From: Histomonas meleagridis 2922-C6/04-290x
Lineage: Eukaryota > Protista > Parabasalia
Assembly: GCA_020184695.1 (NCBI GenBank)
Contig: JAANOX010000153.1
Coordinates: forward strand, 930,001-994,000
Direction of reading: 5' to 3'
DNA length: 64,000 nucleotides
In this document: positions 1 to 64,000 of the stretch, piece by piece
Position numbering within the stretch: position 1 is the first letter of the stretch
Layout: the number at the start of each line of letters is the position of its first letter
Position numbers and translations under genes: made by a program
The notes under the pieces: generated by a model
The model's database searches: none
What the model was told of the DNA's origin: nothing
What the model saw: the letters and a program-made list of their open reading frames with translations, nothing else

Positions 1-1417
1 CATGAAAAAAATCACATTCGATGACTGATTTCTCACATAAAATCGATGGACAAAACGGATACATAATACGTAACTTTTTAATTTTCAATGATAATTCATA
101 TAATAATGTACTAATTTGAGAATATGAATCGAAGAATTTCTTTCTGTTCATTTCGGCTGCAGCTGTCCAAAATTCTTTATGAGCTATTACGAATTTTAAT
201 ATTTGTATTCGATATTTATTTAATTCACGTGATATAATTGGTGATAAATAAGTTGAAGTTTGCATAAAACAATATACAAATTGATATAAAATATATTGCG
301 TAGCGAAATCAAATATATCTAATGATAATAAATGTAACATAAATTGATATATTTCAGATGTCGAACTCCAAAAAGTCATATATAAGAAAACAGTGTTAGC
401 TAATACCCATTCATTCTCTGGAAATCGAATTAAACAATACTCAATAAATGTTTCGCTTTGTATTAACTTATTACCTGACGTCATTCCTAATTTAATGATT
501 TGTTTTAATGTTCGTTCATTCGTTACACGTGATAATGTTTCATGAATAGATTCTGCTGATTGTTCATTATCTAATTGATCTAATATCTTAAAAATAGATC
601 TTCGTCGTGAATTATGAACTTGATGAATAACTAAAAATATTAACAAAGCAAAAATAGGAAAAACAGAAATAAATGGACCGGAATTAATGATAAATCCATT
701 TAATATGGCAAAATCAATGATAAAGATTAAACATGAAAAAAAGAATTTCGTGGCAAGAACTTCATTCGTGATGAAGAACATCATTGGTAAATCTAATAGC
801 ACAGATAAAAACATAAAAAAAGAATATACACAGCCAATGACAAATACAATCGGTTGTGTAATTAGGCCTAAGTTCGTCCCCATAAAGGAAACTACTGATA
901 TTAAAAATATCGAAAATGGATATAAGAAGGAAGTGATAGAAAACCATTCAGAAACTGTGGCGCGTTGCGTTATTATGAAGTTGGATTCCCCAAAATGTAA
1001 AAATGAAATCATGATTAAATAAAAAACAAAAATAATTATAAAGATTACATGATATGCTTTCGTGCTTGAATGAATCATACAATAGATACAATAGATAAAA
1101 AGACCTGAGGTAACTGGTAATAACATATTATGAATTCGTGACTCTAGGAAAAGATGTAATGTAACACATACTGATGGAGAAATTAAACATATCACAAATG
1201 AAATAAGAGAGGCAACCATACCAACACAAAATATGATAAGAAATATGGGAACTGGGATAAAACCTGGAGTAATTTCTGAAAAAATTTCTGAAAGATAAAA
1301 TGGTGCTTCTAATTGTGTATATTTTTCAATTCGTGTAGGGACTTGACCAACAATTGCATACGTAATTGCAAAATATAAAAATAATAGATCAAAAACATAT
1401 ATCAGAAATGAAAACAT
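1..1417 (-). CDS. Multi-pass membrane protein, TmcB/TPR-like receptor family (3' end runs off the window)
   Basis: Hand translation from ATG 1417 (MFSFLIYVFDLLFLYFAITY...) stays open to base 1, which is why it is absent from the ORF track. About 8 hydrophobic segments are followed by a helical region ending ...LRIMYPFCPSILCEKSVIECDFFH, resembling the N-terminus of parabasalid receptor-type cyclase/TmcB-like proteins (family call is inference). Confidence 0.65.
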   Translation of the reverse strand, partial: MFSFLIYVFDLLFLYFAITYAIVGQVPTRIEKYTQLEAPFYLSEIFSEITPGFIPVPIFLIIFCVGMVASLISFVICLISPSVCVTLHLFLESRIHNMLLPVTSGLFIYCIYCMIHSSTKAYHVIFIIIFVFYLIMISFLHFGESNFIITQRATVSEWFSITSFLYPFSIFLISVVSFMGTNLGLITQPIVFVIGCVYSFFMFLSVLLDLPMMFFITNEVLATKFFFSCLIFIIDFAILNGFIINSGPFISVFPIFALLIFLVIHQVHNSRRRSIFKILDQLDNEQSAESIHETLSRVTNERTLKQIIKLGMTSGNKLIQSETFIEYCLIRFPENEWVLANTVFLYMTFWSSTSEIYQFMLHLLSLDIFDFATQYILYQFVYCFMQTSTYLSPIISRELNKYRIQILKFVIAHKEFWTAAAEMNRKKFFDSYSQISTLLYELSLKIKKLRIMYPFCPSILCEKSVIECDFFH

Positions 1418-2101
1418 TGTGGATTTTGTTGAAGAATTCATTAAAACTGTTTCAAACCTAAAAAATTGATATTTTAATAGTGTTTTGTTTGGTTTCTCTA
1501 TGTTGGTAAGAGGTTTTGACATTACATTTTCCTTGTGCCCCATACAGTGATATTTACAACCGTTTAAAAACAGTTGATATTCAAATAAACGGTCGGTGGC
1601 GTAAAAAAAAACAAATTGATAAATTTAAATAATACAAGATATGATATCGTGTACAGACATAAATAATGAATAATATACATCATAGGTATTCTATATTTTC
1701 TGGAAAAAAAACAAAAAATATAAAATTATAAAGAGATTTAGTGTAAAGAAATTTCGATGTTTTTTTTTAAAAAAAAATTGATATTTAATTCAAAAACGAA
1801 AATAGTAAGTTACCATTAAAGAAAGGTATCAGAATATTCAAAAGATTTTTTGATATCAATTGGAGGATGAAGAAGTTTTTCGACCGTTAAAAAATTATTG
1901 TGCAAAAATTCACTAAATGCAATAATTTTTTAGATGATTCCAAAAAAATATCCAAATGGATATTTTATGAGGTGCTCCTGATTGCTCTTAGAGTCGTTGT
2001 AAAGTTTTTATAAAATATGATAAATATTCACATCTTAATCAAAAAAAAGTTTTCATTTCCACAAAATTGCAATGTGTTAATTCAATTTTTCTTTACAAAA
2101 C

Positions 2102-3004
2102 TTAAATCGGTGGTGTCACAAAGCAGTACTCTTCGCATGATCCATCTCCGCAATCAGCCCCGCATGTGTACACTAAAATCGGCCCGAAGTCCATTGGCGA
2201 GTTTGGATCGAGTTTATATATAATCGTTGGCATTAGTTCGAGCTCAAAGACTCTTTCGGCGCCGCATTTCGAACATCGCGGAACATTAATATCAACCTTC
2301 TCGGGCAGTAATGGAGTACCAAAGCGACTGTAGCGTATTACTTGCTCAGGACAACGTGACATTCGCTCATTATATTCGACAAGTTCCGGTGTAATTTCAA
2401 AATCAGGCAAATCTTCCTCATTAATTGTGGAGGCTGTTGAGTCAACAGATGACGAGATGGTAAATTGTATTCCTTTCTCTAAAAGTGCTTCAGGTTCATC
2501 AAATGTCTCAATGTAATATGCTGGAAATCGACCAATTTCTTTTTGAGGACGATTAGACTTCTTGCCTTTCTTGGGAGGTGGTTGTTTTTTATTGGTTGGA
2601 GGAGTTGTAAATGAACTTAATGCTGCAAGAAGATCGTCAGGTGATGAGGATTGATTAGAAAGATCTGAACTACCAAAAAGTGGAGTGTTCTGATTGGTTT
2701 GAGGAGCTTGTGGAGTTTCAGGAGGAGCAGATATGGATTTAACTTGGCGAAATACACGTGCTTCTTTCCCACATTTTGGACAAACAAATAAATATATAAT
2801 CCGATCAAAATCATCGTTAGTTGGACAATCGCAACTGAGAATAAGGGCTAAATTGCATTTACATTTGGTGCATTTAACTTGATTGAAATCTTTAGGTTCC
2901 CCGCAAAGCCACTTTGGAACACCACCAATTTTGGTGACACCTTCTTCGGCTGGAACATAAACTGGGTCTTCGGGAACGCCAAGTGTCACATAAGAACCAC
3001 TCAT
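2102..3004 (-). CDS. PDCD2: PDCD2/PDCD2L (Tsr4-like) uS5 chaperone
   Basis: KIGGVPKWL, CxxC...LALILSCDCP...RIIYLFVC, and C-terminal PDCD2_C (EQVIRYS...VPRCSKCGAERVFELELMP...MDFG...VYTC). Real ATG at 3004; the ORF track starts at TTG 3007. Confidence 0.85.
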   Translation of the reverse strand: MSGSYVTLGVPEDPVYVPAEEGVTKIGGVPKWLCGEPKDFNQVKCTKCKCNLALILSCDCPTNDDFDRIIYLFVCPKCGKEARVFRQVKSISAPPETPQAPQTNQNTPLFGSSDLSNQSSSPDDLLAALSSFTTPPTNKKQPPPKKGKKSNRPQKEIGRFPAYYIETFDEPEALLEKGIQFTISSSVDSTASTINEEDLPDFEITPELVEYNERMSRCPEQVIRYSRFGTPLLPEKVDINVPRCSKCGAERVFELELMPTIIYKLDPNSPMDFGPILVYTCGADCGDGSCEEYCFVTPPI

Positions 3005-3125
3005 CAAAGAAACAACCGCCAGAGTTTCACTAAGTTTGTCTGGCTAAACCAAAATCTAATAGACCGTTTAATAAACAAGAAAAATTTATGACTTTTTAAT
3101 ACAGTTTTGATCGTTGCATTCCATT

Positions 3126-4490
3126 TTAGTTTTCATCTTCTTCATGTTGGGTTGTGAGTTGCTGATAAATAATTTCAATATTTTCTCTATCACTTTCAGA
3201 GATATCTTGACTTTGTATTTGTTGGATTGAAGCAATGATATTCTCTTGATAAGGTTCAATAATCGATGAATCCAATAAAAACAAACGATGGAAATGTTTG
3301 AGTAATCCGATTATAGAATCGACACTTAAACATGGAATTATATCACAAAGGAATAAAAGACAATTTGGCTCATTTCCCACATTTGCTAATGTATTTATAT
3401 CACAAAAATCAAAGAATTTTATTAATGTTTCAGCAACATATTCTTTATTATTATATTCAATCAGATCGATTGAATCAATAATCACCGAAATTAAACCAAA
3501 ATCATAAAACTGATTCCACATTAAACTCATTAATGATTTCATAACCTCAAAAAAGATATATGCCGGTGTTGTAAAATATTGATTATAGTCATCATTTAAA
3601 ATTCTAATAAACACATCATTTGCAAAATAATCAGTATACTCATGTTGTATAAAAAGCAAAATTGATTCATATAGAGCTAAATGTTGTGTTGAGTCTGTTG
3701 TTTGAAATGCTCTCAAAAGTGACTCAGGGAGATTAAATTCAATTGAATTTTGGAAGTTTGAATCTTTTTGAATTAAATGTGAAATGATTTTCGCATCAAA
3801 TGAAACGATTCTTGAAATTGGATTCGATAATATCTCAATAAAATTATGCAAAAACTGATCAAAAACGTCACTAACATCACTTCGAACAAGAGATAAAACA
3901 AATCGAATCGTGGGATTAATAATTCCATATGGTGTTGAGTTGGAAAGAACATTTGATAAAAACAACATAAAGTTTTGGTCGAGAAAGGGCTGAAATAACA
4001 TAGGAAAATAAGATCCAACATTTGCTATAGCAGAAAGTGCAAGACGTGCCGTGTCCAAATCAGGTGAAAAACATTTTTGAAAGACTGATCCTATTAAATT
4101 AGGATCAATTAAAAGTGGTGAATAAGTTTGTATATACCAAAAATTAATTAAGAGATGAATGGTGCTATTGGCTAGTTCACCTTCACTGTTAACTAATTCA
4201 ACCATTTTTTGGATAAATTCAGGAATAAAAACAACTTCATTCGGATTGAATTGATCTGAGCTTGAAATTTTTTTCATTTCATTAAGTGATTCCAATACAT
4301 CTACATTATTTACAACATTAGCTACTAACATTGAAAAGTTTCCTAAATCACAATTAGTATTGTCTTCAATTATAGACATTTTTTCTTGCGTTGGGATCAT
4401 AGTATACTGGCTTCTTGGAAATTCAAATTCTCTTTGTGTTAAGCGAAGATTAGAGCTGTTTTTTGGTCTTTGGCTACATTTGTAATTCAT
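3126..4490 (-). CDS. ARM/HEAT-like helical repeat protein
   Basis: 454-aa intact ORF with Leu/Ile-rich helical periodicity (ARLALSAIANVG). Similar in style to 60324-61631. Confidence 0.65.
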   Translation of the reverse strand: MNYKCSQRPKNSSNLRLTQREFEFPRSQYTMIPTQEKMSIIEDNTNCDLGNFSMLVANVVNNVDVLESLNEMKKISSSDQFNPNEVVFIPEFIQKMVELVNSEGELANSTIHLLINFWYIQTYSPLLIDPNLIGSVFQKCFSPDLDTARLALSAIANVGSYFPMLFQPFLDQNFMLFLSNVLSNSTPYGIINPTIRFVLSLVRSDVSDVFDQFLHNFIEILSNPISRIVSFDAKIISHLIQKDSNFQNSIEFNLPESLLRAFQTTDSTQHLALYESILLFIQHEYTDYFANDVFIRILNDDYNQYFTTPAYIFFEVMKSLMSLMWNQFYDFGLISVIIDSIDLIEYNNKEYVAETLIKFFDFCDINTLANVGNEPNCLLFLCDIIPCLSVDSIIGLLKHFHRLFLLDSSIIEPYQENIIASIQQIQSQDISESDRENIEIIYQQLTTQHEEDEN

Positions 4491-4545
4491 GGAGGCCGTT
4501 TAAAAAACGTTTGGATTTTCACTTTTTGATTAAAATCTAAATTTT

Positions 4546-5691
4546 ATGTTCAAGTCAGATAATTCAGAACCAAAATGGGGTGTTGTTGTGCAGAGCAGCA
4601 TCCCAACAATCTCACCCTCTAATTCTCCAATGAGTAGAAAAAATAAGTCTGATGATTCAAATCAATTTTGGGAAAATTTAAAAAAGCAACCAGCAATTTC
4701 TCTCTGTTCTCCAAGACGCACTCCTACTAAAAATACAAATAAATTGGAATATCGTCAATCAGATGAAATTTTCAAAAATAATTTCCAAAAAACAAACGAA
4801 CAAAATATTGAACAGCCTTCAAAGAAAAGTACTATTTTTGTTCACTCTGATTCTGATTATTATTCTGATGAAAATGATATCATTATCACAAATATTTCTG
4901 AAAGGTCACCCACACTTTTAAGTGCGCATAAAACAAATGAACCAAAGCCTACAAGGTATGCACTTAAAAAAGAACAAGAAATTTCTTCATCAGACGAAAA
5001 TAGTAATACTTTACCAATTCCTGATGATGAACCTCAAATTCCTCAAGCAGACATCCAAACAACAAATTTCAACATTAATTCAGATGATGAAAATTCTTCG
5101 ATACCTCTTCCACAAATCGAAGAATCAGATGATGAAATTCCACCAGTGGAACAAAAAGCTATTCCTGTTAAAAAGGCACCAACAAAATCACCTAAAAACA
5201 AAAAGCAAAAGCAAAAAGACCCAACAGAAGAATCTCAAACCCCACGGAGATCTCCACGAAAAAGGAAACCAACGCAAAACGATGATTACATTGCTACAAC
5301 TCAAAGGAAAGACGCAAGCGAAACAAAGAAAACTAAAAATCCGAAACAAAACGAAACATCAGACAAAAAAGAAGCAAAACCTAAAAAAGTGACACCCAAA
5401 AAGAGTAAATCGCAAAATCCTAAAGTATCGCTTTCACAAGAACCACGAATTCGAAGAAACACGCCAAAGAAATCTCGCCAACAAAGTAGCATCTCACAAA
5501 GGTCAATTGATGTCCATGAGGATGATGATGGAGATGAAGATACAAGTTTACCAATTGCATTAAGAAGAAAAAAGAGAATGCATGTTGGCCCACTTCGCTA
5601 CTGGCTTGGGGAAAGACTTGTATATAAACCTACAGATGATGGACTCTCAATTGACAAGATAATTAAGTGTGATTCCACCGATGAAGACTAG
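4546..5691 (+). CDS. CENP-C/Mif2-motif kinetochore protein (disordered, no cupin domain)
   Basis: Long basic/acidic low-complexity region ending in RRKKRMHVGPLRYWLGERLVY, which matches the CENP-C motif RxxRxxxxPLxYWxGERxxY. Confidence 0.7.
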   Translation: MFKSDNSEPKWGVVVQSSIPTISPSNSPMSRKNKSDDSNQFWENLKKQPAISLCSPRRTPTKNTNKLEYRQSDEIFKNNFQKTNEQNIEQPSKKSTIFVHSDSDYYSDENDIIITNISERSPTLLSAHKTNEPKPTRYALKKEQEISSSDENSNTLPIPDDEPQIPQADIQTTNFNINSDDENSSIPLPQIEESDDEIPPVEQKAIPVKKAPTKSPKNKKQKQKDPTEESQTPRRSPRKRKPTQNDDYIATTQRKDASETKKTKNPKQNETSDKKEAKPKKVTPKKSKSQNPKVSLSQEPRIRRNTPKKSRQQSSISQRSIDVHEDDDGDEDTSLPIALRRKKRMHVGPLRYWLGERLVYKPTDDGLSIDKIIKCDSTDED

Positions 5692-5786
5692 ATTATTTTA
5701 ATTCAAATATTTTTGTCATGTTGTTTTCTTTCAAAAAGTTTTGACAAACGTAAACTTAACAAAATTGTTATGACCATTTTTTCCAA

Positions 5787-7604
5787 GTGTCAGCTAAACC
5801 AGTTGAAGAAGAAAATAAGCAAAGAAAAATGCTTAAACGAAAGCCGATTGAAGTAGGCCAAATTTCAGATACATTTATTCAATATTATAAAACAATTTTA
5901 GCAAACCAATTATCCCCAGAAGAAATCGAAGAAGTTTTTGCTAAACTCAGAACACCACTTCCAAGTGTATTCAGGCTTTCACACCTATCTCCAAATATAT
6001 CAAAAATTGAAGAAGAAATGAATTCACATTTTGAAAATCTTCGTTCATTAGGTGTTGATGCAACAGAAATAAAAGCATTTCCACCTGATTATGGGCGTAT
6101 TTATCGACTTCCTTTAGACAAAGGTGTTTTACGTCGTGATGAAAGATTTAGACCATTTCGTGATTGGCTCAATCTTCAAACAAAGCTTGGTAGATGTCAT
6201 AGACAAGAATTTGTTTCCATGACGCCACCATATTTTCTTGATGTTCATCCTGATCATTCTGTTCTCGATACATGTGCTGCACCTGGTTCCAAAACCACAC
6301 AAATCATTGAGCGCCTTGGCGACAATGGTTATGTTATTGCTAATGATAGTGATCCCAAACGTTGTCATCCATTAGTTCATCAATTACAACGCATTGGAAC
6401 ACAAAATGTTCTTGTTTCAAGTTCACAGGCACAATTTCTTGACTTCAAAGGTGAACAATTTGACCGTGTTTTATGTGATGTTCCATGTACAGGTGATGGA
6501 ACATTACGAAAGAATCCAGCAGCTGGAGCACATTGGACACCAAAAGGTGCAGGTGCAATGCATGGCCTTCAAAAGCTTATTCTAAAGCGAGGGCTCGAGC
6601 TTCTTAAAGTTGGTGGCAAATGTGTTTATTCAACTTGCTCGATGAATCCCATTGAAGACGAAGCGGTTGTGAATTCGGTTTTACTCGAATTGAGAGGAGC
6701 CGTTGAAATTGTCGATACCTCAGAAATGTTTCCGGAATTGAAAAGACATAACGGTTTGACCGATTGGGTGGTTTACGACACTGGAAAAGATGACTTGGAG
6801 ACCGTTTACAAGACGCCTGAGGACGTTTTACCAAGTCGAAAACAACATGGACATCCTTCAATATTCCCTCAGCCTCAAGTTGAAGGACTTTCCAGGTGCA
6901 TGAGATTCTATCCTCAAGACTTTGACAGCGGAGGATTCTTTGTTGCTGTATTAACAAAGGTAAAGGAATTCGAAAGAGTTACTTCACCACCTTCAAAGCC
7001 TCAAAAGCCATTGACTGAAGCTCCATATCTCCCAATGAAACAACAGGTGCCTGAAGTTCTTGAATGTATCAAAAATATATTTGGACTTCAAGATGACTTC
7101 CCATATGATCAACTTTACGTTCGAGACGAAAAGGCTGTTCATACCATATACTTTGTTGGCGAAAGAATATCGAAATTAATTAATGAATATGGATCTGTCA
7201 ATCTTCGAACAATTTCATGTGGGTGTCCAATCTTTACATGGAGAAGCTTCGCAAGTGACAAAAAAGCAACACCATATCCATGCGATGAAGGTATTCCGGT
7301 TCTCATCAAATATGCTACAAAACGCGTTTTTCGCGTTACACCAGAAGAAATGCGTCTTTTGTTGATCGCAGGACATAAGGCTGTTCCATTTAACCAGTTT
7401 TCAAAGGAAACATTTCAACAGATGGAAAACGTTGACTCAACTGGAGCAATATTTTATATACCAGACACGCCATTCAGGTACGGAGGAATGACATTCAAGA
7501 GCTCTGCGTCCGTATATTTGCGTAAGGACTTGTTACCTGTCGAACTTGAGAAGTTACTTCTTGCATACCCAAATCTTCCAAAAGAAGAAAATGAAAATAA
7601 ATAA
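5787..7604 (+). CDS. NSUN2: tRNA cytosine-C5 methyltransferase NSUN2/Trm4
   Basis: RQEFVSMTPP, VLDTCAAPGSKT, FDRVLCDVPCTGDGTLRK, VYSTCSMNPIEDEAVV, DSGGFFVAVL. Start uncertain: GTG 5787, in-frame ATG 5829, or out-of-frame ATG 5770 (see findings). Confidence 0.93.
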   Translation: MSAKPVEEENKQRKMLKRKPIEVGQISDTFIQYYKTILANQLSPEEIEEVFAKLRTPLPSVFRLSHLSPNISKIEEEMNSHFENLRSLGVDATEIKAFPPDYGRIYRLPLDKGVLRRDERFRPFRDWLNLQTKLGRCHRQEFVSMTPPYFLDVHPDHSVLDTCAAPGSKTTQIIERLGDNGYVIANDSDPKRCHPLVHQLQRIGTQNVLVSSSQAQFLDFKGEQFDRVLCDVPCTGDGTLRKNPAAGAHWTPKGAGAMHGLQKLILKRGLELLKVGGKCVYSTCSMNPIEDEAVVNSVLLELRGAVEIVDTSEMFPELKRHNGLTDWVVYDTGKDDLETVYKTPEDVLPSRKQHGHPSIFPQPQVEGLSRCMRFYPQDFDSGGFFVAVLTKVKEFERVTSPPSKPQKPLTEAPYLPMKQQVPEVLECIKNIFGLQDDFPYDQLYVRDEKAVHTIYFVGERISKLINEYGSVNLRTISCGCPIFTWRSFASDKKATPYPCDEGIPVLIKYATKRVFRVTPEEMRLLLIAGHKAVPFNQFSKETFQQMENVDSTGAIFYIPDTPFRYGGMTFKSSASVYLRKDLLPVELEKLLLAYPNLPKEENENK

Positions 7605-8159
7605 ATAAAACATTTTAATAATTCATTTATCTAAACTGTTTAGGAAATGTTCAGAAATTCTACATATTTAGATCATTTATTATAGCATTATTGCATGATT
7701 TATATTATTTATTTTCTGAACATAAATATTACAGCTTGATTGATGTTTACATTCTTCAATATATATTTTTTGAGTTCAGTTCATAATTGTTTTTAAGATT
7801 CAGGAAAAATTTATAACCATTCATTTGTTCAAGTAGAGCAATTAAAAAGCTTTCGTCAATGGAGATTTTCTGTTTATTAAAACTTATACATTATATATAT
7901 TTATTCTTATTAATCATTTTGATTGTTGAATGATTTATATAAAATTTTATTTCGATACTTTTCTAATGATAAAATCTGTTTTAAAACAAACAATGAGAAT
8001 ATAAATTTCATTATTAATAATGAAAGCTAATCCCTTCATGTGGCCAGAATTATTTTTGAAAAAACCGCTTGATGCGAACTTTTTGATAGGCTTGTAAACT
8101 GGAGACACACAAATTTGAATGCATTTCATCTTCAAGTGACCGTTGTTTAGATTTCAAAA

Positions 8160-9011
8160 ATGAAAAACAAAGAAAACATCAACTTCCCAATTCTTTACTT
8201 CCCTAAAACTAGCACAAAAAAACGAAAAGAGGCACCACTTTTATCATCGCAAGAAAACTTTGTACCCGAAACTGAATCGTTTAATTTTGCGAATTATTCT
8301 CAAAATTCGCCAAATTACGAATGGGATCTTTTATCAACCGAGCATATCGAAATTGGAGAGCATGATAAATCTCAAATTAGCGAAAAATCACTTGTTGCAT
8401 CAGAACTTTTACTTTCTCCAGAATTTATGGCTTCACAAAAAGCATCAAGTTACATTGAAACTAATAGTATTACTGATGTAGGATTACTTCCTATTTCACA
8501 TGATTCCGATATTAATTGTTATTGTAAAAAAGTAATTAATAACACGTCACTAATTGTCTGCTCTATTTGTGGCAGCAAAAGCCATCTAAAGTGTTATAGG
8601 CTTTTAGAAAACAAACTTCCACCACGTTTCATATGTTTTTATTGTCAATATAACATTGTTAAATCTATCCAAAAAATTGTTTTATCGTTCACGAATAATG
8701 TTCAAGAAATACTCGCGAAGTGTTTTGAAAAACTCAGTACCATTGAACCAATAGTTCGAGATATAGAAAATGATACATTAGTCAATATCAATGGCGAAAG
8801 AGAAATCAAAAAAATAGCTCAAGAATTTTCTGAATTTTGTCTTTTATGTGATCAAGCATGGGATGTAATAAACTCTGTTTGGGAAGAGACACAAAATAAT
8901 ATTCTTTATTCATGCATGATGAACCAACCAAATGAAGCAGAACAATCAGCACATCCACTGCTAATAAAACCATCAAAATCAAAGCCCGATTTATATGAAT
9001 ACAGTGATTAA
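8160..9011 (+). CDS. PHD-finger protein
   Basis: INCYC...IVCSICGSKSHLKCY...FICFYC fits the C4HC3 PHD pattern. Confidence 0.75.
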   Translation: MKNKENINFPILYFPKTSTKKRKEAPLLSSQENFVPETESFNFANYSQNSPNYEWDLLSTEHIEIGEHDKSQISEKSLVASELLLSPEFMASQKASSYIETNSITDVGLLPISHDSDINCYCKKVINNTSLIVCSICGSKSHLKCYRLLENKLPPRFICFYCQYNIVKSIQKIVLSFTNNVQEILAKCFEKLSTIEPIVRDIENDTLVNINGEREIKKIAQEFSEFCLLCDQAWDVINSVWEETQNNILYSCMMNQPNEAEQSAHPLLIKPSKSKPDLYEYSD

Positions 9012-9271
9012 TATGATGAATAAATTTTTTGTTAAATAATTGTTTTTGAAGTTCAAAACTTTTGATTCGAATGAATTTCATATTTCAAAAATAATATTAA
9101 AAAAAGCTGATTTTTAAACAAAAACAATAAATATATTTTTTTATATTACCACTTAAAATTGTAAATTTGAATTAATTTGAACGTTAAGAAGCCGATCGAA
9201 ACGGTCGCAACATTTACAGAAGTGTTTTGCAAATCAAAAAAATTTCAGATTACTGTTTATCTTTACATACC

Positions 9272-9592
9272 TTAAATTTGTTTCTTTTCTTCATTCTTTG
9301 GTTCTGCTGGCTTGGATCCAACTTTTGTGACGAAATCTAAAGGTATAATCACTGTTGGCATTTCACGAATTTCATCTCTAAAATACTCTTTTGCGCCTGT
9401 AAGAACGAAGTTGCCGAATTTATCAAATGCTGCAAAGCTTCCTGTGTAAACTCTATCATCTTTCAATTCCAAACGAAGTTGAACTTCTTCTTTAATCATG
9501 TTCGCCACTGCAAGTACATCTCCTGTTGGATTTTCTGGCATGTGTAAAATGCTTGGATCGTATTCGTTGCCTGAAGCGTTGTCAGAAGACAT
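9272..9592 (-). CDS. Sm/LSm-fold protein
   Basis: Sm1 motif LELKDDRVYTGSFAAFDKFGNFVL and Sm2-like TVIIPLDFVTKV. Confidence 0.8.
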   Translation of the reverse strand: MSSDNASGNEYDPSILHMPENPTGDVLAVANMIKEEVQLRLELKDDRVYTGSFAAFDKFGNFVLTGAKEYFRDEIREMPTVIIPLDFVTKVGSKPAEPKNEEKKQI

Positions 9593-10020
9593 TTCAGGAT
9601 GGTCCTGACAAGCTGCCTCAATTTTAACGGTCTCATATGAGTGACACTTTTAAGTAATCACATTCATTGGGAAAAATTTTTTTTCATGTTTTATTTATTC
9701 AATGGTTTTGTTTAAAAGGATAGAATGATCAGAATTTAGCGCAGTTCTAAATGTATAAACATTAGTGCAGTTCTTAAAATATTATAGTTTCAGAACTTTT
9801 AATAAATATTCGAAAAGGAAAAAAATTGAGCAGAGCTTTTTTTCATAATTAAAATGGTCCGGGAGAGATCTCATTATATAAAATCCATCGCATGTAATGT
9901 AGTTTTTTAAGATTTTTTAAATTTTTGTCAGTTTATATTTGGATTGTTTGAATTAAGATATTGATAAATATTTATTTGAACAATTTCCATCAATTTTGGT
10001 TTATATCCATTGATATTGTT

Positions 10021-10660
10021 TCAGTAAAATGACGTATTGATCTCTTCTCCAGCTGTCTGCATCGGTGCATTATTGAGCCTAACAAAAAATATGATGATAC
10101 CAATTGTGATTAAATTTAGGATAATACGGTACAAGCAATTCCAATAATAGCTTCTATGGGTAGATTGCTTCCTGGGTATTGTGACGTTGTATGTATTGAA
10201 AAGAAATTATATATTAGATTTAGAGATGTCGTTAAAAAAAAATGCAAGTGATCATAATATATAAAGTCAGTAGTTATGTATATTATCGGAGCCAACCATT
10301 GTGAGGGTGAAAGAATTATACTGGGAAATAATGTGTGAGAAAGATTGTGAAATAGTGATAGAGAATGAGATAATTATTCAATTCATTTGGTGTTACTTCA
10401 TCCATAGAATGCACCATTGAAGATAGACTATCTTGAATGATAATTGAGTTTAAATTTGAACATCTTTCAGATGCATAGTTTCCAATATTTGTTATCGTGT
10501 TTGTAATTACAAATGATTTACCTTTTTTCTTGCTTGAATAACATGCAATTTCTGATATGTCTTTATTACATTATATGTCTTTATATAATTTGAATATTTT
10601 GTATTATTTTTAAATACTTTTGTGTAGGATTGTACATTGCCGAAAGGCACCTCCTCCCAT
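10021..10660 (-). pseudogene. Degraded BspA (TpLRR) surface protein remnant
   Basis: Fragments GGGAFRQCTIL and KSFVITNTITNIGNYASERCSNLNSIIIQDS (TpLRR), an S/T-rich stalk, and a TM-like EAIIGIACTVL...TIGIIIFFVR, broken by stops and frameshifts. Confidence 0.6.
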
Positions 10661-10896
10661 TAATGCATTAAACCATATTCATTTAAAATGTCCACAATAT
10701 GATTTTCTCTAAAAAGTGTACATTTTTCCTCACTGTAACAACAATTCGATATTTCGCAATACAAATTAAAAAATTCCAATAATCGTCATCAGACTCATCC
10801 ACAAAATTCATCATTTGATGTGTTTCTATCACGTAACTCATTTACACATTTAAAATATCCTCCAATTAAAAATTCCAGAATTAAGTTATCCAACTT

Positions 10897-13512
10897 TTAG
10901 ACGCTTTTCTTATAGCAGTCGCCCGATCCATTGTTCATATAGTTTATGCTCGATATCTTTGGGTCTGCGTCCTGATCGATTTCTATTCCGTATTTCCTAT
11001 TATCCGTTATATCGCATTCCTCTATTGAACCAGTTCCACCTTTTACGCATATACCTGAAGTATTACTTTTGAACGTACAATTTTCTATCTTATATGTACT
11101 CAAAGGCATCAAACATATACCACAAATACCACAATCATTAAATCGAGTGTTACAAGCATTCAATACCCCATTATCGTTCACTATAATTGCCGCCTTTTCT
11201 TCGTCGTGAACGTTACTGTTTTTGATGTTAACGATGCCACTGTCAGAAATGATGATTGATGCGCCTTTGATGGAGTGACTCAAATCTGAATCAGTTACTT
11301 TAATGATTCCTGACTTTCGTGCTTCGATGTGGACGCCATTATTACCTCGTAACTCACATTTGGTTAATTTGGCTTTAGAACTATCAATGACATACATTCC
11401 ATTGGATTGTTGTTGATCAATGATTTGACATTCATTAAATGTGGCTTTGGTACTAAGTCCAATGACATTAACACCAATGTTATTTTTAGAGATAAGACAA
11501 CTATCTAATGAAACTTTCGAGGATTCGGCAATTACTAAACCAATGGCACCATTCTCAGATAACCGACAATTGGTTAATGTACTTGTAGATTCTTGAATAC
11601 TAAGGCCTTGTTTGGAGTTATTGTCAAAACTACAGCCTAAAAATTCAGGATTTGAGTTCTTAAAGACTGTACAACCAGCTCCTTCAGACTTATTAAATTG
11701 ACAATATTCAAATTTAGGTTTGGCTTCACTTGTAATTTCGATACCCATGAATGAATTTCCATTAATCTTACAGTCCTTGAATACAGGACTTGTATTTCCA
11801 TGGATTTTAATTCCATATTTGGAATTAGATATTGTGCAATTTTCAAAAATAAAATCTGTGATATCTTCCCCGATATCTATTGCACCTGCATCACATTCTG
11901 TGAAGATACAATTAGTAGCAGAACCTCGGACATTATTACCAATGTAAAGTAGGGGTGGCCCGGATTTGTAAAGTTTACAATCCCGAATTTGAAGTACTGA
12001 ATTTTCTCTGATTTGTAACGATGGACCTTTGATGTGAGTGAATTCACACTTTTGTAATTGAACATTTCCTTTCATATAACTTAAGACCCCACAGATGGAG
12101 AGATCTGAAAAGGTATCGTTTCGACCTACAAATAATGATCCTCCTACAGATGCTACTCCTGTTCTACATTGACCTGAAAATGAATCTCCATCAGAATAAG
12201 CAGATGCATATTCAGTTAAACAAACTAATGCATTCTCTGGGGCATTACTGAACTTATTAGAATTCATTATGACGCGTGATGCTTTGACATCAAGACATGT
12301 TCGTTCATGATTAACAAAACTATTTCCAACTAATGTAACCTTAGAGTGAGAAATTACTAACACTCCAACTTTGCCATTCTCTTTAATGACATTATTTTCA
12401 AGGAAAACATTATCACCTTTTGATGATATTTCAATTCCCAAAATCTTATTCTTGGAAATAGTAGAACCTGTTACAGTGACATTAGAACGTTCACTGATAC
12501 AAACTCCGGCCTTTAAATTGTCAGTAATTGTACAATTTGTGATTACACATTTTGCATATCCTTGAACTATAAACCCAAATTGTTCACTATCAGTAAGTGT
12601 ACTATCATTACAATTAACAGTTACTGTGTCTTGTGCAAGAATACACGCTGTTTGTCCTTTCTTAAATTTACAATCTTTAATCTCTACAAATGATTTCCCT
12701 TCAACACTAAGTGCTGCTGTAGCGCCGCCACTAAATTTACAGTTGATAAATCGGACATTAGAATTGGATACCGTTGCCGCATTATATCGATGTTCTTTGG
12801 CAACAAATTTGATGTTTTCAAATATCGCTTCTGGCGAAAGTGATAACAATGCTTCGGAAATCTTATTTGTGTATATTTTAACTTTACCAATACCAATAAT
12901 ATGTATTGGATTTTGAACTTTAAATGCATCATATTCACCCGTAGGAATCTGAAGAACACTATACGGGGCTAAGGACTTGATGAAATCTTGCAAATTACCA
13001 TTGATGTTTTCATCATATGTTTGGGTTGATGAAAACTTCTGGAAAATATGCTCTGAATATTGGATCTTTCGACTAATGTCAGGATGAATAATTGGACCCG
13101 GATCACAGTCATATTTGGTTGGTTTGGATTCTTCGGATATAACTGTTATTTCTTTTTCGCCATTATATTCCTTTGAAAATGGATCTTGATGTCTTAGAAA
13201 TCCAGTGAATCCAAATATCATTGGCGATGGCTTCGTAGGAAGTAATTTAATTGGTGATGGTCGATATTCTGCAAGTGAATCTGGAATTATTGTTTCCATT
13301 TGTGGTAACTCAACAGGCTCCGCTGAGTATGATGTGCTGCTTATGCTAACCGGGGTGTTAACAAGAGATGCTAATGAATTTGGTGGCGGAGATTCTATTT
13401 TTGGAGCACTTAACGTTTGTAAAAGAGACCCAAGTTCGCTTGGCGCAGATTTGTTTGACGTTGCGCCTGCTGTGTTGTTAAGCTCCATAAGGAGCGCATC
13501 AAGCTGTGACAT
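10897..13512 (-). CDS. Right-handed parallel beta-helix repeat protein
   Basis: 871 aa with many PbH1-type repeats (xFxNCxIxxNxxxGIxI) after a Pro/Ser-rich N-terminus. Confidence 0.85.
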   Translation of the reverse strand: MSQLDALLMELNNTAGATSNKSAPSELGSLLQTLSAPKIESPPPNSLASLVNTPVSISSTSYSAEPVELPQMETIIPDSLAEYRPSPIKLLPTKPSPMIFGFTGFLRHQDPFSKEYNGEKEITVISEESKPTKYDCDPGPIIHPDISRKIQYSEHIFQKFSSTQTYDENINGNLQDFIKSLAPYSVLQIPTGEYDAFKVQNPIHIIGIGKVKIYTNKISEALLSLSPEAIFENIKFVAKEHRYNAATVSNSNVRFINCKFSGGATAALSVEGKSFVEIKDCKFKKGQTACILAQDTVTVNCNDSTLTDSEQFGFIVQGYAKCVITNCTITDNLKAGVCISERSNVTVTGSTISKNKILGIEISSKGDNVFLENNVIKENGKVGVLVISHSKVTLVGNSFVNHERTCLDVKASRVIMNSNKFSNAPENALVCLTEYASAYSDGDSFSGQCRTGVASVGGSLFVGRNDTFSDLSICGVLSYMKGNVQLQKCEFTHIKGPSLQIRENSVLQIRDCKLYKSGPPLLYIGNNVRGSATNCIFTECDAGAIDIGEDITDFIFENCTISNSKYGIKIHGNTSPVFKDCKINGNSFMGIEITSEAKPKFEYCQFNKSEGAGCTVFKNSNPEFLGCSFDNNSKQGLSIQESTSTLTNCRLSENGAIGLVIAESSKVSLDSCLISKNNIGVNVIGLSTKATFNECQIIDQQQSNGMYVIDSSKAKLTKCELRGNNGVHIEARKSGIIKVTDSDLSHSIKGASIIISDSGIVNIKNSNVHDEEKAAIIVNDNGVLNACNTRFNDCGICGICLMPLSTYKIENCTFKSNTSGICVKGGTGSIEECDITDNRKYGIEIDQDADPKISSINYMNNGSGDCYKKSV

Positions 13513-14181
13513 CGATTTTTACAGCTTTTTCACTGGGGAAATGGTTTTGACGATAATAAGTAAACTTCATAAAATTCAGGTGTTTAACGATAAGCTGTTA
13601 GACATTCAATTGTATCGGACTTTAACGGTTTGGAAATGACAACAAATTTTGTGGAAATGGTTCATCGCATTATTATTGTTAAAATAATAAAATATTTTTG
13701 TAATTTGTTCACAATTTGGTAAATGTCTAAACAATTTCAGTGTTGTCACTGCAGATGAACATATCAGATAACTTGAAATTGTTGTTGGAAGTCACTGCAG
13801 TGTTATATTCATTTGTGATGTATGAAATTTGTTTTTAAATTAAATTATTGTTTCATCTCTTTTTGTTTGTCCATCATCAAGGCCTTTGCTAACTTTTTTT
13901 AATTTATTAGTAATCATTTATGCTGTTATGTTGATATGTAAAGATTTTATTGATTTTCTTGCATTCAAATTGAACAACACATAATCTATTTACTTTTTTT
14001 AAGGTGTTTCATACATTACTTTAAAGTTTTCACCAACATTATCACCTGAAATTATTCAATTTGTCATTATACTATATTTAAGTTTATCATTGTCATCTTC
14101 TTCTTCAAATAAATTATTTATTTCGTTTTTACGTGATTATATTTTATGTTGTATCTTTTTTTTAAAAAAATAACAAAATGT

Positions 14182-14850
14182 TTACTTAAGAACGCGTGTG
14201 TTAAAAAGAACTTCTGGTTTCTTGATTTGATCGCCAAGTGAAACACTCGGAAAGAGTTCTTGGCCATCTGCAAGAACAAGAATGAATGAACCTATATAGT
14301 TTCCATCTTCCACCATAGATCTATCAGTTGCACACCAATAATAAACAATTTCGCCTTCTGCATCTGGTGGAAATAATCTGGTGATTCGATCTCCATTTGG
14401 TAAAATAATTGAGACAAGAATACCAGACTCTGTGTCTATGTTAATTTCCTCGAATTTTTGATGGATATATTGCTCATATTCTGATGTAACAATGTTTGGA
14501 TTTAAATGAAAAACAAGATTTTTCCTTCTAGAATTTAGTTCCCCTAGAGATATGCCACGATTTGAGGCAACTGTTTCATCGTCAAGATCTTTTCTGACAT
14601 TTTCTAATGAAATCGTAAACTTTTTTGACTTTGTGACAGGACCAGGAAATGGAGGGATGTTTTGTAATCTTTGAGAAGAAACAATTCCATGAAAATTTTC
14701 ATTAGAAAAAGCTTTCAATATATAATTTGGTAAAGGAATTTGTAATGATTCAAATCTTGCTCTTAAAATATCCAGTTGCTCATCTTTAGGGATTTCTTCA
14801 AATTCTTGCTTTGTAAAGCCGATTTTTGCAAGATCTTCTTCTGCAATCAA
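14182..14850 (-). CDS. UBX-domain protein
   Basis: C-terminal ILVSIILPNGDRITRLFP...VYYW...FP...SLGD fits UBX. No in-frame ATG before about residue 180; the nearest ATG (14867) is 17 nt upstream and out of frame. Confidence 0.7.
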   Translation of the reverse strand: MIAEEDLAKIGFTKQEFEEIPKDEQLDILRARFESLQIPLPNYILKAFSNENFHGIVSSQRLQNIPPFPGPVTKSKKFTISLENVRKDLDDETVASNRGISLGELNSRRKNLVFHLNPNIVTSEYEQYIHQKFEEINIDTESGILVSIILPNGDRITRLFPPDAEGEIVYYWCATDRSMVEDGNYIGSFILVLADGQELFPSVSLGDQIKKPEVLFNTRVLK

Positions 14851-15110
14851 AACAGAAAAAAAGGCATTAAATTGACTAAGTCTGTTTATAATTATTTAAT
14901 AATTTTTTTTTGTGATGCAAATTTACCAAAAATAAACTTTTCCTCACATGTATTCATTTACGAACAGACAAGCCCACTGGCTTCCAAATCATTTTATTAT
15001 CTATACACATTAATAGGAAAATAATTTAATTTCCACCTAATGAATTCAGAGATAAAAACTCGACTTTTGTTAATTTTTTTGTTTATTAATTAACAGATCC
15101 TTTTGAGATA

Positions 15111-17151
15111 TCAATGAACATTATTTGCATAGTCTTTTAATAATTTGAATATTTCAACATTATCCCACAAATATGCCATGTTTAGTGCTGTTTTAAATAA
15201 TTTAAACAATTTCCAAATATTAATATGAAACATCAATTTAATAAAATAGACATTAACTAAAAGTAATAAATATCCTTAGCATTGACATTAATTCCTTTTT
15301 GCTCAAGAAGTAATTTAACTATTTTCGGATGTCCATTTTTAGAAGCCGCAATAAGTGCTGTACAAAACAAAATAAATTATTTCCAAATATTATTAACAAA
15401 CTTCAAATTACAATAATAAATCAATAACATATCAAATAAATATTATCTTTAGCATTAATATCAATTCCTTTTTGTTCAAGAAGTAATTTAACTATTTTTG
15501 TTTTACCAAATTGTGATGATTTTATAAGTGCAGTGGAAAATAGTTTTAGAAAAATCCAAATCTTATTTTCAAATATTTTATTCTTTAAATAAACATAATA
15601 TAATATAAATAAATATCTTTAGCATTAATATCTATATCTTTTTGTTCAAGAAGTAGTTTAACTATTTCGATGTAACCATATACAGCTGCTAAAAAAAGTG
15701 CAGTTTCAAACTATTTGATCAAATATTAAAATATATTTGCAAATATTAAAACATAAAAATAAATATTAAATAAAACAAATATAAATTTTTTGCATTTATA
15801 TCAATTCCTTTTTGGTCAAGAAGGAATTTAACTAGATTAATACGACCATATAAAGAAGCATTAATTAATGCAGTATAAAAATATTTAAATAATTCCCGAA
15901 TAATAATTTAGAAAATAAAATGCTTAAAATAAATTTCAAACAAAATAAAATAATAATTTTATAATTAATATCAATTCCTTTATCTAAAATATATTTCACA
16001 AGTTCAACGTTTCCTGATTGAGCTGAAAATATTAAAATATTTTTTGGAAGTTCATTTTCTTTAAGGAAATGTTTGATAAGTAATAAGTTTCCAATTTTAG
16101 CTGATTCGTTTATAATATCATCATTAATTTTCATTCCTTCTTCAACTAAATATGAAAAAGCTTCATAATTATGATATAAAAAGCATTTCATGATAATTAT
16201 ATTAAAGTTATTGATTTGTTCAAGTTTATTTTCATAAAGATATTTAAAAATATCATTTTTATGGAATTTAATAGCTGTTGAATATGTTTTTTTAAATGAT
16301 GAATGATTTTGTTCACATAAATGAATAATTTCTTCATTTCCGCTTGCAACTGCATATTTGCCTGTGTTTATTACATTTGCACCATTCATAAGTAAATGTT
16401 TAAAGCATTTAACAGATCCAAAAAATGCTGCATAATCAATTAATGTAACATTTTCTTTATTAACAAAGTTACATCTTTCATAAAGTGATGGTTCAATTTT
16501 TTGATTAAAATCGAAATTTTCTTGTGATGATATTTCTTGGAGTTTTTCTATTTCATCATTTCGAATTATTTTAGCAATTTCATTTGTGTTAACTCCTTCC
16601 GCAATTAATTGTTTATGAAGTGCAAAATTATTCTTTTTGATTTCATCAATGTTCTCACTGATTAGATACATAAAACCTTCATAAAATGATAGTCCGCTCT
16701 TTGATAATTTTTCGAGTTCTTCTTCTGATAAATAATGGATAAAAAATGCTTTCGTTTTTAAAATGTTTTTGATTATACTTGATTCAAGTAAACCACGTTG
16801 AATCAGACAATCAAGAAGATAATATGATTCTTGTGAATATTTTTTAATTATAAATTGAGTAAATGCTTCAATAATTTTTGATTCGATATGATTTTTTTCT
16901 TCAAATATTTCTATTTCGTTTAGAAAATTTAAATATATGTCAGAATCGTGCCTTTTTATCACAAAAGCTATGTATACCATTTGGCTGATAATTGTGTTAA
17001 AAGATATTGGAAAATTAGTATCAAATTTGGAAATTATTAAATTTGTTGATTGAGAAAAATTTTCTTTGTTCATCCCAAAAATGCTCTGCTTAATCAATTT
17101 AAGTGTTTCCAACTCATTTTGTTGAATAGTCTTTTTTTGCTCATTTTCCAT
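15111..17151 (-). CDS. DUF3447-type ankyrin protein whose C-terminal repeats are split by 17+3-nt arrays (locus A)
   Basis: ATG 17151. After the main ORF come stop-free ankyrin blocks 15874-15785, 15704-15615, 15534-15445, 15361-15272 and a capping block 15191-15111 (TALNMAYLWDNVEIFKLLKDYANNVH*). Confidence 0.85.
15192..15954 (-). repeat. Five spacer arrays of four 20-nt units (17-nt T-rich segment + triplet)
   Basis: Spacers 15954-15875, 15784-15705, 15614-15535, 15444-15362 (83 nt), 15271-15192. Triplets read EYGY, NNNE, YNGS, (N)LEGC, NDGK. Confidence 0.9.
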
Positions 17152-17547
17152 TTTTTTATGTAGAAATGATTAAAATTTGGTCAAAAAGTCATGTCATCGA
17201 ACAAACGGCCGATTGTAATTTGAATGGACAACTGGAAATTTGAGTAAAGTGAATTAACGACAATAATTGATTATTTTGGAATTCTATCCAAATTGAGCAA
17301 TGCTTTTTTAGTTAGTTTTAGTGGTAGGTGTGTTATATTTGTTGATTTAAAATTTCTCATAGATTATATTAATTAATATATCAATTAAATTTTAATGAAA
17401 ATGATAACTGTTATGAATTATGAAATAAACAGATCACATAAAGCAAGTTTAACAACGTAAATACAAAACTCCAAGTGTTGCTAAGCATTTAAAAAAATAT
17501 TTTTTATTTATAAATATATATCAATTGTATAAAACGTTCAACTATAT

Positions 17548-17862
17548 TTAACCGAATAAATACCAAACACAGAAAAACATTAAAAATCCTATAAGTCCTA
17601 CTAGAATCAAACGATCTCTTCTTCTTCTAACTTCTATTTTTGAAGTCAAATTTCCAATAACAGGAACAGTTGAAATGATTTCACTCAATCTGCTGTTTGA
17701 ATTCCTTAAATGACTCATCTGATTATTTAATCTTTCTGTAACTAAGTTTGCTGTTTGGATAGCATCATCTGTTTTTCTTAAAGAATGCATAAGCGACTGA
17801 GATTCACTGACTTTATTATCAAGGAGAGAAGATCCTGGGGGTAAGCCACTATTTCCATACAT
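17548..17862 (-). CDS. Small Qb-type SNARE (Gos1/membrin-like)
   Basis: Heptad SNARE motif followed by RRRRDRLILVGLIGFLMFFCVWYLFG (C-terminal TM anchor). Confidence 0.75.
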   Translation of the reverse strand: MYGNSGLPPGSSLLDNKVSESQSLMHSLRKTDDAIQTANLVTERLNNQMSHLRNSNSRLSEIISTVPVIGNLTSKIEVRRRRDRLILVGLIGFLMFFCVWYLFG

Positions 17863-18284
17863 AAATTTTCATCCGTTTATTTGACCAAAATTGAGCACGT
17901 TAAGATAAAAAAATAATTAACGTGTTTTAAACGGCCGAATACTCCAGGATTTTCTTGAAGTATAAATCCGAAATAAAATTTCAGATTATTAAATAAATTT
18001 GTTTACCAACATTTTATGAAAAAATATTATTTTTTAGAAAATAGCATCATTGATGTAAGTTAAAAAAACATCAAAAATTCAGCCTACATTGATTATTTCA
18101 TTCATAATTACCACTACACCAAACAATAATTTATTTTAATTTCTCTGTTTAAGCAGGGATTGTTCAATTTTAAAGAATACACAAAGCAATTGTTTTTTTG
18201 TAATGTATTTTCAGATAACATTTCTTTATTAAATTGCCCCAAAAAGGGAAATTTTGAGTGACCAATGGTCAGACCTTTTTGGTA

Positions 18285-18848
18285 ATGGCTGAAAAAGAAA
18301 CTACTGCTCCAGTTGAAAACAAGGTTGAAGAAACCAAACCAGAAGACAAGGTTGAAGAAGTAAAGGAAGAAGAAAAAACCGAAGAAACAAAACCAGAAGA
18401 AACACCAGCACCTGCTCCACGCAAAGTATCTCGTGCAGAAAAAAAGATGAAGGAAGCTCTCCTTAAGCATAACCTTAAACCACTTGAAAAAGTATCCACT
18501 GTTATGATGAGGAAAGGTGCCCAAATCATGTGGACATTTGCTTCACCAGATGTTTATTTCATTGATGATGTTTATATTGTTTTTGGTGAACCACAAATGC
18601 AAGACCCAGGTGCAAAGGCTGTTGAACAACTTAGAAGCTCTGCTGCTGCACAAGAAGCTGCTCCAGCCGAACCAGCTGCCACTGTTGTTGAAGATGAACA
18701 AGAAGGTGAAGTTGATGCCACAGGTCTTAAGGAAGAAGATATCAACACAATCATGCAACAATCCAATGTTTCTCGTGCACGTGCTGTTCAAGCTCTCCGT
18801 GATGCCGATGGAGATTTAGTCACAGCCGTCATGAACTTGGCCTTGTAA
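18285..18848 (+). CDS. NACA: Nascent polypeptide-associated complex alpha subunit
   Basis: SRAEKKMKEAL...YIVFGEP NAC domain and C-terminal UBA-like EEDINTIMQQSNVSRARAVQALRDADGDLVTAVMNL. ATG at 18285. Confidence 0.93.
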   Translation: MAEKETTAPVENKVEETKPEDKVEEVKEEEKTEETKPEETPAPAPRKVSRAEKKMKEALLKHNLKPLEKVSTVMMRKGAQIMWTFASPDVYFIDDVYIVFGEPQMQDPGAKAVEQLRSSAAAQEAAPAEPAATVVEDEQEGEVDATGLKEEDINTIMQQSNVSRARAVQALRDADGDLVTAVMNLAL

Positions 18849-18883
18849 ACGCCACAACAAAACATATTCCAATTTTTTTCTGT

Positions 18884-20665
18884 TTATTTAGGTGCTCCTT
18901 TAGCGATAGTCGGGCAAACTTGGTTAATCAATTTCTTACCAGTTGTAATATTTGTACTTCCGACATGGATATCCACCTCGCCCTTAAATATAATTTTACC
19001 CATTTGATGAAGTAACATTACTTCAGTAGCGGTAACTCCACCAATCACAAAAACCAGGATACGTTTAGGTGCCAACCCTTCAGCTGTCACTTTTCTAACC
19101 CACTCTTGGCCGTGAATTTGATGGTCCACCCCCATTTGACACATCAGCTTTTCAACTGGGGTGCCCTTTTCCCACTTGCCACTAATTCCTGCTTGGACCA
19201 ATCGAAGTAAGATAGGTACATAAGTATCATATCCACTTTCCACATCAGTATGTTCTATGGTACCATTTTCATCTTTAATAATTTGTGGTTCTTGGAAAAC
19301 TAATTTCAATGTTTCATCCAAAGTTTGGAACTTTGGATATTTCGACTTTTCAAACAATGATTGTTCATTCACAAGTAAACCAGCGTTACCCAAATTAATT
19401 AAATCTTTGACTATAGCTGTTCCATATTTTGATATCAATCTATTTTGCGTATCTGATAATACGGATGATGGTACCCCACGTGAGATTACGCTTGTTAAAC
19501 ATAATAGTCGTAATGCATCAGACTCATCATTACTATTAATGAGACGCTTTAATAATGTTGTGTCTGGATCTTCCCTTAACATTAATGCATACTCATAGTT
19601 CATCATTGGCTTCATGTACCGATGCATTTGTAATAATTTTTCAAGAATATCAAAATGCATATCAACAAATGGAGCAAGTTCATTGAGTTTCTTGGCACGC
19701 TTGGCATGAACTGTCCATTGGCTCGTTCCTGTTGTGTTTGTCATCTTTTCTTTGATGGTTTGCATTTCATTCATAAGATCGCGTAAACGGTTTCCCGCAT
19801 CAGTGCATGACATACTTCGAATCTCGGCGAATACTTCGTCTTCGGCGTCGGCGAGTAATGTCTCTTTGACTGTCTTGCCACCACGTTTAAGGACAACGCC
19901 ATCTGGTAAATTCATAAAACCGAAATTTATTTCATATTTATCATCAAGAAAACCGCCATAGTAGAATTGGGTTAAAAGTGGAGTAAGAAGATCAACGGTT
20001 CGATCTACAATGAACATTTCATGGATTTGTGGATCTGATTGAAGAAATGCTGGTCCGACTTGTGACTTAAATTCTTCAACTAAGGTATATACGCGTGATG
20101 AGATATCACCAGCTGTGAATACTCGTGATGGAACACCATTGATAAGCTCAAGTTTAAGTAAAGATCTGGCAATTGTATATACATCACTAATGTCATCTTC
20201 AACAAAACAATGACTAAAACATTTGGGTGATGGGACTATGAAATTAAAACTATCAAGTGGAATAATCTCTAGATGGTATTCAAGTAATTGAAGTTTGATT
20301 CCTGATCTTTCAACAATTTCTTGACAAAGTGTGCTGATTCGTGGAATCATTATAAGGAATTTGTTGTAGTTGGGAATGGTTTGGAATTTTTCGCAAACAT
20401 ATTTTGCTTCTTCTGGATCATCAAGACAGAAGCAGCAAACAATACCTGAGGATTCAAGTGGTTTGAAATCTTCAAGAAAGATGATCTTTTCAAACATTGT
20501 ATTAAGACTTTGTAATGTTTTTTGTGGAAGAGCTCTCATGATGAATTGATATGTTTTTTTTAAAAATGTTAAAACTCTTGGGGTTGGGATATTGCTGACA
20601 ATGGAATTTAAATCATCGGATGCAATATTCTTGAAAATAGAATAGAGGTTGTCTTCTTCTGCCAT
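18884..20665 (-). CDS. VPS33: Sec1/Munc18 family protein, Vps33-like
   Basis: LEIIPLD, IVDRTVDLLTPLLTQFYYGGFLDD, VFAEIRSM, ILVFVIGGVTATE motifs. Confidence 0.85.
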   Translation of the reverse strand: MAEEDNLYSIFKNIASDDLNSIVSNIPTPRVLTFLKKTYQFIMRALPQKTLQSLNTMFEKIIFLEDFKPLESSGIVCCFCLDDPEEAKYVCEKFQTIPNYNKFLIMIPRISTLCQEIVERSGIKLQLLEYHLEIIPLDSFNFIVPSPKCFSHCFVEDDISDVYTIARSLLKLELINGVPSRVFTAGDISSRVYTLVEEFKSQVGPAFLQSDPQIHEMFIVDRTVDLLTPLLTQFYYGGFLDDKYEINFGFMNLPDGVVLKRGGKTVKETLLADAEDEVFAEIRSMSCTDAGNRLRDLMNEMQTIKEKMTNTTGTSQWTVHAKRAKKLNELAPFVDMHFDILEKLLQMHRYMKPMMNYEYALMLREDPDTTLLKRLINSNDESDALRLLCLTSVISRGVPSSVLSDTQNRLISKYGTAIVKDLINLGNAGLLVNEQSLFEKSKYPKFQTLDETLKLVFQEPQIIKDENGTIEHTDVESGYDTYVPILLRLVQAGISGKWEKGTPVEKLMCQMGVDHQIHGQEWVRKVTAEGLAPKRILVFVIGGVTATEVMLLHQMGKIIFKGEVDIHVGSTNITTGKKLINQVCPTIAKGAPK

Positions 20666-21229
20666 TGCAAGATGAGTTCTGTAACCGCCAAAACCGATGT
20701 CATTTCATTGAATTAAAAGTGCCAGCCGACCGTTAATTAACGTTTTCCTTTTTTCTTTGAGCATGTGATAACAAAAAACATGTTTTATAACAAATTCTTA
20801 TGCAATTATTAGTTTCATAGTTAATGCCTATCTGTGCTGTGACATTTCTTTTGGATTTAGAATAGGACATTCAAATTTTTTACTCAGCTCTTAATTTTCC
20901 ACTAGAAATGTCTATACTCATATTAAAAGCAAAATGAAAAGGTGAAATAAGATTAATGTGTACTGTTTTATTTAAACTCTTTCAACCGGGGGCAATCGTG
21001 TCTTATTACCATTTTCAAAATCCACATGGCAACGATTGTTTTTCATATCACAATTCCTTTAGAAATACAAAAGTGCTATTTTTTAAAGAATGAACCAAAA
21101 TATCTTATCGTTCAGTTTTGACTAAGCTTGTTGCCATATTTGAGAGCCACCGGCACCATGTTTGAATGATCATTCAAAAAAATTCATTTTATATTATATT
21201 TCTATATTGGAAAGAATCACTTTAGTGCA

Positions 21230-22708
21230 ATGGAATTGTATAAACTCTCGCAATCATTGGAGAATATTATTTTCAATCTCAACGAAAATAACATTGAAAC
21301 ATCAGTTCAATCGACGATTAATTTATTTGTTTTTGATTACCCTTATACATTTAATCTTCTTGTTTCCAGATTCATATACTCAGCTTTTGCTTCTAAAAGG
21401 ACTGGTGAAAATCTAACTATTCAATACATACTTTCTTTGAAAGCTCATGAAGATCAACGAAACAAAAACTCAATTCAAAATCGATATAAACAAATATATG
21501 ATATATTTCTGAAGTATTTGCGTGACATAAAAACCCAAGAATCTTTATTTCTTCTTGGAAAAATGATTGAAAAAGGATTAATTAAATCAGATTTTGTCAA
21601 AAAGATCAAAACATTATATTTTGCACATTATAAATCAAAAATAGAAATCAGCCAAACTAAACATCAATCAAAAAAATTAATTTATAAGGAATTTAAGTCA
21701 AATATTGAAGAACTTTCAAAAGATGATTGGAAACTTCATAAAGAATTAATTAAAGAAGGAGTTAATCCAAAAGAAATTGCGAAAATAATTCGAAATGATG
21801 ACATAGAAAAACTTCAAGAAATGTCATCACAACCAAATTTTAATTTTAATAAGGCAATTAAACCATCACTTTATGAAAGATATTCATTTATTAATCAATA
21901 TGATGTTACGTTAATTGATTATGCAGCATTTTTTTCTTCAGTTAAATGTTTTAAATATTTACATATGAATGGAGCAAATGTAGAAAATACATTAAAATAT
22001 GCAATTGCAGGTGGAAACTTCGAAATTATTCATTTATGCGAATCGAATAATTCATTATTTGAAGAAGAATTAGAAACGACAACTGAATTTCATCGAAATG
22101 AAGTTTTTCATTATTTTTATGATAAGAAACTTAATGAAATAAAAGATTTAAGAGAATTAGGAATTAAATGTAATAAATATAATAATTATGAAATATTTTC
22201 ATTTTTAGAAAAAGACGGAATGAAAATTGACCGAACAATAATAAACAAGTTGGAAACAATTGGAAACTCATTTTTATTGGATTAATACAATAAAAATCGA
22301 CAAATTTATCAACAAAAACAATTTAAAGTATATGCATGTGAATATAATTTAAAATTGGTAATTTCAATTGACTCTGTTGGCAGGAGTTTTGGTGGTAGAA
22401 TGGTTATATTGAACTTGAATTCGACTTTAGTATCTAAAATTCCACAAAATCAAAAGCTTCTAATTTCTGTGAATCTAGAAGATTTTATAAAAATCAAAAA
22501 TTTAATGAAAATATATGGAAATTTAACAAGTTATTATTGGCACTTGAACCATAAGTACGGATATATGCCAATTGATGAATGCTATGTAATACCTAATAAA
22601 AAAATTGACAAAACCGCACATGAAAAATGGAATGCTATAGAAAAAGTGCGTGAAGAAATAGCAAAAACTTTGTTTAATGAAAGAGCAATGATAAAAATGC
22701 TTTATTAA
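21230..22708 (+). pseudogene. DUF3447 ankyrin paralog with one in-frame TAA (22283-22285) and no spacer arrays
   Basis: ORF 21230-22285 is highly similar to loci A and B (IAKIIRNDDIEKLQEMSSQPNFNF...PSLYERYSF...LIDYAAFFSSVKCFKYL). The same frame stays open from 22286 to 22708. Confidence 0.7.
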
Positions 22709-23722
22709 AATGGTGGAAATAAATCGGCAATTTATATCAAAAAATAGAAAGAATTTTTTTTTTAATAAAAGAGTTTATTTTTTTTATGAATGTTAAATAA
22801 AGTATTTCACCAGGAAACATGAGAAAAAGAAGTTCATTCGAAGTTCCCAGTCACGTTTCAACATATTTTAACAATACTTGAGAAGTTTGATGCACCTAGT
22901 ACTAGAAACAATAATTTTTACTGCCACTGTAGTAAAATATGAAATAGAGTGTATCGAGAAAGTTGTAATCATTGGTAATTGATAAGAAGATAACATGAAA
23001 ACCTCATCATTTTGAAAGTGAATGCGATAACTTTATTTTTTAAATAAAAATTAAATAAAAATAAAATTTAACAAGAATTTCATTAAAATTTAAAATCAAA
23101 TTCAAATATCTTGGTTTTCTATTAGTATTTTAATCTTATATTTATAGTATAGTTTTGATATGTTATCTACATTATATTTTTAAAAATAGACAAAAAAAAA
23201 TCATTATAACAATATGAATACATGTTCTTCTTGTAAATAATTCCAATAAACATATAGACATACGTCATCTTGAGAAATATCATTACTACATTGATGTGTC
23301 CCGCAAATAACATTATTTATATCATCAAGACATTCTTTTGACATATGTCTTTCAACATATACACAAGCTTAATGAGCTTGCATTAGTAACTGGAATCTGT
23401 TCTATTCCATATTTTTTCGAGTCTCTTCAATTAAAGCAATATCGTCTCTATCAGGTTCATTATCAAAATATGAATGAATTGTATATGTTAATTTATTAAG
23501 TGTTGTGTGACACCGAACCAACAAAACAGGTATTAAAGAATTTTATTTATTCTTGAACATATTATAAAATTATTAAAGATTAAAAATTAAATTTACATAT
23601 CAGGATCTCATTTTAAAACTTCTAAATAGTTATTTGAATAATTTATTAAGATATTTTCTTTTCATCTACAAAGATTTGAATCATCAGCTTTAGTTTTTTT
23701 AATCATTGAATAAATTGTTTCT

Positions 23723-26111
23723 TTATTTCATATCTTCCAATTTTTTAGCGAGCAAATTTGCGATTTCAATATGATTATGGTATTCTGCTAATTTTTGTGC
23801 TTTAGAAAATATTATTTTGAAACAAAAAAATATATTAATAAACATCAAATTAATGAAAGAAATATTTTTAGTATAGAAATAAATACTATTAGAATGAAGA
23901 AGATATTTAACTATATCTATGTAACCTTTTTCAGATGCATGTGTAAGAGCTTTATAATATAATTTAAATAATTTCCAAATATTATTTTGTAATCCAAAAT
24001 TATAAAGATAAATATCAAATAAAACAAATAAATATCTTTAGCATTAATATCAATTCCTTCTTGTTCAAGAAGTAATTTAACTATTTCAGTAAAACCACTT
24101 GAAGCTGCTAATATAAGTGCTGTTTCAAATATATTAAAAAAATTCCATATTTTGTTGTAAAATATCAAAATATTAAAATATATTTTATACAAAATAATAA
24201 AACATCTTTTGCATTGACATCAATTACTTTTTTCTCGAGAAGTAATTTGACTATTTCTGTGTGTCCTTGGCCTGAAGCTTTCATAAGTGGTGTTTCAAAT
24301 ATTTTAAATGAGCTTCATAATATATTTTGAAATCCAAAATTAAAAAATTAAATAGCAAACATGATATTTATACATTTTTAGCTTTTAAATCAATTTCTTT
24401 TCGATCTAGAAGTAATTTAACCACTTCTTTATTACCATTTTCTGATGCAAACATAAGTGCTGAATAAAATATTTTAAGCAATTTCCAAATTAAATTTTTA
24501 AATATCAAAAATTTTAAATGAATTCTAAAATAATCAAAAAAATGTTTTTTTGATTAATTTCAATTTTGTTTTGTTCAAGAAGAATTTTAATTATATCTGT
24601 CGCATCATGTTCAGATGCGATTATAAGTGCTGTTTCAAAATTAAATAGTAATTTCTAAACATTATTTTAAAATATCGTATTATTTAAATTATAATTAAGT
24701 TGAAGATATAAATATTTTTAGCATTTATATTAATTCCTTTTTGCTCAAGAAGTAATTTAAAAAGTTCAATATCACCAATTCTAGCAGCCACTATAAGAGC
24801 TGTATCAAATGATTTGAACAAATTCCAAATAATATATGAAGATATCAAAAATATAATATAAATATCAAATGAAATAATAAAATATTTTTAGAATTAAGAT
24901 TAATAACTTTTTGTTCTAAAACATACTTAACAAGCTCAATGTTACCTGATTCTACTGTAAAAACAAAAATATTTTTAGGAATTTTATTATTTTGTAAAAA
25001 ATATTTTACAAGATAGAAGTTACCAATTTTTGCTGAAAGATTAATCATTGATTCATCAATTTTCATCCCAACTTTTAACAAAAATGAAAGAATTTCATAA
25101 TTCCCACATTTAATACATAAATTTCCAAATTTAATAATGTTATTAGGATTAATTTCTTTCTTTAGATGTTTTTTATTTTCATAAAGATATTTAAAGATAT
25201 CATTTTGATGAAATATAATTGCTGTTTCATATGCATTTTGAAAAGAGATATGATTTTGTTCACATAAATGAATAATTTCTAAATTTCCACCTGCAATTGC
25301 ATATTTACCTGTATCTTCTACATTTGCACCCATCATAAGTAAATATTTAAAACATTTAACTGAAGAAAAAAAATGCTGCAATATCAATTAATGATACATT
25401 TTCTTCATTAATAAATGAATACCTTTCATAAAGTGATGGTTCAATTTTTTGTTTGAAAAAAATATTTGGTTGTGATGACATTTCTTGAAGTTTTTCTATG
25501 TCATCATTTCGAATTATTTTCACAATTTCATTCTGATTTATTCCTTCTTTAACATATTTCTTATGAAGTTCCCAATCATTTTTCTTTAGTTCAATAAAAT
25601 CATGATTTGGACTCCCGAAAAATATGCACCTTTCGATACCATCATCTTTTTCATATTCACCTTCTGGTTTATAATGCGCAAAATATTCAGAATCAATGTT
25701 TTTAGCAATATCTGAATTTATTAAATTCCGCTCAATCATTTGTTCAATTATATAATATGATTCATGTGATTCTATCTCAGATAAATAATAAGAAAAAGTT
25801 TCTATAATTTTGGGTGAATTTTTGTTGAGTTCTTCTTCTTTAGTTTGTATTGTTTCTAAATATTTTATGTAAATATCAATTTCTTTCTTTAGTGAACAAA
25901 ATGCATAATAAACTAAGGTAATAATAACAGAATTGAATGAATGGAAATTTGAATCAAATAATTTCATTGTTTGATCTATTGATAATTCAAAATTATTTTC
26001 ATCGAGATTAAACACAACATGTTTGAGTTCAATAAGAAAATCAATATAGGAAGAGTCTATTTCATCATAATTTTTTGTTGAAGTATCACTTTTGGATCTG
26101 TTGCTTCTCAT
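23723..26111 (-). CDS. DUF3447-type ankyrin protein whose C-terminal repeats are split by 17+3-nt arrays (locus B)
   Basis: ATG 26111. One extra base in the A8 run at 25366-25373 splits the N-terminal ORF. Six stop-free 30-codon blocks start at 24803, 24633, 24463, 24293, 24123 and 23953 (period exactly 170 nt), then a capping block 23803-23723. Confidence 0.85.
23804..24883 (-). repeat. Seven spacer arrays of 20-nt units (six of 80 nt, one of 60 nt)
   Basis: Spacers 24883-24804, 24713-24634, 24543-24464, 24373-24294, 24203-24124, 24033-23954, 23863-23804. Triplets read DDGD, NDRE, RDGY, AWEE, KDGE, DWGY, DFS. Confidence 0.92.
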
Positions 26112-26422
26112 TTTCAAAATAAACTATTCAAAGGCATTTTTTAGTGCAAACAATTTAGCATACCTTCTCAACTTTGTTTCCACACTATCCAGAAGAACTT
26201 AATTTTCACAAGCATGAAAAAACAGATATGAAAATTAGAGAAAATGTCACATTGAAATCATTTCTAATTATCGAATTATGCTTTTGTGAACAAGATAAAT
26301 TGTGAAAAAATGTGATTTATCAAAAGTATAAAGTTTTGATTAACACCAGTTTGGCAAATCATATATAATATATGATATATTGACCAACGTCGATTGAACC
26401 AAAACGTAAATTATACTGTGTC

Positions 26423-26995
26423 CTAATCATTGCCATTGTTGTGTCCTCCTCTTCTTTTCCTGTTTCTGTTTTTCTTTTTTGAAGAAGGTCCACCTTGATT
26501 AATAAGAGAATTAACAGTTTTAGTATTATCTATTACTTCAGTGGCTTTGTTAATGTCTTCGACAGTCATTAGCTTTTCGCTTTCGGGTATCAAATTATTT
26601 TCATAATCTTCAGCAAACTTCTTAAATTCGGAATCATCTTCAATCGAAGGAAGTTGCTTCCGGTGGCTTTGTTGTTGTGGAAGAGGTAATTTCATCATTG
26701 GGGCATATTCAATAACGCAAGGCCTTTGCTCGCCAAATGGCATTAAAAAAGTTTTTTGCATCATCATTGTAATGAATTGTTGAGCACATGCTTCATCATA
26801 AAACGAAACTATTGCCATTGCTGAAGGAGGCGCTGATGTATCTCCAATGATTTCGGCAGAATAAAATTGAACAGATGCAATCCTTTGGGTAACAAACATT
26901 TTCACGCAATCAACTTCGTTGAATTCAGCCTCGGAAAGAGTAGGTGGTAGTTTACGACAAATAATTCTGGTGGCTCTTGGTGGTCCAGTCTCCAT
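26423..26995 (-). CDS. UPF3: Nonsense-mediated decay factor UPF3-like (RRM)
   Basis: RIICRKLPPTLSEAEF...AIVSF...F...F...VIEYAP matches the Smg4/UPF3 domain pattern. First ATG at 26995. Confidence 0.75.
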   Translation of the reverse strand: METGPPRATRIICRKLPPTLSEAEFNEVDCVKMFVTQRIASVQFYSAEIIGDTSAPPSAMAIVSFYDEACAQQFITMMMQKTFLMPFGEQRPCVIEYAPMMKLPLPQQQSHRKQLPSIEDDSEFKKFAEDYENNLIPESEKLMTVEDINKATEVIDNTKTVNSLINQGGPSSKKKNRNRKRRGGHNNGND

Positions 26996-27005
26996 TGTAA
27001 GGCCC

Positions 27006-27047
27006 TCAAAAAGTGCCGCGGCAAGGATAGTCAATTCCACTTTTTGA
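27006..27047. promoter_or_regulatory. Inverted pair of AAAAGTG (M2-like) core-promoter motifs around GCCGCGGC
   Basis: TCAAAAAGTG (27006-27015) and CACTTTTTGA (27038-27047) lie just upstream of the UPF3 ATG and resemble the Trichomonas vaginalis motif M2 (AAAGTGAC). Confidence 0.45.
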
Positions 27048-27392
27048 TATTAACGATTTTTTTCTTCGTTGAGTTCATGATAACAAATGGATTTTAAGGC
27101 ATATCATTAAAATACTGTGTGAACACAATGAAAAAATCAAATAAAACACATGTAATGAATATCATAAAATTATGAAAATGATCTTCATAATTTAAAAATT
27201 AAAGAACCATAACAAAATTATATCGAAATACTAAGATGTAAATGTAATACATAATATGATTTTGTTCAGGAAAATAAATTCTTCTTTAAAGGAGGAAGAT
27301 GGAAATTTCTGATTAAAAATTTGTGAAATTTTTCTGGCATTTTATTTTGAATATTTTTATTCTGACATTTCCTAAATTCTGAACTTTTTTCA

Positions 27393-28994
27393 ATGCTTTT
27401 TGCTCCATCTCCACAGACACTTCTTCATACACATGACACACATTATGGAGCAAATCTAATGTCAGAAATGTATAATCGTCTTAGGGTTTCTCCAGACTTA
27501 AGTAATCCTGGTGATTCACAACTTTTTATTGATTTAGGTTATCTTTGCTTTAATGGTGACAGTCCTCAAATCAAAAAATCTCACTACAATTCTTCATATA
27601 TTGTAGCTGTTTCTATGAATACGGATTCTCCAAGTGCACCTTTATTTTTAGCATTACAAGTTTCAAATACAGAAGCACAAAAAGATGCAATAGATTTTTT
27701 TGAGGGAGCCTCCCAAAAGGGAAGCATCGAAGCAATGAACTCTGTTGGTAAACTATATGTTGATCACCCAGAATTATTCCAAGTTGATTCAATAGCGGAT
27801 TCGTATCAAAAAGCAATTAAATGGCACATCAATGCTTCTCGCCTTGGTTCTACTGACAGTTACAAATATTTAGGAAAATGTTATTTTCATCTCCAAGATT
27901 TCAAGAAATCTCTTATATGTTTTCAAAAACATTTCCTCACCACAAAGTCCATATATTCTGCTTATCATATTGGTAAAATTCTTGATCGTCTTTCTAAAAA
28001 TTCAGAAATATCTATTAAATGGTTTCGTTTTTGTGCCTCTAGAGGACATTTCAAGGCAGCCTTACATCTTTCACGTAATTCTACTAGCTGGAAACGAGTT
28101 ATTCAACCTTTTTGTTTCCATAAATCACTACCCAAAACATTAAGTGCGAATCTTTCTACTGATTTTAGTGCGGTTCCTTTTTATATTGCATCCCAGCTTC
28201 TCAACCTTACCAAGCCATTTTCCAATCCCAACAACACCCAACAATACATCAAATATTCGCATTCGTTCCAACCGATAACCGCCGTTTTACCGGTTATTAC
28301 CAAAAAGCAAAAAGTAATTCCAGACTGTTTAACGAAAACGCCATGTAGTTACATTCCACAGTTTTATTATCCATCTACCAATAAGACGCAACTATTATTT
28401 CAATTATTTAATTTTGCATCACCTGATTTTGAAGAACGAAATTTAAATTTAGCGTCATTAATTATCTCAAGAATCTATGACTATAACTCGCGAGGAATTG
28501 TTGAGTGTAAATTATGGCGAAACAAATGTAAATCTAAAGTCTCTGATGATTTAGTTCGATGTGGATTTATCTCATGTCTATTAAATGATAATGATTACGC
28601 ATTAAGTTTATTCCAAAAGGCATCGAAAATGGGAAACTTAACCGGATCTTTAATGACGGGACTTCTTTTGTATCATTATATATCTCCAAGGAAAACCGAA
28701 GACGCGTGTTACTTCTTTGCAAAATGCACAACTGATATAATCGCATTGTTTCATATATATTTAAATTGTAATGATAATGTGTCGGAAAAAAGAATTAAAC
28801 AAATGATTGAGCCAAATAAAAACGAAGTAAATGTATTGGAAGAAATCGGAGATTATTTGGCAGAAGGTGTAAAATTCCCTAAAAATTATAGAGCAGCCGC
28901 AATGTTCTACGGAATGGCAATGGCAAAGGCTGAAAAAATAGGAGAAGAAACAAACCATTTGATATACAAAATTAATCAAGTTTATACTGAATAA
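27393..28994 (+). CDS. Sel1-like repeat protein
   Basis: AIDFFEGASQKGSIEAMNSVGKLY, AIKWHINASRLG, WFRFCASRGH, LFQKASKMGN, GVKFPKNYRAAAMFYGMA. Confidence 0.8.
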   Translation: MLFAPSPQTLLHTHDTHYGANLMSEMYNRLRVSPDLSNPGDSQLFIDLGYLCFNGDSPQIKKSHYNSSYIVAVSMNTDSPSAPLFLALQVSNTEAQKDAIDFFEGASQKGSIEAMNSVGKLYVDHPELFQVDSIADSYQKAIKWHINASRLGSTDSYKYLGKCYFHLQDFKKSLICFQKHFLTTKSIYSAYHIGKILDRLSKNSEISIKWFRFCASRGHFKAALHLSRNSTSWKRVIQPFCFHKSLPKTLSANLSTDFSAVPFYIASQLLNLTKPFSNPNNTQQYIKYSHSFQPITAVLPVITKKQKVIPDCLTKTPCSYIPQFYYPSTNKTQLLFQLFNFASPDFEERNLNLASLIISRIYDYNSRGIVECKLWRNKCKSKVSDDLVRCGFISCLLNDNDYALSLFQKASKMGNLTGSLMTGLLLYHYISPRKTEDACYFFAKCTTDIIALFHIYLNCNDNVSEKRIKQMIEPNKNEVNVLEEIGDYLAEGVKFPKNYRAAAMFYGMAMAKAEKIGEETNHLIYKINQVYTE

Positions 28995-29480
28995 AATGTT
29001 ATATAATTATTACAATTTTTGATTTTCGCAATTTCTACCCTAGAAGAAACAATAAATATCAAATGTATTTGAATTAGTTTGTTATTTTCCAATTTTTTTG
29101 GAAATCTCTGTTTTGGGCTTAAGAATGAAAATTTCGTGGGCTTAAGGAGAAGCTATATTTAATATCATTTTTTACACCAACAATAAAAAGGCTTTTCATA
29201 AGCAAATATTAAAAAAATATTTGAATAATTGATTATTAAGAGTCGAAACAAAAAAATAAAAATTCTGTCCATTAATTGAAAAAATGTGACATGAAAACTC
29301 TGGGTGCCCTATAGCCGTCACAAAACGATAGGGTTTGCTGGGGGTACCCATTTCCCACAACATGACAAATTTTGCCACTTTTTCAATGAATTTATGACCG
29401 CTCGTGGAAATGGCCTCGGCATGTGACGGTTTATTCTGAGAGGAACTTTTTGGTTGAAAACAAAAAAGTGATCTATTGTT

Positions 29481-31475
29481 ATGGATTTGTTTTTTAATGA
29501 AGATCAAATCATAGAGAGTGATGACATCCCCAAGTTAAAAGAGGAAATAAAGTTCCTTGAGAAATATACATCATTTGATATCAATAGATTCAATCATCAA
29601 GAATTTGATAATATGAAAAATGCAATATTTAAAAATGGGTGTTCTGCTCGAGCAGCATATCTTTTACATTTAAGAACTATGGACGTTTTTGATTTCTTTG
29701 ATACTCCAACATTGGATAATATGTTTATGAGCATTACCTCTTCCCCAATCAAATCTTTTTCACATCTCTCTCCTTTAGTATCTCAAATGCTTTCTTTTGT
29801 TATTTTATCACTTCATCATGATTTAAAACTCTTTGGTAATTTAATTCAAGAGTATTTTGAATTTGACTCAAGTTTATCATTAGTATTTGCATATTCTACC
29901 TTTCCAGCATTATTCAGTTATTTTACACTTCAAGAGTATTGTGAATTAGGTTCCCAACTAATAATTGAGTTAATTAATAATCATTTATCTCTTACAATTG
30001 TCATAAACTCAATGATTTCTGCGTTTATCTTCTCAAACTTCCGTTTTAATGAAGACTTATGGAAGCGCTTTGATCAATCTGTAGGAAACATCAAAGATCC
30101 ATCCGAAGCATTCAATATATTCTGTAACGTTCTCAAAAAGTCAACAAAATTCTTAACTGATCAACACGTTATAATCATCTCACTTTATTCTGCTCTTAAC
30201 ATGAATGCTTGTATTGATGTTGTCATGAGTGACATTTTATCACGGTCGTGTCGACTTTTTTCTCCTCAGCATGAGTTTTTTGCAAATTATCTTGATTCAT
30301 TAGCAACAAGTAAAAACCCCGAATTGTTTACAATGATACTCGCAACACTTACTCGAGGAAGAGCACGTTGTCCTCGAGTTCCTAAGCTTCATAATAAAAT
30401 CAAAACACTTCCACTCATAATGTCTGATCGTGACATTTGTACCTTAATGGAACTCATCAAAGGGAACATGCAAAAGTTCTCTATAACAAATACATTTTTT
30501 AATGATTTCGATAAAATCTTTAAGAATGGGTATAGCCCAATATATCTCGAAATCCCTGTGAACAACTCGAAGCCGACGCATAGTTCGAATACAGAAATTG
30601 TTCCTCCTAAATTCCAACGATTTTATGTAAAACTTTTAGTTGAAGCACGAGCGCGAAATGTTTCATTTCTAAATTTATTAGAAGACCCGAATATGGTTAA
30701 TAAGTTTTCATTATTATCTTCAAACGATTTCCTGAAATATGCATTAAGTAGTTATATCAAGCAAAGAATGAATTATTACCATATATTTCATACGTCAATT
30801 AACCTTAAACTAAGCAGAATCGAAATAGAAGAGTATGGAAAATCAATTAGTTATATTAAAAATATGATATCTTCGCGTTTCGCGGAGTCTCACATCAGAC
30901 AAATGCTTTTGCAAAACCCTAAAATTGACAGCTTTACAAAAATGATGAACGTTTTCATTGAAAGTAAAACAGACGATAGATTATTTTTTGACAGCTTTGT
31001 TGCCATTCTAAATTCAATGGAATTCAAAGAAAGTCGACGGTTGCCAAAAATTATTGAAGAATACCAAAAGTATTCAATGAATGTGATACATAATGATGTA
31101 GAAAATTGGATTATTAATAATAAGAAATGCGCAGATGTGATACAACATTTTTTGGATATTAACGTTTCTTCAATTAAAGATAACAAACTTGGATTACATT
31201 TTATGTTTTTGTTAAAATTATTAAAAACAGTAAATCAAATTAACAAAATAATAAAACCAAAAACAAATACGCAAAGTATGTTGCAATTTGCTTTCTATAA
31301 AATGAACAACATTAAAGAAATGGTTTACTTGAAACTTTTCGTTTTCGGTAATAAAATAATAAGAGTAAAACTGAATGAAAAAATAAACAGAAAAATAGAG
31401 GAACTTTTCGCAAGCTATGTGACGTATTTGGAATTAAGCAGAAGCTTGCAAACTGTATATATGAAAATAAAATAA
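29481..31475 (+). CDS. Hypothetical helical protein
   Basis: 664-aa intact ORF with ATG start; no motif recognised. Confidence 0.7.
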   Translation: MDLFFNEDQIIESDDIPKLKEEIKFLEKYTSFDINRFNHQEFDNMKNAIFKNGCSARAAYLLHLRTMDVFDFFDTPTLDNMFMSITSSPIKSFSHLSPLVSQMLSFVILSLHHDLKLFGNLIQEYFEFDSSLSLVFAYSTFPALFSYFTLQEYCELGSQLIIELINNHLSLTIVINSMISAFIFSNFRFNEDLWKRFDQSVGNIKDPSEAFNIFCNVLKKSTKFLTDQHVIIISLYSALNMNACIDVVMSDILSRSCRLFSPQHEFFANYLDSLATSKNPELFTMILATLTRGRARCPRVPKLHNKIKTLPLIMSDRDICTLMELIKGNMQKFSITNTFFNDFDKIFKNGYSPIYLEIPVNNSKPTHSSNTEIVPPKFQRFYVKLLVEARARNVSFLNLLEDPNMVNKFSLLSSNDFLKYALSSYIKQRMNYYHIFHTSINLKLSRIEIEEYGKSISYIKNMISSRFAESHIRQMLLQNPKIDSFTKMMNVFIESKTDDRLFFDSFVAILNSMEFKESRRLPKIIEEYQKYSMNVIHNDVENWIINNKKCADVIQHFLDINVSSIKDNKLGLHFMFLLKLLKTVNQINKIIKPKTNTQSMLQFAFYKMNNIKEMVYLKLFVFGNKIIRVKLNEKINRKIEELFASYVTYLELSRSLQTVYMKIK

Positions 31476-31944
31476 TGTTTGAATAAATTTGTTTGCTCAT
31501 TATTTTTTATTAAATCCAAAATTTGCGTATTAAATATTTATGCAACAAATTTCATCATTTTTTAGACTGGACTAATATTTGTTTATAATATTTCCAGTTG
31601 TATAGATGAAAACATAAGGCAAATGTTTTTAATGACTTTCAAAGCAAAGAAAAATCAAAAGAATTAATAATTTGGAATTACAAACATTAATAAAATTAAA
31701 ACTAGAACTAACCTTTAGTATTTATTTACATTACAGATTCAAAAAGGTTGAAAAGAAACCAATTGTTTGAAGTCTGATCCAATTTTCTTTCATGAATGTT
31801 TCTCCTTATCATAATTAAGATGCTTATTTTTGTGGCGATAGAAGAAATTGATGAAGTTTGGTCCTATCGTATCAAACAAAATTTGTGCGCAAACCGTACA
31901 ATCGATTGTAAAAACCTCAAAAAGCGCGCCCAATTTTTACCAAA

Positions 31945-32322
31945 ATGTCAGCAACACATCCGATCCCAAATGAGCAAAACCCAATATCAATGGTTCCAAG
32001 CAACACTGAAGATGGAATAAGGAGGAGAACTGAAGAGTTAATTTTGATGACTGAAGGAAAAGGGCCAAGAAGATGGAGACAAAGAAAAGGCGAATACTTA
32101 GAGAAACTAGAAAAAGATAATGAACAATTGAAAAGCTTAATAGTCGAGTTAGAACAACAGATTAGTGCTTCACAAGCTCAGAAAGATATTTATATTGATC
32201 AGTTATCATACTTTAAAGGATGTTTGGCGCAAATGGCACCGCTTGTTTATCAGCAGAATGCAGCAAATGCAGAAAAAACAGAAAAAGCGCCAGAACCAAT
32301 AACTGATCCTCGTCAAAATTGA
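31945..32322 (+). CDS. bZIP-like transcription factor
   Basis: Basic region RRWRQRKGEYLEKLE followed by leucine heptads (L...DNEQL...ELEQQI). Confidence 0.65.
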   Translation: MSATHPIPNEQNPISMVPSNTEDGIRRRTEELILMTEGKGPRRWRQRKGEYLEKLEKDNEQLKSLIVELEQQISASQAQKDIYIDQLSYFKGCLAQMAPLVYQQNAANAEKTEKAPEPITDPRQN

Positions 32323-32720
32323 AATGATCTAAAGTTGTTATCCTTTTTTCTTTTATGATAAAAACTTATTATTCTTATTTTTCTTTATGGATTAAAATTT
32401 TTTACTTGTATTTCAAAATCGTTAAATTACAAAATAATTTCTTATCATATTTTCTGAAAACATTTCTATAAAATGCGACAACTTCCAAAATTTAACTTTA
32501 TTTAGATGATGTTTTCACTTTTGGAAATTGCATATTAATCATCAAAATTAGAAACATAATTTATTATAATATTTATTATAAATGGTATATACCATTACAC
32601 ACATTTAACCATTTTAACATTTGTTATACCATATAATTTACATTGGATTTATCCAATTTTTCTAAAATTTATTTTATTTTCATTCGGAAAACAGTTTTCT
32701 AAAATGTTTACAAACAAAAC

Positions 32721-33800
32721 CTAATTTTCTATTTCTATTTCATCATTTTGTACATCTGGGAACTTGCCCAACGACAAAGAGTTTCTTGTTTTCCTCGAAA
32801 TTGCAGTCATTAATTCGTCGGTCGTTTTTTCGTTCTTTAATATCATATATGACACGAGAGAATCCGAAGAACCACTTCCGAATAGTCCCAATTTGATATC
32901 GGAAGTGTTAATTCCCAAGTTATTCATTTTCTTAATTATCGACGGATCAATTTTGTCATCGTTTCTTCGTTGTTCCATAACAAACAGAGAAACTTTCATG
33001 TGCTCTGATGGGGAATACCAATGATGTTCTTTGATCCCATTCAGTGTGATTCGTTTCTGTGGATCTTTTGTTAACATCTTCTTTAGAAGATCACTTAATG
33101 GAAGCGAAAGCTTGTCGGGGATTATCGGGTCCGAATAAACAATCTTTTGAAGTGTACATTGGGAATCGTTGTCATAAAATGGAAGATGTCCAACTGTAAG
33201 TGCATATAAAAGAACACCAGCACTCCAGATGTCAACAGAAACATTATACCGTTGCTCTTTAATCATCTCTGGGGCTATGTATCCAAGTGATCCACACGCA
33301 TGTTTGAAATTATTATTACTAAACTCACAACTTAAACCAAAGTCTATGAGCCGTATGTTGTTATTTCGATCTAAAACGATGTTCTCTGCTTTCAAATCAC
33401 GATGAATTATATGCATTTCTTGATGAAGATATTCAAGAGCAGAAATTATTTGTATAAAATATCGACGTGCAGAGTTCTCATCAAGTGGATTACCGTTAAG
33501 ATTTTTCATGTATGTTTTAAGATTCCCATTTGGGAGATATTCTAAAACAATGTAATAATTGTTGGAATCCTCTAAAAGTTGATAAAATTTAGAAATGAGA
33601 GGATGATTCATCTTACGAAGTAAGCATGCCTCCCTTGTGAAACGAGTTCTATGATCTTTATTAAAATTTTTATGTACAACCTTAATAGAGACATCTATTT
33701 GCGATGTCGTATGAATGGCATGGTACACATAACCGTAAGCCCCTTGGCCTATAAGATTTAAAAATATATATGGTCCAATTTGCTTCGGGATTGTGTGCAT
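32721..33800 (-). CDS. CAMK-group Ser/Thr protein kinase
   Basis: IGQGAYGYV, HRDLKAEN, IDFG, CGSLGYIAPE, DIWSAG. ATG at 33800. Confidence 0.95.
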   Translation of the reverse strand: MHTIPKQIGPYIFLNLIGQGAYGYVYHAIHTTSQIDVSIKVVHKNFNKDHRTRFTREACLLRKMNHPLISKFYQLLEDSNNYYIVLEYLPNGNLKTYMKNLNGNPLDENSARRYFIQIISALEYLHQEMHIIHRDLKAENIVLDRNNNIRLIDFGLSCEFSNNNFKHACGSLGYIAPEMIKEQRYNVSVDIWSAGVLLYALTVGHLPFYDNDSQCTLQKIVYSDPIIPDKLSLPLSDLLKKMLTKDPQKRITLNGIKEHHWYSPSEHMKVSLFVMEQRRNDDKIDPSIIKKMNNLGINTSDIKLGLFGSGSSDSLVSYMILKNEKTTDELMTAISRKTRNSLSLGKFPDVQNDEIEIEN

Positions 33801-34915
33801 CAGCTTATTGGTCACTTTTGAACCTCAAAAAAATGACACTTTTAAGTCAACTTTTTGATAATAAGCTTTTGAATGAATTCTGGCTAAAGACCGATAATAC
33901 GGAGCAGACTGGTAATTGAATTGAGGACGATAATTTGCTGTGCAAACAATCCAAAACTTCATAAAAACCATTTTATCTTTTTATTACGATTGATTTAAAA
34001 TGTTTTTCGGAGACTGTTTGTCTTTTTTATGCTCTATGAAATTGCAATACTTTATATGAAAAAATTCATATATAGGAAAGTTAAAATATATCAATAAAAT
34101 ACACATTTAATTTCAATCCATTAATAATAATTTAGTTAATTCCACAAAATGGCATAAAGGCAATACATTTCTTTTGGAAATGAAAAAATTTTTGCAAAAA
34201 CAACAACAGCTCGAATGCACACTGAGTCAGATGGATTGAAGCTCAACGATAGAATAAAATGAATATTATTTTATCGATCTAATTTAAAAAGTTAAAACAG
34301 CATAAACTTTCGGTTTTATGATTTTTTAATGGAGAATTCCTTGAATTTCCATGGAAAGCAACCATATTTTTTAATATTATGTAAATCCTGAAACATGTTT
34401 GTCTAACGCAAACTATTTGGTTTTTCCTGAAAATAAATATGTTTTGTAATTTTATTTTAAAAAATTAATAATGGGAATTAATCAGATATCAATTAATTTA
34501 TAGAATTACAACATCTAAATTATCATTGATTCACAAAGGGAAAACTTAACAAATCAATAAAGCACGTAAACCTCAGAAATATCATCTGTTCCAGAAAAAA
34601 TTTCTTAACGAAACCAGGATATACCAAATCGAAAAGAAGAAACGAAAGTACGAGTCAGCTTAGTTATAACTAAAATTCCGATTACTCTTTATGAATGTTG
34701 ATAAATTTTAATTACAATTTATGATGAGGTATTACTTAAGTAAGTTACTAATGATTATATTAACCAATGATCATATAACACATTGCTTATTTTGATGTAG
34801 TGAAATAATTTGATCCAAAGGTTTGTTTTTTATTTTTGACGAAACGAAGAAGATGCCCGTTTATTTTATTTCGTACGTTTAAATTAAACTCAAGCCAAAA
34901 AGTGATTGATTTCAA

Positions 34916-37903
34916 ATGGCGGAAAAAGAAAAAAAAATAGAAAAAAAATGGGGAAAAGTAAGGACAAGTGTCATTAACTTTATAAAGGAAAATAATGGAA
35001 TTGCTTCAATGCTCGACGCATACAATGTTGCAAGAACAGTTTTCCCAAATTACATCTGGTCTTCACCGAAACTAGAAATTCTATCAAAGAACTTGGTTAA
35101 GAATGGAATTTTTCAAATAGACTTGACTATTTCACATCCAAAACCTTTAATGATTTATCCAGGCCATCATTCTCTCATGTCAACATCATTTTTTGTTTTA
35201 AGTGAAACTTCTGATGACCATGAAAGTGACGTCCTAAAAGCCAGAAAAATTTTGGATGATCTTACCGAGAAAGCAAAAGAAAATGAAGCAGCAAAAAGAA
35301 TTGCAAAAAACAAATATAAAAAAAGAACCAACGAGCAAAAAGAAGAAGATATTGCTGAAAGGCAAGAAAACAAAATTTATCGAAAAGATCAATTCATTTC
35401 AAAAGAAATAAACCGAAATGGATACATCCCCATGAAAAAGGTTCAAATGTGTATCTTTCATTTATTTATAAGTGAAACTTTTGGAACAAATCGATTCACA
35501 TTTCAGGATTTAATGAATTCATTTTCTTTTGATTTATACTCTAAGTTAATTGGTGTTCGTAATACACCAGAGGTTTTCTTCAAAGAACCAAAACTTCGTC
35601 ACATTCTTGTAAATTGTTTACCAGAACGAATCAAAGAAGAAATCGAATACAACAATTTCAAAGAACGCCTTAAAAAACTTCTAGCAAAAGCTGCTGGAGA
35701 AGTAAGATCCACAATTGCGTGTCCATATCTTAAAAAAAAAGCTAAAACATATCAAATGATTAGGACAGACAGCATCATGTTTTTTGACAAGGTTGAAGTT
35801 CAATTCGATTTTACTAACAGATCTGATGTTATTGAATTTCATCGTATAATTCAAGCGATTTGTCTTATTGAATATGTTGACCCACACTCTGTTCAACTTT
35901 GGTTAAAACAATACTCAATAATACGAAGTAATAGAAATTTACCCATTAGAATGGTTTTTAGAACAGTTGAAATTGCAACAAGACCTTCATTTCAATTCAC
36001 ATTTCCTTATTTTTATCATCAAGTAGAAAATTTTATTGCAAAAATTGGCTTTGATTGGGCTAAAATTCGTAATATCATCGAACTTAAATACCCTAATTTT
36101 AGTTTTAAATCAATTAAATTTTCAAAAAATGATCCAGTTAGGTTATTTTGCTATATGAAATATCAAACTTTTGAACCAAATCCAACATTATACATCAGTC
36201 CTCTAGAAACGGGTTACTTTAATTTTCTTAAAGAGACTAATTTTCATGTAACATTTAATTATTTAATTGCCTTATCTTCACTATTGCCAAGTGGATTAAT
36301 ATCCAATTTGGCAAAACCTTGGAACAAAATTACAGACATCACCCAAAAGATTTGTACCATTCCAAAAGATACATACTATATTCGTATGGTTCCATCTAAT
36401 CGACATATGTTCATGCTCAGAAGGTTTAAAGATTATCGTGACTTGTACTACTTCAATATAGCCAACTTATCATCATCAATTTTAAGGTTCACAATGCAAG
36501 ATGATTCTCTTGAAATCACAACATCACAATATTTTAATCTGTTTAATATTTCACAACTTCGTTATAAACTTGATCCTCTTCTTGGCGAGCTTATTGAAAT
36601 GTTAAAGATAATATTATTGTCTTCTCCACAGTTCTCTATGTTAAAGAAAGAAATAAAATTTCTTCGAAAATTCGACACATCAAATTTGAATGAAGTCGTT
36701 TTCTTTCTGAAGCTATCGCGGTTTTTAACACAAAAAGCTATCGGCAATGATGGGAGGCCTGAATTTAAGTGCACAAAGTTTTTACTTCATGAATTCGATA
36801 TTCAGACTCCTCGTAACTGTCTTAGCCTTATCTTAAACTTCTTCAAGTCAACTAAAGACCCTGAAATGGTATCTCGGAATGATACAAATATTGGATCAAT
36901 TTTTTATGTTCTTGAAGATGAAACGCCAGTGTCGGTTAATCTTCTTCCTCCTGTTGTTGCCACCATTAACTCCAAAGACATTATCCGAAATCCTCATAAA
37001 AATAGTATGACAGAATCATCTAATAAAGTCCGAGTTTCAGCAAATTATCAATTTGTGTCCACCAGTATTGGCTATCCCAACCTTCCAGACTTTACAGTTG
37101 CATATGATCGAGAAGATATTGAGTATGTCAAATCAAATTATACCACTTATGAAGTTGATAATTGTCAATCACTACAAGCCAGGTTTATGCAGCTCTTTGT
37201 CCTAATCTATCAAACACAGCCACAAGATGAATGTTCTAATTTCACATTTTTATGTCGATTAATTTGTTCATTTGTTATCCAACATTTTTCCAAAGGAGTA
37301 TCACTATATCAAATCCTTCATCAATACGAACCCTTTGGGCATGATTTAGTCCTGAAAAGTTTAAATTTTTTGGAAGAATATAATTTCATATATCGAATTC
37401 ATAGTAATACACTTTTACCACATTACGTCTCTGACATATATAACTCGAGTCATATTCTTAAAACCGAGAACAAGCGCATCTTCAAGCCACATTTCTGGAT
37501 TAAATCAGACGGGTTTATAGATGTCGACATCCGAAATCACTTAATGACAAAAATTGTTGAAATTATTAACGACGAACCTGGAATAGAGTTATTAGAAATA
37601 TCATCGAAGTTATCGAACTTGACTTTGTACGATTTGATGCTATTGTTAAACGCATTGGAAAATGACGAAATTATATATTCGATGTGTTATAAGTGTAACG
37701 AAAACGAATTCGCACTGTTTGATGACGAAGTAAATTGCGCGTGCGAGAAAGCGGACGACAATGAATACGTGTTGCAGCTGTATAAGTGCTTGTGCAATCC
37801 AGACGAAAGAGATAATGTAACAAAAAGAAATTTCTACGTAGCAAGTGCACATAGAGTCAAATTGGCACTGGTGATGTCGGACAATAACTATAACATTGAA
37901 TAA
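34916..37903 (+). CDS. Putative TFIIIC large subunit (GTF3C1/Tfc3-like)
   Basis: 995 aa with winged-helix-like segments, including IFHLFI...FSFDLYSKLIGV and PHFWIKSDG...IVEIINDEPGI...LMLLLNALENDEII, reminiscent of GTF3C1 (pattern recall, not a search). Confidence 0.5.
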   Translation: MAEKEKKIEKKWGKVRTSVINFIKENNGIASMLDAYNVARTVFPNYIWSSPKLEILSKNLVKNGIFQIDLTISHPKPLMIYPGHHSLMSTSFFVLSETSDDHESDVLKARKILDDLTEKAKENEAAKRIAKNKYKKRTNEQKEEDIAERQENKIYRKDQFISKEINRNGYIPMKKVQMCIFHLFISETFGTNRFTFQDLMNSFSFDLYSKLIGVRNTPEVFFKEPKLRHILVNCLPERIKEEIEYNNFKERLKKLLAKAAGEVRSTIACPYLKKKAKTYQMIRTDSIMFFDKVEVQFDFTNRSDVIEFHRIIQAICLIEYVDPHSVQLWLKQYSIIRSNRNLPIRMVFRTVEIATRPSFQFTFPYFYHQVENFIAKIGFDWAKIRNIIELKYPNFSFKSIKFSKNDPVRLFCYMKYQTFEPNPTLYISPLETGYFNFLKETNFHVTFNYLIALSSLLPSGLISNLAKPWNKITDITQKICTIPKDTYYIRMVPSNRHMFMLRRFKDYRDLYYFNIANLSSSILRFTMQDDSLEITTSQYFNLFNISQLRYKLDPLLGELIEMLKIILLSSPQFSMLKKEIKFLRKFDTSNLNEVVFFLKLSRFLTQKAIGNDGRPEFKCTKFLLHEFDIQTPRNCLSLILNFFKSTKDPEMVSRNDTNIGSIFYVLEDETPVSVNLLPPVVATINSKDIIRNPHKNSMTESSNKVRVSANYQFVSTSIGYPNLPDFTVAYDREDIEYVKSNYTTYEVDNCQSLQARFMQLFVLIYQTQPQDECSNFTFLCRLICSFVIQHFSKGVSLYQILHQYEPFGHDLVLKSLNFLEEYNFIYRIHSNTLLPHYVSDIYNSSHILKTENKRIFKPHFWIKSDGFIDVDIRNHLMTKIVEIINDEPGIELLEISSKLSNLTLYDLMLLLNALENDEIIYSMCYKCNENEFALFDDEVNCACEKADDNEYVLQLYKCLCNPDERDNVTKRNFYVASAHRVKLALVMSDNNYNIE

Positions 37904-38016
37904 ATATGTTGTAAATGTTTCGAAATGTTAATTTTTGTGTTTAACTGATAAATGAAAATAATAAATTTGTTATAATTATAACATGTTTATGTGTGCGGAA
38001 ACAAATTACTTTGTAC

Positions 38017-38132
38017 TTAAACATGACTTTGTAAAGGATTAAACATGACTTTGTAAAGGATTAAACATGACTTTGTAAAGGATTAAACATGACTTTGCAC
38101 TTAAACATGACTTTGTAAAGGATTAAACATGA
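38017..38132 (+). repeat. 22-bp minisatellite TTAAACATGACTTTGTAAAGGA
   Basis: Units of 22, 22, 22, 18 (ttaaacatgactttgcac), 22 and a 10-nt partial, with no unique spacers. Confidence 0.95.
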
Positions 38133-38362
38133 TTTTCAATATTTTATTAATGTAAAAAAAAGTGGGAAAATAGCACAACAAAATTAATTCTGAATTTAGA
38201 ATTTAGCTTCAGAATAAATCACTGGATCAAAAGAAAATATATAATTTGGCATTTATTATATAATATTATGTTACAGGTTCTTATTGACAGAATATAAAAT
38301 TCCTAATTCGATAAATAAATTAAAAAGGATCGGTTGCCGTTTATTAATTCAACCGTGATCAA

Positions 38363-39385
38363 ATGAGAAGAAATTTGCTTAGAACTTCTAATCAAAATAA
38401 ACAAGAAAATCAAAATTACATAAAACAGCAAGTAAATGAACAGAAAAGAGAAGAGAGAATAATTGAAAAATACGATGATGAATATTCAGATGTCATAATG
38501 GAAGAAGAAGAAGACGAAGAAGAAACAAAAATTCCGATGCGGGAGTTTGATAAACGCAATATAAATAATCCCATATTTGTTCCACATATTGCTGAGTGTA
38601 TTATCACAAATCTCTTTAAAGAAGAACAAAGTATGCCTCTTGACATCTCATCCTTTTCACGTGTTCAAACCGAAATTCAACAAAACGTGCGGAATATTGT
38701 TGTTCGTTGGATGATCAATATTCATCATCATTTTAAACTTAGTTCACAAACATTATATAACAGTGTATATTATCTTGATTATATTCTAAGCCATAAAAAT
38801 ATTTCGAAGAGTGATATACAGATTTTAGGTGCTTCATGTTTATGGGAAGCAGCTAAACTTGAAGAAGTCAAAATTCTTGATTACACACAAATTGCCGAAT
38901 ACTGTAAGAACGAATATGATGTTCAAGACTTTGAAAACTATGAGCGTTTCATTCTTAAACAATTATTGTTTCGAATTCAACTTCCATCGCCAAAAGAATT
39001 CTTAAAGCGTTTTTTATGTGGAATTGATGCATGTAAAGAGATTCGTGAAGTTTCATTTTTCTTATGTGAATCTTCGTTATACGATTATCAAATCAGAGCA
39101 TTTCTTCCATCGAAAGTTGCGTTTACTATTGTTCTTGTTGCAACATATTCGTTAAATATGCAAGTTCCATTACCAACATTAATGGGATATGCACATATGC
39201 CGGACTTTAATGGGTTAATAATTTGTACAAAATGTATAATAAACGCTACAAATGAAGTAATAGAAAGAAGAGATACAACTTATCAGAAATATACTTCGAA
39301 TAAAAGAACAGGAGCAGTGTTAATGATACAATTCACTGACGAATTATTCCGTAAAATTTCATATTTGGATCCACTGAAAAATTAA
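38363..39385 (+). CDS. A/B-type cyclin
   Basis: Cyclin box RNIVVRWMINIHHHFKLSSQTLYNSVYYLDYIL, QILGASCLWEAAKLEE, PSPKEFLKRF. Confidence 0.92.
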   Translation: MRRNLLRTSNQNKQENQNYIKQQVNEQKREERIIEKYDDEYSDVIMEEEEDEEETKIPMREFDKRNINNPIFVPHIAECIITNLFKEEQSMPLDISSFSRVQTEIQQNVRNIVVRWMINIHHHFKLSSQTLYNSVYYLDYILSHKNISKSDIQILGASCLWEAAKLEEVKILDYTQIAEYCKNEYDVQDFENYERFILKQLLFRIQLPSPKEFLKRFLCGIDACKEIREVSFFLCESSLYDYQIRAFLPSKVAFTIVLVATYSLNMQVPLPTLMGYAHMPDFNGLIICTKCIINATNEVIERRDTTYQKYTSNKRTGAVLMIQFTDELFRKISYLDPLKN

Positions 39386-40353
39386 AATATTTGAATAAAG
39401 TTTTTTTCCAAAAGGTATTTTACCATTATTATATCATTATTCAACAAAGCAAAAGACATTGAATTTCTATTCCCAAAAGGTTCAAATGATGATAAATCAG
39501 CATTTCTTTGTTCAACCAAATATCTTAAACATAACACTGAACCTTCAGAAGCTGCCAAAACATGTTCTCTATGAATATCACCATATTTATCAGGTAGCGT
39601 TCTTTGTAGCACCCATATTAGTTGGCGCAAGTCATCTGATTGGACTGAACTATACACAAAATCAGGATCAAAATCTTCGGGTTCCCTCTCAAGTAAAAAC
39701 TCAAACATATTCATTTGTCTATACTTTAATGCTTGAGAAGGTGAAAGATCATTTTTGCCAACTAATTTGGCGATTTCGATGTTGCCGCCTGCTATGACAT
39801 TATCACGTATGGAATATAATTCATTTGTTTCCAATTGTCTTGTGTGATACCAAAGATCTTCAAATATGTTATACGAACCATAACGTGCTGCTAATTTTAG
39901 CAGCGCAGCATTACTATGGTCATGACAACTTTTATGAAAATTATTTAAATCGTCTGTTATCAGAGCTTTTTGAAGAGAATCTGTAATTTGATACTCATTG
40001 ATTTCTTTGAAAAAAATATTTTCAAATTTTTCGCATAGCTTATTTCCATATTTAGAAATAAGCTTCCGATATAGAGAAACATAGAAATTTGAATTGGGAA
40101 TTCTTTGTTTTGCAAGAAAGAGAATGTGCCTATATCCATAGTTAATATAGCTTACATCAAATTTTCTTCCAGCAGTCTTTTTCTGAGCAAGTTTTTTAAA
40201 ATACTTCATCGCTGACTTAAAGTCACCTATATTCAAATTATCAAGAAAGTCATTTGTTCGGACATAATGAATTAGGTTTTCTGGGATTCCTTCAAATTCG
40301 GCGTTGGTGGTATCAAATTTATATATTTTCGTTTTACTTGATTTATTCCCCAT
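39382..40353 (-). CDS. Ankyrin-like protein with possible N-myristoylation site
   Basis: MGNKSS start; AARYGSYNIF, IAGGNIEIAKL, ASEGSVLCLRYLVE. No spacer arrays. Confidence 0.75.
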   Translation of the reverse strand: MGNKSSKTKIYKFDTTNAEFEGIPENLIHYVRTNDFLDNLNIGDFKSAMKYFKKLAQKKTAGRKFDVSYINYGYRHILFLAKQRIPNSNFYVSLYRKLISKYGNKLCEKFENIFFKEINEYQITDSLQKALITDDLNNFHKSCHDHSNAALLKLAARYGSYNIFEDLWYHTRQLETNELYSIRDNVIAGGNIEIAKLVGKNDLSPSQALKYRQMNMFEFLLEREPEDFDPDFVYSSVQSDDLRQLIWVLQRTLPDKYGDIHREHVLAASEGSVLCLRYLVEQRNADLSSFEPFGNRNSMSFALLNNDIIMVKYLLEKNFIQIF

Positions 40354-41220
40354 TTAAAATTCTTTATAAACTGATGTTCAAAAATGGGTACTGCTTTTGA
40401 TCGTATTTAACAGAAATAACATTCAAAAAGTTGGACTTAATTGGTTATAGAAAAATTGAAAACTTTACTTTTGCATTGAAAGCAAAACGATACAAAAAAA
40501 GAGTGGTTCCGACCAATTATTTTCACAAAAAATAGCGAAGTAAAGTTAATAATTTTACTTAACGTTCATTCTTTTTTTTTTTTGACTCTGGAGAGCGATA
40601 AGGATAATATTTCATTTATTTATTGAGATCACCGCCAAAGCCGCTGCTTAGGTCTTTAAGTTTTTTATTTTCTTTCTTTTTCCAAGCACAATATTTTCTT
40701 CCAGATTGATTTATTTTATGTCTTCCTCATATATGAGATTGAGAAGATGGGTTCAACGTAATGTACTACGTGCTGCATACAGCACCATTATTTTTATTAC
40801 GTTTTTTCCAAAAATTCCTAATTTCGTTCGTGAAGGCTTCAAAAAGTGGATCTTTCAATTAAGTAAATAAAAAAACCTTTAAATCGAGTATAATAAACCA
40901 TTTAAATTTTTCATAAAAAGTGCCATCAAGCTGTATAAGAATTCCAAATTAGTCATCATGTGTCTGATCACTGTTTTAATGAATTCGCTTTTGAGTAACC
41001 TAACGAAGTTAACCCTTTTATTGGCATTGATAAATTTATATATAGAATCATGATTTCTTGCTTATATTCTTAGTACACCAAAAGATGCATATTTCATTTT
41101 TTACAAAAAACGCAATATTTAAATCAAGTATAAAAAAAAATTGACCCTTTTTTTCTTCTTTATTTTCAAATATGATTATGATAATTATTTGGTTGAAGTG
41201 ATATCAAAGTTTTATTGAGA

Positions 41221-41396
41221 TTCTTCTGCTGAGTTTCGAGAAAAAGTTGTTAGAATATGCATGTATAACATATTTTCTTCTACCGACGATTATTTTCCAT
41301 CTAAAAAGTTTGTAACCGTAAAATATTTGAATGATGAATCACGGTTTATAAACCGTCGTGCAAAATACTACTTTTTCTCGAAATTCAGCAGAAGAA
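41221..41396. repeat. 176-bp element with 27-bp terminal inverted repeats (MITE-like or fold-back)
   Basis: TTCTTCTGCTGAGTTTCGAGAAAAAGT (41221-41247) matches the reverse complement of 41370-41396 at 26 of 27 positions. No clear target-site duplication. Confidence 0.75.
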
Positions 41397-42025
41397 ATCT
41401 TTAAATATTTCAAATTAATTAAATTTAGTAAACACAAATGCATATATAAAATTCTTAAAAGAAAAAAAAGGGTGAGTTTCTAGAGTCTTGATGATCTTTT
41501 GGCATGTAAATTTTCATAATAAATGTACTTTTTCTCAAAATCAATAATATTTATCTTATAAAAACCTAATAGTATACTTAGCAATGTTATTGTGCATATT
41601 AATATGTAATAATAATCAAAAAATTATTTCATAATTTTTTGATCAAATTTCGAAATATTCAATTTATATAAAAGTCATATACTCAAATAATCCGAATCTA
41701 GCCAAATAATTTTTACTATAAAATCTTATTTATATTCTAAGTGTATATGCTCGAAAAAGTAATTACAAATTTTCGGAAGGGACATCTCCAAGAGTCGAAA
41801 CCACTCTACAAGAACTCAACTCTTTATGAAATATTCCATCAATTGAACACCTTTTCGACTGACTTGTTCTTTGTTTGCACTTTTTTGTCAACATCTTATA
41901 AAATTTAGATGTTAGGCATACCAAATGGTATGCATTTTTTTTAATAAAAAATTGAATTAATATTTCACATCAACAAAAATAATAATTATCATATATAGTT
42001 TATATTTATATTTTAACAAATAAAT

Positions 42026-44581
42026 TTAAAAATCGTTTTCATCATTAGAAGCTTGTAACAAATTATTATATTTCTCTTTAAGTTTTCTTAATTTTGCCGC
42101 TTCTTTTTGAATTAAATTTTCTTTTTCTTCCAAAAGAATCCGAAGTTTTGCTACTGACTGATTTAATGACAAATGCTCATTCAGCAACGACTCAATTGCG
42201 TTTTGATTATTTTGGAATTCTGGTGCAAATGAAGCAGATGACAATGAAATTGCTAAAGTGTTAAACAATTCAACAGATTTCATTAGAAGAGAATGAATTG
42301 GCCTCTGCAACTTCTCATAATTAACTTGAGAAAGTTTGTTTTTCATTTGCGAAAGAGCATCAAGAAACTCATGGAAATGCTCTGACGTTGGAAGGAATGC
42401 ATGTTCATCGCTACTAAGTAATGAGCTCAGATTTGATATTATTTGTGTTATTGGCTCTATAACTTTTGTAGTATATTCTGCCTCACTGGCGTTTGCATGA
42501 TTTTGTTTATTATCTGTTTTCTTTGCGTTATTGATTTCTTCAAAAATTAAGTAAGACAACTCTTGTGGCGATTTAGTTCTGATATCATTTGGATTTTTTT
42601 GTGATATATTTGAACATAAATTCTGAAATTCACTTCGAAATTGCTCATTTTCTTTCGATTTATTATTTATTACATCCGAAATTATTTTTGTTAATTCTTG
42701 TGGTGTTTTATTTTTGATCTCATTTGGATTTTTTTGTGATATATTTGAACATAAATTCTGAAACTCATTTCGAAACTGCATATTTTCTTCAAATGATTTT
42801 GTCTGTTGTTGAAGTAATTGCTCATTTTCTTTCGATTTATTATTTATTACATCCGAAATTATTTTTGTTAATTCTTGTGGTGTTTTATTTTTGATCTCAT
42901 TTGGATTTTTTTGTGATATATTTGAACATAAATTTTGAAATTCACTTCGAAATTGCTCATTTTCTTTCGATTTATTATTTATTATATCCGAAATTATTTT
43001 TGTTAATTCTTGTGGTGTTTTATTTTTGATCTCATTTATATTTTTTTGTGATATATTTGAACATAAATTTTGAAATTCATTACGAAACTGCTTATTTTCT
43101 TCAATGGATTTTGATTTTTGTTGAAATAATCTCTCGATTTCTTTTGTTTTATTTATTACTTCTGTAATTACATGAGTTAATTCTTGCGGTGTTTTCGCAT
43201 TAAGTTCATTTACGTTTTCTTCAGATATATTTAAACATAAGTTTTGAAATTCATTACGAAATTGTTTATTTTCTTCAATATATTTTATTTTTTGTTGTTT
43301 CAACTGATTAATTTCATTAGACAATTGTTTACATATTACATCAAATTGCTCTTTTCCATTCGTCATAGATTTTTGATCAATTTTAAATTTTTCATCTAAT
43401 AAATCATTAAGTTTTATTGATATTGTAGATATTAAATCTTCTTTTTCTTTTTCATATTTATCAGAAATATAACCAAATTTAAGTCGTACATCATTAAAAT
43501 GATTTATTAATTTTGTTTTCGCATTCTCCTCTTCTTTTTGTGATTTAATTTCTTCTAATTCTCTTTTTAATGATTCAATTTTTCCTTCTGTTTTACGAAT
43601 GTAATTTTGCAGTCTTTCCATTTTGGTAAATTGTTGATTAGACTCAATGTTCATATTTTTCTCAGCAAGACTTATAATATCATCAAAATGCTCAAAATCG
43701 TTTTGCGTTTTAGTTAAAGATTCAACAAAACATTCTGTGATTTCATTATTTTCATTATAAAAGTTTTCTATTTCATCGCAAAGATTTTCAATTTCAATCG
43801 AAAGATAAGGAATATAATTCGAAAGACTTTTTACATTTGAAATAAACATTGGCATATTTGAAAGTATATGAATGAATTCGATAATATTAGTGTTAAATTC
43901 AATTTGATTTGGAATATTAAGTTTGCGAGCTTTGATTTCTTTGATAATTTGTTCAAATATTCGTTTGATATCTTTTAATTCATCAATGGATTCTTTAATT
44001 TGATCATAAGAAAGAGTTTCAAACTGAATTGGTAAAATAAATGATGTGACTTTTTTTTCTGTTTGTGTTATTTTGCTTGTTACATTTTGTTCAGTTAATG
44101 ATTTAATTTTTTTAATTTGTGGTTCGTTGCGATATTTGTTAAGAAAAGATGTAAACGATGTAAGAAGGAGATTGAAATATTCCCTTATATGTGATAAATA
44201 TACTGGTTGTTTTTGGAGATTAAGATGTGAAAGTGATGTCAAAAATGTTTGATGTATCTGCATGATATTTTCACATAATTCTGAATGGGAGCAAGACGTT
44301 TTCCTAAATATTTGCTTTGAAATGTTCAATAATTGATTAATGTTTGTTTTATAATTTGTATATGCCGTGAAAAAGAAATCAAATTCTTGGAATGGACATT
44401 GAGCTTTCATTCTTGTTATTATTTTATCAATATTTGAAAATATGTCTTCGATATTTAGCATGCATGACTTTGATACAAGGTCAGTATCAATAGCTTTTTT
44501 CTTCTTTTTTCTAATGGTACTAGATTTAAGATTTCTATTTGTAGATTCTGCTTGAGAGCAGATGGTATTCGATCTCTTCAT
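42026..44581 (-). CDS. Coiled-coil protein with five internal ~45-60 aa repeats
   Basis: Repeat ENxQFRxEFQNLCSNISQKNPNEIKNKTPQELTKIISDVINNKSK occurs five times at about 42530-43280. Confidence 0.8.
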   Translation of the reverse strand: MKRSNTICSQAESTNRNLKSSTIRKKKKKAIDTDLVSKSCMLNIEDIFSNIDKIITRMKAQCPFQEFDFFFTAYTNYKTNINQLLNISKQIFRKTSCSHSELCENIMQIHQTFLTSLSHLNLQKQPVYLSHIREYFNLLLTSFTSFLNKYRNEPQIKKIKSLTEQNVTSKITQTEKKVTSFILPIQFETLSYDQIKESIDELKDIKRIFEQIIKEIKARKLNIPNQIEFNTNIIEFIHILSNMPMFISNVKSLSNYIPYLSIEIENLCDEIENFYNENNEITECFVESLTKTQNDFEHFDDIISLAEKNMNIESNQQFTKMERLQNYIRKTEGKIESLKRELEEIKSQKEEENAKTKLINHFNDVRLKFGYISDKYEKEKEDLISTISIKLNDLLDEKFKIDQKSMTNGKEQFDVICKQLSNEINQLKQQKIKYIEENKQFRNEFQNLCLNISEENVNELNAKTPQELTHVITEVINKTKEIERLFQQKSKSIEENKQFRNEFQNLCSNISQKNINEIKNKTPQELTKIISDIINNKSKENEQFRSEFQNLCSNISQKNPNEIKNKTPQELTKIISDVINNKSKENEQLLQQQTKSFEENMQFRNEFQNLCSNISQKNPNEIKNKTPQELTKIISDVINNKSKENEQFRSEFQNLCSNISQKNPNDIRTKSPQELSYLIFEEINNAKKTDNKQNHANASEAEYTTKVIEPITQIISNLSSLLSSDEHAFLPTSEHFHEFLDALSQMKNKLSQVNYEKLQRPIHSLLMKSVELFNTLAISLSSASFAPEFQNNQNAIESLLNEHLSLNQSVAKLRILLEEKENLIQKEAAKLRKLKEKYNNLLQASNDENDF

Positions 44582-45259
44582 CTCCAAATGTACGTTAAAG
44601 AATGTGAAGTCATTTTGGTGAATTTAAAGATGTTATTCAAGGATTTTGATCCTTGTCCATTGCCTAGATTTCTCGTTTCAAAATTTTGCTTTTTTCCCCT
44701 TATTTTTCTTTTCTCTTTTCTTCTCCCTGCTCCTTTTTTAATTTTTTCCCATTTTTTTTTAGTGATTTTTTCTTTTTAATTTATGTACATAAATTAATTA
44801 TAAAATTTAACCATAAATATATCTATATTTTTTTCATTCACATTTTCATGTGTAGATTATATTTTTAAATAAAACCGAGACCGAAATTTTCAGATTTTTG
44901 ATGAAAATTGCAGATTTCTTGATCATTTCTCTATATTATAATAATTCATTAACTTTTTTATCAACAACGATATAATGTGCATTTAATGTATATGTTTAAC
45001 TTGATTTTTCTTCAATATTTAATTTTTGAAAATTGTAATCAAGTTTCTTATACATAAATTTTCCAATAAAGCATGGCCATTTAATAGACCATCCGAAAAG
45101 AAACTTATCCATTTCAAAAAAGTTAATCAAAGCAACTCAGATAAAAAGTTATGTTGGATTTTATGAAGATTTAAATGATGTGATCGGTTTTACAAAAAAA
45201 GTGGGAATTGACTGCTTTCGGTTGTTTTCAATACTGAAAAATGACAATGCCATCTATGG

Positions 45260-45796
45260 ATGAAAACGATAAAATTGCTTTTTCTAGGTGATGGTTCCAT
45301 CGGAAAAACTTGTTTGATACATAGGTACATCTATGGAAATTTCCCTACAGATTATGTTCCATCACAGTTTGAAGGATACAAAGGAAAAATAAAAATCAAT
45401 AATTCCATATATTTTGTTACACCATGGGATTGCACATCTTATGCACCAGAAGGCATTCGGTTACTTTGTTATCCTCGTACAGATATTGTTATGCTATGTT
45501 TTTCAATTGTTAATAAATTATCTTTTGAAAACATTAGAACGATATGGTATCCTGAAATCAAAGCGAATTTGCAGGACCCTGAAATTCTTCTTATTGGAAC
45601 AAAATCAGATTTAAAAAAAACTATACCACCAGATCAATGCGTTCGCAAGGATGAAGCGATTAAAATGGCCAAAGAAATTAATGCGTTTGATTATGTTGAA
45701 TGTTCATCTTTATTAGGTAGTGGCGTGAATCGGACTTTTGAATTGGCATATATACATTATGTAAAACACTCACGAATATTATTTAGAAATAAATAA
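45260..45796 (+). CDS. Divergent Rho/Rac-family small GTPase
   Basis: GDGSIGKT, YVPS, GTKSD, YVECSS. Switch II is altered and there is no CAAX box. Confidence 0.85.
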   Translation: MKTIKLLFLGDGSIGKTCLIHRYIYGNFPTDYVPSQFEGYKGKIKINNSIYFVTPWDCTSYAPEGIRLLCYPRTDIVMLCFSIVNKLSFENIRTIWYPEIKANLQDPEILLIGTKSDLKKTIPPDQCVRKDEAIKMAKEINAFDYVECSSLLGSGVNRTFELAYIHYVKHSRILFRNK

Positions 45797-46151
45797 ATGT
45801 AAAAATATTTCAAACTTCTTATCAGTAAAATTTTTTACTGGTGCAATAGAATATTTTCAAAGATAATGTTTTTAATATTTCTTTTTATATTTGTTGTATA
45901 AAAAAATTTAATCTCTAAAAATATCGAAGGAGTTATATAAAGAAATTTCGTAAAATAATTCTCAATTCACTTCGAATGAAATTAACTTTATTCAATAATC
46001 TTTTATTAAGATAAATTTCATATAACATTATACGAAGTTATTACTCTTTGATTCCAAATCATTTATATTTAAAGAATTTGATAAAGTACAAAACATATTT
46101 CAATTTTTTTTATTTATTAAAAGAAAAATAAAAGTAAAGAACATATTTTAT

Positions 46152-48974
46152 TTATATTTGTCTATTATAGCATATCGAAATCAAAAGTTTTTGTTGTTCT
46201 GTCAGATTCTGAATATAATTTTCGAATAATTTATCGTCCAAAACCTTTTTACATTCCACATAACACATTACAACGAATTGTCTAATTTCAGGGGATTCGT
46301 TTCCAATCAATTCATTTAAGATTGGATACAAATCGTCGATAAATTTCTGTAAATCAATTTCATTTATTAAAGGTATTAACTTATAAAGAAACTTTAATGT
46401 ATCAATTGCATCAATTTTAAAATGATTTTTAATTAACGAAAACAAAAATTTTAAATCATTTTTGTTATTGATTAAATTTGGAATTATTATGTTAAAAATC
46501 GATTCTTTCTTTATAATTAAAGAAAAACAATTTTCGAAACCGAAAATTCCGAATTTATCATAAATTATTTTTAATATATTTCCGATGTTTTTATCAAAAT
46601 TATTATTCTTTATTAAAACGAAATTATTTAACTCTTTAAAAATGTTAATTTTTATGTTTTCATATTCATTTATATTAATACTTAAAATTATTTCTTTAAT
46701 TTTCTCAAAGAAATTTTTATCTTGAAAATTCGGAATTTTAATTTTTTTAGTTTTATTTGATAAAATTGTTTTAATTTTATCTTTTTCGGAATTTTCTAAT
46801 TTATCAATTGTATTTAAAAACAATTCTTTGTTATTGATATACAAAGTTTTTATTATTAAATTTATTTTTTGATTATTAAATTTAAAACATTTCATAATAA
46901 TTTCCAAAAAGTTTAAATAAATGTTTTCGTTAATTTCGAATTTCTTCTCATAAATTATTATATAAATTAAATGTAATATCGCTTGTGAAGGTTTTTGCGT
47001 TAAAATTATTTTTATTAAATCGGAAATTTCATATAAATCCGAAATTTCTTCAATGATTTTTAATGAAATTTCATAATTTGTTTCATTATTTGATACAATT
47101 GACAGCAAAGAAATAACTTTGGGAAGAATTGGATTGAAAAAATTGTAATTTTTGTTGAGAAATGTTAAAAGTATTGTTAACGCATAATGTGAAATTGTTT
47201 CTTCTTGTCGAAGACATAAATTTAATATTTTTGATGCCGATTTTGGATCAAATGAATTATTCTCTTTGATGGAATCAAGAAAAAGAATTTCGGGCGCTTT
47301 GGCTTCGCTTTCATTTGTTTGATCTTTTTTATTATTTATTTCTCTTCTTTGCTTTTGGATATTATGAATTTCATTGTTTGATTTTGTTTTAGAATTTATT
47401 TCTTTAGTTAAATTCTTTTGATGAATTTCTTCATTTGATTTCGTTTTGTGATTTAATTCTTTGTTTTGATTTTTATTAATTTCTTTACTTAATTTTGTTC
47501 TATAATTCGATTCTTTACTTAAATTCTTTTGATAAGTTTCCTCATTAAATTTTTTTTTATGATTTATTTCTTTACTTTGATTGTTGTTAGTTTTTGGTTT
47601 CATTTTAATATCTTCGTTTATTTTATTAATGTTCTGCTCTTTTTTAATTTTCGTTTTATTGTTTGTTTCTATATTTATATTCCTTTTATTTATTTTCGTA
47701 TTATAATTTAATTCTTTACTTTGAATATTATTTTGTTCTTTTATTCCCATTTTATTACTTAAATTTTTGTTGATTATTCTTTCGCTTATATTATTATTTT
47801 GCTCCTTGTTTACTTTCATTTTATTATTTGATTCTTTATTTTCATTAAATTTCTGATTTAACTTTTTGTTTGTATTTAATGAATTTATTTCTTTATTTTG
47901 TATATTTTGATTTGTTTCTTTTGTCTCATTCATTTTATTCTTTTGATTGATTCTTTTATTTGTTTCTTTGTTTAAACATTTGTTCCTAATTGTAATTGGC
48001 GAATTCGGAATTTCTCTCGTTTCTATTTCACTTGTTGAAACAACAGAACGTTCAGCCATTCTTTCTGCACTATACTGTCTTTCAATTTTCAGTTTCCGAT
48101 GTTTCATTAAATTAGAAGTTGCTCTTGGTTTTATGATGTTTGATTTGTTTTTTAAAACCATTTTTTCAATACCAGCTGACGGTTTTCTATCGGAATAAAC
48201 GGCTTCTATCGAATTTCTTGTTCTTTGATCAACTTTGGAGAGAATTCCTTCTGCTTTTTGAGGAGAAGAATCCATAAGTGCTCGAACAGCTTGTCGTGCA
48301 AATGACCTTGCAACTACAGATGCATCTGACAATAGTTGTAAAATACATGATTCGATCATAGACCAATGTGGTTCTAATATTTGAAAACTCCAATGTTCAA
48401 ATATTAATAACATACACTCTGCTGCCGTTTCTTTATTGGCATTGCCTTTCTTTTTGGCGAGTTCAAGAATTCCATATAGTATTTGTTTGGTGTGACAATT
48501 TTTTACAATGGAAATAATACAAAATTGACTGCTTTCGGATATTACTTGAGTTCCATGTGATAATCTAGTTGAGAGTGGTGGTAAATAATCACCTATTTGT
48601 GAAAAACGAGGTCCAAGCTCCCGAGCAAGTTGTGAAACAAGAAGACAAGCTTGCTTCATTAAAGTACTTCTTAAGTTGGTTATAGCTGTAGATAATCCTG
48701 AATAAAGTTTAATTAAATTATGAACAAAATCGTCATTTTCACATGCACCAGAATTTATATAACCCATAACATTTTTTATAGCAGCAACTCTAGTATCCCA
48801 TTCAGAATTTTCAGATATTTCTTTTTCCAATTTTTCAAATTCTTGATTTAAATCCAAAGGAAGATTTTTTGCCTCAACATCATAACCTGCATTTTCGAAT
48901 GCCAAACGATTTTCTTCTGTTATATCTGCGATAGTTGTTTGCTTTGCCTTGTGTGCACAAAAAGAACTCGACAT
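46152..48974 (-). CDS. CLASP: CLASP-family microtubule regulator (TOG/CLASP_N domain)
   Basis: EWDTRVAAIK...NLRSTLMKQAC...ARSFARQA N-terminal TOG, N/K-rich linker, and C-terminal SPEIRQFVVMCYV. Confidence 0.8.
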   Translation of the reverse strand: MSSSFCAHKAKQTTIADITEENRLAFENAGYDVEAKNLPLDLNQEFEKLEKEISENSEWDTRVAAIKNVMGYINSGACENDDFVHNLIKLYSGLSTAITNLRSTLMKQACLLVSQLARELGPRFSQIGDYLPPLSTRLSHGTQVISESSQFCIISIVKNCHTKQILYGILELAKKKGNANKETAAECMLLIFEHWSFQILEPHWSMIESCILQLLSDASVVARSFARQAVRALMDSSPQKAEGILSKVDQRTRNSIEAVYSDRKPSAGIEKMVLKNKSNIIKPRATSNLMKHRKLKIERQYSAERMAERSVVSTSEIETREIPNSPITIRNKCLNKETNKRINQKNKMNETKETNQNIQNKEINSLNTNKKLNQKFNENKESNNKMKVNKEQNNNISERIINKNLSNKMGIKEQNNIQSKELNYNTKINKRNINIETNNKTKIKKEQNINKINEDIKMKPKTNNNQSKEINHKKKFNEETYQKNLSKESNYRTKLSKEINKNQNKELNHKTKSNEEIHQKNLTKEINSKTKSNNEIHNIQKQRREINNKKDQTNESEAKAPEILFLDSIKENNSFDPKSASKILNLCLRQEETISHYALTILLTFLNKNYNFFNPILPKVISLLSIVSNNETNYEISLKIIEEISDLYEISDLIKIILTQKPSQAILHLIYIIIYEKKFEINENIYLNFLEIIMKCFKFNNQKINLIIKTLYINNKELFLNTIDKLENSEKDKIKTILSNKTKKIKIPNFQDKNFFEKIKEIILSININEYENIKINIFKELNNFVLIKNNNFDKNIGNILKIIYDKFGIFGFENCFSLIIKKESIFNIIIPNLINNKNDLKFLFSLIKNHFKIDAIDTLKFLYKLIPLINEIDLQKFIDDLYPILNELIGNESPEIRQFVVMCYVECKKVLDDKLFENYIQNLTEQQKLLISICYNRQI

Positions 48975-49142
48975 TCATTAAATTAACGATTTTTATATGA
49001 CGATAGTGTATTCAATTATTTACTTCAAAAGTGCATCTTCTATGAACCAAAAATCCAAATTGGAGAAAATTATAACCGAAATAAAAGAACACAACACCCA
49101 ATTACTTTCTCAATCAGTGATGAATATATTTGATTTACCATA

Positions 49143-49372
49143 TTAGTTTAATTTTCTTACTTCTAGATATGTCCAACAAGATGGCATTGCACGTTGCCGT
49201 ATCCATTTTCTCAAAGATATCTTTTGTTGGTCGCGGGCAAATAGTGGAAAATGTGGTTCATTATAGATTTCAATCATAGAATGAGATATGTTTCATCCTC
49301 ATCTATTTCAAGCTTTGCAACTCGTATGTTTTTGTGCATTAGAAAATAAGTTTTTTGTACCTCCTTAGACAT
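49143..49372 (-). pseudogene. Frameshifted remnant resembling the N-terminus of Firmicute HipA-like proteins
   Basis: MSKEVQKTYFLMHKNIRVAKLEIDEDE / frameshift / IEIYNEPHFPLF...LRKWIRQRAMPS. Family assignment is from pattern recall only. Confidence 0.4.
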
Positions 49373-49770
49373 CAATGTCGGCAAATTACAGTCAACTCAA
49401 TTCACAGGTTGGGTAACGTTCTTTTGGATTCAGCCTTTTGAGAATGTTTGTTGACAGGCGTTTTTTCTGTGAATATAGAATGACATAGATGAAAATTCAT
49501 GAAAATTCTTAGGCGCCCCGATTATAAAGGGTGCCTCAAAGCTGGTTTGAGAAATTTGAAACTTACTAAATCAACGCGATATAAAAAATCAAATCTACAT
49601 AAATAATTATCATTTCATCATAAAAATATTAAATTCGGGGAAATCAATTTTTACTCAAAGAATGCTTTACAGTGTCAACAAATATTTCAAAACAATATAA
49701 TTCAGAAAAAAGATTACAGTTACCAAAATAAAAAACATTAATTATTTTATTTATAAAATAAATATACAAA

Positions 49771-52137
49771 TTAATTGGCACCGTTATACGCAGCTTCTTC
49801 CGTTTGTATAATTTTGAGCAGCATATCCTCCAATTGCTCTACGCTAAAGCTATACGATATGACTCCCAAATCTTCTTTTCTTTGTTCGAACTCCATAATG
49901 AACTGCGGTATATTATCTGCCATTCCCAAATGTATAGTATCATTTCTTTCATCAGCCAATTTTGCGTTTTCCTGATATTTCTTTGCTAATTCCAACACGT
50001 TTTCGATATTACCTTCTACTCTTAACACGTATCCGCAATTAAATTGATTTCTTAATTCAGTTGCAGTTCCAGCAAAAGATAATTGTCCTCCATACACAAC
50101 AAATAATCTCGAGCTTACAGCTTCAGCCTCTTCTAATGCATGACTTGTAATGATCAAAGTCGAATCCTTTAAAGAAGAAATTGTTTTCCATATTAATTGT
50201 CGTGATTGAATATCAACGCCTGCAGTGGGTTCATCCATAATAATAATCGGAGGATTACCTAATAATGATATTGAGATACAAAGTTTCCGCTTTTGGCCAC
50301 CGGATAAATCGCCTGCTCTGTTGTCGATCATTTCGGTCAATTGTAACGTATTGGTAAAGAAATACATAGTTTCATTAATCGATTCTGGTGATAACCCTCT
50401 AAATGTACCAAATAATTCGAAATGTTCACGGATATTTAAATATGGAATGATGACATTATCTTGGAAACAAACGCCTAAATATTTTTGGATGTCTTGAAAT
50501 CGTTTCGTGGGCTCTTCGCCAAATAAACTAATTGTTCCTTCGGAAGGGATTAATGCACCTGATAATGTGTTTAATAACGTTGACTTACCTGCGCCATTTG
50601 GCCCAATGATTACAATGACTTCGCGCATCTTAATCGAAAACGAGACATCTGTAAGTGCTGTGATGACTCGATCTCCATGATAAGTCTTTGATAAATGTTG
50701 GACATTAATAATTTCTTCATTAGAGTTCAAATTCTCGAAATTAATGTCACGTTTCGAAAATAATCGTTTCCAAGCTTTTGATGAAAATAACTCAGTAAAT
50801 GTCATTAAAGGAGTACCGAAGTTACGTGAATTAATCAAATTACATAATAAAAATAATAAGAAATATACAACAGCATCAATCGGCATCCATAAGAAGCCAT
50901 ACCAAATCGGATATGCAATATCATTGCGTGTTATATCATCCCATGTTAAAGGATTCGAATTCTTAGCTTCGCGATATATTGTAACCATTTCCATGATATA
51001 TGAAGAGATTGGAAATATCGAAAAAACATGTTTCACAGCATCACTACTATTCGTATCTTGTAACGTATAAAACTGATGAAGATACGTGAAGAAAATGGCC
51101 ATAAACAACAAAATGACAGTTAACATTCTTCCAGCTTTACCTGTCTTTAAGAATGTTGTCACAAACATCTCAAAACACACATGCGATATCACAAATAACA
51201 ATGATATTACTAATATTAATGTAAATGATGTCCCTTCCATTAAAAACCAATAAGACATAGACAAACAAAAGAATATATATGGAATTATAGAGAGAACTAT
51301 TTGCGTTATAAACTCGACAAGCCAATAAGCGACTTCACTACAGCCCATTAAGAATGCCAACGTTTGTATTTTGCTGTCTTTTTCTTCAAGGATAATTTGA
51401 AGATCGGGAAGACCAATTATAATGACAGGCATAACACAGAACATTCCAACTAAAATATCAATGTCAGAGAGAACCTCCGTGGCAGGACGAGCATATGTCA
51501 TTGAACTAAAGTTGAAAAGTGTATATTCAAAATCATATTGCATGTAACTGATCACTCGAAACATAAGGATTTGGAGATCACCGCCTGGACTTCCTGATGG
51601 AACTTGGTAATATGAATCAATTTTAGGTGATGTTAACGCATCGGATTGATTTGCATTTGACCAATATATTCCAAGACCACTATCTTCTTTGGAATAAATT
51701 GTATTAATGATTTCAGTGGGTGTGCTGACAAAACGTACATCTAAAGAAAAGTTAAGGGAAATATTAAGGGACGGAAGATATGACAAAATAAGATCAATAT
51801 ATTGTTGAATTTGTCGTGTGTTATCACAATCAGGTGCATAAACAAGTGTTACATTCGGAGATGCAAACATTACACCTAATGAAAGAGGAATGAGACTTGA
51901 ATAATTTATCGGTGGATCTTCAATAGCATCGTAATCCCATCGAGCGAAAAGATAAACAGGATAAAGAACAAGCCATAATATTAAGCCAATTATAAATTCA
52001 ATGATGAATGCTATTCTTCTGATTTTTATGAGATGAAGTCGCTTAAATAAAACTCTGACGGTACGAGAAAATGAAGGACTATTGGAACGTTTTGCGAGAA
52101 GTCCTTCTCTTGATGAACAAGAAGACATTGTCTCCAT
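49771..52137 (-). CDS. ABC transporter, ABCA subfamily, half-size (TMD + NBD)
   Basis: GPNGAGKST, LSGGQKRKL, IIMDEPTAGVD, TSHALEEAE. First ATG at 52137. Confidence 0.93.
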   Translation of the reverse strand: METMSSCSSREGLLAKRSNSPSFSRTVRVLFKRLHLIKIRRIAFIIEFIIGLILWLVLYPVYLFARWDYDAIEDPPINYSSLIPLSLGVMFASPNVTLVYAPDCDNTRQIQQYIDLILSYLPSLNISLNFSLDVRFVSTPTEIINTIYSKEDSGLGIYWSNANQSDALTSPKIDSYYQVPSGSPGGDLQILMFRVISYMQYDFEYTLFNFSSMTYARPATEVLSDIDILVGMFCVMPVIIIGLPDLQIILEEKDSKIQTLAFLMGCSEVAYWLVEFITQIVLSIIPYIFFCLSMSYWFLMEGTSFTLILVISLLFVISHVCFEMFVTTFLKTGKAGRMLTVILLFMAIFFTYLHQFYTLQDTNSSDAVKHVFSIFPISSYIMEMVTIYREAKNSNPLTWDDITRNDIAYPIWYGFLWMPIDAVVYFLLFLLCNLINSRNFGTPLMTFTELFSSKAWKRLFSKRDINFENLNSNEEIINVQHLSKTYHGDRVITALTDVSFSIKMREVIVIIGPNGAGKSTLLNTLSGALIPSEGTISLFGEEPTKRFQDIQKYLGVCFQDNVIIPYLNIREHFELFGTFRGLSPESINETMYFFTNTLQLTEMIDNRAGDLSGGQKRKLCISISLLGNPPIIIMDEPTAGVDIQSRQLIWKTISSLKDSTLIITSHALEEAEAVSSRLFVVYGGQLSFAGTATELRNQFNCGYVLRVEGNIENVLELAKKYQENAKLADERNDTIHLGMADNIPQFIMEFEQRKEDLGVISYSFSVEQLEDMLLKIIQTEEAAYNGAN

Positions 52138-53090
52138 TATAAATCGAAACCTGGTGGTTATATTTCGATAAATAAACTTTTGAATTAATAACACCGATAA
52201 AATGCCGTGCAAATAAAAAACAGAAACAAGCAATAACAATAAAATGATTTTCAGATGGTTTTTGAGCTGCTTTTATATGTTGATAATGCGTTCTTGAATT
52301 ACTAAAGAAAATATGAAGATGTTCTAAAAATTAAATATATTTGTAAAAATCAAGAAATTTTAAATTTGTCTCAATATGAATAATAGCCACTATGAATAGT
52401 AATCACACCTTAATCACGGTAAGGTAAAATAATACATGAAACTCATTATTCTTAAAATGTAAATATTTTTTGATATAATTTATTTGATATCTCTAAAAAG
52501 TGCTTTCACTTCATTATAAAGAAGAAATAATTAATGCTGTTTATTTGAGATTTGGTGTTAAAATACGTAATGTGATGATTATTTAAAACAAGAAGATTAT
52601 TGTGTTAATTCTTATAGGATTTTGGCTGAGAGAACTCATAATATCTGCCAGTGAATTGTTGAGTCTTAAACTTAATCCTAATTTTATTATAGGAAAAAAA
52701 ATATCAAATTATTATATTTGAATACCATTTTCAGAAAATTTGTGTGAAATTTTCTTTGTCTTACATCATCTGATCAGGCCATACTTCGATTCATATATTT
52801 CTATGAGCTCTCATAAATCCGGATGTTTCAATTGAAAAACTTTCAGAACTCCCCACCGAATTCATCGTAATTTACTTTTTGAATTAAACCATCTTTTTTA
52901 TTGTCAAAATGAACATTTTTTGAGAGTCGTTTGGCCAGTGGTTTTTACGATCATTCAATTAGATAAAAATGAGTTTTACATTTTCAGATTTTTTTTCATA
53001 TAACACTTCATATTACTCATTACAAATTAAAATTCATTTTCAAGACTTCCTCTAAAAACTATTTTTAATATATTTTATTCATATATCCTT

Positions 53091-53210
53091 ATGTCACATT
53101 GCAAAAAAGTTATTTGTAATGTTGGAAACCGCCCCGTTCAAAGAATCCAGTAATTGTGTAGGACTGCATTCAATTTTCAGAGGACGAGTCTCGTTTTGAA
53201 TATGGGTTGA
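53091..53210 (+). promoter_or_regulatory. Candidate uORF cluster upstream of AdoMetDC
   Basis: 53091-53153 MSHCKKVICNVGNRPVQRIQ*, overlapping 53119-53199 MLETAPFKESSNCVGLHSIFRGRVSF*, then 53202-53210 MG*. Confidence 0.35.
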
Positions 53211-53273
53211 TTACAATCATTTTTGCCATAATTCATAAAAAAAACCGTTGCGCAGATTGAAATAATTTTAGGA

Positions 53274-54311
53274 ATGAACATCCCGAATGAGCTTCCCTCC
53301 GAGGAGGTTGGATTTGAAGGCCCCGAGAAAAACTTCCAAGTGATCTTTGGGCATCAAGATTCAGCTTCCTTACGTAGCGTCTCGCAAAGTCGCTGGCAAT
53401 TAATGCTTGATCACGCGAAGTGTAAAATATTAAGTTCTATTAAGAATCATTACTGCACCGCTTATATCTTAAGCGAATCCAGCCTCTTCGTGTACGATGA
53501 TCGCGTAATCTTGAAGACGTGCGGCCAAACACCGCTTCTCCTTTCGGTCGACGACATTTTAAGTATTGGTTCTGATTATGGTTTAAAGCCCGCAGCAGTC
53601 CTTTATTGGCGCAAAAACTTTACTAATCCCCAACTTCAGTTGTCGATACACCGCTCCTTCTCGACGGAGGTCGAGTTCCTAGAAGCTCATTTCGGGGTTC
53701 ATGGAAATACGGCTCAAGTTGGATCTTTGGAAAATGATCATTGGTATTTCTTCTATGCTGAACTTCTTGATAAAAAACTGTTCAAGCCAGTTTTCCCAAC
53801 ATTTGAGATTAAGATGCATGAAGTTCACACAGAAGTCACCAAACAATTTTTCTGGAATAATTCTAAGAACCCTGAAATCATTGAGAAGATCCATTCGATT
53901 ATCCCAGGTTCTCTTATTGATGAGTTCTTTTTCGATCCATGTGGTTATTCAATGAATGGATTAATCGGAGTGGATTACCAAACAATTCATATCACTCCAG
54001 AAGATTTCTGTTCCTACGTTTCTTTCGAAACTACTAATGAAATCTATAGGGAAACAAGAATTAAGGAATTCCGTGTATTGGAACTTTTCCGACCTGACTC
54101 TTGGACTGCTGTTGAAATCTCGCAAAAGCATTCTCCTGATGGACTGCCAGATATCCCATCTTATGGTGTAAAGGAATCATCGTTTATAACCCTTGGTGAT
54201 TCGCTTACAATTTCCTTCTACTCATATGAAACAACTGAGAGCCATCCTCTCTCTCAGGTTGGAAAGAAGAGGCGTGAAGGCATTGCAAATGGCATTCGCC
54301 AAAGTCAATGA
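53274..54311 (+). CDS. SPE2: S-adenosylmethionine decarboxylase proenzyme (eukaryotic type)
   Basis: GFEGPEK, YILSE|SSLFV autocleavage site, LKTCG, PCGYSMN, TIHITPE..SYVSFET. Confidence 0.96.
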   Translation: MNIPNELPSEEVGFEGPEKNFQVIFGHQDSASLRSVSQSRWQLMLDHAKCKILSSIKNHYCTAYILSESSLFVYDDRVILKTCGQTPLLLSVDDILSIGSDYGLKPAAVLYWRKNFTNPQLQLSIHRSFSTEVEFLEAHFGVHGNTAQVGSLENDHWYFFYAELLDKKLFKPVFPTFEIKMHEVHTEVTKQFFWNNSKNPEIIEKIHSIIPGSLIDEFFFDPCGYSMNGLIGVDYQTIHITPEDFCSYVSFETTNEIYRETRIKEFRVLELFRPDSWTAVEISQKHSPDGLPDIPSYGVKESSFITLGDSLTISFYSYETTESHPLSQVGKKRREGIANGIRQSQ

Positions 54312-54554
54312 AACTAAAAGTTTCAACCAAAAAAAATTTTTTTTCTGACAAATTTTGGAATTTTTGTAATGTATTTACTTTTTGATAAGGAATTTCGGTT
54401 CCATAAAGCTTTTTGAATAGTTTATGAAACATTCCATCTGAAATAAATTTTACAAATTCAATAAAATTTTGGATTTAAAACGTGAATTTAAGATGGCATA
54501 AAAGATAAATCTTCTTTGAAGTTTATCAAGAAAAGATTAAATCAAAGTATGATT

Positions 54555-55415
54555 TTACTCTTCAAATTTCTTTCGGAAAAATTCGGGAAGAACAAATGAT
54601 GCTTCATGGATAGCTTTGCTATAATACTTCATTGTTGAAGCCTCCTCAGGAGTCATCTCACGAAGTGGTGTCTTACATGATCCAGCAGTAGATGCAACCA
54701 TGCATCCAATTGATCCACCTGGATATGTAGGAATTTGGATGACAGAATATTCAACATATGGAAATCCGACGGATTTCATTATGTCACGAAGGCGGAGGAT
54801 GATGTTCATATCAAGCCACATTGATTCACCTTGTGAACAAATGATACCACCTGGGCGTAAAGCTTTAAGAACACCTTTGTAGTAATTTTCGTTGAAAAGG
54901 CTTTCTGCTGGTCCTATTGGATCGCTTGAATCGGTGATGATGATATCATAATAATTTGGCTTACTAGCAATATAAGCAGCGCCATCTTGGAACATAACAT
55001 GAAGGCGTGGGTCTTTAGATGCTTCTTCTGTTAAATGTGGAAGATACTTTTTAGAAAGTTCAGTAACCTTCTCATCAATGTCACAAAGATCAACAAGCTC
55101 AACACACTTGTGCTTGAGAACTTCACGTGCGACACCAAGATCACCACCACCGATGATAAGAACACGTTTTGGATTTGGATGACAATACAAAACGATATGA
55201 CTCATCATCTCATGATATGCGAACTCATCAAGTTCAGTTGTTTGAATGACTCCATCTAAAGCCATTGTAAGTCCTGTTTTTTTCGCTTTGAATACAATTA
55301 CATCTTGATATTTTGATTTCTGATGATCTATAACATTATCAACTTCATATGATTGAACAAGGCCTGGCCATCCTTCACTTTGCTCACTGAACCAACCTTT
55401 CTTGAAGAGGTCCAT
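54555..55415 (-). CDS. SPE3: Spermidine synthase
   Basis: GWFSE...WPG, LDGVIQTTELDEFAYHEMM, VLIIGGGDLG, DIIITDSSDPIGPA, TYPGGSIG. ATG 55415 has TCATTT (Inr-like) just upstream. Confidence 0.96.
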   Translation of the reverse strand: MDLFKKGWFSEQSEGWPGLVQSYEVDNVIDHQKSKYQDVIVFKAKKTGLTMALDGVIQTTELDEFAYHEMMSHIVLYCHPNPKRVLIIGGGDLGVAREVLKHKCVELVDLCDIDEKVTELSKKYLPHLTEEASKDPRLHVMFQDGAAYIASKPNYYDIIITDSSDPIGPAESLFNENYYKGVLKALRPGGIICSQGESMWLDMNIILRLRDIMKSVGFPYVEYSVIQIPTYPGGSIGCMVASTAGSCKTPLREMTPEEASTMKYYSKAIHEASFVLPEFFRKKFEE

Positions 55416-55697
55416 TTCTAAAAATGAAGCTTCATTGAATTTTTTGACTTCACCTGTTTTTTGCCTCTCAAATAAAAGATAATTCAATGCCCTTTTGCCT
55501 CAAGACCAGCCACACATTATAATAACCGTTTTGAGCAAATGAAAATATCTTAAAATATTCACCATATTAAGTTTTATAAATTTATTTATGATCTGTCTGT
55601 TTGATTTTTATTATTTTCTTTAATTTTTATAATATTAAATGTCTTAATTAACTAGAAATTTATTGTGTAAAAATGACAACGATAAAATTCAGTTTTG

Positions 55698-55889
55698 AAT
55701 ATTTTCTGTAGATTTTGATCGGAAAAGTTTATGAACAATGATCGGCGAACGTTCGCAGGCACATTTTTAATACGTTACACAGGATTTCAATTGATGTTTG
55801 GTCGTTGGGTAAATGTTCAGAATTATCCTATATTTGATTTCAATTGATGTTTGGTCGTTGGGTAAATGTTCAGAATTATCCTATATTTG
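55698..55889 (+). pseudogene. Protein-kinase fragment containing a 53-bp tandem duplication
   Basis: Reads ...TFAGT...ISIDVWSLG. Segments 55784-55836 and 55837-55889 are identical. Confidence 0.55.
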
Positions 55890-55960
55890 ACAATTTTTCT
55901 GAATGCCGATAAATAAAATGACAAATTCAAAAATCGAATTTGATATCAAAAAGTGGAATT

Positions 55961-56327
55961 ATGAAATATGTATCAGAACAAAAAGTAATTGATGTTAATG
56001 CGAAATATATGCATTTTAATAATTTGAAATATGTTTTAATAATTTGAAACAGCACTTTATATAGCAGTTAAAAATAATAATATAGAAATAGTAAAATTAC
56101 TCTTAGATAAAGGAATTGATGTTAATGCAAAATATATTCATATGAATAATTTTATATATGTTTTAATAATTTGGAATATGTTTAAATGATATTTTACTGT
56201 GATTCAAATTGCAAAACAAAAAGGTTTCATAGAAATATTAAATTTACTTCGTGAAAAAAATATAAACAAAAATTCTCAATCAAATTCATCTTTAATCTAC
56301 ATCACATTCAATAAGAAATGGAAATGA
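55961..56327 (+). pseudogene. Truncated ankyrin tail with 40- and 60-nt spacer arrays (locus C)
   Basis: Blocks 55961-56008, 56049-56135, 56196-56327. Spacers 56009-56048 (triplets E,E) and 56136-56195 (Y,G,F). The DUF3447 N-terminus is missing. Confidence 0.75.
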
Positions 56328-56751
56328 AGCATATATGATAATAAGATCAAATGTTCGCAATAAACATTAGAAAGAAAATCACCAAAACAAAAGTTGATAT
56401 AAACATATGAAAATCATCAAAATCACAATATGCATTATCTCATTTTACCTAATACCAAACATAAACACAAAGCAAAATGTAAATACATAAATACAATGAT
56501 ATTATAAAGTGAATTATAAGAAAAACTCCAACAAAAAATGTGTTGGCAATAATGGTAACATTTAATAAATTTTCACAAGGTTTAAACGCTGATTCTCCAA
56601 TCATTTGACTTTCGCATTTAAAAAAGTGGCATTTTGGAGTGCCTGTATAAACGGTCGTTTACCAGACACCTTTAAATAACGATAGAATTTTGAATGAATC
56701 CGACCAACTTGTCTAACCGCCTAGATTGGCGAACGTTATGGTAAATTAACC

Positions 56752-57732
56752 ATGCAGCAAGTCCCGTGCATTGGGGATTACCAAAAAGAAATAGAAGTAG
56801 GAATCGCAATGTTACGAAAAACAATGGAAATTTCAATGAAAGGACAAGAACGTCTTACTTCAAGTCAGGTAGAAAACAAAAGCGATGGATCACCAGTATC
56901 GATTTGTGATTTTGCCTGTCAAATGATGCTCATGAAATCCATTAAAGATGCTTTTCCTAACGACAAAGTATATGCTGAGGAAGATTCTCATCATGATGAA
57001 CATTTTCTCGAAGATGCTATGGCTCTTCTTCCAGAACAATTAGACTTCAAAGAAATTTGTGCCGGGTTACTTAAGTCGGTTCCAAATGATCAACGTGTTT
57101 GGGTTATTGATCCAATTGATGGAACATATGGATTTGTTAAAAATGGAAACTTTGCAATAGCAACAGCTCTCCTCATCCAAAGAGAGGTTGTAGCCTCTGT
57201 TGTTGGGTGGCCACGTCACAAAACAGAATTCACTGGTCTTCCTGATGGTCCACTTATATTTGTTTCAGCTAAAGGTCATGGTGCTTATGCAGTTGATCAA
57301 AATGGCAACTTTCACAAACTTATGAACAATGGTAATGCTAAAAATGCCATTGTTTACTCTGCTGGTGCAACACCATTTGAAAATAATTGCAATGAATATA
57401 TCATTGAAAAGATGAAAATCACAGAGAAAATTCCAATGGTATCAATGACAAAGGGGTTTGTCTTAGCTTCTGGTTATGCAAAGGCATATCTAAGAATTCG
57501 AAATTATGAAGATGAATATGTTTGGGATATTGCACCATTCGAGTTGCTTGTTCGTGAGGCTGGAGGGTTCTCTACAACGTGGGATGGTAAACTGATACAA
57601 TATACCGAAAATGGAATTTGCTATAATTCAAAGAAAGGTCTCATTTTCTCTTTTGTAGACGAAGAGTATCATAAGGAACTTTTGAAGGCATATGCTGAAT
57701 CGTATGAAAAATATTTTGATCTCATAAAATAA
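56752..57732 (+). CDS. 3'(2'),5'-bisphosphate nucleotidase / inositol monophosphatase family (HAL2-like)
   Basis: KSDGSPVSICDF, AEED, WVIDPIDGTYGF, WDIAP...LVREAGG. Confidence 0.88.
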   Translation: MQQVPCIGDYQKEIEVGIAMLRKTMEISMKGQERLTSSQVENKSDGSPVSICDFACQMMLMKSIKDAFPNDKVYAEEDSHHDEHFLEDAMALLPEQLDFKEICAGLLKSVPNDQRVWVIDPIDGTYGFVKNGNFAIATALLIQREVVASVVGWPRHKTEFTGLPDGPLIFVSAKGHGAYAVDQNGNFHKLMNNGNAKNAIVYSAGATPFENNCNEYIIEKMKITEKIPMVSMTKGFVLASGYAKAYLRIRNYEDEYVWDIAPFELLVREAGGFSTTWDGKLIQYTENGICYNSKKGLIFSFVDEEYHKELLKAYAESYEKYFDLIK

Positions 57733-58149
57733 AAATCGAAATTAAACATAATTTTCATAATGTTTTCTTTCAAGAAAAAACTCTGTGAGGACCTTTTTAT
57801 CACGTAATTAAATATGATCATCTTTTGTTTTACTCATTTGTTGAAATGGTTTTATTCATTTAATTTCGAATAGTGTAAAACGACATTAACAAATAAAAAT
57901 TACCAAATAACAGTGAATAAACCAATCAAAAATTTCTCCTTCTAAACCACACAACCTTTATGTTAACACGACTTTTTCAAATAGTTTATTTTTATCTAGA
58001 AAGCTGTAATTTTTTTAGGGTGCACTAGAATATTCTTGTCATTTGACAAGGGTTTGTTTGCATTAAAACTTTTTGTGTTTTTTATTTTAAGTGGCTTTTG
58101 AATCAAAAAAACGTTAAAAAACAACAAAAGAAAAATCCTCCAGCTCCCT

Positions 58150-59595
58150 ATGGAAAACCCTTCAATTTCCCCAAGGGATGGTCGGCAATCTCTTGCATCT
58201 ATATTTAATAAGTGCAATCCTTTAGCTATCAAAAGCAGCAATGGCGTTAAAATTGTTCAACCTGATGTCCGAACACAACTCAAACGTATAAGTGGAAGTA
58301 GCAAACAATTCAGAGTCCAACTACAACCAAAAGTTTTGAGTGCTCCGGCTTTTCCATGCACTCTATCGAAAACATCTACATGTCCAATAAGTGAAATCCC
58401 AATGCTAATCGAATCTGTTGAATCAAAGGAATTTACATTTCAAATTCTACATAATCCTTTATATAATAATGAAAATCCAGCAAGAGCAGAGCGATCTGAT
58501 CTTCAATTATTGGTCGGAATTTTATCAAAACCTGGTGTTGTTAAAACTCTTGACTCTAACACAATCAAAAGGTTGTTTATTCTTATTAAAAAAAACATAA
58601 TCAGAGAAATTAAAGATCCAAAAAAAGAATACATTTACGGTGACTCAGTATTTCCTTTAACTGTGACAAACTGGTATACCCTCAGTCAATTTCACCAACT
58701 TCTTACATCATTAATTTCAAATCTTGATTATGTCATATTAAATCAATACCTTACTCCAAACTTTATTAAGCAACTAATTAGTATGTTTAACTCTCCTGAT
58801 ACCAATGAACAGAATTCTATCGAAACAATTGTCGAAGTTATCTATTCCAAATTATCACAATCCAGATTATCTATTCTTAAGTGTGTATCGACAACAATAA
58901 TATCCTACGTCGATAATGTCCGGTTTTTTTATTGCGTAAATCCATCTCTTAAGTTCCTTAACAGTTATTTCAGATCATTTCGAGATAACTTAACAGAAGA
59001 TCATATCCAAATATACACAGCCATCATTCTCCCGCTATATTCGACTGGTTTTACACCTGAAATCTACAATAACCTTTCGATTGTTTCCAGATTATTTTAT
59101 GAAAAAGTTCCATCGCTTGGAATAAAGACTTTATTTTTCTTGTTAAAGCATTGGCCTTCGACAAGTTCATCGAAATATGTTCTCTTTCTTCGAGAATCAC
59201 TTCAGATTTCACATTATTTGCCAAAAACAAACAACGGTTATTTGAATGCTTATTTGAATACTTTATTCAGAAAAGTGACTGATGCACTAGTTTCAGATAA
59301 TTTTAAAATATGTATTGCAGCTTTAAGAGTTGTTTCTGATTACGACTTTATATCACTTTATTCCAAAGCATTAGAGGTAGTTTTGTCCACATTACTTACA
59401 TTAGTTTTCAGATTGAGTGATCATTGGAATGAATCAGTTCGCGAGTTGGCATCTGATGTCTTATCGATTATATCTAAAATAGATAAAAATGCAAAGACAA
59501 GACAAATGCCAAACATTCCAACGGATGAACCATTAAGCGAGTCATGGGAAATCATAAAAAAAATGGCAATGAAAAACGATCAGACGATTCACTGA
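58150..59595 (+). CDS. PP2A regulatory subunit B' (B56) family
   Basis: FIKQLISMFNSPDTNEQ, LLKHWPSTSSSK, SDNFKICIAAL, HWNESVR. Confidence 0.88.
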   Translation: MENPSISPRDGRQSLASIFNKCNPLAIKSSNGVKIVQPDVRTQLKRISGSSKQFRVQLQPKVLSAPAFPCTLSKTSTCPISEIPMLIESVESKEFTFQILHNPLYNNENPARAERSDLQLLVGILSKPGVVKTLDSNTIKRLFILIKKNIIREIKDPKKEYIYGDSVFPLTVTNWYTLSQFHQLLTSLISNLDYVILNQYLTPNFIKQLISMFNSPDTNEQNSIETIVEVIYSKLSQSRLSILKCVSTTIISYVDNVRFFYCVNPSLKFLNSYFRSFRDNLTEDHIQIYTAIILPLYSTGFTPEIYNNLSIVSRLFYEKVPSLGIKTLFFLLKHWPSTSSSKYVLFLRESLQISHYLPKTNNGYLNAYLNTLFRKVTDALVSDNFKICIAALRVVSDYDFISLYSKALEVVLSTLLTLVFRLSDHWNESVRELASDVLSIISKIDKNAKTRQMPNIPTDEPLSESWEIIKKMAMKNDQTIH

Positions 59596-60323
59596 AATTA
59601 TATTGTTTAAACTTTATCTCATGTATTAATTTTGTTTTTGTTTTGTGCATTTTTGGACACAGTCAAAATTGTATTTGATTTTGGTTTGAGAAGATTTAAA
59701 AATTATTTGTCATCATTATTTATGATCACTATTTCAATTTTTGGTTTTCTTTATCATATCTCCTTTTTTCTTAATAATTGTTTGATGATTTGATAATTTT
59801 TTATTTTTTGAGCAATCATAAATTTAATAAGAGTTGCAAAACATTTTGAAAGTGTATACAAATATGTTTATAATAGAATAATAATGAGTGATTATGAATG
59901 CGTTAGGGGAAATAGGCTAAAGCTTTTGGAAATTATTTTCATGCATAATTTTCAAAGTCAAATTTTCCGAGATCTGGAACTCATATGCTTTTCAAAACAT
60001 TGGAATGATTTCATGTCATATATCAATTTAATTTGCAGCTTTTAAATAAATATTCAATATATTTTTACTTACAATTGCCTTTTTTTGTATTCTTTTTATT
60101 ATTCCCTATGAATTTACACTGTTTCCACATCCAGAGCCGCAGCTCAATTCTCCTTCCATATTAACTTCGAAAGTTATTATAATTATTAATTGATTTACTT
60201 AACACTAACACATTAATGAGATATAAAAAAAGAGCTGCAAAACTTAAAACTTAGAACAAAAATACTATTATTTTGACGAAGAAATCATATAAAAATCAAC
60301 AACTACAAAATTTATATATACAT

Positions 60324-61631
60324 TTATTCAACGTATTCATCCTTAATGAAGTATTTCTTTAAAAAGAAATCAACTTCTTTTCTAACATCTTTTTTCACAT
60401 TTCCATCATCAAAAGAACTCGCAAATTCATCCAAATCACATACGCTCAAAAACTTATCACAGCAATTCATTAAGTCGTTACAACTTTCCGCCAATTGGAA
60501 CACCTTCAACAACACTTTAATTGATATCGAAAGCATTTCATTTTCTTGTGTGTCAATTGCATTCGACAGAACATCGAAAATCGAAATGTCATCATTTGCA
60601 CTATAAAACAAAATCAAATCGGAATACGATGCCAACGAAGCGAACACGTCCAATATACAAAGTATTTGCAGCTTTGTTTTTATCCAAAAGTCATTAAAAT
60701 TCTGGTAAAAAATATACATAATGTTACTGTCGCCAATATTTAAATGCATTAGTTCTTGCGCAATAGTTTTATTCGTCTCAACAATTCCATGTAACGCTAA
60801 CGCAGAAGATAACTGTTCATTTAATGATCGAGAATGAATCACCATGTTTAATATATAATCGAAATTAAACTCAAAACTATAGTTATGGTCATGGCACAAG
60901 AAATATATAATGCGGCAAACAAGTGATTGAGTTTCAATCGGTGGCTTCTCTAAATAAAACGAAAGAAATAAATTAAGTTGTAATTCATGAAATAAACTAA
61001 TATTAAATGAATGTGACTGCAATAAATATATTAAAGTCCATAAGCTACACTTTAAAAATCCTGCGGTACCGGACGGCGACATTTGCATTTTGGAAAAATG
61101 TGAAATAATGATGAGTACATAATTCTCATCCTCGGCATCTAAGGATAATTTAGAAAGATTACGCACACATAAAAGAATTCGTACAATTAAATCTTCATCA
61201 GTAATGGTTATAGATATGTTATAGAAATCTTTGATTGAAAAAAACGATAGAAAATAACTCTGCTGTCTGACAGTCATTGAAAAAGTTAGGTTGTATATAA
61301 CAAAAAGTAGATTTCTATATGAATCGATCGTATCGTTATCAAATCCTTGTTTCAAAAATGAAGCAAACAACCGTAAAAAACTGGGTGTGAGAAATAATTG
61401 ATTAATTAAATCGGATTTTGATGTAAGCACTGTTAAAAAATAAAAGACGCGGAAATAACGTGGGAAATAATCAGGATTTTGAAGGATCTGTAATATTAAT
61501 TTAGGAATTTCATTTTCAACCAAACCAGGGAGCGAATCGAGTTGCAAACCTTCAATCATTGAGGTGATATCTTTGAGAACAAAATCTACATTTGGAATAT
61601 CATTATTGCAATAAAAACCATTTAAAACCAT
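60324..61631 (-). CDS. ARM/HEAT-like helical repeat protein (N-terminus probably extends upstream)
   Basis: 435-aa ORF whose frame stays open about 45 codons upstream of ATG 61631. Confidence 0.65.
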   Translation of the reverse strand: MVLNGFYCNNDIPNVDFVLKDITSMIEGLQLDSLPGLVENEIPKLILQILQNPDYFPRYFRVFYFLTVLTSKSDLINQLFLTPSFLRLFASFLKQGFDNDTIDSYRNLLFVIYNLTFSMTVRQQSYFLSFFSIKDFYNISITITDEDLIVRILLCVRNLSKLSLDAEDENYVLIIISHFSKMQMSPSGTAGFLKCSLWTLIYLLQSHSFNISLFHELQLNLFLSFYLEKPPIETQSLVCRIIYFLCHDHNYSFEFNFDYILNMVIHSRSLNEQLSSALALHGIVETNKTIAQELMHLNIGDSNIMYIFYQNFNDFWIKTKLQILCILDVFASLASYSDLILFYSANDDISIFDVLSNAIDTQENEMLSISIKVLLKVFQLAESCNDLMNCCDKFLSVCDLDEFASSFDDGNVKKDVRKEVDFFLKKYFIKDEYVE

Positions 61632-62354
61632 TATTGCACGAATAATTTCCTCATCTTGCTCAACCTCGTCGGCAGATTTCGTGGATAGGTATCTTTGAAA
61701 TGTGGTATGTTTGGAGGTAGGGTTTTCTTTCTTCAGCTCAGTTGGCTGACAGTCATTTGCCTTTTTTTATTTGTGAGTAAATAATTTGTCATTTTATTTT
61801 CCATTGAATTTGAAACAATTTCCCAAATGGAAAAAAGATCTCCAAAGCATTCCCACAGTAGGAATACAATCATAGAAAAATTTATGTAAATGTGATGATT
61901 TTTTATTTATACATTTCTTTATCAAATAAAATTATTTTTTTTTATTAAGTCAACCGATGTTATCATTCGTTAAGTTAAAATGTATTTCCTTTCATCAAGT
62001 TGTTAATTGTTATTTACAAAATTTCATTGAATCTATTCCATAGAAATAAAATTGTAAATGATTTTACAAAGGCAGTGATCATCCCAACTCGTCTTATTTT
62101 TGATGGGAGATTCATTGGATTATGTAAAACAAAATACATTAAGTAAATTTACATAGTTTTCATATCTGAAATCAAATTCTTGGGGAATAATCAAGTTTCA
62201 AAGGAATGAGGGCATTTTTTGCATGGATTTTAAATCCGGTTTTGACGGCCAACGTATACAAAAGTTCTATTGAAAATCCGGAAAAAATAGAAAATTGAAA
62301 GGGTGTTCAAAAATTTCTTAATTCAAATATTGAATTCGTTATTGTATTCTTTGC

Positions 62355-63026
62355 ATGAAAAAGGAGAAAAATAACGAAACAGGAGCTCTTGTGCACCTTT
62401 TCCGAGGAGAAGGAAACGAAGCTGAGTTGGTAGTTCTTCGAAAGATTTGTATGCGATATGGGATACAGTCATGGGATATAATGCACTACTATCTTCCTTG
62501 GAAAAATAGATCAGAAATAAGATCGACGCTATGTAAGGTGTTAGGGAAGCAAGCCATTAGTGAATTCAGGTCAATAAGGGCTGACCCACTCAAAATATCA
62601 CAGGAAGTAAAAAAAGATTACCAAGAGGGAAGGTCTGATATCGTGAAAAAAGGAGGAATACTAGTAAACCAAAAATGGGATAGATCTCCTGAAGAAAGGG
62701 CTCAAATTCTCAAGGACAATATTGAGAAGTTCGATATGAACGATAAAGAATCTATCGAAATAGATATACCCCCGATTATGAAAGTCAATTTTTTGCAAGA
62801 AAAAACACAGAAACGTAGAATAACAGATATTTTATTCCGAGCAGCTTTGCTTGCTGAAAGAGCCAAGAGGCGCGGAGAACAAATTAATGACCTTAAACTT
62901 GAAAATATTATTGTTGTTCCTGGAAAGAAAGTTTATTATCATACACCGTTTACCGAGTTAAAGTATTCTACAGATGCTTCTTCATTTATATTTGATGTTT
63001 CCAAAAACTTTGATGATTTTGATTAA
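62355..63026 (+). CDS. Myb/SANT-like conserved protein
   Basis: LRKICMRYGIQSWDIMHYYLPWKNRSEIRSTLCKVLGKQAISEF is a Myb-like helix-turn-helix pattern. Confidence 0.55.
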   Translation: MKKEKNNETGALVHLFRGEGNEAELVVLRKICMRYGIQSWDIMHYYLPWKNRSEIRSTLCKVLGKQAISEFRSIRADPLKISQEVKKDYQEGRSDIVKKGGILVNQKWDRSPEERAQILKDNIEKFDMNDKESIEIDIPPIMKVNFLQEKTQKRRITDILFRAALLAERAKRRGEQINDLKLENIIVVPGKKVYYHTPFTELKYSTDASSFIFDVSKNFDDFD

Positions 63027-63382
63027 TTTCAAATAACATAAATATGTATATCTACAATTTTTTGTTTAAATGTGTTTAATACTTTTGATTGATGAAAAAT
63101 GCATTGACACGTAAAAAGAAAGGATGAACTTTGTTAATAAGAAAACATTTAAATGTAGTAGTTTGCTTTAAAAGAGTATTGGTAGTAAAGATTTAAAGAA
63201 GAATTCATTCTTGATGATTGGCTGTATGATTTGTTGGTTGGCTTTACAGTCAAAATGTATTCAATCAATTTTAACAAATTCTGTGCTCAAATTTTTGATT
63301 TACGTTATATGATCACAAAATTGAATGACGTTCCAGAGGTTTAATTGAAAAAAGCCGCATTAACCGAATATTCAAAAGAGAA

Positions 63383-64000
63383 ATGCTCTTCCTTCTTTGC
63401 TCATTTGGGCTCTCCGCCACTGTGACATGGAATGAGCTCCAAAGCAGAAGCAAGTCGACTATTTGCTCAAAATATAATTCCCTCTACAAAGCTAAGCATA
63501 CTGGAAGTTGTCATACAGCTTCATCATCAAAATGCAACATTGGAAAGCATGCCGCTCAAGATTATACTGATGCTCTTAATCGCCTCAATTTCTTCCGTTA
63601 TCTTACAGGACTTTCAACACTCAAGAAGTCAACAAATTCAACTCTTATCAAAGAACAGAATCAAGCCTGTCTCATAATGGAAACCAACAATGTGTTTTCA
63701 CATAGCCTTTCCTCATCTCTTTCTTGCTATACTAAAGGTGGTGGTTTAGCAGCCAGTAAATCTAACATCTATTGGCATTCAAGAGCAGCATGCGCCAGTG
63801 CTTCAATCAACAGCTACATGAATGATAATGGTGTTGATAGCCTTGGTCATCGTCGTTGGTTATTACTTCCCACATTAAGTGAACTTGCAGTTGGTGTTGT
63901 TGGTCATTATTCCGCACTTCGTGTCATGCAATTCCCACGCACGTCCACATCCTCTCCGAAATTCATTGCATATCCACCACCAGGACCTGTTCCATCTGAT
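63383..64000 (+). CDS. Secreted CAP/SCP-domain protein, bacterial-like (runs off the window)
   Basis: Signal peptide MLFLLCSFGLSA, then ALNRLNFFRYLTGL, FSH, SLGHRRWLL, FIAYPPPG. Open for 206 codons to the window end and absent from the ORF track. Confidence 0.8.
   Translation, partial: MLFLLCSFGLSATVTWNELQSRSKSTICSKYNSLYKAKHTGSCHTASSSKCNIGKHAAQDYTDALNRLNFFRYLTGLSTLKKSTNSTLIKEQNQACLIMETNNVFSHSLSSSLSCYTKGGGLAASKSNIYWHSRAACASASINSYMNDNGVDSLGHRRWLLLPTLSELAVGVVGHYSALRVMQFPRTSTSSPKFIAYPPPGPVPSD

Follow-up and report, generated by a model that had tools for sequence, protein, structure and literature searches.

Arrays of 17-nt elements present in DNA and missing from assembled RNA in ankyrin genes of Histomonas meleagridis

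Interrupted ankyrin genes and their kept codons

The window considered here is the whole analysed stretch of 64,000 nucleotides from Histomonas meleagridis, a parasite of poultry. It contains three loci, A, B and C, where the spacers between ankyrin (ANK) exons are arrays of units, each formed by a 17-nt element and one kept codon. The loci with such elements show just 36–49% protein identity in the N-terminal domain. The features are as follows.

15111–17151, minus strand: locus A gene, DUF3447/ankyrin protein (by translation; Pfam DUF3447 and Ank on homologues); five arrays of four units in 15192–15954
15875–15954, minus strand: array A0, 4 × (17-nt element + kept codon), kept codons GAA TAT GGG TAT (EYGY)
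15705–15784, minus strand: array A1, kept codons AAT AAT AAT GAA (NNNE)
15535–15614, minus strand: array A2, kept codons TAT AAT GGA TCC (YNGS)
15362–15441, minus strand: array A3, kept codons TTG GAA GGA TGT (LEGC)
15192–15271, minus strand: array A4, kept codons AAT GAT GGA AAA (NDGK), letters read in RNA
23723–26111, minus strand: gene of locus B, paralogous, likewise DUF3447/ankyrin; seven arrays, six of four units and one of three, in 23804–24883
24804–24883, minus strand: array B0, kept codons GAT GAT GGA GAT (DDGD)
24634–24713, minus strand: array B1, kept codons AAT GAT AGA GAA (NDRE)
24464–24543, minus strand: array B2, kept codons AGA GAT GGA TAT (RDGY)
24294–24373, minus strand: array B3, kept codons GCT TGG GAA GAA (AWEE)
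24124–24203, minus strand: array B4, kept codons AAA GAT GGA GAA (KDGE)
23954–24033, minus strand: array B5, kept codons GAT TGG GGA TAT (DWGY)
23804–23863, minus strand: array B6, three units, kept codons GAT TTT TCT
56009–56048, plus strand: locus C array C1, two units, kept codons GAA GAA
56136–56195, plus strand: locus C array C2, three units, kept codons TAT GGA TTT

The N-terminal part of the locus A gene is uninterrupted for 392 codons (15976–17151); it is followed by ANK exons (15785–15874, 15615–15704, 15445–15534 and 15272–15361) split by the five arrays, and the stop codon ends at 15111. One additional exon codon, AAT (15442–15444), precedes array A3, hence the A3 spacer of 83 nt. 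In locus B the ANK exons are spaced by exactly 170 nt (90 + 80), and the N-terminal reading frame is disrupted by one surplus T within a T-run near 25366–25375. Array C1 resembles a near-tandem 20-nt duplication, and TRF reports period 20 at 56145–56187.

The kept triplets differ in composition from their surroundings. Over 52 elements they contain 50 G or C letters out of 156, versus 4–25 at offsets inside the elements. None of the 52 is a stop codon, while some other offsets yield up to 13 stops; with the relatives described below, stops are absent from all 72 kept codons. The third kept codon encodes glycine in 13 of the 16 four-unit arrays, and its position is that of the conserved glycine of the ANK loop. 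The 170-nt exon spacing, the G+C content of the kept triplets, the absence of stops and the glycine position together exceed what chance would produce. The kept codons show selection at the protein level, and diverged relatives conserve the layout.

Sequence properties of the 17-nt elements

The 52 elements were obtained by an independent parse, in which the spacers between ANK exons of the three loci were cut into units of 17 + 3 nt. The 5' dinucleotide is AT in 33 of them, GT in eight, AA in six and something else in five; 42 end in TT, 48 have T as the last base, and none ends in AG. The ACTAAC motif does not occur in any parsed spacer of loci A, B and C. These values coincide exactly with those of the initial annotation. 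The search for ACTAACACACAG with up to two mismatches gave no matches across the window.

Twenty further 17-nt elements with the same layout were found in relatives, on the metagenome contigs L001, L002, L004 and L005. In the joint set the 5' dinucleotide is AT in 42/72 and GT in 13/72. Even if every equivalent cut position is allowed, the AG end and the GT-AG pair are possible in 0/72 elements of the window and the relatives. The AC end is seen once (1/72), and C constitutes about 5% of element letters. The positional matrix reads R1-T2-T3-T4 ... R14-T15-T16-T17, with A+T content of about 90% and an A-rich middle, A being enriched at positions 9–11 and 14. The length is 17 nt in all 72 cases despite sequence divergence, which satisfies the expectation for a minimal-length intron class, that is, a very narrow distribution near the lower limit.

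No common fold was predicted for eleven spacers, whose z-scores against shuffles ranged from −1.33 to +0.47. The mean predicted energy of 23-mers around the elements was −0.40 kcal/mol, as compared to −0.39 for shuffles. The cut may slide to the left by zero or one base in 66/72 junctions, and in 53/72 it cannot slide to the right at all. Hence the removal is not explained by microhomology, by a cut equivalent to GT-AG, or, as far as structure prediction goes, by RNA structure.

Three known intron types were compared with the elements. The U12-type AT-AC intron (5' ATATCC, 3' AC, branch site TCCTTAAC) does not match the 5' consensus ATTT and the single AC end among 72. The parabasalid U2-type form fails on GT, AG and ACTAAC; only removal from RNA with presence in DNA is fulfilled. 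For a tRNA-type bulge-helix-bulge or IRE1-type intron, the shared helix-bulge or twin stem-loop was not predicted in the eleven spacers.

Elements in DNA and RNA contigs

The comparison of DNA and RNA relied on contigs assembled by Logan rather than on raw reads: three runs of one RNA study (X3, X4, X5), with the library type marked "RNA?", and an independent DNA run (X1). Within these limits, the elements are present in DNA and missing from RNA, the step is 17 nt, and for one array the kept codons themselves are seen.

Transcription and processing of locus B are observed in all three RNA runs. The contigs align to it without mismatches, in blocks of 93–94 nt with 8–9 unplaced letters between them. 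Their period is exactly 102 nt (34 codons), and each genomic skip is 68 nt (4 × 17), or 51 nt (3 × 17) for the last array. A simulation of the rule "17-nt element plus one kept codon" reproduces all piece boundaries and all counts of unplaced letters; it also yields the extensions of one to three letters caused by chance identity. Thus for B0 the RNA runs from 24884–25111 through nine letters to 24731–24806 (X3 record 13, X5 record 21), fitting the simulation. The simulation likewise agrees with the pieces around B2 (24543–24636, eight letters, 24373–24466), B3 (24373–24466, eight letters, 24204–24296) and B4 (24204–24296, nine letters, 24062–24126). At B1, the pieces of X5 record 20 and X3 record 12 begin at 24636. 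For five arrays the RNA pieces place the final cut directly after TTT.

Array A4 is the only one whose kept letters were read in RNA, as a 30-letter consensus from one contig; the junctions of all other arrays rest on boundaries and arithmetic. The letters are AAGGAT-AAT-GAT-GGA-AAA-ACAGCAC, and the four codons lie 17 nt apart in DNA. In the contig itself (run X4, place 24718) the loose sense letters are GGAT AAT GAT GGA AAA ACAGCACTAAACAT, and the flanks are unique to 15272–15280 and 15178–15191. The 12 kept letters as a contiguous string are absent throughout the window DNA.

The X1 DNA contigs are colinear across the spacers, one of them (record 6) being an unbranched contig of 464 nt that spans three arrays, which rules out an artefact of assembly as the origin of the arrays. 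The initial annotation had named such an artefact as one observation that would refute it, and a single ordinary GT-AG intron in cDNA as another. Neither materialised, as the RNA contigs fit the 17 + 3 rule at every boundary. Its core claim, that what is removed is the 17-nt element and that this element has neither GT-AG nor branch signals, is supported by the RNA contigs.

Several contigs retain part of an array. Two isoforms of B6 differ by exactly element 3 (23807–23823, 17 nt): one passes from 23864 through three letters to 23809 (X4 record 14, X3 record 9), the other from 23864 through two letters to 23827 (X5 record 19). Element 4 of B5 (23957–23973, with the end TAT) is kept in contigs from X4 and X5, so that the frame is broken; the pieces 23864–23976 (X4 record 14, X5 record 19) end exactly at the GGA codon, as does the piece simulated with this element retained. 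Elements 2–4 of B1 are kept in one X4 contig (record 15, piece 24543–24697). In these B5 and B1 cases the adjacent arrays are fully processed. Finally, the joint 23993→24033 occurs in 13 RNA contigs and in no DNA contigs, and shows paralogues that have lost elements 1 and 2 and retained element 3. The likely order of removal inferred from these data is 5' to 3', with only three informative partial isoforms available.

Candidate mechanisms and known systems

In our preferred reading, the elements would be genuine intervening sequences of nuclear pre-mRNA, each excised as a separate unit, with a single codon staying between adjacent elements. Four elements and four codons (80 nt of DNA) would yield the beta-hairpin loop, four residues long (x-x-G-x), of every 34-residue ankyrin repeat. 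The putative marks of an element are the 5' purine-TTT, the A-rich middle, the 3' purine-TTT, the A+T content of about 90% and the fixed 17-nt length. Removal would proceed 5' to 3' through the array, each excision making the next substrate in the manner of recursive splicing. The machine is inferred to be, most likely, the spliceosome, operating in a mode for tiny introns that is particular to the lineage, with either A or G tolerated at +1 and U-U in place of the 3' A-G. We lean towards this description of ultra-short non-GT-AG introns removed one by one, by a modest margin, as the order and the machine are inferred and there is no lariat, snRNA or protein evidence. Stepwise removal after transcription is favoured by the data, which do not identify the enzyme.

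The spliceosome-like traits are the 5' RTTTRT, resembling GTAYGT, the A enrichment at positions 9–11 and 14, and the U-rich 3' end. Minimal spliceosomal introns, those of Stentor, Bigelowiella and T. vaginalis type B among them, typically fall into a narrow length class. On the other hand, the defining signals are missing (GT 13/72, AG 0/72, no ACTAAC), and with 3-nt exons lying between 17-nt introns there is scarcely any room for splice sites to be recognised simultaneously.

The ultra-short spliceosomal introns of Stentor coeruleus (15 nt), Bigelowiella natans (18 nt) and Trichomonas vaginalis and T. stableri (type B, 23–28 nt; PMC12316389) are similarly tiny, A+T-rich, very uniform in length and removed from RNA; in both cases the length is not a multiple of three, so that retention breaks the frame. 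The Bigelowiella introns reside in its nucleomorph. All 63 introns of T. vaginalis, a parabasalid like Histomonas, are GT-AG (PMC12316389), and the short introns of Stentor and Bigelowiella are GT-AG as well. Known parabasalid introns have the branch motif fused to the 3' end and number at most one or two per gene, whereas the Histomonas elements have RT...TT ends and never AG, reach 27 per gene and are separated from one another by just one codon.

Animals and plants have recursive splicing as well as micro-exons of 1–3 nt; there, too, removal is stepwise, each excision creates the next 5' junction, and 3-nt exons exist. However, recursive splicing uses canonical ratchet sites (AG|GT) and long introns, and no array in which four exons of 3 nt alternate with introns of 17 nt is known to have been described. 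Genome-wide removal of introns without GT-AG ends from nuclear mRNA takes place in Fritillaria borealis, where a modified U2 spliceosome handles them, and in euglenids with their nonconventional introns. These introns vary in length, and the euglenid ends pair stably, while the Histomonas elements have a fixed length and no predicted structure.

Of the five mechanisms listed in the initial annotation, three are still standing: a divergent spliceosome, an endonuclease/ligase that measures length, and skipping by the polymerase. The first is preferred by inference, and the second is its chief rival. Here an endonuclease would cut both ends of the U-rich element by length, and a ligase of the RtcB or tRNA-ligase type would join the exons. 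This is possible, given the complete lack of GT-AG and branch signals in the elements, the strict 17 nt (72/72) despite divergence, similar RTTT motifs at both ends, and 3-nt exons that are hard to reconcile with spliceosome assembly. Small introns without GT-AG are indeed known for tRNA-type and IRE1/RtcB systems (HAC1, XBP1), and the non-spliceosomal mRNA intron of XBP1, 26 nt, is of comparable size. But the known enzymes read structure, namely bulge-helix-bulge or IRE1 paired stem-loops, and cut once per RNA at defined helices and loops, whereas the spacers fold like shuffles with no such predicted fold. No system of this kind is known to work dozens of times on one mRNA, and the RTTTRT start and A-rich middle do look like degenerate splice signals. 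A bolder version, also no more than possible, assumes an unknown non-spliceosomal excision system of histomonad parabasalids, which would recognize the U-rich units of 17 nt from their length and their RUUU ends and remove them processively. If true, it would mean protein loops built from single-codon exons and a new intron class with its own enzymes.

Co-transcriptional skipping, with RNA polymerase II jumping over the 17-nt T-rich stretches so that most molecules never contain them, agrees with the weak RNA-DNA hybrids of U-rich elements, the fixed step and the apparent 5' to 3' order. It is nevertheless unlikely. To re-prime, the nascent 3' end would have to be homologous to the site where it lands, but at most junctions the cut can slide by no more than one base; retained elements beside fully processed arrays are what unfinished processing would give; and no nuclear polymerase is known to skip precisely in a programmed way. 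Still less probable is that the RNA derives from uninterrupted paralogous or processed copies, from template switching by reverse transcriptase or from assembly errors, the interrupted loci being pseudogenes. In favour of that are the many-copy family with heavy cross-mapping of paralogous contigs, the frameshift in the N-terminal part of locus B, and the reliance on contigs alone. Against it, four consecutive exons of locus B are matched by RNA contigs with no mismatches while the 464-nt DNA contig spans the same exons with their spacers, microhomology is nearly nil, three libraries are concordant, and, unlike in decaying pseudogenes, the kept codons show protein-level selection and the layout is conserved in diverged relatives. 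Programmed ribosomal bypassing and IES-like DNA excision are all but excluded. They would account for fixed-length non-coding gaps in otherwise open frames, and the bypass elements of T4 gene 60 and yeast mitochondria (byps) and the ciliate IESs are also short frame-breaking inserts in coding sequence. However, bypass elements remain in mRNA and IESs leave the DNA, while the Histomonas elements leave the RNA and remain in DNA: their absence from RNA contigs rules against bypassing, and their presence in the colinear 464-nt DNA contig, together with RNA isoforms keeping single elements, rules against IES-like excision.

If confirmed by raw reads, the elements would be the first intron class to join a fixed length of 17 nt, non-GT-AG ends, single-codon exons and copy numbers in the dozens within one gene; the lineage that carries them is regarded as nearly intron-free. 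The elements bear on the lower limits of intron size and signal and on the use of splice sites just 3 nt apart, and offer a concrete system for asking whether the spliceosome can act without the G+1/G-1 pair. The removal step belongs specifically to the parasite lineage and could be investigated on that basis. Intron pipelines of the kind used in PMC12316389, which require the parabasalid motif along with GT-AG, are blind to the elements, and hence ankyrin genes of the parasite and its relatives are annotated as truncated, reading into the first spacer; this is observed for P0001, P0002, P0008 and P0014.

Gene layout and the 17-nt elements

With about 30% G+C, the window is rich in A+T; it contains genes of the parabasalid DUF3447/ankyrin family, along with a Sec1/Vps33-like ORF.

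15111-17151, minus strand: locus A, an uninterrupted N-terminal part, then 90-nt ankyrin-repeat (ANK) exons with spacers
23723-26111, minus strand: locus B, an N-terminal part, then 90-nt ANK exons with spacers
near 55961-56327, plus strand: a third, shorter copy (locus C)
18887-20665: the Sec1/Vps33-like ORF

The ANK exons of locus B are spaced by exactly 170 nt (90 + 80). With the last exon codon as anchor, each spacer was divided into 17 + 3 nt units; in this 17+3 model every 17-nt element is removed from the RNA and the codon following it is kept. The parse yielded 52 elements across the three loci. The 5' dinucleotide is AT in 33 of them, GT in eight, AA in six and something else in five; 42 end with TT and 48 with T, and none ends with AG. 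These numbers, obtained independently, are identical to those of the initial annotation, and its claim that the ACTAAC motif is lacking also holds, this motif being absent from every spacer of the three loci. An AG end is impossible for any element, even if all cuts giving the same product are allowed, and the parabasalid 3' motif was not found in the whole window. The position matrix features purine-T-T-T at positions 1-4 and again at 14-17, and an excess of A at 9-11. A+T makes up about 90% of the elements, and the nearby non-coding DNA has 22-30% G+C.

The kept triplets contain 50 G or C letters out of 156 and no stop codons, while other offsets of the 20-nt unit give up to 13 stops in 52 triplets. 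The kept codons translate as ANK loops, such as NDGK, KDGE, RDGY and DDGD, with glycine at the canonical loop place in 13 of the 16 four-unit arrays (runs of such units between ANK exons). A search for single elements restoring open reading frames in the non-ankyrin genes of the window produced only chance matches, antisense to real genes.

The 63 verified introns of Trichomonas are all of the GT/AG type with a fused ACTAA branch site, the shortest being 23 nt (PMC12316389), whereas the Histomonas elements are 17 nt long and have neither an AG end nor ACTAAC. According to the H. meleagridis genome paper (PMC8529796), no gene has more than one intron. We found no description of such elements in the full-text literature searched.

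Adjacent 20-nt units of locus C are near-identical (56009-56048 and 56145-56187; TRF period 20), and therefore arrays may lengthen when one element is duplicated in tandem together with its codon. The N-terminal reading frame of locus B is broken by a single surplus T within a run of T (25366-25375, minus strand; AAFFFFS*), at a place where a related gene (21230-22286, plus strand) reads AAFFSSVKCFKYL with the frame intact. Either the gene is a pseudogene or the long-read assembly has a homopolymer error here; locus B is transcribed and processed despite the broken ORF. Just upstream of gene starts, AATTAACG has eight matches against 4.0 expected, and ACGGCCG, also upstream of gene starts, two against 0.44. 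These motifs sit in three intergenic regions (17205-17259, 17915-17937, 20731-20742), once as the palindrome CGTTAATTAACG. The signal is weak, and a promoter motif is no more than a possibility.

RNA contigs against the DNA

The sequencing runs that contain this DNA are labelled with one organism and comprise two DNA samples of 2021, four probable RNA samples of 2023 and a small RNA set of 2013. Contigs of three RNA runs (X3, X4, X5) and one DNA run were aligned to 23650-25150 in locus B; the RNA evidence consists of assembled contigs of one RNA study, with the library type guessed. Across the spacers, the DNA contigs and the window are colinear, and one contig, 464 nt long, spans three arrays. 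The RNA contigs align to the same region without mismatches, in blocks of 93-94 nt with eight or nine unplaced letters between them. Inside an RNA contig the blocks repeat every 102 nt exactly (34 codons), and the genomic skip per spacer is 76-77 nt, so that 68 nt (4 x 17) are missing; in the last array of locus B, 51 nt (3 x 17) are gone and three letters are left. When an mRNA simulated under the 17+3 model was mapped back to the genome by maximal exact extension, all observed boundaries and unplaced-letter counts were reproduced, together with chance extensions of one to three letters (24543, 24373, 23809, 23827). The placement of the interior cut sites has an uncertainty of one or two bases.

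In one X4 contig, an overlap with the end of a locus B exon is followed by 255 further letters, whose sense consensus is GGAT AAT GAT GGA AAA ACAGCACTAAACAT. The flanks GCTAAGGAT and ACAGCACTAAACAT occur once each in the window, bordering array A4 of locus A. The 12 letters between them in the RNA are contiguous nowhere in the window: they are the four codons kept by the model in A4, which lie 17 nt apart in the DNA. Thus, single-codon exons are observed directly in the RNA for A4, and in the other arrays they are inferred from the boundaries. A 160-residue query from locus B, run against the protein collection in search of RNA-derived proteins or contigs of H. meleagridis, had no match.

Removal is not always complete. 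The last array of locus B exists in two forms, the only difference being the third element, exactly 17 nt (X4 and X3 versus X5). Element 4 of array B5 (23957-23973, minus strand), which ends with TAT and not TTT, is retained in X4 and X5 contigs; with this element in place the frame is shifted and meets a stop, and the protein would end ahead of the last two ANK repeats. Other elements with TAT ends are removed. Elements 2-4 of array B1 are kept in one X4 contig, in which processing of the two following arrays is complete. Finally, a joint present in 13 RNA contigs and in no DNA contig comes from paralogues that lack elements 1 and 2 and keep element 3. The three partial forms that are informative all lack the upstream elements and retain a downstream one, which suggests that elements of an array may be removed stepwise from 5' to 3', a tentative order given the few cases.

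Alternative readings and the mode of removal

The first parse of the spacers, with a contiguous 12-nt micro-exon (ATATTTGGAAAT, read as xFGx) between a 51-nt intron and a 17-nt one, was rejected because the B5 RNA pieces end exactly at GGA and do not continue into ATATTT, array B2 would gain a stop codon, and the A4 RNA letters (AATGATGGAAAA) do not form a continuous stretch of the DNA. A parse displaced throughout by +1 or -1 is contradicted by where the RNA pieces end at B4 and B0. GT-AG alternatives (for A4, for example, a 20-nt GT..AG cut) are not general and shorten the loop.

Of the mechanisms considered in the initial annotation, two have failed. Ribosomal bypassing is excluded, since the elements are missing from the RNA itself, and so is IES-like excision of DNA, since the elements are present in one unbranched DNA contig and some RNA isoforms still carry them. 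The annotation would also have been refuted if the arrays were an assembly artefact or if a single ordinary GT-AG intron accounted for them; the former is excluded by independent DNA contigs, and the latter by the unplaced letters lying between the RNA blocks. Template switching is an unlikely source of the element-free RNA, as microhomology is almost absent (at most junctions the cut can slide by one base or not at all), the three libraries give the same result, and the reading frame needs the removal of the elements. It is also improbable that the RNA originates from uninterrupted paralogues: the RNA exons match without a mismatch and the DNA graph is unbranched at exon ends, although the DNA joints were inspected only in part.

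As for the mode of removal, we lean towards the elements being compressed spliceosomal introns that would be removed by a divergent spliceosome, but with hardly more confidence than doubt, and the enzyme is unknown. This preference rests on traits of compressed introns and on the lack of support for structure recognition. The 5' end, RTTTRT, resembles the GTAYGT of parabasalids, the 3' end is rich in U and is preceded at a distance of 4-9 nt by A-rich positions, and minimal introns elsewhere have a single sharp length, as the 17-nt elements do. Folding of eleven spacers with flanks was no better than that of shuffled sequences and revealed no common fold, and the mean energy of 23-mers around the elements was the same as for shuffles; hence there is no support for recognition of the bulge-helix-bulge or IRE1 type. 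An Rfam scan of the window had no match. An endonuclease/ligase system measuring length as a ruler remains possible, with distinctly less weight than the divergent spliceosome, and skipping by the polymerase is an unlikely, minor rival.

Related genes

Homologues of the N-terminal domain of locus A are present on metagenome contigs (36-54% identity), and their predicted proteins end by running into a spacer. In four of these contigs (L001, L002, L004, L005) the first spacers consist of four units of 17 + 3 nt each. All 20 elements identified in relatives are 17 nt long and start with A or G, and none ends with AG; the kept codons read HDGS, SSGY, YGGE, NNGH and RAGY. A Vps33 homologue with 78% identity comes from the same assembly series as L001, from which we infer that at least some of the contigs likely belong to a related species.

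The gene model of the Tritrichomonas foetus homologue, TRFO_08250, stops in an ANK loop, with further repeats encoded by the next called gene. No clear 17+3 layout was found in the DNA of this homologue. Two later loops are unusually long (10-16 residues), T-rich and hydrophobic; judged from the DNA alone, they might be related intervening sequences of another length.

Sites of interest in T. foetus MLAK01000993.1
2990-3190
4060-4100
4180-4230

In L001, the first ANK loop (1830-1870, SKN-VMFE-SAL) has no elements and the next one holds four; therefore, individual loops can be free of elements.
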